DNA of 37,596 bases from an uncultured Gammaproteobacteria bacterium (GCA_964516555.1 CAZFAI010000003.1:1-37596), one strand, 5' to 3'. Counted from the stretch's first letter, positions 1-37,596 are shown. Notes: generated by a model from the letters alone, not told the origin. Program-made: numbers and translations.

Positions 1-114
1 TCCCAACCCAAATTCCTCAACCTTAACCCTTGTTTTAATGGCTGCAAAATAATGCCCAAATTCATGGACCAATACCAATATCGATAGTGCGGCTATAAAT
101 ATAATTAAATTCAT
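1..114 (-). CDS. rseP: RIP/site-2 metalloprotease (M50, RseP-like), N-terminal fragment; the gene continues past the window start
   Basis: Reverse translation from the ATG at 114 gives MNLIIFIAALSILVLVHEFGHYFAAIKTRVKVEEFGLG: a TM helix followed by HExxH (HEFGH), as at RseP N-termini. It starts 4 nt after the frr stop. Confidence 0.6.
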   Translation of the reverse strand, partial: MNLIIFIAALSILVLVHEFGHYFAAIKTRVKVEEFGLG

Positions 115-118
115 TTAT

Positions 119-670
119 TTATCCTCTGATTTCCTCTTCTTTCTTGCCGGCTAAATTCTCAAGTTTTAACATATACTCGTCTGTAATTTTTTGCAACTCT
201 GTCTCATCTCTTTTGTATTCATCCTCGGAAATTGTTTTCTCCTGCTTTGCATCCTGCAAATCTTTTCTCATGTCTCCCCGCACGTCCCTTATCATCCCTC
301 TCGCTCCCTCAAGCTTACGGCCCAATAATTTAATATAATCATTTCTCTGGTCGGTAGTCATCATCGGCAAGGATATCCTGATTATCTGCCCATCAACTAC
401 CGGATTCATCCCGATATTAGCAGCAGCAATTCCGTTGCTAATCTCCCGAATAGCCGACACATCCCAAGGCTGAAATGTCAAAGTCCTGACATCAGGAACT
501 GAAGTCGTTCCCAACTCCAAAAGCCTCATTTTTTGTCCGCCGTAGACCGTGACAACTATGTTTTCAATCAAGCCTGGTGTTGCTCTACCGGTCCGCAAAG
601 ATCCAATATCTTCCACAAATATTTCCACAATCTTGTCCATCCGGGCTTTCACTTCCTGTGTGTTTAGCAT
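119..670 (-). CDS. frr: ribosome recycling factor
   Basis: RRF-like sequence (RTGRATPGLIENIVVTVYGG...). Start set at MLNTQEV (670), because the ORF-track start at 700 lies inside the tsf terminator hairpin. A TATACT box sits 7 nt upstream of 670. Confidence 0.9.
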   Translation of the reverse strand: MLNTQEVKARMDKIVEIFVEDIGSLRTGRATPGLIENIVVTVYGGQKMRLLELGTTSVPDVRTLTFQPWDVSAIREISNGIAAANIGMNPVVDGQIIRISLPMMTTDQRNDYIKLLGRKLEGARGMIRDVRGDMRKDLQDAKQEKTISEDEYKRDETELQKITDEYMLKLENLAGKKEEEIRG

Positions 671-677
671 ATAGCCT

Positions 678-683
678 AGTATA
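678..683 (-). promoter_or_regulatory. -10 box (TATACT) 7 nt upstream of the frr ATG
   Basis: Minus strand reads TATACT-aggctat-ATG, directly after the terminator T-run. Confidence 0.45.
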
Positions 684-685
684 AC

Positions 686-712
686 AAAAAAGCCCGCCAT
701 AAAGCGGGCTTT
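686..712 (-). terminator. intrinsic terminator after tsf
   Basis: On the minus strand, GCCCGC-tttatg-GCGGGC is followed by TTTTTT, 18 nt after the tsf stop. Confidence 0.7.
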
Positions 713-729
713 GTCAAACTCAATTTTAA

Positions 730-1188
730 CTAAATTTCAAACCTAGCCATCCTTCCAATTTTGATATTTTCACCAAACTTTGCAATCAAAGTTTGCACTA
801 GACCAGCTACTTTCAAGGACGGATCTTTTATAAATTCCTGTTCCAGCAGTTCTTCTACCGACTCTGGACTCATGGCCGCTATCTGCAAAGCTAAATCCCG
901 GCTTAAAGCCAAAAATTCCTCATTTTTAGCCACGAAATCCGTCTCACAAAGTAGCTCAAGCATTACACCAACCTTGCCCGTAGAATGAGTATATGTGGCC
1001 ACTCTCCCCTGCCTGGTTTCCCTTTCTTTCTTGCTTTCCGCCTTTTTGATACCTCTCTCTTTTAGTATTTCTTTTGCTCTTGCTTCATCGCCATTAGCCT
1101 CTTCAAGTGCCATCTTAATTTCCATGATCCCAATCCCGGTCTCTTCTCTTAATTTTTTAACTAATTGAATAATTTGTTTTTGGTCCAT
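730..1188 (-). CDS. tsf: elongation factor Ts, short form (152 aa)
   Basis: N-terminal UBA-like segment (VKKLREETGIGIMEIKMALEEANGDEARAKEILKERG) and CETDFVAKNEEF core. Sits in the rpsB-tsf-frr order. Confidence 0.85.
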   Translation of the reverse strand: MDQKQIIQLVKKLREETGIGIMEIKMALEEANGDEARAKEILKERGIKKAESKKERETRQGRVATYTHSTGKVGVMLELLCETDFVAKNEEFLALSRDLALQIAAMSPESVEELLEQEFIKDPSLKVAGLVQTLIAKFGENIKIGRMARFEI

Positions 1189-1205
1189 ATATTTTCAAAA
1201 AATTT

Positions 1206-2120
1206 TTAAACTCCGGCTGATTTAATCGCCTTACCGATTTCCTCCACCACCATATTAACGCTCTTAACGCTGTCGTCATTTGCTGGAATCGGATAATCAA
1301 CTTTGTCCGGATTACTATCAGTATCTATCATAGCCACCACTGGTATCCTTCTCAAAATCGCTTCTCTAACTGCCGTTCTCTCAAATCCGGCATCAACAAC
1401 AAACAACACATCAAAAATCTTGTTTAAACTGGTCAATCCGCCGACATTTCTCTCCAATCGGTTAATTTCCTTATTCATGTCCGACAATTCTTTTTTAGTC
1501 AACTCGGTAAATGACCCATTCTCAATTCCCGAACGAAGTTCTTTTAATCTCTTAATATTTTTTCTGATTTCCTCCCAGTTGGTAACTGTCCCGCCAAGCC
1601 ACCGCTCAGTTACATAAGCCACTCCGGCATCCGTAGCCACCCTCTTTACTACTTCCCTGGCCTGTCTCTTGGTTCCTACCATCAAAATCTCTTTACCGTT
1701 TCTTCTGGCGTTATAAATAAAATTGCAGGCTTTCTCGAATTCTTTGATTGAATTAGTCAAATCCAGAATTTCTATTCCGTCTTTTGAAGTATATATATAG
1801 TCCCTTGCTTTCGGATGAGTCTTGGATACCTTGTGGCCCAAATGCGACCCGGCTTTCAGCATATCCTTCATATCCACGGTCAATTCATATTTCTTATCCG
1901 GTTTTCGTGTCTCGTCAGTGCTTTTGGATTTTACCCCAACAACTTGCTTATTAACTTCTTTTACCGCTCTTTCTTTCTTAGCTTTCACTTCCTCATTGAG
2001 TTTCTTTACCTGTTCACTGCTGACTTTCGATTGCTTTCTTGAATTAACTACCAAAGCTTTTTTTACCAAACTTTTACCGGTTCGGTTGACGGTTTTACTG
2101 ATTGTTTTCTTCTTTTCCAT
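1206..2120 (-). CDS. rpsB: 30S ribosomal protein S2 with an ~83-aa Lys-rich N-terminal extension
   Basis: The S2 core begins near residue 84 (MKDMLKAGSHLGHKVSKTHPKARDYIY). The 83 upstream codons are open and K/E/V-rich. Confidence 0.9.
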   Translation of the reverse strand: MEKKKTISKTVNRTGKSLVKKALVVNSRKQSKVSSEQVKKLNEEVKAKKERAVKEVNKQVVGVKSKSTDETRKPDKKYELTVDMKDMLKAGSHLGHKVSKTHPKARDYIYTSKDGIEILDLTNSIKEFEKACNFIYNARRNGKEILMVGTKRQAREVVKRVATDAGVAYVTERWLGGTVTNWEEIRKNIKRLKELRSGIENGSFTELTKKELSDMNKEINRLERNVGGLTSLNKIFDVLFVVDAGFERTAVREAILRRIPVVAMIDTDSNPDKVDYPIPANDDSVKSVNMVVEEIGKAIKSAGV

Positions 2121-2214
2121 AATGTTTGTCCTTATTAATAATAAATAGGCGGGGTAAAAACCCAGGACTCACGCCCAAAATAAATGAATAACTTAGCTTC
2201 GAAATTATATCACA

Positions 2215-2430
2215 TCAATCTCTCGATCCTCGTCCATTGTGTGGAGAACCTTGCCGGATAAGTCTGGGTATGATTTCAATCTGATATCCCGTACTCTGCA
2301 AATTTGCTATTTCGCTACCCGTCAAAAGCTTTCCAACGCCATCAACCCTGACCAGCGTTTTCCTGTTTCCACCTGGATATGTTCCATCAGGCTGTAAACC
2401 CTTTGGCCTCTCTCCTGACCCAAATGTCAT
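2215..2430 (-). CDS. hypothetical 71-aa protein
   Basis: ORF only. It is more GC-rich than its flanks, has no SD or clear -10 box, and no recognisable motif. Confidence 0.3.
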   Translation of the reverse strand: MTFGSGERPKGLQPDGTYPGGNRKTLVRVDGVGKLLTGSEIANLQSTGYQIEIIPRLIRQGSPHNGRGSRD

Positions 2431-2563
2431 ATTACTTTTTAATTTTATTTAATTTTTAAAAACTAGCAATAGATACTATATATAAAACAACCCGGGAGGA
2501 AAGAAAAAGAAAAGAAAGAAATGGACGAAACGAACAAAAAAACGAAATCTGCCTTCCTGGTAC

Positions 2564-2597
2564 GGAGGCGCTGTTTGCTGCTGCTCCCAGCGCCCCC
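2564..2597. terminator. GC-rich hairpin just beyond the cassette A ORF stop; possibly bidirectional
   Basis: GGAGGCGCTG (2564-2573) pairs with CAGCGCCCCC (2588-2597), 9 of 10 bp. On the plus strand GTTTGTGTT follows directly. On the minus strand the T-run is about 20 nt away. Confidence 0.4.
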
Positions 2598-2605
2598 GTT
2601 TGTGT

Positions 2606-2821
2606 TCAGCTGCCGCTGATCACGTCATGGTAGTCATCGGACATCACTTCCTGAACTGAAGGGACAATACCAGTAGACGGATCAACGTATCTGGTTTCAA
2701 TACAACCAGACAACGTCCTGACTTTTGGTCCGCGACATTTCTGCCGGGACTCCTCTGTTTGGAAACAACAACCGACGGCGGCGTAGTAGCACTCGGCACA
2801 ATCTGAAGCCTTGACACACAT
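2606..2821 (-). CDS. small Cys-rich protein (71 aa, 7 Cys, includes a CxxC)
   Basis: AAGGAG lies 8 nt before the ATG. Sequence starts MCVKASDCAECYYAAVGCCFQTEESRQKCRGPKVRTLSGC... with no signal peptide and an acidic C-terminal half. Confidence 0.5.
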   Translation of the reverse strand: MCVKASDCAECYYAAVGCCFQTEESRQKCRGPKVRTLSGCIETRYVDPSTGIVPSVQEVMSDDYHDVISGS

Positions 2822-2829
2822 GCAGAAGT

Positions 2830-2848
2830 CTCCTTGGGGGTTAAGGAT
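2830..2848 (-). promoter_or_regulatory. conserved SD block ATCCTTAACCCCCAAGGAG, able to form an SD-sequestering hairpin
   Basis: TCCTT and AAGGA are complementary around the loop AACCCCC. A near-identical block is present at 3500-3520. Confidence 0.4.
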
Positions 2849-2920
2849 CGAAATAAAATTCAGATGATCGGTGTGAATAGAAAGTCAGTGGCAATCATAG
2901 GCACTCTTGTTCTCCTTTGA

Positions 2921-2968
2921 ATTAGGGTCACAACAAACTATTATTCAATAGTCTCTTGTGACCCTAAT
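2921..2968 (-). promoter_or_regulatory. long hairpin in the cassette A 5' leader
   Basis: Perfect 13-bp stem, ATTAGGGTCACAA (2921-2933) with TTGTGACCCTAAT (2956-2968), plus an inner 6-bp stem ACTATT/AATAGT. It abuts the terminal inverted repeat. Confidence 0.45.
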
Positions 2969-3215
2969 CTCCCGGGTTGTCAAAGTACTCGTTTCGTCAA
3001 GTAAATCAGGCAAGCTATATGCCCTTTACTCTAGAAACTATTATTTTATTAAAAATTAACCTTAAATCAAATTAAGACCACTTTTTAATAAAAAACCCGG
3101 AAGAAAAAAGAAAAGAAATGATGCGCGAAAACACGAAAAAAAACGAACACTTTCCACACCATTTGGAATCAGGGAGCCGCAAACGGCGCTGTTTTTGGCC
3201 CCCTGTCCCTGCGTA

Positions 3216-3353
3216 CTACTTACTGACCTTCAGGGTCCTGGTGTCCAGGCCAGGATAGTTGCACCGCGTGCACCGACCACCCAACCTGGGAGAATGACAT
3301 CTAGGACATACTGATGTCGATTCCTTCCGTCCCGACGGCTTTGGTGTTCTCAC
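3216..3353 (-). CDS. 45-aa basic zinc-ribbon micro-protein (GTG start); possibly the C-terminal half of an L32-like protein
   Basis: Hand translation: VRTPKPSGRKESTSVCPRCHSPRLGGRCTRCNYPGLDTRTLKVSK. GGAGGAG lies 6 nt before the GTG. Has a CxxC-x8-CxxC pattern. Confidence 0.3.
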   Translation of the reverse strand: MRTPKPSGRKESTSVCPRCHSPRLGGRCTRCNYPGLDTRTLKVSK

Positions 3354-3418
3354 TTCTTTCTCCTCCTCACGGACCTACGTGACGTTCTCTTGTCACGTGG
3401 CTGTTTCTGTTTTTCCAT
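3350..3418 (-). CDS. 22-aa Arg/Lys-rich micro-ORF
   Basis: MEKQKQPRDKRTSRRSVRRRKK. AAGGAGG lies 10 nt upstream. Its stop overlaps the GTG of the next ORF. Confidence 0.25.
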   Translation of the reverse strand: MEKQKQPRDKRTSRRSVRRRKK

Positions 3419-3433
3419 TAAATGGAAACCTCC

Positions 3434-3493
3434 TTACTGAATGGTTTTGCGATGCTGAAGGGAGAGAAATGTGCCTGGCGGATCATCATTCAT
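3434..3493 (-). CDS. 19-aa leader-like micro-ORF
   Basis: MNDDPPGTFLSLQHRKTIQ. It follows the conserved CCCCCAAGGAGG block with a 6-nt spacer. Confidence 0.2.
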   Translation of the reverse strand: MNDDPPGTFLSLQHRKTIQ

Positions 3494-3499
3494 CGGTTG

Positions 3500-3520
3500 C
3501 CTCCTTGGGGGTGAAGGATT
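3500..3520 (-). promoter_or_regulatory. conserved SD block AATCCTTCACCCCCAAGGAGG (cassette B copy)
   Basis: Same TCCTT/AAGGA pairing potential as 2830-2848. Confidence 0.4.
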
Positions 3521-3918
3521 GCGAACACGCGATCGTTCTCTTCTCGTCTTTGAGATAGAACCCGAACAACTCCGATTTGTCGGAGCTCTTCAGGCCCTAC
3601 CTCAACTCTTTTCTTCCGGGTTGTTAAAGTGCTTTTTGAAGGCCTAAAAAAGATGCTGATATCTTTTGATATCCTTCAAAATATTATGGGCTTATTTTAT
3701 CACTAAATAAATAATTATCAAGTGATTGTTTTATAGGATTATTACTCAATTCTAGCCGCAAAAAGTCCTTTTCATTTCTGAAACACTTACACCGAAAACC
3801 CCAGACTATAAGTCTTACCAGTTCCATATGCGATATTACACCAGTATGTATAAATTTGCAACATGTAAATGCTTGCTAGTTTCCCTAAGCTAATTCTTCT
3901 ACTTAAATTTAAATAATG

Positions 3919-3924
3919 TAAAAT
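3919..3924 (+). promoter_or_regulatory. -10 box (TAAAAT) 6 nt upstream of the ATPase ATG
   Basis: Reads TGTAAAAT-atacac-ATG with no SD. Confidence 0.4.
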
Positions 3925-3930
3925 ATACAC

Positions 3931-6201
3931 ATGGCCGATCCGATCAAAAATAACCTATCGATACTGGAAATCCGCCTGCCTCAGGACAATGAATTTACTC
4001 TCGAAGCCATGTCCTCTTTACTCAGTAATTTTTCCCAATCGAGTGCTACTTCCCTCTTCAGCCTATTTAGCGGCAAAAGAAAAACCATTGCCTCACTGGA
4101 AATAGTCCTAAATGATGGCCAAATCCATTTTTATGTAGCTGCCCCCACCGATTCAATGGAATACGTCCGTTCTCAAATCCTGGCTCAATACCCTACCGCT
4201 ATCACCCGGGATACCAAAGATTATTTTTTCGACCCTGAAAAGCAAAAAAGTTTAATCTTTTCCCAACTTGGCATTACCAAATCCCACAATTATCCACTAA
4301 AAACAGCCCGCGATTTCCGCGATACCGATCCTCTCGTCTCCGTTTTGGCCCCCCTTTCCCGATCCAATAGCACTTCTGATTTTTTTGTCTACCAACTAAT
4401 ACTGGGACCGGCTTCAAAAAACTGGCAGAGTTCAATTATGGACATTATCCAAAATGGCATCGTTGTTGACAAGGAAAAGGGTTTCCGTCAGGCCCACCCT
4501 GACCGCTCCATATTCGAACAAAAAATTCAATTTCCCGGAATCCTATCTCAAATAAATCTTGCCTCAAACAACCCCGGTCTTATAGCTTCAGTGTCTTCAT
4601 CCTTTGGTGCATTCACCTCCCCTCGCGGCAATTCTATCAAAACCTTTACCCCGGGCCTTTTTTCCAAAAGCAAACTACCCGACTCCATCGTAAACCGCAA
4701 AATTACCACCAAACTCAAAACCCAAATCCTAAACACCGAAGAAGTCTCAGCCCTATGGCACTTCCCCAACAAACTAACTAAACTGCCAAATATAGCTTGG
4801 GGCAAAAATCTTTTCTCAGATCCTCCCGAAAACTTACCCGTCGCCGATGAAACCACCGAGGAACAAAAGAAAGAAATCACCTTCTACGCCAAAACCGAAT
4901 TCAGAAACAAAGATTCCATCTTTGGTATCAAACAGGGCGAAGACCGCCGTCGCCATATGTATATAATTGGTAAATCAGGTACCGGTAAAACCACTCTTAT
5001 TTCCAACATGGCTATTGACGACATTAGAAAAGGCCGTGGTGTTGCAGTTATCGACCCTCACGGCGATTTGTGCAACAATATTCTTGATTACATCCCCTCC
5101 CACCGCATCAATGACTGTTGTTATTTTAATCCTGCCGATCCTGAATATGTCTATCCGCTAAACGTTCTTGAAGCTCAAAGTGAGTCTCAAAAAGAGCTGG
5201 TAGCATCCGGCGTCATCTCCATTTTCAAAAAAATATACGGAGAAGTATCCTGGGGTCCCCGACTTGAACATATTCTAAGAAACGCCGTTTTGACATTAGT
5301 CAACACTCCTGACTCTACTCTAGTTGATATCGTTGAAATTTTAACTAACAGAAATTTCCGAGATAAAGTTATTGGTAAACTTCAAAACCAAACTCTCAAA
5401 AACTTTTGGATCAACGAATTCAACCGCATGGACCCCAAATTTCAAAACGAAGCCATCGCCCCCATTTTAAACAAAGTCGGCCAATTTATCGCTTCCAGCA
5501 ATATCCGAAATACCATTAATCACTCGAAATCCAAAATTAACATCCAGCAAATTATGGATGAGAAAAAAATCCTGATTGCCGATCTTTCTACCGGAAAACT
5601 CGGTGAAGACAACTCCGCTCTGCTTGGAGCCATGTTGATTACCCAGATCCAACTATCCGCCATGAATCGCGTATTTCAGGATGCTGAAGCCCGCTCTGAT
5701 TTTTACCTTTATGTTGATGAATTTCAAAACTTTGCCACCACTTCGTTTATCAAAATTCTTTCTGAAGCTCGCAAATTTAAACTTAATTTAATCGTCGCCA
5801 ATCAATACATGGCCCAAATCGAACGCCCCATTCAGGATGCCATCTTTGGCAATGTCGGCTCCATGGTTTCCTTTGTAGTCGGCAATCAGGATGCCTTTAT
5901 CTTGAGCAAAGAATTCGGTTCTCAATTCCCACCAGAGGATTTGGTCAAAATCGGCCGCTATCAAGTAATAAATAAATTAAGCATTGACTCGGAGACTACC
6001 AATCCATTTTACGCCCTCACTCTTCCGCCTCTATCCTGCAAAAATCAAGCCCGTGAGAAACTCATCCAAACTTCACGCCAGCGTTGGGGCAAAAGAAAAG
6101 ACAATATCCAAACAAACCCCAAACCCATTCAAAAACCTCAACAAATAGAAAAACCCAAACCTCCCACCACAATAGAAAACCACCGTACTTCCATCGAATA
6201 A
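3931..6201 (+). CDS. VirD4/TraD-type (type IV coupling protein-like) P-loop ATPase with an uncharacterised ~330-aa N-terminal domain
   Basis: Walker A is GKSGTGKTT (4969-4995) and Walker B is FYLYVDEFQNF, followed by LSEARKFKLNLIVANQYMAQ, which is typical of TraD/TraG-D_C. The Pro/Lys-rich C-terminal tail is low complexity. Confidence 0.8.
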   Translation: MADPIKNNLSILEIRLPQDNEFTLEAMSSLLSNFSQSSATSLFSLFSGKRKTIASLEIVLNDGQIHFYVAAPTDSMEYVRSQILAQYPTAITRDTKDYFFDPEKQKSLIFSQLGITKSHNYPLKTARDFRDTDPLVSVLAPLSRSNSTSDFFVYQLILGPASKNWQSSIMDIIQNGIVVDKEKGFRQAHPDRSIFEQKIQFPGILSQINLASNNPGLIASVSSSFGAFTSPRGNSIKTFTPGLFSKSKLPDSIVNRKITTKLKTQILNTEEVSALWHFPNKLTKLPNIAWGKNLFSDPPENLPVADETTEEQKKEITFYAKTEFRNKDSIFGIKQGEDRRRHMYIIGKSGTGKTTLISNMAIDDIRKGRGVAVIDPHGDLCNNILDYIPSHRINDCCYFNPADPEYVYPLNVLEAQSESQKELVASGVISIFKKIYGEVSWGPRLEHILRNAVLTLVNTPDSTLVDIVEILTNRNFRDKVIGKLQNQTLKNFWINEFNRMDPKFQNEAIAPILNKVGQFIASSNIRNTINHSKSKINIQQIMDEKKILIADLSTGKLGEDNSALLGAMLITQIQLSAMNRVFQDAEARSDFYLYVDEFQNFATTSFIKILSEARKFKLNLIVANQYMAQIERPIQDAIFGNVGSMVSFVVGNQDAFILSKEFGSQFPPEDLVKIGRYQVINKLSIDSETTNPFYALTLPPLSCKNQAREKLIQTSRQRWGKRKDNIQTNPKPIQKPQQIEKPKPPTTIENHRTSIE

Positions 6202-6307
6202 ATCCGCCTCCAACTTTTCATTATACTCAAAAAGAATTCTTAAATACATTCCTTACATCTCAAGTAATTACGTCCTATTATTTTGCTAATTACAAATTAA
6301 ATTTATT

Positions 6308-6535
6308 ATGAGCTCAACTTATCAAGAACAACCTACGTCTACTTCCCACCTAAAAGAAGTATTCGGCTCTACTTTCAGCTTTGTAACAATCAGAAAAATT
6401 GGAGACAGAAATCAAGTTACCTCCACCGATGAGCTAACTGCAATTTCTGCCTGTAGAAGATGTAGCTTTTATAACCAAGAAGATTGCTCAGAAATTATCG
6501 GCACAGACGCCTGCCTGCTTACAAGAAAACGTTAA
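6308..6535 (+). CDS. hypothetical 75-aa protein with a C-terminal 4-Cys cluster
   Basis: ORF with a TTAAAT box 5 nt upstream. Ends CRRCSFYNQEDCSEIIGTDAC. Overlaps the convergent topA stop by 4 nt. Confidence 0.3.
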   Translation: MSSTYQEQPTSTSHLKEVFGSTFSFVTIRKIGDRNQVTSTDELTAISACRRCSFYNQEDCSEIIGTDACLLTRKR

Positions 6536-8526
6536 GGCTTCTTCCATCCGGCCCACTTACACTTGGGATAATTACTGCAACCAAAAAATTTTCTGCCTGT
6601 TTTGGTCCGCTTTATTACCCCCTCTGCACCACACTCAGGACACTTAAATCCGGCCGATTCCTTAAATTGCGCCGTATATTTACAATCCGGAAATCTCGAA
6701 CAGGATATAAATTTACCAAACCTGCCCACCCTGATTACCAAATCTCCTTCTTTGCATTCCGGACACTTCTCTCCTAATTTTTCCGTCTCCACTTTTACTC
6801 TCTCGGCATTCTTTTCAGCCGATTTAACTTCCTTTTCAAATCCTTTCCAAAACACTTTTACCATTTTTTTCCAATCCAGCTTTCCCAGCGAAACTTCATC
6901 TAAGTTTTCCTCCATTCCGGCAGTAAATGGCAAAGAAAGTATGTCCTCAAAATTTTTTACCAAAAAATCATTTGTCGCCATCCCCAATGTCGTCGGCTTA
7001 AACTTACCCTCGTCTTTTTCTACATATTGCCTTTGTTGAATAGTTGAAATAATTGGGGCATAAGTACTCGGCCGTCCGATCCCCTGTCTTTCCAATGAAG
7101 CTACCAAGCTAGCATCAGTGTACCTTGGCGGTGGATTTGTCTCTGTTTTGTCGTAAGTGATTTTCTTTTTATCCACCAATTCGCCTTCTTTCAATTCTGG
7201 TAGTATTTGGTCCTCATGTTTATCTCCTGAGATTCTCATATAACCATCAAACAACATTCTTACTCCCTTCGATTGGAACAACCCTGTTCCGTTTGATAGT
7301 GTAATTGTCGTATTTTCCATTCTGGCCGCCGCTGCCTGAGTAGCCACCGCCCTCCTCCAGATTGTTTCATACAATCTCCTCTCTCGGCCATCACCTTCCG
7401 GCAATGTCTTTAAGCTTGCACTGGTTGGCCTGATTGCCTCATGAGCTTCCTGAGCATTTTTTGCCGTGTTTTTATAAACCCTAACCTTGGGTGATAAATA
7501 TTCCTTTCCGTATTCCTTTTCGATAAACTTACGGAAATCCTCAATCGCTTTTCCCGATAAATAGACTGAATCTGTCCGATGGTAAGTTATAAGTCCTCTT
7601 TCGTAAAGCCTCTGGGCTACACTCATTGTCTGCTTACCGGACCAGCCAAATCTTCTGGCAGCCATCTGTTGTAATTTCGATGTTGTAAATGCCGGTAGGG
7701 GTGATCGCCCTACTTCCCGCCCAACTACTTTTTCGACCCTAAATTCTTTGCCCAAAGAATTTACAAAATCATCAACAGTCCTCTGGTCACTAAAAATGGT
7801 TTTACCAAAAGAGTATTCGCCATCAAACAACTTAATCTTTTCATTTTTATTAATATTTTTTCCTTCCACTTTCACCAAATCTGCTCTAAACAATTCCTTA
7901 CCTTTTTTTAAGTCCGCCCATATCTTGAAATATTCTTCCCTTAAAAATTTTTCAATTTCCCGCTCCCTCTCCACTATCAACCTAACCGCAACTGACTGAA
8001 CCCTACCCGCAGACAAACCCCTGCGCACCTTCTTCCACAATACTGGCGACAAACTATACCCCACCACCCGATCCAATACCCTTCTCCCCTGCTGGGCATC
8101 AACCAAAAAATTATCTACATCTCTAGGCTCTTTTATCGCCTCCTCAACTGCCTGCTTGGTAATTTCATGAAAACTAACACGGTGAATATCCGCTTCATTT
8201 TTCTTTTTTTTCTTATCAAAATTCTCGATCAACCATTTCACATGCCAGGCAATTGCCTCACCTTCGCGATCAGGGTCTGTTGCAATATATATGGATTTTG
8301 CCCCATTTGCAGCCGACATTAACTCCGAAACAACCTTTTTCTTATCCGGACTAACTACATAATCAACATCAAAATTTTCCAGATTCACTCCCATTTTACT
8401 GGAAGGTAAATCCCTTATATGACCCACCGTTGCCAAAACTTGATAATCCTTGCCCAAATACTTTCCTATCGTCCTGGCCTTAGTCGGAGACTCCACTACT
8501 AATAATTTTTTTTGCATATCTGCCAT
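6532..8526 (-). CDS. topA: DNA topoisomerase I
   Basis: TOPRIM N-terminus (LLVVESPTKARTIGKYLG), an active-site region (GLITYHRTDS) and C-terminal Cys4 zinc ribbons. Confidence 0.95.
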   Translation of the reverse strand: MADMQKKLLVVESPTKARTIGKYLGKDYQVLATVGHIRDLPSSKMGVNLENFDVDYVVSPDKKKVVSELMSAANGAKSIYIATDPDREGEAIAWHVKWLIENFDKKKKKNEADIHRVSFHEITKQAVEEAIKEPRDVDNFLVDAQQGRRVLDRVVGYSLSPVLWKKVRRGLSAGRVQSVAVRLIVEREREIEKFLREEYFKIWADLKKGKELFRADLVKVEGKNINKNEKIKLFDGEYSFGKTIFSDQRTVDDFVNSLGKEFRVEKVVGREVGRSPLPAFTTSKLQQMAARRFGWSGKQTMSVAQRLYERGLITYHRTDSVYLSGKAIEDFRKFIEKEYGKEYLSPKVRVYKNTAKNAQEAHEAIRPTSASLKTLPEGDGRERRLYETIWRRAVATQAAAARMENTTITLSNGTGLFQSKGVRMLFDGYMRISGDKHEDQILPELKEGELVDKKKITYDKTETNPPPRYTDASLVASLERQGIGRPSTYAPIISTIQQRQYVEKDEGKFKPTTLGMATNDFLVKNFEDILSLPFTAGMEENLDEVSLGKLDWKKMVKVFWKGFEKEVKSAEKNAERVKVETEKLGEKCPECKEGDLVIRVGRFGKFISCSRFPDCKYTAQFKESAGFKCPECGAEGVIKRTKTGRKFFGCSNYPKCKWAGWKKP

Positions 8527-8564
8527 TGTCCTATTATCTTAACACCCCTGTCAAGCTCCAAAGT

Positions 8565-8819
8565 CTATCGACAAAATTCCATACCGGTTAATTCCTGTCC
8601 TTCCTTGTCGTAAACATAAAGACTAATTCTGCTACCTTTTGGATAAGCTTCCATAAATGCCTGGATTCGTCCAGATCTCCAATGAGGATCATTAAATCTA
8701 AAAATTTCACCTCCCTCTTTTGATCCTGCCACCAATACTACTCTATTTTCCGAACTCCCAATTACCTGACTAACTTGTCTGATTTGTGCCTGCCTTTGTA
8801 ATATCTCTTTAATTTTCAT
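8565..8819 (-). CDS. hypothetical 84-aa protein between dprA and topA
   Basis: ORF whose start overlaps the dprA stop by 4 nt (ATGA-type coupling). No recognisable motif. Confidence 0.5.
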   Translation of the reverse strand: MKIKEILQRQAQIRQVSQVIGSSENRVVLVAGSKEGGEIFRFNDPHWRSGRIQAFMEAYPKGSRISLYVYDKEGQELTGMEFCR

Positions 8820-9460
8820 ATCTGGCTTATCATATCATCAATATCGAAAACCGGTACAGCCCCATTATTTATCAAATAATTCGGTGTCCAACTATTCTCA
8901 TCGTCAATCCTTCCGGGAACAGCCCATACTTCCCTTCCATAGTCTAAAGCCAATCTGGCAGTTACCAAAGTCCCACTCCGCTTTCCGCCTTCAACAATAA
9001 TTACTATTGAACACAAACCGGCCACAATCCTGTTCCTCTCCAAAAATTTTACCCGACTCGCCTGTCTACCATCCGAATATTCGGAAATTATTAAACCGTC
9101 TTTTTTCAAAATACTTTCATATATATCCCCATTACTCTTCGGACTAACCACATCCACCCCGCTTGCCAACACGGCAATTGTCTTTCCACCACACTCCAGG
9201 CACACCCTGTGCACCTCCGCATCCACTCCAAGTGCCATCCCCGACACCACAACCACCTCTCTTTTTACCAATTCGGGTACTAGCATTCCAACTACTTTTT
9301 TCCCGTAACTGCTCATTTTTCTGCTGCCAACTACAGCCACCAATTTCGGAAAAATCAACAAACTACTGTTTCCTAAGCAATACAAACCTTTCAGGCTATC
9401 AGGAATCTGTTTTAACAACTTCGGATAATCTTCATCATCAGCATATATCCAATTACTCAT
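8816..9460 (-). CDS. dprA: DNA processing protein DprA/Smf (Rossmann-fold core only)
   Basis: GMALGVDAEVHRVCLECGGKTIAVLASGVD and RNRIVAGL motifs. Start set at MSNWIY (9460), which overlaps the mrdA stop by 8 nt. Confidence 0.85.
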   Translation of the reverse strand: MSNWIYADDEDYPKLLKQIPDSLKGLYCLGNSSLLIFPKLVAVVGSRKMSSYGKKVVGMLVPELVKREVVVVSGMALGVDAEVHRVCLECGGKTIAVLASGVDVVSPKSNGDIYESILKKDGLIISEYSDGRQASRVKFLERNRIVAGLCSIVIIVEGGKRSGTLVTARLALDYGREVWAVPGRIDDENSWTPNYLINNGAVPVFDIDDMISQI

Positions 9461-11120
9461 TCTCTTTTTCAATACTATATATAACCTTACCGTTTTCATC
9501 ATAACGGGGTACTATAGTATCAGTCTCTTCAAACCACTCCTTCAGAATATCCCCTACAATTGGCGCTGCTACATCCGACCCTTCGCCACCTCTTTCGACC
9601 ATTACCGTAATTGAAATTTCCGGATTATCAATCGGAGCATATGCAGTCAACCAGGCATGAGAATCCTTGCTTCCGTCTCCCACCTCTGCTGTCCCCGTCT
9701 TACAGGCAATCGGCGTTTTAAAATTAAAAAGCGGCCACGCTGTCCCCCCTTCTACGCAAGCCCTTGTCATTCCCTCAGATACTGCTTCCCGAGTATCCCT
9801 GCTAATTTTCAAATCAACACAATTTTTCTCTTTGTCTTTATTTAAAGTCAGGTCACACCTTACTCCATTGTTTGCAATTACATTTGTCATCAAATTCACT
9901 TGTAACGGCGTCACATCTAAATCTCCCTGGCCTATAGCCAAATGGTAAGAATTACCAAGGTACCACCTCTCCCCTTTTACCTGTCTCTTCCATTCATCAT
10001 CAGGGACTATACCGGGTAACTCGCCGATTAACTCTACCCCGGTCTTCTCTCCATAGCCAAAACTCAGTGCCCATTTTTTTATCAAATCAGGACCCAACTT
10101 TTCTCCCAGTCTGTAAAAATATATGTCATTTGATCTTTGCAGAGCCTTCACCACATCAACCATTCCATCAGTCTCACCTCGCTTAGTCCACAGCCAATTG
10201 TTATAAGAATAATCACCCACTTTAATAGAACCCGTGTCCTCAATTAGTGTATTCCTGTCAATCAATTTATCTTCCATCCCGGCAGTCGACACAACAACCT
10301 TGAACACCGATCCGGGATGATACCGGGCTGCTATTGCCCTATTTAACAATGGCAAATTTTCACGATCGGAAAGGTATTTGCTTATTGCCACACTGTCTCT
10401 CATATACGAAAAATGGTTAGGATCAAAAGATGGCGAGGACACCATGGCTATAATCTTACCCGTAGCAGGTTCACTCATTATCACTACCACTTTCTTACCC
10501 TGAATCATTTTGAATATCTTATCTTGCCAAAAAGCGTCAACCGTTAAGTTTAAATCCTCTCCGGCCATAGGTTCCTGCCTACCCAACTCTCTGACATAAT
10601 TCCCCTTAGCATCCACCTCTATCAGACGTCTCCCGTCCTCTCCTCTCAACTCACAATCAAAATACTCCTCTACTCCTCCCCTCCCGATGTTGTCATGTTG
10701 ATCTAGCTTAACTTTGCAATTATCTAAATTAATATCTTCACCATCAGCTTTGGCTACATAACCACTTACAAAAGCCATAGATTCGCCATAAGGATATTGT
10801 CTTTTTAAATCATAGGCCAAATCCTTACCCTCAAACTTATATCCCTTAAAATCTCCCCCCTCCTCATAGACTTTTTCATCACCGTTAAGCCGAAAATATT
10901 GGTATACGCTTTGACCCACCACCCTACCTTTTCTGTCCAAAATTTTACCTCTGCCGGCAGGAATTTCTGTTTCATACACTTTATTGTCCCGAGCTAGACT
11001 TCGATAGTAGCCTCCTCGAATCACCATCAACCTAAATATTGCCGACATTAACAAACCCAAGCTCAGTATTAAACCCAACTTAATCAACCAGTATTTCCAA
11101 GACATTGTCTCCTGATTCAT
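9453..11120 (-). CDS. mrdA: penicillin-binding protein 2 (elongasome transpeptidase)
   Basis: N-terminal TM helix and the SxxK (GSVFK), SxN (RSNDIYF) and KTG (KTGTAE) motifs. Lies directly downstream of mreB. Confidence 0.9.
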   Translation of the reverse strand: MNQETMSWKYWLIKLGLILSLGLLMSAIFRLMVIRGGYYRSLARDNKVYETEIPAGRGKILDRKGRVVGQSVYQYFRLNGDEKVYEEGGDFKGYKFEGKDLAYDLKRQYPYGESMAFVSGYVAKADGEDINLDNCKVKLDQHDNIGRGGVEEYFDCELRGEDGRRLIEVDAKGNYVRELGRQEPMAGEDLNLTVDAFWQDKIFKMIQGKKVVVIMSEPATGKIIAMVSSPSFDPNHFSYMRDSVAISKYLSDRENLPLLNRAIAARYHPGSVFKVVVSTAGMEDKLIDRNTLIEDTGSIKVGDYSYNNWLWTKRGETDGMVDVVKALQRSNDIYFYRLGEKLGPDLIKKWALSFGYGEKTGVELIGELPGIVPDDEWKRQVKGERWYLGNSYHLAIGQGDLDVTPLQVNLMTNVIANNGVRCDLTLNKDKEKNCVDLKISRDTREAVSEGMTRACVEGGTAWPLFNFKTPIACKTGTAEVGDGSKDSHAWLTAYAPIDNPEISITVMVERGGEGSDVAAPIVGDILKEWFEETDTIVPRYDENGKVIYSIEKENE

Positions 11121-11121
11121 A

Positions 11122-12297
11122 TTAACCTAAACCGGATACTAACTTAATCTGATTAAAAAGCATTCTATTTTGCAATAATTCCCCGCACCCCCGGATAACA
11201 CACATCCCCGGATCATCAGTCACCCTGGTAATAATCCTTGTTTTCTTCTCGATAAGTTCATCAAGGCCACGCATCAATGATCCCTCTCCCACCATAATAA
11301 TTCCTCTTTTCAATATATCTTCCATCATATCAGGTGGTGTCTCATCCAGCACCTCACTCACCGTCCTAACAATCTTTGCCACATCCAAGCTTAGTGCCTC
11401 TCTAATTTCACTTTCTTTTATCTTAATTGATTTTGGCAACCCTGTTTCCAAGTCTCTCCCCCTTATTACCGCACTTTTTTCTTTCTCTCCCAATTCTTCG
11501 GCCACATTGGCCAATTCAATCTTTACTCTTTCTGCACTGTTTTTACCAATCAATAAACCATATTTCATCTTTACATAATTTAGAATTGATTCATCAAAAT
11601 CCTCACCCGCCACCCGAACAGATTTCCCTAAAACAATTCCACCCATCGACACTACCGTGACCTCCGTCTTTCCTCCACCCACGTCCACTATCACCAATCC
11701 ACTTGAATTGTCAGTTACCAAACCCAAGCCAATTGCCGCCAAAACCGCCTCCTCAATTAATATCACTTCTCTTGCTCCCGACTTCAAAAATATTGATCTT
11801 ACTGCCCTCTTCTGAACATTACTTATAAAACTTGGGACTCCAACCAATACTCGTGGTTTAAATATTTTCACTCCTTTACTGGGAATTTCATACAACAATT
11901 TCATATAATAAGTAATCAACATTTCCGCCGCTTCCATATCGTTTATTATTCCGTTTTTCAAAGGTTTTACTACTTCGATTTGTCCGGGCTCCCTGTTTAT
12001 CATCTCTTTGGCTTTGTAACCAAAAGCTATAGGACCCACAAAACCTCTTTTAGGTGCTGACAAACCCGTCCACCTCTTTTTCTTTTGCCTAGCCACAATC
12101 GAAGGCTCATCAATTACCACCCCCCTATCCTTAAGATAAACTTTTACGTTGCTGCTCCCCAAATCAACTCCAATGTCCCAACTTAATAAAGACAAAACAC
12201 TACTTATTTTTGATTTACTTTTGGAGAAGCTAACCACTGTAAAAGTATAGCAAAAGCCAAGTATACTATATAACATGGAAAAGATTGTCCGAATCAT
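11122..12297 (-). CDS. mreB: rod shape-determining protein MreB with a hydrophobic N-terminal extension
   Basis: Actin-fold motifs (IGVDLGSSNVKVY, VIVDVGGGKTEV). TAGGAG lies 6 nt before the ATG at 12297. The start is uncertain. Confidence 0.85.
   Translation of the reverse strand: MIRTIFSMLYSILGFCYTFTVVSFSKSKSKISSVLSLLSWDIGVDLGSSNVKVYLKDRGVVIDEPSIVARQKKKRWTGLSAPKRGFVGPIAFGYKAKEMINREPGQIEVVKPLKNGIINDMEAAEMLITYYMKLLYEIPSKGVKIFKPRVLVGVPSFISNVQKRAVRSIFLKSGAREVILIEEAVLAAIGLGLVTDNSSGLVIVDVGGGKTEVTVVSMGGIVLGKSVRVAGEDFDESILNYVKMKYGLLIGKNSAERVKIELANVAEELGEKEKSAVIRGRDLETGLPKSIKIKESEIREALSLDVAKIVRTVSEVLDETPPDMMEDILKRGIIMVGEGSLMRGLDELIEKKTRIITRVTDDPGMCVIRGCGELLQNRMLFNQIKLVSGLG
12262..12267 (+). promoter_or_regulatory. 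-10 box (TATACT) 7 nt upstream of the ATG at 12275
   Basis: Reads TATACT-atataac-ATG. Confidence 0.4.
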
Positions 12298-14233
12298 AAA
12301 ATACTCCTATCTCATATTGTTCTTTTTTACCCCCTTCATCGTGTCCTCCCACAACTCCGAACTCTTCGAACTACCAAAAATGCACTTTGTCTACCTAACT
12401 ACCGGCCTGATATTTTCTCTACATCTTATTAATGTAATGGGTTATCGGCTTCCCTTGTTCCGGAGAACTACACTTCATTTACCGCTTCTGCTTTTCCTTC
12501 TTTCTCAAACTATCTCCACCATCCTATCTATCGATCCCCACACCTCCCTTTATGGTTATTATTCCCGGCTAAATGGCGGTCTTCTCTCTCTTCTATCTTT
12601 TTCCGCCCTCTATTCAATTGCTGTTATCTACTTTGATACCAAATTCCAAAAAACTATTGTCAATACTTTTCTCCTTTCTGGTTCCTTCGTTGCCCTCTAC
12701 GGTATCTCGCAACACTTTGGCATTGACAAGCATCTTTGGGTTCAGGATGTTCAGGCTCGGGTTTTTTCCACTTTAGGCCAACCAAATTGGTTAGCTGCTT
12801 ATCTTTGTATTTTATTACCCTTTGCTCTCCACAAATATTTTTCTGCCAAATCATTAGTTCACCGATCATACTTTTTACTCACAACTTTCAGTCTCTACTT
12901 ATGCCTCCTATTTACCAAATCCAAATCCGGAATTCTGGCCGCCGGCATTTCCTTGTTAATTTACTTCTCAATTCATACTATCCGCCAGCTTCGCCTGCAC
13001 CAATTTAAAACTACTATAATTTTTCCGGCTTTGCTTTTTGTAATTTTATCTTTTTGGGTCAAAAATCCCATCCGTGACCTAGTAATTTCCGATACCCAAT
13101 CCTCCCCGCCGGTAGACACATCCCTCAACATCACTCCCTCACAAGACATCAGAAAAATTGTGTGGCAGGGATCAATCGACCTGTGGCGCCAGTTTCCACT
13201 TTTCGGAACCGGTACTGAAACTTTTGCCTACTCCTATTACTGGACCCGTCCTGTTTCACACAATCTCACCTCTGAATGGGATTTTCTATACAACAAAGCC
13301 CACAACGAATATTTAAACTATCTTTCCACCACTGGTACCCTGGGATTGCTCACCTATTCACTATTAATCATCTTAACTCTCGTCAACTTAACCAAAAAAT
13401 CTTTTTCCGAAGCAAACAAGTTTGCCCTGCCAGCCCTGGCCGCATTTATTAGCATTCTGGTAACCAACTTTGCCGGTTTTTCTGTAACTATAGTTTCCCT
13501 CTTTTTTTTCCTCCTCTACTCATTCACACTTGATCCCCTTCCCCCCAATAAAAATAACCGTTTTTCTTTAATTGGTCTGACTCCCTTTATTCTCTTATAT
13601 CTCACAACTCGCCTAGTTCTTTTTTCCTATCTTGCCGACATCACTTTTGCCCAATCCCAAACGCTGGATTCGCAAAACGATTACCAATCAGCCTTTGACA
13701 GTCTTGAAAAGTCCATCTACTACAAAAACGACCCTCTCTACCACAGCAAAATTTCCTCCCTGGCCGCCAAATTAGTAGTCACCACCCCTGATCCTCAAAC
13801 AAAACAATATTATCTCGAAAAATCCATAAGTCACTCTGATTATTCAATACATGTCTCTCCGGCCAATACTTCCTTCTGGAAAGAGCGGGCACAAACTTTC
13901 TACTACCTCTCATCAACCAACACTGACTATTTTATGGAAAGTATTGAATCTCTTCTAAAAGTAACCAAATTAGCCCCCACTGATGCCAAAACATACTATT
14001 TAATTGGAAAATTTCTGGAATCCGTCGACCAGTATGACGATGCCACCACTTATTATCAACAAGCCATAATTCTCAAACCAAATTACGACCATGCCCTTTT
14101 TAATTTAGCCCATATTTATTACCAGCAAAAAGATTCCGCCAAAGCTATTCAATATCTGGAACTGACTCTAAAATATGCTCCAAACAATTTAGAAGCAGCA
14201 CAACTGCTAAACGAGCTCAAAGATTCCCCTTAA
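12275..14233 (+). CDS. O-antigen ligase/polymerase-like (Wzy_C) polytopic membrane protein with C-terminal TPR repeats
   Basis: About 12 hydrophobic helices, a loop with FGTGTETFAYSY and NKAHNEYL, and C-terminal TPR-like repeats (YYLIGKFLESVDQYDDATTYYQQAIILKPNYDHALFNLAHIY). Confidence 0.8.
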   Translation: MEKIVRIIKYSYLILFFFTPFIVSSHNSELFELPKMHFVYLTTGLIFSLHLINVMGYRLPLFRRTTLHLPLLLFLLSQTISTILSIDPHTSLYGYYSRLNGGLLSLLSFSALYSIAVIYFDTKFQKTIVNTFLLSGSFVALYGISQHFGIDKHLWVQDVQARVFSTLGQPNWLAAYLCILLPFALHKYFSAKSLVHRSYFLLTTFSLYLCLLFTKSKSGILAAGISLLIYFSIHTIRQLRLHQFKTTIIFPALLFVILSFWVKNPIRDLVISDTQSSPPVDTSLNITPSQDIRKIVWQGSIDLWRQFPLFGTGTETFAYSYYWTRPVSHNLTSEWDFLYNKAHNEYLNYLSTTGTLGLLTYSLLIILTLVNLTKKSFSEANKFALPALAAFISILVTNFAGFSVTIVSLFFFLLYSFTLDPLPPNKNNRFSLIGLTPFILLYLTTRLVLFSYLADITFAQSQTLDSQNDYQSAFDSLEKSIYYKNDPLYHSKISSLAAKLVVTTPDPQTKQYYLEKSISHSDYSIHVSPANTSFWKERAQTFYYLSSTNTDYFMESIESLLKVTKLAPTDAKTYYLIGKFLESVDQYDDATTYYQQAIILKPNYDHALFNLAHIYYQQKDSAKAIQYLELTLKYAPNNLEAAQLLNELKDSP

Positions 14234-14798
14234 CCACCTCGTCTACATCCCAATCCACTAACTTGCCACCCACTTCCTTAAAAAACTTTCCACCATCGCG
14301 CTTAATGTGATCCACAAACAATACCCCATCCAAATGGTCTGACTCGTGCTGAAAAACAACAGCGGCAAACCCTTCCAATGTATTCTTCTTTTCAACCAAC
14401 AAACCCTCCTCAATTTCCATCCAGGAAGCATCTATCTTCAAGTACCTTTTTACCGTTCCAAAATATCCCGGAAACGAAAGACACCCTTCCAAAAAATTCT
14501 CCTTCTTTTCTTCCTTTCCTTCATCTTTATTCATAAAAACAATATAGTCCTTACTCCCATAAGTCTTTTCAATTGTTGGGTTTATAAAAACACTTATCTT
14601 GTTAGTCCTGGGATCTTTCTTTGCAAACAATCTGGAACTTAGCCCAACCTGTGTTGCAGCCAAACCCGCCCCATTTTCACTTTTTGTCAACATATCACTA
14701 ATTATCGTTATATCCTCAATCAACCCGCCACTAACTTCTTCAACCGGCCTCACTTTTTGACGCAGACTCTTATTAGGATATATTTTAAGTTCCTTCAT
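14217..14798 (-). CDS. def: peptide deformylase
   Basis: The three Def motifs are present: GAGLAATQVG, EGCLSFPG and QHESDHLDG. Start set at MKELKIYP (14798), which has TAAAAT 8 nt upstream. Confidence 0.9.
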   Translation of the reverse strand: MKELKIYPNKSLRQKVRPVEEVSGGLIEDITIISDMLTKSENGAGLAATQVGLSSRLFAKKDPRTNKISVFINPTIEKTYGSKDYIVFMNKDEGKEEKKENFLEGCLSFPGYFGTVKRYLKIDASWMEIEEGLLVEKKNTLEGFAAVVFQHESDHLDGVLFVDHIKRDGGKFFKEVGGKLVDWDVDEVVKGNL

Positions 14799-14806
14799 TA
14801 CTGTAT

Positions 14807-14812
14807 ATTTTA
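14807..14812 (-). promoter_or_regulatory. -10 box (TAAAAT) 8 nt upstream of the def ATG
   Basis: Minus strand reads TAAAAT-atacagta-ATG. Confidence 0.45.
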
Positions 14813-14834
14813 TCAAATTTACTCATATTTAAGT

Positions 14835-14840
14835 TATAAT
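14835..14840 (+). promoter_or_regulatory. -10 box (TATAAT) 6 nt upstream of the fmt ATG
   Basis: Reads TATAAT-ttacca-ATG. It is divergent from the def promoter within a 48-bp spacer. Confidence 0.5.
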
Positions 14841-14846
14841 TTACCA

Positions 14847-15710
14847 ATGCAACGACTGATTTTTTTTGGTTCATCCGTCTACTCGGTTATTATTCTTAAG
14901 TCCCTAATAAAAATTAATGATTTTTCGGTCATTTCTGTTGTTTCCAAACCGGACAAGCCAACCGGCAGAAAACAGCAAATCGTCCCCAACCCCGTTGCCC
15001 TGTTTACGGCAGAAGCCAAAATACCTCTTCTTCAACCCCTGGATTTCGATCAAGAATTTATCGAAAACTACCGCCAAATGAGTCCGGATTTGGTTTTAGT
15101 CGTTGCTTATGGTCCACCCTATTTTACTCAGGAAATGATTGATATTCCCAAATACAAAGTCGTCAACGTCCACCCCTCTCCGCTTCCCGCATATCGTGGC
15201 GCCACACCAGGTCCCTGGCAGATCATAAATGGTGAAACCGAAAGTGCCGTTACTTTTTTTCAAATAGATGAAAAGCCTGACCACGGTCCGATAATTGCCC
15301 AAATCCCTTTTTCGATCTCCCCAAACGAGACCTCCGAAACTTTTTACGACAAAGCCTTTAAATTGGCCGCTGACAATCTGGAATCAGTTCTTAAATCCTA
15401 TATCACCAATCCCGGCAATCTTAGCCCTCAGGATCACTCAAGGCGCAGTTATTTCCCCAAATTATCCAAAGAAAGTGGCAAGATTGACTGGTCCCAAAAC
15501 CCTGCCATAATTGAACGCTTTGTCCGTGCACTCCGACCCTGGCCAATCGCCTGGACTTTCGTTACAACAAATAGCAATAACAAATTAACCATGAAAATTT
15601 TCTCGGGAAACATTAAAGATAATCAGTTTATTCCCCATCAAGTTCAAATCGAAGGGAAAAAAATATCATCTTGGGACCAAATTAGCGACTACTATACAAT
15701 TACTCCTTAA
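14847..15710 (+). CDS. fmt: methionyl-tRNA formyltransferase
   Basis: VVAYGPPYF and NVHPSPLPAYRGATP motifs. Divergent def-fmt pairing. Start set at MQRLIFFGSS. Confidence 0.9.
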   Translation: MQRLIFFGSSVYSVIILKSLIKINDFSVISVVSKPDKPTGRKQQIVPNPVALFTAEAKIPLLQPLDFDQEFIENYRQMSPDLVLVVAYGPPYFTQEMIDIPKYKVVNVHPSPLPAYRGATPGPWQIINGETESAVTFFQIDEKPDHGPIIAQIPFSISPNETSETFYDKAFKLAADNLESVLKSYITNPGNLSPQDHSRRSYFPKLSKESGKIDWSQNPAIIERFVRALRPWPIAWTFVTTNSNNKLTMKIFSGNIKDNQFIPHQVQIEGKKISSWDQISDYYTITP

Positions 15711-15903
15711 CAACCTGTGGCTTTACTTCTTTCTTCAATCTTTTGATACATTTAGTACAAAAATATCCGGAAACCTTGTCTCCGGACAAATCCAGGGTTA
15801 CTTTTTGGATATTTGCCTTATAAGCTTTTGGCGTTCTGTTTTGGGCATGGGATCGGTTCCGAAGAATAACGGTTCCTTTTCCGCATAAACTACATCTTCT
15901 CAT
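15700..15903 (-). CDS. rpmB: 50S ribosomal protein L28
   Basis: MRRCSLCGKGTVILRNRSHAQNRTPKAYKANIQ is L28-like. The 126-aa ORF-track version is an upstream read-through. Confidence 0.85.
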   Translation of the reverse strand: MRRCSLCGKGTVILRNRSHAQNRTPKAYKANIQKVTLDLSGDKVSGYFCTKCIKRLKKEVKPQVVKE

Positions 15904-15910
15904 GGGGTAT

Positions 15911-15916
15911 ACTATA
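15911..15916 (-). promoter_or_regulatory. -10 box (TATAGT) 7 nt upstream of the rpmB ATG
   Basis: Minus strand reads TATAGT-atacccc-ATG. Confidence 0.45.
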
Positions 15917-15940
15917 ACATTAGTCTCTGACTTTTTAAAT

Positions 15941-16549
15941 ATGGAAAACACAATAATTACAACAATAATCTCACTAATCTCCCTGACGGTGGCAATTACC
16001 ATCCATGAATTTGCCCATGCATTCACTGCCGACAAGCTCGGCGATCCCACCCCCCGGTCCCAAGGGCGCCTATCTCTCAACCCACTAAGACACCTGGACC
16101 CAATCGGTACTTTAATGATAATCTTTGTCCGGTTTGGCTGGGGTAAGCCCGTCCCGATTGATCCCTACAATCTCAAAAATCCCCGTCGCGACGAACTCTT
16201 AATTGCCCTCTCCGGCCCAACCAGTAACCTGATTTTAGCCGCCATTTTTTCCTTAATTTTTCGCCTGATAATGCCAATTGGCATCCTTCAGTACTTTTTT
16301 AGCATCCTAATTTTTATCAACATTGCCCTAGCACTTTTTAATCTCTTGCCCATACCTCCGCTTGACGGATCTAAAATTCTTTTTAACCTCCTCCCGGTAG
16401 ATTCTTCTCTCGAATGGGAAGAAAGCCTCACCAGATATGGTCCCATACTTCTGATTATTGTCCTCTTTTTTCCTATTGCCGGATCAAACTTTGTCGGCTT
16501 AATTCTCTCTCCGGCCATCAGAGTAATTCTAAATTTTCTTCTACCCTGA
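15941..16549 (+). CDS. site-2 protease family (M50) membrane metalloprotease
   Basis: HEFAHAF (HExxH) and NLLPIPPLDG motifs. The start could instead be 15902, which overlaps the rpmB ATG head-to-head within CATG. Confidence 0.8.
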   Translation: MENTIITTIISLISLTVAITIHEFAHAFTADKLGDPTPRSQGRLSLNPLRHLDPIGTLMIIFVRFGWGKPVPIDPYNLKNPRRDELLIALSGPTSNLILAAIFSLIFRLIMPIGILQYFFSILIFINIALALFNLLPIPPLDGSKILFNLLPVDSSLEWEESLTRYGPILLIIVLFFPIAGSNFVGLILSPAIRVILNFLLP

Positions 16550-16569
16550 TTTTAGTGTAGTATTTTGTC

Positions 16570-16770
16570 ATGACAAACCATGAAACACTTCCCTCTCACC
16601 ACTGTCCACTGGTACAATCGATACTGGATACAAGCAGCGACATCACTCTTTTAAACCGGGCCGATCTACTAGGAGAAGCTATAAATTGTAGCCAAAACGG
16701 ACACGTAATTCCTGACTGTATTTATCGTCTAGATCAATGCCCCAAAAATCAAAACCCTATTCGCTCTTAA
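16570..16770 (+). CDS. hypothetical 66-aa protein with 4 Cys
   Basis: ORF with a TAGTAT box 6 nt upstream. Its 3' end overlaps the convergent gene by 14 nt. Confidence 0.3.
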   Translation: MTNHETLPSHHCPLVQSILDTSSDITLLNRADLLGEAINCSQNGHVIPDCIYRLDQCPKNQNPIRS

Positions 16771-16999
16771 TTTTTTCTTTTTCGGAGTCTTCCAGTATTC
16801 CATTCAAAGTCTCAACCATCTTCCCTATCTCCTCTTTGGTCATATCGTGTACCTCAGCACCCTGTTCTAATGTTTCCATGGCCGCCGCAAAACACCCCAC
16901 ACAATGAAAACCGTAATCATCCACCAACACCTCAACAATTTCCGGATAATTTTCCACAATATCAGCAATCAACATATCTTTATTTATTTTTTTTCTCAT
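16757..16999 (-). CDS. DUF1858 / hybrid-cluster-protein-associated redox disulfide domain protein
   Basis: IADIVENYPEIVEVLVDDYGFHCVGCFAAAMETLEQGA is characteristic of this family. TAAAAT lies 8 nt upstream of the ATG. Confidence 0.75.
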   Translation of the reverse strand: MRKKINKDMLIADIVENYPEIVEVLVDDYGFHCVGCFAAAMETLEQGAEVHDMTKEEIGKMVETLNGILEDSEKEKIKSE

Positions 17000-17231
17000 A
17001 GATCCTAATTTTATCCCTTTTGTCCCATAAACAAAAGATATGCCGCCTTATTCTTACATTCTTCTTGCAATTTAGCTTCAATTCCGATGCTATAATTCTC
17101 TTAACCTACCTTAAGGAGGTCTTTAAGAAGGTGTTTTTTCTAGCTACCCTTCTTGTATGGGGAGCGCGTTCTTTGTAGCTTTTAGTTACGAAGATAGTTT
17201 CCCACCACGTTATCTTAGCGTGGAAAAGCCA

Positions 17232-18401
17232 CTATTGAAGCACCCTTTCGGTAGGTTTTTTTATCACTCTTTTTATTTCGTTCAAAACCTTTTTCATGCT
17301 TTCTTTATTTCTGGCAGCTTCTTCCTGAATAGTCTCCCGGTATCTTTCGTTATATTCCTCTGGATTCTCCAGATATTCCAACAAAAACCTTGCTGCACTT
17401 CTACCTTTCTCGCGAATCCATCCCAGTTTTTTTCTTCTAATTAAATCTATATTTCCATCTTCCTGCCCGCCTATATGAGTAATTGCCACAAAGGGCTTCT
17501 CCGCTGCTACCACATCAAACAAAAAATTCGGCCCTGCTTTCCCAAATACTATATCCACTGCCGACAACACCTCAGCCATATTATCAATCCAACCCATATT
17601 CCTAATTTCCACAAACTCATTTCTCTTCAACCTCCTCAAAAGCCGAATGTATTCATCGACCATATTAAAGGATAGCTTGTCTGTTCCGGTATTAATCACC
17701 AACCCCACATTTTTTTTGACTGCCAACAATGCCGGTAAAATCTTGGTCAAAGAATTTGTCCCCAAACTTCCACCCCCTATAAATATCACCGGCCGATCAT
17801 CACCAAAACCCAATCTTTTTCGCATCTTGTTTCTGTCATATTTTTCATACATCTGACTTCTGGTCCACCATCCCGTTTTCAATACTTTACTGCTATCAAT
17901 ACCCAATTTTTCTGCCATCTTTTCGCCAATTTCATCGTACACCAAATTCAAATCTGCTTGCTTGACATACGAAATCGGCAACATAGTCCAAGGATCGGCC
18001 ACCACCGTCCACAACTTGAAGTCTAAATTCATCCTATTCCTTAATTTTGCCAAACAATGACTATGCAAATAATAAGCTGAAATTACCAAATCCGGTTTGT
18101 GGGACTTAAGTGTTTTTTCAATTTCTCTGGTATTCATTACTGATGCCTCCTCCGTTATTCTTCTAAGGCTCTTTTTTGAAGCTGCCCAATGAAATATCTT
18201 GTTTGATTTTGGATTATATCTATAAGCAAAATTATAGAAAGCTCCCAAACCGGCCGTATCCGCTTTCACCTCAGCGTAACTAACCTTAAACCCTTCCCTC
18301 TTTTCATGCTCCTTTAGATATCCGAATATCGCCTTGGCAATCGACCTGTGACCCCAAGGCATATGATCGGTCAAAACTAATATCCGGTAACGTTTTTTCA
18401 T
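17232..18401 (-). CDS. GT28-type glycosyltransferase (MGDG synthase / diacylglycerol glycosyltransferase-like)
   Basis: N-terminus RILVLTDHMPWGHRSIAKAI and C-terminal GGSLG...GKAGPN are typical of the MGDG_synth plus Glyco_tran_28_C layout. Confidence 0.75.
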   Translation of the reverse strand: MKKRYRILVLTDHMPWGHRSIAKAIFGYLKEHEKREGFKVSYAEVKADTAGLGAFYNFAYRYNPKSNKIFHWAASKKSLRRITEEASVMNTREIEKTLKSHKPDLVISAYYLHSHCLAKLRNRMNLDFKLWTVVADPWTMLPISYVKQADLNLVYDEIGEKMAEKLGIDSSKVLKTGWWTRSQMYEKYDRNKMRKRLGFGDDRPVIFIGGGSLGTNSLTKILPALLAVKKNVGLVINTGTDKLSFNMVDEYIRLLRRLKRNEFVEIRNMGWIDNMAEVLSAVDIVFGKAGPNFLFDVVAAEKPFVAITHIGGQEDGNIDLIRRKKLGWIREKGRSAARFLLEYLENPEEYNERYRETIQEEAARNKESMKKVLNEIKRVIKKPTERVLQ

Positions 18402-18457
18402 GTCTTATTTTAACCTTAAATTTTGCATTTTATTGATATAATACTTTCATCCTAAAA

Positions 18458-18530
18458 TGCCACCTTAGCTCAGCTGGTAGAGCAAACGCTTTGTAAGCGT
18501 AAGGTCCTGGGTTCGAGTCCCAGAGGTGGC
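18458..18530 (+). tRNA. tRNA-Thr (anticodon UGU)
   Basis: Hand-folded cloverleaf: acceptor GCCACCT/AGGTGGC, D arm GCTC-AGCTGGTA-GAGC, anticodon loop TTTGTAA, T arm CTGGG-TTCGAGT-CCCAG. CCA is not encoded. Confidence 0.9.
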
Positions 18531-18632
18531 TCAACAATCCATAGTCAATACACATCACTCCAAGATCTTTCCTCAATAACTTAGGTAAATACATCAATCT
18601 ATACATTGCTGTATAATATAGTTTATAGATTT

Positions 18633-20891
18633 ATGTCAAATAAAGCAGACTCGACCTGGATTGTTTATCTCAGCACATTCCCACCCCGAGAATGCGGTAT
18701 CGGAACTTTTACCCAGGACTTAACTACGACTATTGATCAAACCTTCTCACCCAGAATAAAATCGCGAATTATCGCCCTCAATACCTCTAAATCAGACTTC
18801 CATTCATACCCAAGCAAAGTATTTCATCAAATAGATCAAACTGACCCAAATAGTTACAAAACAGCTGGCAATATTGTCAACAAAACTTCAAAAATAAAAT
18901 GTGTCAACATCCAACATGAATACGGCATCCATGGTGGTGAGTGGGGCGAAAATATTCTTCACTTTCTCAAAACTGTCACCAAACCCAAGGTTATCACCAT
19001 GCACACTGTCCTACCCGACCCGGATCCCAAAGCTAAACAAGTCACCATAGAAATGCTGTCCCTTGTCGATGCTGTAATTGTCTTAACCAATCAGGCCAAA
19101 GAAATTTTGGTTAACATCCACGGTATCGACGCTCACAAAATCCTCGTTATTCCCCACGGCATTCATCCTGTCAACTTCTCGCTACCTAATAAGCACAAAT
19201 CCAAGCTAAAACTCCGCGGTAAAACAGTACTCTCTACTTTTGGTCTGCTATCCCGGGGAAAAGGAATCGAATATGTCATTAAATCTCTGCCACCGGTTGT
19301 CGAAAAATACCACAACCTTCTCTACCTGGTCATTGGTGAAACTCACCCCGTTGTACGTCGCGAAGAGGGCGAAAACTATCGACGGGAACTTATGAATTTA
19401 GTCAAAGAGCTAAATATCACCGACAATGTCCGTTTTTACGACCGTTACTTGTCCCTCAACGAAATTATTCAATTTTTGCAAGCAACTGATATATACGTAT
19501 CCACCTCCCTCAACCCCAACCAAACTGTTAGCGGTACCTTATCTTATGCTCTGGGTACGGGTCGGGCTGTTGTTTCCACCGCCTTCTCTCAAGCCAAAGA
19601 AAGCATTACTCCCGACATAGGCCTTCTGGTTGATTTTAATAGCCCGGAAAGTTACACCGAAGCATTCCTAAACTTACTTCAAGACAAAGAAAAAAGACAA
19701 GAAATGCATTTTCAGGCATTTTCAAAAACTAGAAATATGCTCTGGAGCAATGTCGCTCTTTCATACATGAACCTTTTTAGCTTTCTGGTACCCGAAATTT
19801 CGGCAGAAGAGAAAAACCTGCCCGAAATTAATCTAAGCCACGTCCGCCACATGACCGATTCCTTTGGCATGTTCCAATTTGCCAAGTTAACCCACCCCGA
19901 TCCTAACTCTGGCTACACCATAGATGACAATGCCAGGGCTCTGATAGCTGCCGCAAAAGTTTACCAAAACACCAGAAATTACCCATCCCTTCATCTGGTA
20001 GAAACATACCTCCGTTTTATCAGCCATTGCCAAAAAGAAGACGGTAGTTTTATCAACTACGTCACCTACGACCAGGAGCACAATAACAAATTAAACAACT
20101 CTGAATCCATGGATGATGCCAATGCCCGAACCATTTGGGCATTATCAACCATAGTTACCCTCAGCCGGCTCCCGCGAGCACTTCGTAAACAAGCTACCCA
20201 AATGCTTCAAAAATGGCTTGAAAATAACAATCAAGTCAGCTCTTTGCGATCCCATGCCTTTCTAATAAAAGGTCTGTCACAACTCAAGCCAACACATAAT
20301 ATTCCTCACTTCCGTTCGTATCTCGAAAAATCTGCCCGCTTTATTTCCAAATATTGGAACAAATATTCTTCAGCTGACTGGCCATGGTTTGAAGATACCC
20401 TAACCTACGCCAACGGTGTTCTTCCTGAAGCTATGTTTTTGGCGTACAAATCACTCAAAGATCCAAAGTACTTAGACATCGCCGCCAACAGCCTCAACTT
20501 CCTTATCTCCAATAATTTCCAAGGACCGATTTACGTTCCCATTGGCCAAAACGGTTGGTACAAAAAAGGCAACGATCGTCAATACTTTGACCAACAACCC
20601 GAAGATGTTGCCGCTATGGTCCATTGCCTAAAAACTGCCTATTTAATTACTAAAAAAAGAAAATATAAAAATTTAATGTTCAAAACCTTTTATTGGTTTT
20701 TAGGCAATAACCTTTTAGGCAAATTAGTTTATGACAAAAAAACCGGTGGCTGTCACGACGCCCTCACACCTCTTGGTGTTAATCTTCACCAGGGTGCCGA
20801 ATCTACCATCTCCTATCTCTTATCTCGTACCGAAGTCAGTACTAATGGCGATCAAAAAGTAAAACGGGCCACTTCTCGGGCTACCGCCTGA
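18633..20891 (+). CDS. GT4 glycosyltransferase fused to a ~360-aa C-terminal helical-repeat domain
   Basis: The N-terminal half is GT4-like (ECGIGTF, GETHPV, TVSGTLSYALGTGRAVVST). The C-terminal half has repeated helix pairs (DDNARALIAAA, DANARTIWAL, YANGVLPEAM) suggesting an alpha/alpha toroid. Confidence 0.75.
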   Translation: MSNKADSTWIVYLSTFPPRECGIGTFTQDLTTTIDQTFSPRIKSRIIALNTSKSDFHSYPSKVFHQIDQTDPNSYKTAGNIVNKTSKIKCVNIQHEYGIHGGEWGENILHFLKTVTKPKVITMHTVLPDPDPKAKQVTIEMLSLVDAVIVLTNQAKEILVNIHGIDAHKILVIPHGIHPVNFSLPNKHKSKLKLRGKTVLSTFGLLSRGKGIEYVIKSLPPVVEKYHNLLYLVIGETHPVVRREEGENYRRELMNLVKELNITDNVRFYDRYLSLNEIIQFLQATDIYVSTSLNPNQTVSGTLSYALGTGRAVVSTAFSQAKESITPDIGLLVDFNSPESYTEAFLNLLQDKEKRQEMHFQAFSKTRNMLWSNVALSYMNLFSFLVPEISAEEKNLPEINLSHVRHMTDSFGMFQFAKLTHPDPNSGYTIDDNARALIAAAKVYQNTRNYPSLHLVETYLRFISHCQKEDGSFINYVTYDQEHNNKLNNSESMDDANARTIWALSTIVTLSRLPRALRKQATQMLQKWLENNNQVSSLRSHAFLIKGLSQLKPTHNIPHFRSYLEKSARFISKYWNKYSSADWPWFEDTLTYANGVLPEAMFLAYKSLKDPKYLDIAANSLNFLISNNFQGPIYVPIGQNGWYKKGNDRQYFDQQPEDVAAMVHCLKTAYLITKKRKYKNLMFKTFYWFLGNNLLGKLVYDKKTGGCHDALTPLGVNLHQGAESTISYLLSRTEVSTNGDQKVKRATSRATA

Positions 20892-21952
20892 GGCAAACCC
20901 TCAACCCCTTCCTGTAAAAAACCTCGTACAATTAGCGACACTGCCTGTGATTCACAAATACCCCTTGTCATCAAATACTCCACCGACTCTCTTGACACCC
21001 TACCCACCGCCGCTTCGTGGGTCATCTCCAAATCAGGTAAATTAGCTTCAAGTTCCGGTATCGCCCTAATCTTCCCTCCTGCTCCCGTTATCAAACCCCC
21101 ACAATCCAAATGGGTTTTTACTCCAAAAGCATTTCCAACCATCAATCCCCAGTTTACCACCTCACCCCCACTGGAAACAATCCTGGATCTAACCTCAGAC
21201 CTCGACCCTTCGCCGTCAGCAATCACCGTATTACCCACATCAAACACACTTCTTGGATAGGCCATTACATAAGAATTAAACACCGCTCTACTGTTTTTGC
21301 CACTTAACTTACACACCGGATTACTCTGGAAAGACTTGACCGGCTTTAAGCAAACATAATTTGACTCAAATACACCATCCTCCTCCACCCTGATAGCTGT
21401 TCTTGGCCTGACATCAACCTCCTCTCCCCAATGATGAATCATATTAAAACTTACGCTGGCTCCTTTTCCCACAAATATCTCTGTTATTCCAAAATGCTTT
21501 GCCCGCTTAATTTTTTCTCCCACCAAACATCCTGTTATTATGGTTACTTCACTTCCTTCTTCTGCCACGATAATATTGTGTACTTTTTGAACCAAACTAG
21601 ATTGGCTAATATACAAACATGTTTGCACTGGTAATTTACTTTTAGTTCCCTTTTTAACCCGAATAAAATATCCCTGTTGCAAATCATTATCCACATCCTT
21701 AGTAAATTCATCCTTATTCCGATCAATTAATTTCCACCAATAATCAGACAATTCGCCATAAGCTTTCAAAGCTCTCTTGATGTTCATTACCTCTATCCCT
21801 TCCTGTTTTGAATAATCACACAAAGAATTTTTATTTTCAATTAAAACTGTCGATTTTTCTTTTGAATCCACGTCCACACCCACCAAACTAATTGCTTTTT
21901 TATCTTTAGTACTTAATTGTCCCGCCATTTTCTTTCTCCCCGGCACAAACAC
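20852..21952 (-). CDS. Fe-S cluster assembly scaffold SufB/SufD family protein
   Basis: SufBD-type C-terminal beta-helix region (EANLPDLEMTHEAAVGRVSRESVEYLMTRG). Lies immediately after sufC. The start may be MAGQLS at 21928. Confidence 0.85.
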   Translation of the reverse strand: MFVPGRKKMAGQLSTKDKKAISLVGVDVDSKEKSTVLIENKNSLCDYSKQEGIEVMNIKRALKAYGELSDYWWKLIDRNKDEFTKDVDNDLQQGYFIRVKKGTKSKLPVQTCLYISQSSLVQKVHNIIVAEEGSEVTIITGCLVGEKIKRAKHFGITEIFVGKGASVSFNMIHHWGEEVDVRPRTAIRVEEDGVFESNYVCLKPVKSFQSNPVCKLSGKNSRAVFNSYVMAYPRSVFDVGNTVIADGEGSRSEVRSRIVSSGGEVVNWGLMVGNAFGVKTHLDCGGLITGAGGKIRAIPELEANLPDLEMTHEAAVGRVSRESVEYLMTRGICESQAVSLIVRGFLQEGVEGLPQAVAREVARFTF

Positions 21953-22641
21953 TTAACACAAGCCCCATACCCCACCTTATTAATGGTTTCAAAAATCATA
22001 TCCACCCTTCCTTCACACTGTATCTTTCCCTCAATCATCACTAACCCCCTGTCTGCCTTCAAATACTTCAGCATTTCTCCATTGTGAGTTACTACAATTG
22101 CCGATTTGCCTTTTTTTAATAATTTTTCAATTTCTCCGGCAATCAGTTTAATATTAACCAAATCCACACCCGAATCCGGTTCATCCAACAAATACAAGTC
22201 AGATTCCATTAAAGCCAGTTGAAATAATTCCGATCTTTTAGTCTCCCCTCCGGATAAATTGCTATTTACACCCCTGTCTAAAAATTTACTTACGTTCAGG
22301 TTCTCAGAATTTTTTCCCATAATCTCCTCGCTACTTAATATTTTTGCCAATTCCGACAGCTTCAAACCATCAACTTTCGGTGGTTTTTGATACATTAGAG
22401 CAATACCCATTCGGGATCTTTCATCTATTGTCAATTTATTAATTTTTTTACCCTTGAATTTTATCTCTCCTGAAACGACACTATCTGCATTCAATCCCAC
22501 AATGCTTTTCAACAAGGTTGTCTTGCCACATCCGTTTGGTCCAAATATAACCACTAATTCCCCCTCCCCCACGGCCAGATCTATTCCATTCAATACATCC
22601 TTACCTTCGGCTTTAGTTTTTAAATTTTTTATTGTTAGCAT
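21913..22641 (-). CDS. sufC: Fe-S cluster assembly ATPase SufC
   Basis: Walker A GPNGCGKTT, signature LSGGETKR and Walker B LYLLDEPDSGVD. TATAAT lies 8 nt upstream of the ATG. Confidence 0.9.
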   Translation of the reverse strand: MLTIKNLKTKAEGKDVLNGIDLAVGEGELVVIFGPNGCGKTTLLKSIVGLNADSVVSGEIKFKGKKINKLTIDERSRMGIALMYQKPPKVDGLKLSELAKILSSEEIMGKNSENLNVSKFLDRGVNSNLSGGETKRSELFQLALMESDLYLLDEPDSGVDLVNIKLIAGEIEKLLKKGKSAIVVTHNGEMLKYLKADRGLVMIEGKIQCEGRVDMIFETINKVGYGACVKCLCRGERKWRDN

Positions 22642-22649
22642 GCTTTCTG

Positions 22650-22655
22650 ATTATA
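22650..22655 (-). promoter_or_regulatory. -10 box (TATAAT) 8 nt upstream of the sufC ATG
   Basis: Minus strand reads TATAAT-cagaaagc-ATG. Confidence 0.45.
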
Positions 22656-22736
22656 CTACTACACTTATAATAGTTACATCCCCCAAAATCCCAAATATCC
22701 AAATTATTTGGTAGAATATCACGTATCAATTGCCAC

Positions 22737-22809
22737 GCCCAGATAGCTCAGTTGGTAGAGCATCCCCTTGGTAAGGGGAAGGTCATGGATTCAAGTTCCA
22801 TTCTGGGCT
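22737..22809 (+). tRNA. tRNA-Thr (anticodon GGU)
   Basis: Acceptor GCCCAGA/TCTGGGC, anticodon stem TCCCC/GGGGA with loop TTGGTAA, T arm ATGGA-TTCAAGT-TCCAT. CCA is not encoded. Confidence 0.9.
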
Positions 22810-23465
22810 CAAAAAACATTTCTCGAGACAATATTTCCAATATAGTTACGAACCACTAAATCTATTCCAGGAAATGTCCGCCTTAATCCAACCCAGCATT
22901 CCACGTCACGGACAACCTTCTTTGGGTTCTTAGCCCACCAGCCATCAGTTAACTTTAAGGCTAAAAAGTTTGTAGGTGTCAACGTTTTCATTTTTACACC
23001 ATAGACATCAACCTCCACGCCCTCAGTAAAACCTTCCGGAAAAATCACCCTACGATTACCTTTCTTATCACGATACTCCATCCTTTCTCCCAACCGCCAC
23101 CAAAAATTAATAACTTGATCCGGATTATTAGCTACTTCTTTTGGTAAATTTATTGGTGACATTTCCACCCGATAATCTCCTCCAGCTCCCCTATTCCAAA
23201 TTTCATCACAAATCCTTTTCACTTCAAATAAATCAGCATTTTCTGTCAACCCTATCAAATAATCCACATCAACCACCTCAAATCTTCCCTCAGAATCAGT
23301 CCCTCGGTACAAACGTGGCTCAATACCTGTTAGGCCATACAAACCCAAAGACCCCACCAATCTTGTTTCTATACCAATATCCTCGGTTCTTGCATTCAAG
23401 TAATCAAGCGAAACGGCAATTTTTTCTCTCGCCTCGCACGAATCAAACGATTCCCTGCTTCCCAT
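22809..23465 (-). CDS. hypothetical protein; possible nucleotidyltransferase fold, weakly supported
   Basis: 218-aa ORF. VGSLGLYG ... VVDVDYLI loosely resembles the GS...DxD NTase motif, but the spacing is longer than usual. Confidence 0.5.
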   Translation of the reverse strand: MGSRESFDSCEAREKIAVSLDYLNARTEDIGIETRLVGSLGLYGLTGIEPRLYRGTDSEGRFEVVDVDYLIGLTENADLFEVKRICDEIWNRGAGGDYRVEMSPINLPKEVANNPDQVINFWWRLGERMEYRDKKGNRRVIFPEGFTEGVEVDVYGVKMKTLTPTNFLALKLTDGWWAKNPKKVVRDVECWVGLRRTFPGIDLVVRNYIGNIVSRNVF

Positions 23466-23525
23466 AAAAGGTATTGTAGCACAAGCCTTTTTTACAACAT
23501 TTAATGTTAAAATACGATACTAAAA

Positions 23526-23609
23526 GGAGGGTTGGCCGAGCGGTTTATGGCGCTGGTTTTGAAAACCAGTGGGCGAAAGTCCTCGGGGGTTCGAATCCCT
23601 CACCCTCCG
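23526..23609 (+). tRNA. tRNA-Ser (anticodon UGA), long variable arm
   Basis: Acceptor GGAGGGT/ACCCTCC, anticodon stem CTGGT/ACCAG with loop TTTGAAA, a long variable arm, and T arm GGGGG-TTCGAAT-CCCTC. Confidence 0.9.
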
Positions 23610-23740
23610 CCCCAAACAAAAATCTGGTAGCTTTAATATAATAGTCACACCACCTAGATCAACCACTTAGTATTTGCTAAAATTTTATTAAATTATTAGT
23701 TAGCATTAACACCAAAAATTTTAGTAAATAACAATAAATT

Positions 23741-24121
23741 ATGTTGTCCAAGCTTTCATTACCAGTTAAAACATTATTATCACTTCTGTTTCTTTCACTA
23801 ATTTTATTAACTATTTTAAGTTTTAACCCAACAGATAACACCAAAATGACCAAAGAATACACCCTCAAAATCAACCAAACAGTAAGTCTTTCAAATTCTG
23901 ATAATCAAGTGTTGAATATCACATTGGATTCAATTGATTTTCCGGAAACTCAAGTTCCCGGCAACAGACCAACTTACCATATCAGTCTCGTAAACAACAA
24001 CCAATCGGAAAATTTACTTTTTGATCCATTTAATTCTGATCAAATTGTTGACTATTTTGGATTTAATTTTCAAATTACAACCGACAGGGAAGATCCTAAC
24101 ATACTAAGAATAATTTTCTAG
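23741..24121 (+). CDS. hypothetical exported or membrane-anchored protein (126 aa)
   Basis: N-terminal hydrophobic segment LLSLLFLSLILLTILSF. No known motif. Confidence 0.55.
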   Translation: MLSKLSLPVKTLLSLLFLSLILLTILSFNPTDNTKMTKEYTLKINQTVSLSNSDNQVLNITLDSIDFPETQVPGNRPTYHISLVNNNQSENLLFDPFNSDQIVDYFGFNFQITTDREDPNILRIIF

Positions 24122-24164
24122 TACTTAAAGAAAACCAAACAATACGCGAGATACTTTGCTTTAG

Positions 24165-24170
24165 TATAAT
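24165..24170 (+). promoter_or_regulatory. -10 box (TATAAT) 9 nt upstream of the ATG at 24180
   Basis: Reads TATAAT-agtcacacc-ATG. Confidence 0.45.
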
Positions 24171-24179
24171 AGTCACACC

Positions 24180-25400
24180 ATGACTCACAACTTCAAAGGT
24201 TTTATTGACACCACATTTCGCGACGGCCAAGCTTCCCCTCTTCTGTTTGACACCAACAAATACGCCTTCACCCTCAAAGAAAAAATCCAACTTATCGACA
24301 TGATGCTGGAACTGGGTATCCGTCATTTCGAATTTTTCTCACCCATAGTCAGCAGTGTCGAGAAAAACGATTTTCTGGCAATCCGAAAACATGTCAAAGC
24401 CAAAAATATCCCCGGCGTATTTCTGCTAGCCCACTGCCGCTGTCACCCTGAAGACATCTCCCAAGCTCTGGAGTCCGGTTTTGATGGCTTAAATCTCTAC
24501 ATGGGTTTATCTGAGCATGCCCAGCAGACTTACAACAAAAGCTTTGACGAGCTGATGGCTATCGTAAAAACTACTATTACCAACCTCCGCCAGGAACATC
24601 CCAATCTCTGGTTGCGTTTTTCCGGAGAAGATGCCTTCAGAACCGATCTCTCGAGTCTTTTCAATGTTTATGATCAAATAGTTGATCTTGTAAATACTAT
24701 CGGCACTCCCGATACTACTGGAACCGCCACTCCAAAAGCTGTTGCCAAACGAGTCCGTGATCTCAAAACCCGCTATCCAAAAATCAACCTCGAATGCCAT
24801 TTCCACAACGACCTGGGTTTAGCCATGGCCAACACCATGGCAGCAATTGATAATGGAGCTGAATTTGTTGATTCAACCGTTTGGGGCATGGCCGAAAGAT
24901 CGGGAATAACTTCCACAACTGCTGCTTTACTAAACTTTTCACATCTGGACCCCGAAATCCTAAAAAGTTACAAAACAGAATTATGCTATCCCCTGAATGT
25001 TCTTATGGCTTCAATTCTAAAAACCCAGGTCCCCTGGTATGAACCTGTTTCTCTAACCAACAGGACCCACATTGCCGGAGTCCATCAAAAAGCAGTCCTG
25101 GCCAAACAGGGATACGAGGCCCATCACCTTGAAAAATTTGGTGTAGTCACTGATCAATTATTACTCGGTCCGCTTAGTGGCTGGAACTTTATTTACTACT
25201 ACCTCAAAGAAATCGGCAACTATATTGTCACCGAAGAACAAGCCAAGGAAATTGCGACAGAATTCAAAAACAGACAGGGTAAAGATTCCAAAATATTTAA
25301 GCCTGAAAACTTAATTGAACAAATTGCAAGTGAATTTAATTTGTCAAAAATCAGCATTCCCCAAAAATACGCCAAAACCAGAATCGAGAAATTGGACTGA
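24180..25400 (+). CDS. HMGL-like family enzyme (homocitrate / 2-isopropylmalate / citramalate synthase-like)
   Basis: DTTFRDGQASP near the N-terminus and HFHNDLGLAMANTMAAI, the DRE-TIM metallolyase signatures of LeuA/NifV-type synthases. Confidence 0.75.
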   Translation: MTHNFKGFIDTTFRDGQASPLLFDTNKYAFTLKEKIQLIDMMLELGIRHFEFFSPIVSSVEKNDFLAIRKHVKAKNIPGVFLLAHCRCHPEDISQALESGFDGLNLYMGLSEHAQQTYNKSFDELMAIVKTTITNLRQEHPNLWLRFSGEDAFRTDLSSLFNVYDQIVDLVNTIGTPDTTGTATPKAVAKRVRDLKTRYPKINLECHFHNDLGLAMANTMAAIDNGAEFVDSTVWGMAERSGITSTTAALLNFSHLDPEILKSYKTELCYPLNVLMASILKTQVPWYEPVSLTNRTHIAGVHQKAVLAKQGYEAHHLEKFGVVTDQLLLGPLSGWNFIYYYLKEIGNYIVTEEQAKEIATEFKNRQGKDSKIFKPENLIEQIASEFNLSKISIPQKYAKTRIEKLD

Positions 25401-25471
25401 AAGTTCAGAACCTCACCTTTTTCTTATCTCTTTTTGTTCTTATTTTTACCTAAGAGCTTTATATTTTTATT

Positions 25472-25882
25472 ATGAAAATATTAACTTTCTTCTCAATTTT
25501 TGGCCTCTTAATCACTCTGTCCGCATCACCTAGTCTAGCCGCTCCCTTTAAAGCCGAAAATAATCCCCAAATTGTTGCCAATTACAGCGAAGGTGAACAT
25601 GGCATCCCCGGTCAGACATATACCCACGAAGGTAAAGACGTGGTTATGAAAGCCGGCAACAGTCCCGTCGTACAGCAATGGTTTGTCGGTACTAGCGAAG
25701 AGGAAGGTTTCCATGGTGAACACAGTGTCTGGAAATTATCCAAAGACGGCACCTGTCCGCCCAACTGGTTTCAAATGACCCCTACCGAACCTGATGGCGG
25801 TAACTATTGGGGTGATGTCATGGAATTCGGCCAAACTTACTGTATCATGACCAACCAATTCCTCCTTGGCAAAAATAAGTAA
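25472..25882 (+). CDS. secreted hypothetical protein (136 aa)
   Basis: Signal peptide MKILTFFSIFGLLITLSASPSLA with an AxA-type cleavage site. Mature part has 2 Cys. Confidence 0.6.
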   Translation: MKILTFFSIFGLLITLSASPSLAAPFKAENNPQIVANYSEGEHGIPGQTYTHEGKDVVMKAGNSPVVQQWFVGTSEEEGFHGEHSVWKLSKDGTCPPNWFQMTPTEPDGGNYWGDVMEFGQTYCIMTNQFLLGKNK

Positions 25883-25905
25883 ATAACAGTATACTGTTAT
25901 TTACT
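25878..25905. promoter_or_regulatory. perfect 28-bp palindrome spanning one gene's stop codon and ending at the next gene's ATG
   Basis: AGTAAATAACAGTATACTGTTATTTACT equals its own reverse complement. It contains TATACT. Confidence 0.5.
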
Positions 25906-26322
25906 ATGTCAAAACCCAACTACCCCTTGGTTATTCTCATCTTCGTCCTCACCCTAATTATTTTTACAACAATTGCCCTCCTACTCTCCCGCAATAATCC
26001 CCCTCCCCTAGATGGTTTAGACGAAACTACCCCCAAAGAAGAAAGCTACAACTCAAATTTCGATACCAATTTTAACAAAACCGGAAATCTCATCAAAAAT
26101 GCTGATAATTGGGATTTTCTTTATGAAGAACCCGGAAAATCCGCTCTCAAAGTTTCTCTGGTTTTTGATTCCCAAAGCCGCTGCGATATTCTCGGCCAAT
26201 TAGTCGACTGCACCAAAATGGATATCGAGACCGGAACCCGAGCCATTATAAATGGTAATCGCACCCAAAATTTAGTAAAGGTTCTGAACTTAGTGGTATT
26301 TAACGAAAATAGTCAGGAATAA
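25906..26322 (+). CDS. membrane-anchored hypothetical protein (138 aa)
   Basis: N-terminal TM helix LVILIFVLTLIIFTTIALLL. No known motif. Confidence 0.6.
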   Translation: MSKPNYPLVILIFVLTLIIFTTIALLLSRNNPPPLDGLDETTPKEESYNSNFDTNFNKTGNLIKNADNWDFLYEEPGKSALKVSLVFDSQSRCDILGQLVDCTKMDIETGTRAIINGNRTQNLVKVLNLVVFNENSQE

Positions 26323-26324
26323 CT

Positions 26325-27164
26325 TTAATTACCTTCTTGTCTCATCACCATCATATATCGAGACCACGTATAATCACCTACGTTAGCACCACTATCTTCT
26401 CCTAGCACCTTCCACCCGCAAAAAACCACTGCCATATATTTCTCACTCTTATCTAATTCCACTTGGGAATATTTAATTAAATCACTGGCATTACTCATAA
26501 AGTCATCAACGTCATTGGGTGGAATTCTAACCAAGTCCACTACCGAAAAATTCTCATCCTTCTCATCCTGAACCAACCTTACTCTAGCTCCACGAATTAA
26601 TTCCATTCTTCTGTTTCTCTCATCATCGTCAAACATCCTGCTTAAGCTATGGCCTTCCAAAAATCTTCTAAGAGGCTCGGCCTCTAAGTCTTCTCCTCTA
26701 AATAAGCCACTATGCATAGCCACTAAACCATACTCATCCGTATCCAGCGTAAACGCCCTACCGTCCCCGACCCGGTATAATTCGCCCACATCGGATACTC
26801 CTTCAACATAAGGACTGGGGATGAATCCAAAATCAATAGCATCCTCCATCAAAACTACTCCATCAACCTTCTCACTGGAGGATAAATCTATCTCGCCAAA
26901 AATATAAGGTTCAAACTTCTTTTCCTCTTCCACTGTTGCATTTACTTTAGCTTCAATGGTAGAAATTGCAGTCGCAGTCGGAGCAAAAGTAGCTTCAACT
27001 GTAGGTACAACTTTCGTAGCATCTACGACTTTCCGAACAACAACAGTAGCTTCAGGTGTCGGGCTTTCGTGTGTGCCCCTGCCATCGCATGCAGACGCAG
27101 CCAATCCTAGCGCTCCCAAAGCACTCATTCTAAGAAAGTCTCTTCTGCTAAATAATCTTTCCAT
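26325..27164 (-). CDS. Tat-signal (possibly lipoprotein) exported protein with a sortase-like His/Cys/Arg arrangement
   Basis: Twin-arginine signal SRRDFLRMSALGALGLAASAC. It is followed in order by VAMHSG (His), LIRGARVRLVQDEKDENFSVVDLVRIPPNDV, AVVFCGW (Cys) and WSRYMMV (Arg). The CDS is solid. The sortase call is tentative. Confidence 0.45.
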   Translation of the reverse strand: MERLFSRRDFLRMSALGALGLAASACDGRGTHESPTPEATVVVRKVVDATKVVPTVEATFAPTATAISTIEAKVNATVEEEKKFEPYIFGEIDLSSSEKVDGVVLMEDAIDFGFIPSPYVEGVSDVGELYRVGDGRAFTLDTDEYGLVAMHSGLFRGEDLEAEPLRRFLEGHSLSRMFDDDERNRRMELIRGARVRLVQDEKDENFSVVDLVRIPPNDVDDFMSNASDLIKYSQVELDKSEKYMAVVFCGWKVLGEDSGANVGDYTWSRYMMVMRQEGN

Positions 27165-27323
27165 AACTCATCCTTAAAATTAATTTAAAGATCAATTATA
27201 AAAAAATACATCTACACCACCCCCAGGGAACTTTGACACACATCTTTGTGTATCGCTGTTCCCCGAGGGGGTGTTGGAGGGAGTTTAGCACTTCATTGTG
27301 CTTCCTTCCCTCCTCTCGAGAGA

Positions 27324-28160
27324 TCAGATCCTCCTTCTTCTTCTGAATGACAGTGTAAACAGTCCAACTGTCAACAGAAGGAATCCACCCAGCGCCCACT
27401 TTCTGACTTCAAAGTCAGCACCCTCTCCACCGGTAGGAACCAGTGGGATAGGTGTTGCCGTTAAAGTCGGCCGTTCTGGCGTCGCGGTAGGCACCACTGG
27501 TGTGCTGGTCGGTACCACCGGCGTCTCTGTTGGGACAACGGGAGTCTCAGTTGGCGACACCGGCGTGCTCGTGGGGATCGGCGTTTCCGTCGGTTCCGGA
27601 GTGCTGGTCGGTATCACCGGCGTCTCTGTCGGCGTGACTGGCGTCACTGTCGGTACCACCGGCGTCTCGGTTGGAACAACCGGAGTCGAGGTAGGCACCA
27701 CTGGCGTGCTCGTGGGAATCGGCGTTTCCGTCGGTTCCGAAGTGCTGGTTGGTACCACCGGCGTCTCGGTTGGAACAACCGGAGTCGAGGTGGGCACCAC
27801 TGGCGTGCTGGTCAGCGTAGGTAGTGGTCGAGTGTACAAAACAACATGCGAAATGGCATAGGGAGTATCATTGACCCAACAGTTCTGACTCGGGTCAGGA
27901 TTAATCAATGATCCTCCTCCGGGCCCGCCGATCTTCACACACACTCCGACAACTTCATATCCCGGCTTTGGCGCCCAGCATACTCTGAACTCCTCAGCCC
28001 ATATACCGCCAGTTCCATCATTGTACTCATAACCAGCCATAGGAACCTCTGCCTTGACATTGCCTGCAGGACAGGTACTTCCTTCCGCTTCAACCATCGA
28101 TGACGGTATCATGGTCAAAACAACGACCAAGACCACCAAAAGCACAATACTCCACTTCAT
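27324..28160 (-). CDS. cell-surface protein: signal peptide, Cys-containing N-domain, Thr/Pro-rich repeats, C-terminal sorting signal
   Basis: Starts MKWSIVLLVVLVVVLTMIPSSMVEA. Has TxTPVVP repeats. Ends ...PLVPTGGEGADFEVRKWALGGFLLLTVGLFTLSFRRRRRI. An SD-like AAGGAAGG lies 6 nt before the ATG. Confidence 0.8.
   Translation of the reverse strand: MKWSIVLLVVLVVVLTMIPSSMVEAEGSTCPAGNVKAEVPMAGYEYNDGTGGIWAEEFRVCWAPKPGYEVVGVCVKIGGPGGGSLINPDPSQNCWVNDTPYAISHVVLYTRPLPTLTSTPVVPTSTPVVPTETPVVPTSTSEPTETPIPTSTPVVPTSTPVVPTETPVVPTVTPVTPTETPVIPTSTPEPTETPIPTSTPVSPTETPVVPTETPVVPTSTPVVPTATPERPTLTATPIPLVPTGGEGADFEVRKWALGGFLLLTVGLFTLSFRRRRRI
27432..27830 (-). repeat. GC-rich tandem repeats (21-nt TxTPVVP unit with higher-order ~120-nt copies) inside the surface protein gene
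   Basis: GGTACCACCGGCGTCTC...GGAGTC...GGCGTGCTCGTGGG.ATCGGCGTTTCCGTCGGTTCCG.AGTGCTGGT recurs with scattered substitutions. Confidence 0.8.
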
Positions 28161-28240
28161 TTCAAACCTTCCTTTCCAGTTGTGATGGTTTAGTATCGGC
28201 CATCATTCTCACCACTATGGCAAGAATGTTAATAGAGTTA

Positions 28241-28345
28241 GTTGCCAAGGGGTGGCAACTCTACAAAAGATGGGGGTTAAAAGGGGAAATATATCCAAAA
28301 GGGACACTACCGGCAAACTTTACCGGCACTATCCCTCCTGGATAT
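28241..28345. other. stacked hairpins in the 413-bp intergenic region upstream of hpf; candidate structured RNA or leader
   Basis: GTTGCCA-agggg-TGGCAAC (28241-28259). A three-tier hairpin has ATATCCA (28291-28297) paired with TGGATAT (28339-28345), inner GGGA/TCCC and inner CCGG/CCGG. Confidence 0.25.
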
Positions 28346-28573
28346 TTGATCTCTCGGATTGTCAAAGAACTATAATCCACACTCATTGATTAGCATTAAA
28401 TCAAAAGTGGGAACTATAATACATATTATAGGTTATAATAGCTTAAAAGTCAATCACTTGATAGCCACTTTCCACCATTCCTTGAAGCAAAATTCAGAAA
28501 ATGTTATCCTTAATTATCCTAAAACAAAACCGCTACTTCCTTGCGCTTTCCTTGTTATTGATTAAAACCTACC

Positions 28574-28882
28574 ATGAATATCCTGATCACCGGTGACAAT
28601 GTTGACATTACCCCGACAATCAAAGAGCTTGTCGAGGATAAAGTTAATCAAAAACTAGACCCGCTCCTTTCCAAATTCGCCCCAGAAATGAAAACCGTAT
28701 CTATGAAAATTTCCAAAATGACCCGCACTAACAATTATGAAGTTAACCTGGACATGATGCTCCCCGGTAAAATGCACATTTTCGCCAAAGCTGACAATTC
28801 CCGCCTGGACTCGGCTTTAATCGATCTAAGTCAACAAATTGAGCGCCAAATCCAAAAGTACAAAGCTGATCTCCAAAGGTAA
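28574..28882 (+). CDS. hpf: ribosome hibernation promoting factor / RaiA family (short form)
   Basis: MNILITGDNVDITPTIKELVEDKV...LDSALIDLSQQIERQIQKYK is typical of the sigma54-modulation/S30EA family. Confidence 0.85.
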   Translation: MNILITGDNVDITPTIKELVEDKVNQKLDPLLSKFAPEMKTVSMKISKMTRTNNYEVNLDMMLPGKMHIFAKADNSRLDSALIDLSQQIERQIQKYKADLQR

Positions 28883-28905
28883 TTGCATTTTCTCCCAAAG
28901 CCTCC

Positions 28906-28911
28906 TATAAT
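28906..28911 (+). promoter_or_regulatory. -10 box (TATAAT) 7 nt upstream of the rpmG ATG
   Basis: Reads TATAAT-acaaccc-ATG. Confidence 0.45.
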
Positions 28912-28918
28912 ACAACCC

Positions 28919-29098
28919 ATGGCTAAAGGAAAAAAGACACCCCGAATTTTGCTGGCGTTAAATTGTGCTAAATGCGGCGCCCAAAACTACCTGACCGAAA
29001 AAAACAAAACCAATACCACCGATAAGTTGAAATTCACCAAGTATTGTCGCTGGTGCAAAACCCGCACCGAACACCGCGAATCCGTCAAGCTCAAGTAA
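28919..29098 (+). CDS. rpmG: 50S ribosomal protein L33 (Cys4 zinc-ribbon form)
   Basis: MAKGKKTPRILLALNCAKCGAQNYLTEKNKTNTTDKLKFTKYCRWCKTRTEHRESVKLK. Confidence 0.9.
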   Translation: MAKGKKTPRILLALNCAKCGAQNYLTEKNKTNTTDKLKFTKYCRWCKTRTEHRESVKLK

Positions 29099-30033
29099 TG
29101 GACATCTCTAATTCCATCATCTCCGCCCTGGAAAACATCTATATTTCGCCCCTGGAACAATGTAATTTGAATTGTAAGTCCTGCTATACCCAAAAAACCA
29201 AAAATATTCTAAACAATCAACAAATTCTTGGCTTCGTTGACCGTTATTCTTCAATCATAAATCTCAAATCCATCCTTTTCTGCGGCGGCGAGGTCTTTCT
29301 TCTAGCCGATTTTCCCAAACTGGTTAATCAACTCATCAGACAAAACACTTTTATTACCATCATCACCAATGGCACTATCGACCGGCTCTCCGAAATAGAA
29401 AACCCAACCAATTGCCAACTCTTAGTCTCCCTCGACGGCCCCAAAAACATCCACGATCAAAACCGAGGACAGGGCAACTTTCAAAAGAATAAAGAGTTTA
29501 TCCGACACGCGCTTAAATTAGGCTTTCCAGCGGAAATTATGTTCCTTATAAATTCCGCCTCCTACCCCTTCAAAGATTCTTTTGATCTGTTTAATTTAAA
29601 GAAAACCTACCTCACCGACCGTCTCCACTCGCTAACCAAAGAACAGGTTTTGGACATCAAAAAAAACTATCCCACCTACCCCGCCAAAAACTTCGGTTGT
29701 TTTCAACTGGCCCTCCAATCAGATGGACTAATTTATGGATGTTGTGAGTCCCCAAAACCCCTCGCCAAACTTACCGACCCACCCAAAACGATTGTTGATA
29801 ATTTCGCCAACTCGCTTGCCACCTGTCATAAGTGCAAATTGTTTCATAATAGTGAAATTGATTTTTCAGCACGGAATCATGTAAGCAAAGCGCAACGCGT
29901 GAGTACTGCAAAAATTAATTTCACTAACATAATACAATGCCAAGGCTGTTCCGACCCTTCCTTTCTCTGCGGCTACAAATCCGAAATTTCCTGTAAAAAC
30001 TGCAGTCAGGTTGTAAAAACCTTCAACACTTAA
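29098..30033 (+). CDS. radical SAM enzyme with a C-terminal SPASM/twitch-like Cys-rich domain
   Basis: CNLNCKSCY (CxxxCxxC) near the N-terminus and a GGEVFL SAM-binding motif. C-terminal clusters: CFQLALQSDGLIYGCC, CHKC, CQGCSDPSFLCGYKSEISCKNC. The start ATG overlaps the rpmG stop (TAATG). Confidence 0.8.
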   Translation: MDISNSIISALENIYISPLEQCNLNCKSCYTQKTKNILNNQQILGFVDRYSSIINLKSILFCGGEVFLLADFPKLVNQLIRQNTFITIITNGTIDRLSEIENPTNCQLLVSLDGPKNIHDQNRGQGNFQKNKEFIRHALKLGFPAEIMFLINSASYPFKDSFDLFNLKKTYLTDRLHSLTKEQVLDIKKNYPTYPAKNFGCFQLALQSDGLIYGCCESPKPLAKLTDPPKTIVDNFANSLATCHKCKLFHNSEIDFSARNHVSKAQRVSTAKINFTNIIQCQGCSDPSFLCGYKSEISCKNCSQVVKTFNT

Positions 30034-30044
30034 AAACAAACTGA

Positions 30045-31082
30045 TTATTTTGCCCTTGTATTTTTATGTTTCCCAATAATTCCGGTAAATAATTTTTCAT
30101 AATTATCAACCATCCTATCAGCGGTAAACAAATTTTCGACCCTTTTTCTGCAATCTTCCCGTCGTATACTACCAATTTTTTCAATCGCACCCTCGGCCTT
30201 ACTAATATCAGATATAACAAAACCCGTTACTCCATCCTCAACCACCTCACCAATTGACCCCAAATCCATCCCCACAACCGGTGTCCCGCACGCCATCGCT
30301 TCAATTAAGCTGATTCCAAAACCCTCGGCATAGGTATTAAAATGCAGCAAAGCTCTTGCCTTCGAAATTAACTCCATTTTTTCGTCTTCTTCTACCAAAC
30401 CCAGATATTGAATTTTATCGTTCAAATAAGGTTTAATTTCTTTTTCAAAATACCCCCGGTAACTTTCATCAATCAATCCGGCCATCAACAACCGAAATCC
30501 CATTTTTCTTGCCAGTTGCACCGCCAAATGCACTCCTTTATCAGCACATATCCTACCAAAATAGCAAAAGTAATCTCCGGCTCCCGCTCTATATTGGTAT
30601 TTCTCTATCTCAATACCATGGTAAATATTACCCTCATAATTTAAATCAGGGCAGTTCTTCCTATCTGCCATGCTAATAGATACATAATAAGTGTTGTTAT
30701 ATTTTCGGAATATATCATTCACTCCAAGCGAAGAAAACCCATGAATAGTTGTCACCACCGGTTTGTCTATCAGCTTCGAAAACACCAAAGGATAGGCATC
30801 ATAATGATTATGAATAATGTCAAAATTTCCGGCTTCTTCAAAGGGCATAGCCGTATGCAAATACTGATATACTTTTCCCTCTAAACTAATATCCTCCATC
30901 AATGGCCTTGGACAAATCCATCTCAATTTACCCGAAGTAACCGAATCACCGGTAGCATATAAAGTCACATCATGGCCTCTTTTTACCATCCCCTCAGCCA
31001 CTAAACTAGCTATCTTTTCCCATGGTCCGTATTTCTTTGGTGGTGTACTCCAGTGAATAGTCGATAGTATCGCAATCCTCAT
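30045..31082 (-). CDS. GT4 family glycosyltransferase
   Basis: EGFGISLIEAMACGTPVVGMDLGSIGEVVEDGVTGF is the E-x7-E GT4 signature. Confidence 0.85.
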   Translation of the reverse strand: MRIAILSTIHWSTPPKKYGPWEKIASLVAEGMVKRGHDVTLYATGDSVTSGKLRWICPRPLMEDISLEGKVYQYLHTAMPFEEAGNFDIIHNHYDAYPLVFSKLIDKPVVTTIHGFSSLGVNDIFRKYNNTYYVSISMADRKNCPDLNYEGNIYHGIEIEKYQYRAGAGDYFCYFGRICADKGVHLAVQLARKMGFRLLMAGLIDESYRGYFEKEIKPYLNDKIQYLGLVEEDEKMELISKARALLHFNTYAEGFGISLIEAMACGTPVVGMDLGSIGEVVEDGVTGFVISDISKAEGAIEKIGSIRREDCRKRVENLFTADRMVDNYEKLFTGIIGKHKNTRAK

Positions 31083-31136
31083 AATATGCTTAATTTTACC
31101 GTTTTTTTGATAATAAATGTTATATTAAGCAAGTTT

Positions 31137-32147
31137 ATGAAATTCAAACCACAATTCATCCGGGAATATACGGTTCAGCTAATCAGGGATTACTTTATTA
31201 CCCGCCAATATCACGAAGTCGACACCCCCACCCTCATGCCTCAAATCCCAATCGAACCCAATCTCTACCCTCTCAAAACCACCTGGGCCGAAAGGAATGT
31301 TGATTTTTACCTAGCCACGTCCCCTGAAAGTTCACTCAAAAAACTAATCGCTCAAGGGATTGGCAATTGTTTTGCCATCTCAAAAGTTTTCCGTGATTTA
31401 GAAAATATAGGACCTACTCATAATTTAGAATTTTCTATGCTCGAATGGTATGAAATGAATAAAAATTACAAAGACATTGCCAATACCACCATAAAGCTAG
31501 TAAATAACATATTCCTTGGAATCAATAAAATTCTAAACAATAAAGCAACAAATATCCTCAATTATCAGGGTTCTCAAATCGACCTATCTTCACCCTGGAA
31601 CGAATGTATCTTAAATGACTTATTCAAAAGTTATGCGGATATGGATTTAAGTCAAAACCTAACCACTAAAAACATCAAACAAACTGCTCAAAAAAAAGGT
31701 TACAACATCGATAGTGTCAACACTTGGGAGCCCCTCTACACTCAAATTTTTATAAATGAAATCGAACCCAAACTCCCCACCGACAAACCAACCATTATTT
31801 ACGACTACCCTACTCGCCAATCCCCTCTTTGTGCTCCCTGCCCCGAATCTCCTGGGTTTTCTCAACGCTTCGAATTCTATATCGGCGGAATGGAAATTGG
31901 TAATGCCTATACCGAACTTACCGATCCTCAAATTGTGGAAAATAACTTCCAAAAAGAAACTATACTTAGGCAAAAATACAAACTTCCTATTCACCCTTAT
32001 GATCGGGATTTTATCAAAGCCATAGGCAAACTTCCTCCTTGTGCCGGTATCGGACTGGGTGTAGACCGCCTCTCAATGCTCTTTGCTGACACCCCAAATA
32101 TTGAGGATGTTCTCTATTTCTCTACCTCAAAGCTACTTTCTTCCTGA
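31137..32147 (+). CDS. stand-alone class II aminoacyl-tRNA synthetase catalytic-domain paralog (EpmA/PoxA/GenX-like)
   Basis: Motif 2-like FRDLENIGPTHNLEFSMLEWY and motif 3-like GIGLGVDRLSMLF. No anticodon-binding domain. Start set at MKFKPQFIREY. Confidence 0.7.
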   Translation: MKFKPQFIREYTVQLIRDYFITRQYHEVDTPTLMPQIPIEPNLYPLKTTWAERNVDFYLATSPESSLKKLIAQGIGNCFAISKVFRDLENIGPTHNLEFSMLEWYEMNKNYKDIANTTIKLVNNIFLGINKILNNKATNILNYQGSQIDLSSPWNECILNDLFKSYADMDLSQNLTTKNIKQTAQKKGYNIDSVNTWEPLYTQIFINEIEPKLPTDKPTIIYDYPTRQSPLCAPCPESPGFSQRFEFYIGGMEIGNAYTELTDPQIVENNFQKETILRQKYKLPIHPYDRDFIKAIGKLPPCAGIGLGVDRLSMLFADTPNIEDVLYFSTSKLLSS

Positions 32148-32777
32148 TCCACCGATCATCGCTGCCAAGCTCTCAACCACCACCATTACCTCTTCCGATC
32201 CTGTTTTTTTGGCTGCAGTTTTTAATGCCTTCGAATACTTTCTTCTTGCCACCCAGGAATCAATTTCAGCCAAAGGATATACGTCTACAAAATAAAGCTT
32301 GTTGGTTTCACTCTCCACCACAAAGTTTCTAAATTCATCATGCGCATGGCGTACCCCACCCAATAAATCCGGCAAAATTGGATAACCCACCTCTCTTCTT
32401 GTAATTTCAGCCATCTTGCTACATTTTGCTAAAAAACCTGCCAATTGACCGCTTACTCCCGGCTCAAGGACTTTCATATCAGATAACGGCTTGCCTTTTA
32501 TCCAATCCATCGAAATCACACATACACAACCCGAAGCCCACCTCGGATCGTCAACCACCCTCATTTCGCAATTCGGAATCATACCTTCCAATCCCCACCT
32601 TGGATCCTTTAAAATATTGATACTCCTTCCCACCAGTCTCTCATAATCACTTTTCTCAGGTACATGGCTAAAGCTGCTTTGCGGTAAATCCGGCAAATTT
32701 AATACCTGTTTATTGACCCTGTCCTCTCCAGGCAACAAGTCTATCATAGTGTTCATCCCTAACTCTATGGCTGTCAT
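32133..32777 (-). CDS. hypothetical protein (214 aa)
   Basis: ORF with GATAAT 8 nt upstream. RHAHDEFRNFVV...LYFVDVYP only weakly resembles a kinase-like catalytic loop. Confidence 0.5.
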   Translation of the reverse strand: MTAIELGMNTMIDLLPGEDRVNKQVLNLPDLPQSSFSHVPEKSDYERLVGRSINILKDPRWGLEGMIPNCEMRVVDDPRWASGCVCVISMDWIKGKPLSDMKVLEPGVSGQLAGFLAKCSKMAEITRREVGYPILPDLLGGVRHAHDEFRNFVVESETNKLYFVDVYPLAEIDSWVARRKYSKALKTAAKKTGSEEVMVVVESLAAMIGGSGRK

Positions 32778-32827
32778 ATCACAATATTATCACTAAATAT
32801 ATCATTTTCTGCTAAAATTACACTGAT

Positions 32828-32974
32828 ATGTCCAAAATCAACGAACCTAAAAATCCGTCTCCTGAGCCACTAATACCCAAGCGCCCTCAATTACCTCAGA
32901 TCCACCAAAAACCTATTTTCAACACCCGATCTTTCAATCGAATATTTAATTCCAACAACCGCGGTCGAAGATAA
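32828..32974 (+). CDS. possible 48-aa Pro-rich basic micro-protein
   Basis: Hand translation: MSKINEPKNPSPEPLIPKRPQLPQIHQKPIFNTRSFNRIFNSNNRGRR. TAAAAT lies 9 nt upstream. It is below the ORF-track size cutoff. Confidence 0.2.
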   Translation: MSKINEPKNPSPEPLIPKRPQLPQIHQKPIFNTRSFNRIFNSNNRGRR

Positions 32975-33066
32975 GCTTCCTTCTTCTTATCATTCTCTTA
33001 CATTCCTTTCACACCAGCCTTACTTGTTTATCTTATCTTTAGAGTTGAAGGCGCAAAAATAAAAAC

Positions 33067-33123
33067 ACCAAGGCCAACTTTACCCCGTTGTGGGTTTAAA
33101 AATTTTAGGTCCTTGGTTTTTTT
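33067..33123 (+). terminator. hairpin with a large loop and flanking A/T runs; possible bidirectional terminator
   Basis: ACCAAGG (33067-33073) pairs with CCTTGGT (33111-33117), followed by TTTTTT. The loop holds an inner ACCC/GGGT hairpin. An A-run precedes the stem. Confidence 0.35.
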
Positions 33124-33140
33124 ATGTTATATTAAGTTCC

Positions 33141-34562
33141 ATGCCCCGCACATTCGACAAGTTGGCTTTTGTGGATATTGAAACCACCGGTACCAGCTCC
33201 TTCCGCGATCGTATTATCGAAATAGCAATCCTGCGTCTCGAAAATGGTATATTGGTTGATTCTTTTGTTTCACTTGTTAACCCGGGATGCCGACTTTCTC
33301 CCTTTATTTCACAATTTACCGGTATTTCTGAAAAAGATATTGAGTCCGCACCTACATTTGCCGAAGTCAAGGAAAAGGTTGAGGAGATACTCGATGGTGC
33401 CATTTTTGTTGCCCACAATGCCCGCTTCGACTATTCATTCATCAAACGTCACCTTAAACACCTTGGATCCTTATACACCGCTCCCACCCTTTGTACCGTC
33501 AAACTTTCACGCCAACTATTCCCAAAATATCACCACCACGACTTGGATAGCCTTATAAATCGGTTTAATTTTTCTTGTCCCAACCGCCACCGTGCCCATG
33601 ATGATGCCAAAGTCCTCATCGATTTTTACAACTACATCCATGCTAACTTACCCTCCCAAAAACTGGAAAAAGCTATAAACCAACTTCTTCAAAAACCCTC
33701 TCTCCCGCCTGCCATTAACTTTGATCTGATAAATTCACTCGACCAATCACCGGGTGTCTATATTTTTTATGACAAAACCAATCTGCCTCTCTACATCGGT
33801 AAAAGTAAAAATTTAAAAACCCGGATCCTTTCTCACTTCCAAAATGACGTCAATTCCGAAAAAGAACTCTCCCTCTCTCGGGAAATTGCTGATATCAAAA
33901 CTATTTCTACCGCTGGCGAACTGGGAGCTCTTCTTCTTGAATCTCAACTAATAAAGGAACTTCAGCCAACCAAAAACCGACTTCTGCGCCACTCAAAAAA
34001 AATGATCCTGGCCAAACAAACTACTGACCAAAATGGTTATTACACTGTCAGTCTAGAAGCTGTCAATCGCATTAGTCTCAAGGATACCGAAAATCTCTTG
34101 GCTGTTTTCAAAAACCAAAAACAAGCGGTATCAACTCTCTTTCAAATTGCCAAAGAAAAACAACTCTGCCCCAAAATTCTAGGCTTAGATAAAAGTAAAA
34201 ATGCCTGTTTCAACTATCACCTCAATCTCTGTTTGGGTGCTTGCGTAAACCAGGAAAACCCGCTTTTTTACAATATTCGTTTTCTGAATAGCTTTTCCAA
34301 AAAAATCCAACCATGGCCTTTTTCCGGCCCAATTATCATCACCGAAACCAATCCCGACAACGGTTTAACTGACAAATTTTTAATTGACTCCTGGTGTTAC
34401 CTGGGTCACTTCCAATCCGGAGAAAATTCGGACAACACCACATCCCGTCATCCGGAGTTTAACTACGATACCTACAAAATTCTTCACCGTTTTATCAACT
34501 CTACGGCCAATCAATCCTTGATAACTCCCTTTACCGCATCAAGCAATTCGTTCGAAGAATGA
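33141..34562 (+). CDS. DEDDh 3'-5' exonuclease (DnaQ-like) fused to a GIY-YIG nuclease domain (Cho/UvrC-N-like)
   Basis: ExoI FVDIETTG, ExoII VAHNARFDYSF and ExoIII HRAHDDAKV, then GIY-YIG PGVYIFYDKTNLPLYIGKSKNLKTRILSHF. Confidence 0.85.
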   Translation: MPRTFDKLAFVDIETTGTSSFRDRIIEIAILRLENGILVDSFVSLVNPGCRLSPFISQFTGISEKDIESAPTFAEVKEKVEEILDGAIFVAHNARFDYSFIKRHLKHLGSLYTAPTLCTVKLSRQLFPKYHHHDLDSLINRFNFSCPNRHRAHDDAKVLIDFYNYIHANLPSQKLEKAINQLLQKPSLPPAINFDLINSLDQSPGVYIFYDKTNLPLYIGKSKNLKTRILSHFQNDVNSEKELSLSREIADIKTISTAGELGALLLESQLIKELQPTKNRLLRHSKKMILAKQTTDQNGYYTVSLEAVNRISLKDTENLLAVFKNQKQAVSTLFQIAKEKQLCPKILGLDKSKNACFNYHLNLCLGACVNQENPLFYNIRFLNSFSKKIQPWPFSGPIIITETNPDNGLTDKFLIDSWCYLGHFQSGENSDNTTSRHPEFNYDTYKILHRFINSTANQSLITPFTASSNSFEE

Positions 34563-35848
34563 TAAGAGAACAATTCCTTCTCCCAACTGCTACTTTTTAT
34601 ATCAACCACCGGATCAACACCATTGCCTTCTATTGGCATCCCATCTTCTCTTAATGTCAAACTGTGCACCAAAAAAATCGAATGCTTCTCGTCATCCGCA
34701 ATTTGTTGTTTTAAAGGAAATACCCTCTCCACGGTTCCCCATCCCTTAGTCGTCGTACCCACAACCACTCCTACGTTATATTTCTTTAAAGTTGCCGCCA
34801 TTAGTTCCGCCGTTGATTGGCTATTCTCATTTATCAGTATCACTACCTTCTTGTACCTCACCATGCTATCCATCCACCCTATCCTCGTTTTAAAATCAAT
34901 TTTTTCTCCCTGATGAAAAAACTGATATGCGTACTGATCATTACCAATAAACGGTCCTAGAAAATAGGGCAGTTGATCAATCGCTCCTCCAATGTTATCC
35001 CTTAAGTCAAAAACCAGGCTATCTACTTCCTTCCTATTGCCAACCTTATCCATTACCCTGGATAACTCATCAAATGTTGTTGGCGAAAACTTAGTTAAAT
35101 GAACATAATAAGTACTCCCGTTTAAAAGCTTGTAATCCATTGTCGGCTCAACTCCGTAAACATCATAAATTTTCCTCCCTTCTTCATCTTTCAGCACCTT
35201 ATATGCTTCCTGTATCTGGGCGTACTTTTCAGGGGCTTCCGGATCTTTATTTACTTCAGGATTCCATTCAGCAGATTTTTCTTTATAAGCATTTTCAATC
35301 TCAACTTGCGAGGCTTCTTTTCCCAAACCCAGCGGCTCATACCTGTCTTCACCGGACTTATTGGTCACATTATCACTCAACACCTTCTCCTCCTTTTGCG
35401 TATACAAACGGCTCCTGCCAATTGGCTCTAGGTTGGACAACACCAAGTCAGCCAGTGTCGCGCTGAATTCTTTTCTTTGGTCGTCAGTCTCATACTGATC
35501 CAGTGTCTTTTGTAAAATTTTGTCCCAATCAACCTTGTTTGCTTTAGTCATATTCATGGCTTGACCTGTCAATCTCTCAGTACCCAGCAAAAATAATTCT
35601 GTTAATTTTTGATCGTCAAGCTTATCCCAATGATTATCTTTTATTACAAAGTAGACCTCATCCAAAAAGGCAGCATATTTGTTTTGTTGTACTCCGGCAA
35701 TATTCCCACTCAGTTCACCTGTTTCGTTTTTTGAGGCTAGTTTGTAACCCCCGGCCAATCCCGCACCCAAAAAAGCTAATACCAGAAGCACCGATAACAA
35801 TGTTCTCTTCAACCGCATGCTAAAAAGATAATCTATTTTGACTTTCAT
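34511..35848 (-). CDS. membrane-anchored S41 (C-terminal processing) peptidase with an inserted degenerate J-domain
   Basis: N-terminal TM helix. S41 motifs [21 protein letters not shown] and TTKGWG. Residues ~168-232 read [63 protein letters not shown]. Confidence 0.8.
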
Positions 35849-35872
35849 TTCCAGTCTCTGCTAAAAATATGT

Positions 35873-36391
35873 ATGCTCTATTTGTCCGTTATCCTTTTTA
35901 TTTTATTTCTATACTTCGCAATTTTAGGCTATTTTTTTTACCGCCTTACCATAGCCCCGGGAGCCATTTACTATCCTACTCCCGAAAAAACTGTTATTGA
36001 CATGCTTGATTTAGCCAAAGTTGGTCCAAAGGATACCGTCCTTGACTTAGGATCCGGTGACGGCCGGATACTAATAGAAGCCGCCAAGCGCGGTGCCAAG
36101 GCTATTGGCTACGAGATAGACCCCCTCCTGGTCCGCCAGTCCCGCAAATTGGTTCACAGTGAAAATCTATCTCACCTCGTTACCATTCACAACAACAACA
36201 TGTGGAAAGCCAACCTTAGTCAAGCCACTGTTATTACTCTATACCTTTTCCCCAATTTTATGAACCGGCTCCAAAAATTGCTCGAAAAAAAACTCACTCA
36301 CCCCATCAGACTTGTCTCCCATAACTACCAATTCACCAAAAAACAACCCTCCCGAAAATCCGGCAATCTGTATCTTTACACCTTCCCTTAA
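35873..36391 (+). CDS. class I SAM-dependent methyltransferase with an N-terminal TM helix
   Basis: Motif [17 protein letters not shown]. Has a hydrophobic N-terminus. Confidence 0.7.
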
Positions 36392-37500
36392 TTTAAATCA
36401 AAATAATAGTCTAATTCTTCCCTCAAAAAACCTACCAATTCCGGCTCGTTTTCCAAAACGACACCCGTCTTTCGGTACACTTCTCTCCTGATTATCCTAA
36501 AAAGTTCCATTACATCATCCGCCTTTGCGCTGCCGTTATTTACCAAAACCAACGGCTGATTTGGATTTACATATACTCCTTTTACCTTAGTCCTTTTCAA
36601 TCCACACATATCAATCAGCAAAGCACCAGGCAATTTAATCATTTTTTTCCCTTTTCTGGCCAGTTTAATTAATCTAGCCACTTCTTCTTCCGAAAAATTT
36701 TCTTTTAATCTTTCCACCAATAGTAAAAAATCCCTCCCCCCCATAACCACATTCTTAAAAAACGAACCTGAATTCCCTCCTTTTACCGCTACCGGAAATG
36801 GATATTTTTTATCCCTTATCTCAATAATTGCCTGTCTGATTTGGTCAATACTTGGACTCTTTATCTTTTTTTTCCAAAAATACTCCTTCAAATCCTTATA
36901 TCTTAAATTCTGTTTCCTTCTTTTACTAAGTCTGATAACTACCGCCAACACCACCATATCACCCTTTCTCCCTTGGTTAAATACACTCCTTCGGTAATCA
37001 AATTTACACGCTCGGTTATCTAATTCCAATAACTTTCCTGTCAACTTCTCCCACGCTTCCACCTCAACTACCACATCACTTATCTGCTGCCCATAAGCTC
37101 CCACATTCTGCACTACGGTAGCTCCGCAACTACCTGGAATATGCGACAAATTCTCAATCCCCCACCAGCTACTCTTCACTGCTTTTTCCACCACCTCATC
37201 CCATACCTCGCCCGCCTCTATTCTCAGCCACACCCAATTCTCATCTTCTTTTATTACATTTACTCCTTTATTAATCATTCTGATCACCAACCCGGGAAAA
37301 CCTCTTTCAGACACCACCATATTACTACCACCCCCCAAAACCAACACTGGTAATCCCCTATTCTTAGCAAATTCCAATATTCTTCCCAGATCCTGACTTC
37401 TTCTAACTTCAGCAAAAAACTCGGCCTTACCACCAACCCGAAAAGTCGTCAAATTTTTTAGAAGATAGTTCTTTTTGATTTCAACTTGTCGTACCGCCAT
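36388..37500 (-). CDS. murB: UDP-N-acetylenolpyruvoylglucosamine reductase
   Basis: FAD-binding N-terminus ([22 protein letters not shown]) and a MurB C-terminal region. TAGAAT lies 8 nt upstream of the ATG. Confidence 0.9.
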
Positions 37501-37536
37501 TAATTACATTCTATCTCCTACAAGCTAATTTTGCAG

Positions 37537-37596
37537 TTATTTCTCTAAATCTTTTTTCTTTTGCTCGTATTCTTCTTTATCGATTTCACCGTTTAC
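37537..37596 (-). CDS. C-terminal end of an upstream gene (SHOCT-like tail); the gene begins beyond the window end
   Basis: Reads in frame from the window edge: VNGEIDKEEYEQKKKDLEK then stop. Confidence 0.35.
   Translation of the reverse strand, partial: VNGEIDKEEYEQKKKDLEK

Follow-up and report, generated by a model that had tools for sequence, protein, structure and literature searches.

Gene content and organization of the locus

The stretch of DNA analysed here (the window, 37,596 nucleotides) belongs to an uncultured member of Candidatus Shapirobacteria, within the candidate phyla radiation, and an independent contig of the same strain (L001) is 100% identical to it in the same orientation. 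Between the start of rpsB at 2120 and the start of a TrwB-like ATPase gene at 3931, the longest open reading frame (ORF) has 71 aa, as an earlier note on this DNA had stated, and the interval is occupied by two minus-strand units, A (2487-3070) and B (3092-3721). Their cores have a GC content of 0.48-0.56 and a GC skew near 0, against 0.31-0.45 and -0.2 to -0.5 in the flanks, which bears out the earlier description of GC-rich cores lacking the skew of their surroundings.

All of the shared blocks listed in that note are present in both units. The 5' block ACTTTRACAACCCGGRAG lies on the minus strand at 2969-2986 and 3613-3630 (chance expectation 0.07), and its only other match is a copy with three mismatches at 28351-28368. 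The Shine-Dalgarno (SD) block ATCCTTMACCCCCAAGGAG occurs at 2830-2848 and 3501-3519 (chance expectation 0.03). The 3' composite TTCGTTTTTTT...TTTCTTTTCTT...CCGGGTT was found solely at 2489-2546 and 3094-3147 and never in shuffled sequence, and AAACAGCGCC is likewise found in both units. Each unit opens with a predicted sigma-70-like promoter and a hairpin-bearing leader of about 50-65 nt, which lead to the conserved single-stranded WCYUUR motif, the 5' arm and a long hairpin (P2); a purine tract with a first SD, one or more SD-led ORFs, a GC-rich hairpin, a pyrimidine tail and the 3' arm then follow (Table 1). The TTGACA inside the 5' block was considered as a -35 box and rejected, as no unit has a -10 box at 16-18 nt from it and better promoters lie 50-65 nt upstream. 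About 45 nt of the unit B leader are identical in three species whose rpsB genes are only 76-79% identical.

Table 1. Features of units A and B and of the third 5' module, with the evidence for each
Feature	Position	Strand	Basis
Unit B promoter-like site: TTGATA, 16 nt spacer, TAAAAT, TG before -10	3694-3721	-	10/12 matches; kept in L093, L105
Unit B leader hairpin UUUUGAAGG...CCUUCAAAA, enclosing GATATCAAAAGATATC (3658-3673)	3634-3681	-	inverted-repeat scan
Unit B motif ACUUUA, then 5' arm ACAACCCGGAAGAAAAGAG	3606-3630	-	end-pairing analyses
Unit B long hairpin P2, directly after 5' arm	3552-3608	-	17/23 pairs keep pairing after two-sided changes
Unit B purine-rich tract after P2, predicted partner of pyrimidine tail	3534-3549	-	17/25 nt tail-paired in MFE
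Unit B local hairpin UCCUU-CACCCCC-AAGGA, predicted to mask first-ORF SD	3501-3519	-	SD block, folding
Unit B cargo, three SD-led ORFs	3216-3493	-	ORF and SD calls
Unit B GC-rich 3' UTR hairpin containing AAACAGCGCC	3170-3211	-	folding; kept in L093B, L105B
Unit B pyrimidine-rich tail UUCGUUUUUUUU...CAUUUCUUUU	3111-3147	-	3' composite, tail pairing
Unit B 3' arm CUUUUUUCUUCCGGGUUUU, then U-rich run	3092-3110	-	end-pairing analyses
Unit A promoter-like site: TTGATT, 16 nt spacer, TAAAAT	3043-3070	-	promoter consensus scan
Unit A motif ACUUUG, then 5' arm ACAACCCGGGAG	2969-2986	-	end-pairing analyses
Unit A hairpin P2, 22-nt arms, 91% complementary	2921-2968	-	inverted repeats, folding
Unit A purine tract and first SD (UCAAAGGAGAACAAGAG, 2904-2920), then leader ORF	2860-2920	-	14/25 nt paired to tail
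Unit A 12-codon leader ORF MIATDFLFTPII	2860-2898	-	
Unit A local hairpin UCCUU-AACCCCC-AAGGA, predicted to mask SD of 71-aa ORF	2830-2848	-	SD block, folding
Unit A cargo, 71-aa protein with 7 Cys	2606-2821	-	codon comparison with L093 orthologue
Unit A GC-rich 3' UTR hairpin GGGGGCGCUG...CAGCGCCUCC	2564-2597	-	folding; kept in L093A, L105A
Unit A pyrimidine-rich tail	2499-2546	-	3' composite, tail pairing
Unit A 3' arm CUCCCGGGUUGU, then UUUUAUAUA	2487-2498	-	end-pairing analyses
Third 5' module: motif UCUUUG, arm, long hairpin	28285-28368	-	full-length covariance-model match, 33.1 bits, E 1.4e-5
Predicted 3' partner UGAUCUCUCGAGA of third module's arm, overlapping stop codon of 278-aa gene	27314-27326	-	in MFE of 1168-nt transcript

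Further copies came from a scan of related DNA, about 115 kb in all. The interval between rpsB and the TrwB-like ATPase gene carries from one to three units, with the gene order unchanged, in six other Shapirobacteria genomes (L093/L094/L095, L097/L105, L098/L099, L109, L100/L101 and L107); one further genome (L108) has the locus without any unit. This position is common to genomes with 64-98% rpsB identity, measured on DNA or protein. We show here that A and B are paralogous small-protein transcription units, arranged in tandem at a chromosomal position that is fixed in a Shapirobacteria clade; transcription as such is deduced from the sequence, with promoters, transcript ends and processing all predicted.

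The earlier note could match the units to no known class of element, and the searches for known IS, MITE, ncRNA, phage and plasmid sequences gave no counterpart. Rfam at gathering thresholds identified only three tRNAs in the window and, at E up to 10, only three sub-threshold chance matches in 2150-3950 (PK-IAV, mir-3045 and isrC), so that the units are not assigned to any of its families, including hok, sok, OLE, GOLLD, ROOL, raiA and the ribosomal protein leaders. Comparison with phages and plasmids by blastn gave no match to the units. When viral contigs and GTDB genomes were scanned for the exact pattern of the SD block, and viral contigs for two forms of the 5' block, the only matches were chance or coding ones, none together with other blocks, and a metagenome scan with RpsB returned two loci only, at 41% identity.

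Pairing of the predicted transcript ends

The complementarity of the unit ends is real and slightly longer than the earlier note had claimed, with 12 perfect bp in unit A (2487-2498 with 2969-2980) and 20 nt at 90% in unit B (3091-3110 with 3606-3625), including 14 perfect bp. When the best duplex partner of the 20 nt following WCYTTR was sought anywhere downstream, it was the unit's own 3' end in 11 of 11 units, at an energy reached by only 0-3 of 200 dinucleotide shuffles per unit, and the helix starts at motif position 7 in all but one of them (10/11). Across the 14-bp end helix, 92.9% of cells are paired, a level reached by none of 500 shuffles and compared with 39-57% in slid controls, and 12 of the 14 pairs have changes on both sides; covariation of the end pairing, which the earlier note had asked to be examined, is strong. 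The 3' halves were placed in register with the helix in this alignment (A2), which biases it towards structure, a bias that is offset by the unbiased downstream partner scan.

Arm sequences differ among units within one genome, and in four of the five distant units the arms bind much more strongly to their cognate partners than to non-cognate ones. Wobble is skewed towards the coding strand (20 G.U cells versus 6 A.C cells), and the sense duplex is the more stable one in 9/11 units. These comparative data show pairing of the two arms in the sense RNA. An outward extension of the helix (ACUUU with downstream AAAGU) was discarded, being confined to some B-type units and inconsistent.

The arms had been proposed to form an SD/anti-SD pair. 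The pairing stands, but the SD/anti-SD identity is rejected because it is not conserved among units, GGGAG being replaced by GGAAG, GAAAG, AGGAA, UUGAAAAA and others. The SD-like element predicted to be masked is instead the purine tract after the first hairpin, paired with the pyrimidine tail.

Predicted fold and the third 5' module

Folding gave -180.7 kcal/mol (z -6.1) for unit A and -210.6 kcal/mol (z -7.4) for unit B, with the ends paired in both the MFE and centroid structures, and in 12 units the long-distance helix has an ensemble probability of 0.75-1.00. P2 covaries as well, with 17/23 pairs still pairing after double changes, and is absent or different in L098, L109 and L100. Within the 25 nt after P2, 9-18 are paired with the tail in all six close units. 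Each transcript is thereby predicted to close into a three-way junction made of the end helix, the covarying 23-bp P2 and a helix between purine tract and pyrimidine tail, the last of which joins low-complexity sequences and is predicted by energy minimization alone. Predicted masking of the main SD differs between units (3-12 of 12 nt paired).

A third 5' module in the window, which was not part of the covariance-model training set, lies upstream of a gene for a 278-aa signal-peptide protein (27324-28160) and has a predicted promoter, TTGACT-N17-TATAAT, at 28425-28453. Its 5'-3' pairing is not taken as firm evidence: the MFE contains the pairing, but the duplex energy of -18.0 is borderline or within background.

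These structures could also be read as serving mainly the formation or processing of RNA 3' ends and not translational control, with the end helix acting as a long-range intrinsic terminator stem or, together with P2, as an RNase III site that frees the unit from a longer RNA. U-rich sequence follows the 3' arm in all units, the minus-strand scan called no canonical terminator between ORF and 3' arm, and P2 is a near-perfect duplex of 22-23 bp, a size preferred by RNase III; stems flanking rRNAs are release sites for this double-strand-specific enzyme. In icaR, an RNase III substrate likewise arises from pairing of the UTRs (PMC3868564). The U-run carries little weight, however, because the whole intergenic region is AT/U-rich, a terminator stem spanning about 480 nt would be kinetically unusual, and P2 is not common to all units. 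The predicted 3' partner of the third module, moreover, sits at a stop codon with a separate canonical terminator beyond it. We regard a primary role in 3'-end formation as rather unlikely. As a point against closure of the mRNA by its ends, some transcripts might stop short of the 3' arm, given the local GC hairpin and the U-runs that precede it.

Small proteins encoded by the units

The cargo is as the earlier note had described it, namely a 71-aa protein with seven Cys in unit A and three SD-led ORFs in unit B. The latter encode 19 aa (3434-3493), a highly basic 22 aa (3350-3418) and 45 aa with a CxxC...CxxC pattern (3216-3353), and are preceded by AAGGAGG, AAGGAGGT or AGGAGG. The contrast drawn previously with the larger genes of the window holds: an SD-like 4-mer is absent in 17 of 29 of these and none exceeds 5 nt, whereas the unit ORFs have 6-8 nt.

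Coding evidence comes from comparison with relatives. The 71-aa protein and its L093 orthologue are 44% identical, with 30/68 residues kept, including 6/7 Cys; 22 of the 30 identical residues use different codons, and third-position changes dominate. B-type ORF orthologues are 63% and 87% identical, and those of L093 and L105 follow the same codon pattern. On this comparative evidence, the Cys-rich 71-aa protein is a real coding sequence. The earlier claim of unrelated cargo is upheld insofar as the cargo differs between units, but not in full, as several cargoes have a common CxxCxY..G(x)C..KCxGP core. The cargoes of the window are hydrophilic and Cys-rich or basic, and those of the distant units in L100 and L107 are small multi-pass hydrophobic proteins.

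For the 71-aa protein, a word search of 5.8 billion proteins found only itself, an HMMER search of 1.8 billion proteins found itself and two spurious Cys-repeat proteins, and single-sequence AlphaFold2 gave an unusable model (pLDDT 58). None of the small ORFs had a match above threshold in Pfam, NCBIfam, PADLOC or the PDB sequences. A weak match of the unit B cargo to a double zinc ribbon (E 0.013) was observed. Plus-strand ORFs in the 3' blocks (32 aa and 46 aa, with M.E..KK and RRC in common) were dismissed, their orthologues having no ATG or lying in another frame.

The very low folding z-scores, the position of the units as GC-rich islands in an AT-rich genome and the lack of database homologues for the proteins would also suit structured non-coding RNAs in which the ORFs are incidental. 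That the units are such RNAs is extremely unlikely given the codon patterns of the A cargo and of the two B-type ORFs, the strong and correctly spaced SD ahead of every ORF in a genome otherwise without them, and the lack of an Rfam family match.

A constant frame with replaced cargo

The non-coding frame and the cargo have evolved at very different rates. Between L098 and L109, rpsB is 98%, the 5' frame 96% and the 3' UTR 93% identical, whereas the interior is 51-58% identical, close to shuffled controls (48-50%), and the cargo is unrelated. Window unit B compared with L093B and L105B has a 5' frame that is 86-90% identical, above the 76-79% of rpsB, and an interior at about the shuffled level (45-51%); its cargo has no orthologue in L093 or L105, where it is replaced. 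Among close relatives, at least three such replacements have taken place with the flanks conserved, and their boundaries coincide with the 5' arm's inner end and the 3' UTR hairpin instead of the 3' arm. Compared by segment outside the short blocks, copies of the unit share 48-61% identity.

Inverted repeats of 12-20 bp flanking segments of about 500 bp, a GC content unlike that of the surrounding DNA and the repeated replacement of cargo raise the question of whether the arms act on DNA, as MITE- or cassette-like terminal inverted repeats or as sites of an invertible segment, the covariation then reflecting a common protein recognition sequence. Such a role is very unlikely. The same site is occupied across genomes, with no empty site among close-clade relatives; there is no target-site duplication around the arms; and the replacement boundaries lie away from the 3' arm. 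Because the arms differ between units of one genome, they have no single recombinase site in common, and the bias of mismatches to G.U on the coding strand argues for RNA. No match was found in GTDB, phage, plasmid or viral collections, and no recombinase is apparent among the immediate neighbours tested; an integrase is absent among the eight proteins scanned (S2, the TrwB-like ATPase, TopA, DprA, a PBP and three small ORFs).

MITEs and integron cassettes resemble the units in being short, with inverted-repeat ends and variable cargo between conserved sequences. An origin from a MITE or IS was rejected, as the units have no target-site duplication and no spread of near-identical copies and fill their site in all close relatives. 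An integron cassette was rejected as well: the arms stand at opposite ends of the unit rather than in one 3' attC, and neither an attC-type site, on a reading of the unit sequences, nor an integrase, among the eight proteins scanned, came to light. The term 'cassette' in the earlier note does not hold in the sense of a mobile element. Units A and B are syntenic and vertically inherited, with turnover confined to the interior, and are not mobile cassettes; the earlier description of two paralogous units with a common non-coding frame, pairing transcript ends and differing small-protein cargo is supported by the further copies, the covarying end pairing and the lack of a match to a known family, points on which that note had made it refutable.

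A more far-reaching proposal, which we offer as speculation that is probably wrong as a whole, is that the frame (promoter, leader, end helix, P2, 3' hairpin and tail) is a 'plug-in' platform for the expression and exchange of hypervariable small proteins in candidate-phyla-radiation bacteria. It would provide uniform post-transcriptional control together with homology arms for strain-to-strain swaps beside rpsB, amounting to a non-integron gene-cassette system whose cargo would be strain-specific effectors or toxins kept as inert closed mRNAs.

Probable control by interaction of the 5' and 3' UTRs

Bacterial mRNAs with a long-distance UTR interaction, such as hbs, icaR, hok and aapA, form a functional class marked by evolutionarily maintained complementarity between the two UTRs of one transcript. 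The units have such complementary segments and on the sequence evidence would fit this class. We consider it fairly probable that A and B are small-protein mRNAs controlled by a 5'-3' UTR interaction in the manner of hbs, icaR and hok/aapA. The closed form would conceal both RNA ends, shield the helix-adjacent WCYUUR motif from ribonucleases and keep the first SD paired. The main ORF has its SD in a separate small hairpin, which would therefore open only upon upstream translation or trimming of the 3' tail. The frame would in this way set the stability and translational competence of any small ORF placed inside it, which would explain why the frame is better conserved than the protein genes nearby even as its cargo diverges or is exchanged. 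Cargo replacement would probably proceed via recombination within the conserved flanks.

The hbs mRNA of Bacillus subtilis encodes a small basic protein, has a strong SD and a structured 5' UTR, and forms a 14-bp helix between its 5' and 3' UTRs that overlaps an RNase Y site (PMC5737220). The nuclease site is single-stranded and adjoins this long-range helix, much as the single-stranded WCYUUR directly precedes the 12-20 bp helix of the units. There is no sequence relationship, and hbs is a single conserved gene, whereas the units are a family with interchangeable cargo; P2 and the predicted purine-tract/tail helix have no described counterpart in the abstract of the hbs study. In icaR of Staphylococcus aureus, the 3' UTR sequence UCCCCUG pairs with the SD, blocks initiation and makes a double-stranded RNase substrate (PMC3868564). 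The pairing of a pyrimidine-rich 3' UTR with the SD region recurs in the units as the predicted pairing of the CU-rich tail with the first SD-like purine tract. Unlike icaR, which is a single gene, the units are a multi-unit family in which a separate covarying end helix without an SD gives most of the pairing and SD masking is predicted.

The hok and aapA3 mRNAs combine a long-distance interaction with CU-rich anti-SD elements (PMC6733600), and the 5'-3' interaction of hok/Sok and aapA/IsoA is backed by covariation (PMC6733600; Gultyaev et al., 1997, cited there). The units have in common with them CU-rich anti-SD elements, local SD hairpins, leader ORFs before a small main ORF, and products that vary inside a conserved mRNA design (PMC6733600). 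The likeness suggests a type I toxin-antitoxin-like system, in which the closed mRNA is an inert store of a harmful small protein that 3' trimming activates and an unseen antisense RNA counters. The analysis predicts a full-length mRNA that the 5'-3' interaction closes and whose SD is sequestered; the cargo is small, fast-evolving and replaceable; and the hydrophobic cargoes of L100 and L107 are of a suitable kind. Many type I loci are tandemly duplicated, as the units are. The window cargoes are not hydrophobic or membrane peptides, however, and the main SD is not within the long-distance helix. As for an antisense RNA, the sole antisense promoter-like site (2917-2944, plus strand, inside the P2 palindrome) is, by eye, not conserved in L093A and L105A, and the antisense small ORFs are not conserved either. 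No Rfam type I toxin or antitoxin RNA matched at E up to 10, nor did any PADLOC model. Unlike hok and aapA, the units are about 500 nt long and sit at one syntenic housekeeping locus. We consider a type I system rather unlikely.

Implications

Under control by a 5'-3' UTR interaction, the units form a small family in an uncultured, reduced-genome lineage, with unusually clear covariation over at least 11 units and a predicted three-helix junction that accounts for every conserved non-coding block. The predicted regulatory RNA architecture is kept tighter than housekeeping coding sequence, and the cargo changes between strains with 98% rpsB identity. Should transcript mapping bear this out, the frame would provide a defined RNA motif by which small-protein genes so far unannotated in Patescibacteria could be recognized. 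It would likewise offer a natural case of 'constant UTRs, variable cargo' for relating mRNA closure to stability and translation in organisms whose other genes are largely without Shine-Dalgarno sequences.

Locus and relatives

By its RpsB, the window belongs to Candidatus Shapirobacteria, and the contigs carrying its closest RpsB and ATPase relatives share the gene order mreB, PBP, dprA, topA, the ATPase gene (opposite strand), a gap, rpsB, tsf and frr. Within the group this ATPase is core, with more than 100 protein clusters at identities of at least 69%. Units A and B, the two minus-strand small-protein units of the window, occupy this gap. The earlier note had read them as paralogous cassettes. 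Six related genomes (loci L093/L094/L095, L097/L105, L098/L099, L109, L100/L101 and L107) each carry between one and three similarly built units in this gap. A further genome, L108 (RpsB 65%), has no unit there, just a 107-aa ORF. Synteny is thus conserved, and the same locus and build across relatives identify the units as an inherited feature of the locus, not recent insertions.

The 1.8 kb between rpsB and the ATPase gene contain no ORF longer than 71 aa, and every block described in the earlier note was recovered where it had been placed and nowhere else in the window; expected chance occurrences of the 5′, SD and composite 3′ blocks are 0.00–0.07. Its compositional observations also hold. 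The unit cores have a GC content of 0.48–0.56, above that of the flanks, and are missing the flanks' C-over-G skew, and Shine–Dalgarno (SD) sequences measure 6–8 nt in the unit ORFs versus no more than 5 nt in the 29 larger genes, most of which have none. Window-wide, the majority of housekeeping genes have no SD sequence. Several genes (e.g. 21913–22641, 22809–23465 and 24180–25400) have a TATAAT-like box 8–15 nt ahead of the start codon, a distance that suggests leaderless or very-short-leader mRNAs in this organism.

Next to rpsB, a third small ORF has neither a family match nor a unit frame (the non-coding blocks shared by units); its L093 and L105 counterparts are 49–51% identical to it, and many of the changes are synonymous. 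At rpsB, the promoter carries an extended −10 element (TGTGATATAAT; within 2121–2214, minus strand). The rpsB leader hairpin, TCCTGGGT...ACCC, is kept in all Shapirobacteria loci examined (window, L093, L098, L100, L105, L107, L108 and L109); it has no match in Rfam and may be an S2 autoregulatory leader.

Features of the locus and of related loci
Feature	Location	Strand	Remark
rpsB	1206–2120	minus	
Third small ORF	2215–2430	minus	71 aa, ending HNGRGSRD; between unit A and rpsB
5′ block	A 2969–2986; B 3613–3630	minus	
SD block	A 2830–2848; B 3501–3519	minus	
Composite 3′ block	A 2489–2546; B 3094–3147	minus	
GATATCAAAAGATATC	3658–3673	minus	two EcoRV-type palindromes one helical turn apart, within leader 3634–3681
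ATPase gene	3931–6201	plus	TrwB/DUF87-like
Signal-peptide protein gene	27324–28160	minus	278 aa; downstream of third 5′ module
Third 5′ module	28285–28453	minus	promoter TTGACT-N17-TATAAT, leader hairpin, motif TCTTTG, arm, long hairpin
Overlapping B-type cargo ORFs	L093 8286–10000, positions 460–628; L105 equivalent		
Pro-Pro-stop micro-ORFs	L093 8286–10000, positions 949–963 of stretch; reverse complement of L105 2265–4000		
Small ORF near rpsB, compared	L098 5054–6000; L109 1798–2734		
L107 duplicated units	~630–730 and 1250–1350 of reverse complement of 1934–4000		

Unit anatomy

Each unit comprises, in order, a sigma-70-like promoter, a 50–65 nt leader with a hairpin, a WCYTTR motif, the 5′ arm, the long hairpin P2, a purine-rich tract containing an SD, one or more small ORFs, all of them preceded by strong SDs, a GC-rich hairpin, a pyrimidine-rich tail, the 3′ arm and a U-rich run. 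The predicted promoters are TTGATA-16-TAAAAT and TTGATT-16-TAAAAT in the window and TTGACT-17-TATAAT in L107. Two neighbouring L107 units have exactly duplicated promoters and leaders, but the small membrane proteins that they encode differ (83 and 133 aa in the contig's gene calls); judged by sequence, the frame was duplicated here in tandem, and recently. Immediately 3′ of the predicted unit B promoter, GATATCAAAAGATATC looks like an operator, and the ~45 nt around it do not differ between the window, L093 and L105, whose rpsB DNA is just 76–79% identical. In two orthologues, the leader micro-ORF following P2 closes with two Pro codons before the stop (MLPP* and MPP*; MIATDFLFTPII* in the window), which could be a ribosome-stalling context.

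Pairing of the unit ends

The complementarity of the unit ends reported earlier extends over 12 perfect base pairs in A and over 20 nt at 90%, including 14 perfect, in B. In 11 units, the best RNA duplex partner of the 20 nt after the motif was sought in all intergenic sequence further downstream; it fell at the unit's own 3′ end every time (11/11) and was matched by only 0–3 of 200 dinucleotide shuffles per unit. In 10 of these 11, the helix starts at position 7 of the motif. The pairing also covaries. In an alignment of 11 sequences without gaps, pairing holds in 92.9% of the 14-bp helix, with both sides changed at 12/14 pairs, a level attained by none of 500 shuffles, and sliding the partner by 1–3 columns lowers pairing to 39–57%. 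The 3′ halves of this alignment were set in register with the helix, a bias towards structure from which the best-duplex scan is free. Arm sequences range from CCCGGGAG via CCCGAAAG and CCCAGGAA to CAACUUGAAAAA, AAGCUGGAGAAAGG and AAAACUCGCAAAAUAA, and cognate binding far exceeds non-cognate binding in four of five distant units. Non-Watson–Crick cells on the ORF strand comprise 20 G.U versus 6 A.C, and the sense duplex is the more stable one in 9/11 units, which points to pairing in the sense RNA and away from a DNA site.

Whole-unit folds agree with closed ends in both MFE and centroid structures of unit A (507 nt, −180.7 kcal/mol, z −6.1) and unit B (547 nt, −210.6 kcal/mol, z −7.4), and the ensemble probability of the end helix is 0.75–1.00 across 12 units. 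P2 is retained in six close units and covaries, with double changes at 17/23 pairs. In the same six, the pyrimidine tail just 5′ of the 3′ arm is predicted to pair with 9–18 of the 25 nt after P2, a purine tract carrying the first SD-like sequence. This helix, the end helix and P2 would meet in a three-way junction, which would account for most chassis blocks (5′ block, polypyrimidine tail and terminal CCGGGTT). AAACAGCGCC is part of the 3′ UTR hairpin, and the ATCCTTMACCCCCAAGGAG block is predicted to fold into a small hairpin masking the main SD.

Trained on the six close units, a covariance model covering the motif, the arm and P2 matched two L107 units (~29 bits) and window positions 28285–28368 (33 bits, E 1.4e-5) outside the training set. 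The arm of this third module is predicted to pair with 27314–27326, at the stop codon, in a 1168-nt fold; taken alone, the duplex is borderline in energy. A separate canonical terminator lies 3′ of this predicted partner.

Cargo and its turnover

The unit A 71-aa protein has an L093 orthologue at 44% identity that retains 6/7 Cys. Different codons are used at 22 of 30 identical residues, and differences at codon positions 1, 2 and 3 number 30, 28 and 46; this synonymous-biased divergence marks a real gene. The same substitution pattern is found between the B-type units of L093 and L105, whose two overlapping ORFs are 63% and 87% identical; the second, MGD(K/R)SPEKTPKRRAGRPR..., is AT-hook-like. 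Plus-strand ORFs in the 3′ blocks were rejected as genes, having no conservation. A CxxCxY..G(x)C..KCxGP core is common to several cargoes, so that A and B were probably duplicates originally.

L098 and L109 are 98% identical in rpsB DNA, 96% in promoter, leader and 5′ arm, and 93% in the 3′ UTR (including 100 consecutive identical nt), whereas their interiors are 51–58% identical, near shuffled controls (48–50%). Likewise, window B and its L093 and L105 counterparts are 86–90% identical in the 5′ frame, above rpsB (76–79%), fall to about the shuffled level in the interior (45–51%) and regain identity at the 3′ hairpin, tail and arm. The L105 A cargo is unlike those of the window and L093. The frame is therefore tightly held and the cargo repeatedly replaced, with breakpoints where the 5′ arm ends on its inner side and at the 3′ UTR hairpin. 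The small ORF directly upstream of rpsB is only ~80% identical between L098 and L109 despite 98% in rpsB, so the whole stretch from ATPase gene to rpsB resembles a hot spot of recombination or diversification.

Comparison with known elements

The earlier note could match the units to no known element, and database searches agree. Rfam matched neither unit even when E values up to 10 were allowed, scans for exact patterns in viral contigs and in one genome from each GTDB species yielded chance or coding matches only, and blastn against phages and plasmids returned nothing for the units. The 71-aa protein has no homologues in two very large protein collections, and the units' small ORFs have no matches in Pfam, NCBIfam, PADLOC or PDB sequences. 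The units do not qualify as MITEs, integron cassettes or members of an Rfam family, and their toxin type makes membership in the type I toxin family unlikely.

The closest functional parallels are hbs, icaR and hok/aapA3. The Bacillus subtilis hbs mRNA encodes a small basic protein, has a strong SD and forms a 14-bp 5′/3′ UTR helix overlapping an RNase Y site (PMC5737220). In Staphylococcus aureus icaR, a C-rich 3′ UTR motif pairs with the SD to create an RNase III substrate (PMC3868564), and in the toxin mRNAs hok and aapA3 a long-distance interaction is accompanied by CU-rich anti-SD elements (PMC6733600). In the units, the closed form would keep nucleases away from both RNA ends and from the single-stranded motif beside the helix, and would hold the first SD unavailable until opened by translation or 3′ trimming.

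The earlier interpretation was essentially right and the finding is real. From their sequences, the units are best described as small-protein mRNAs with a 5′–3′ UTR interaction which, in Shapirobacteria, combine a conserved frame with replaceable cargo at one fixed locus.
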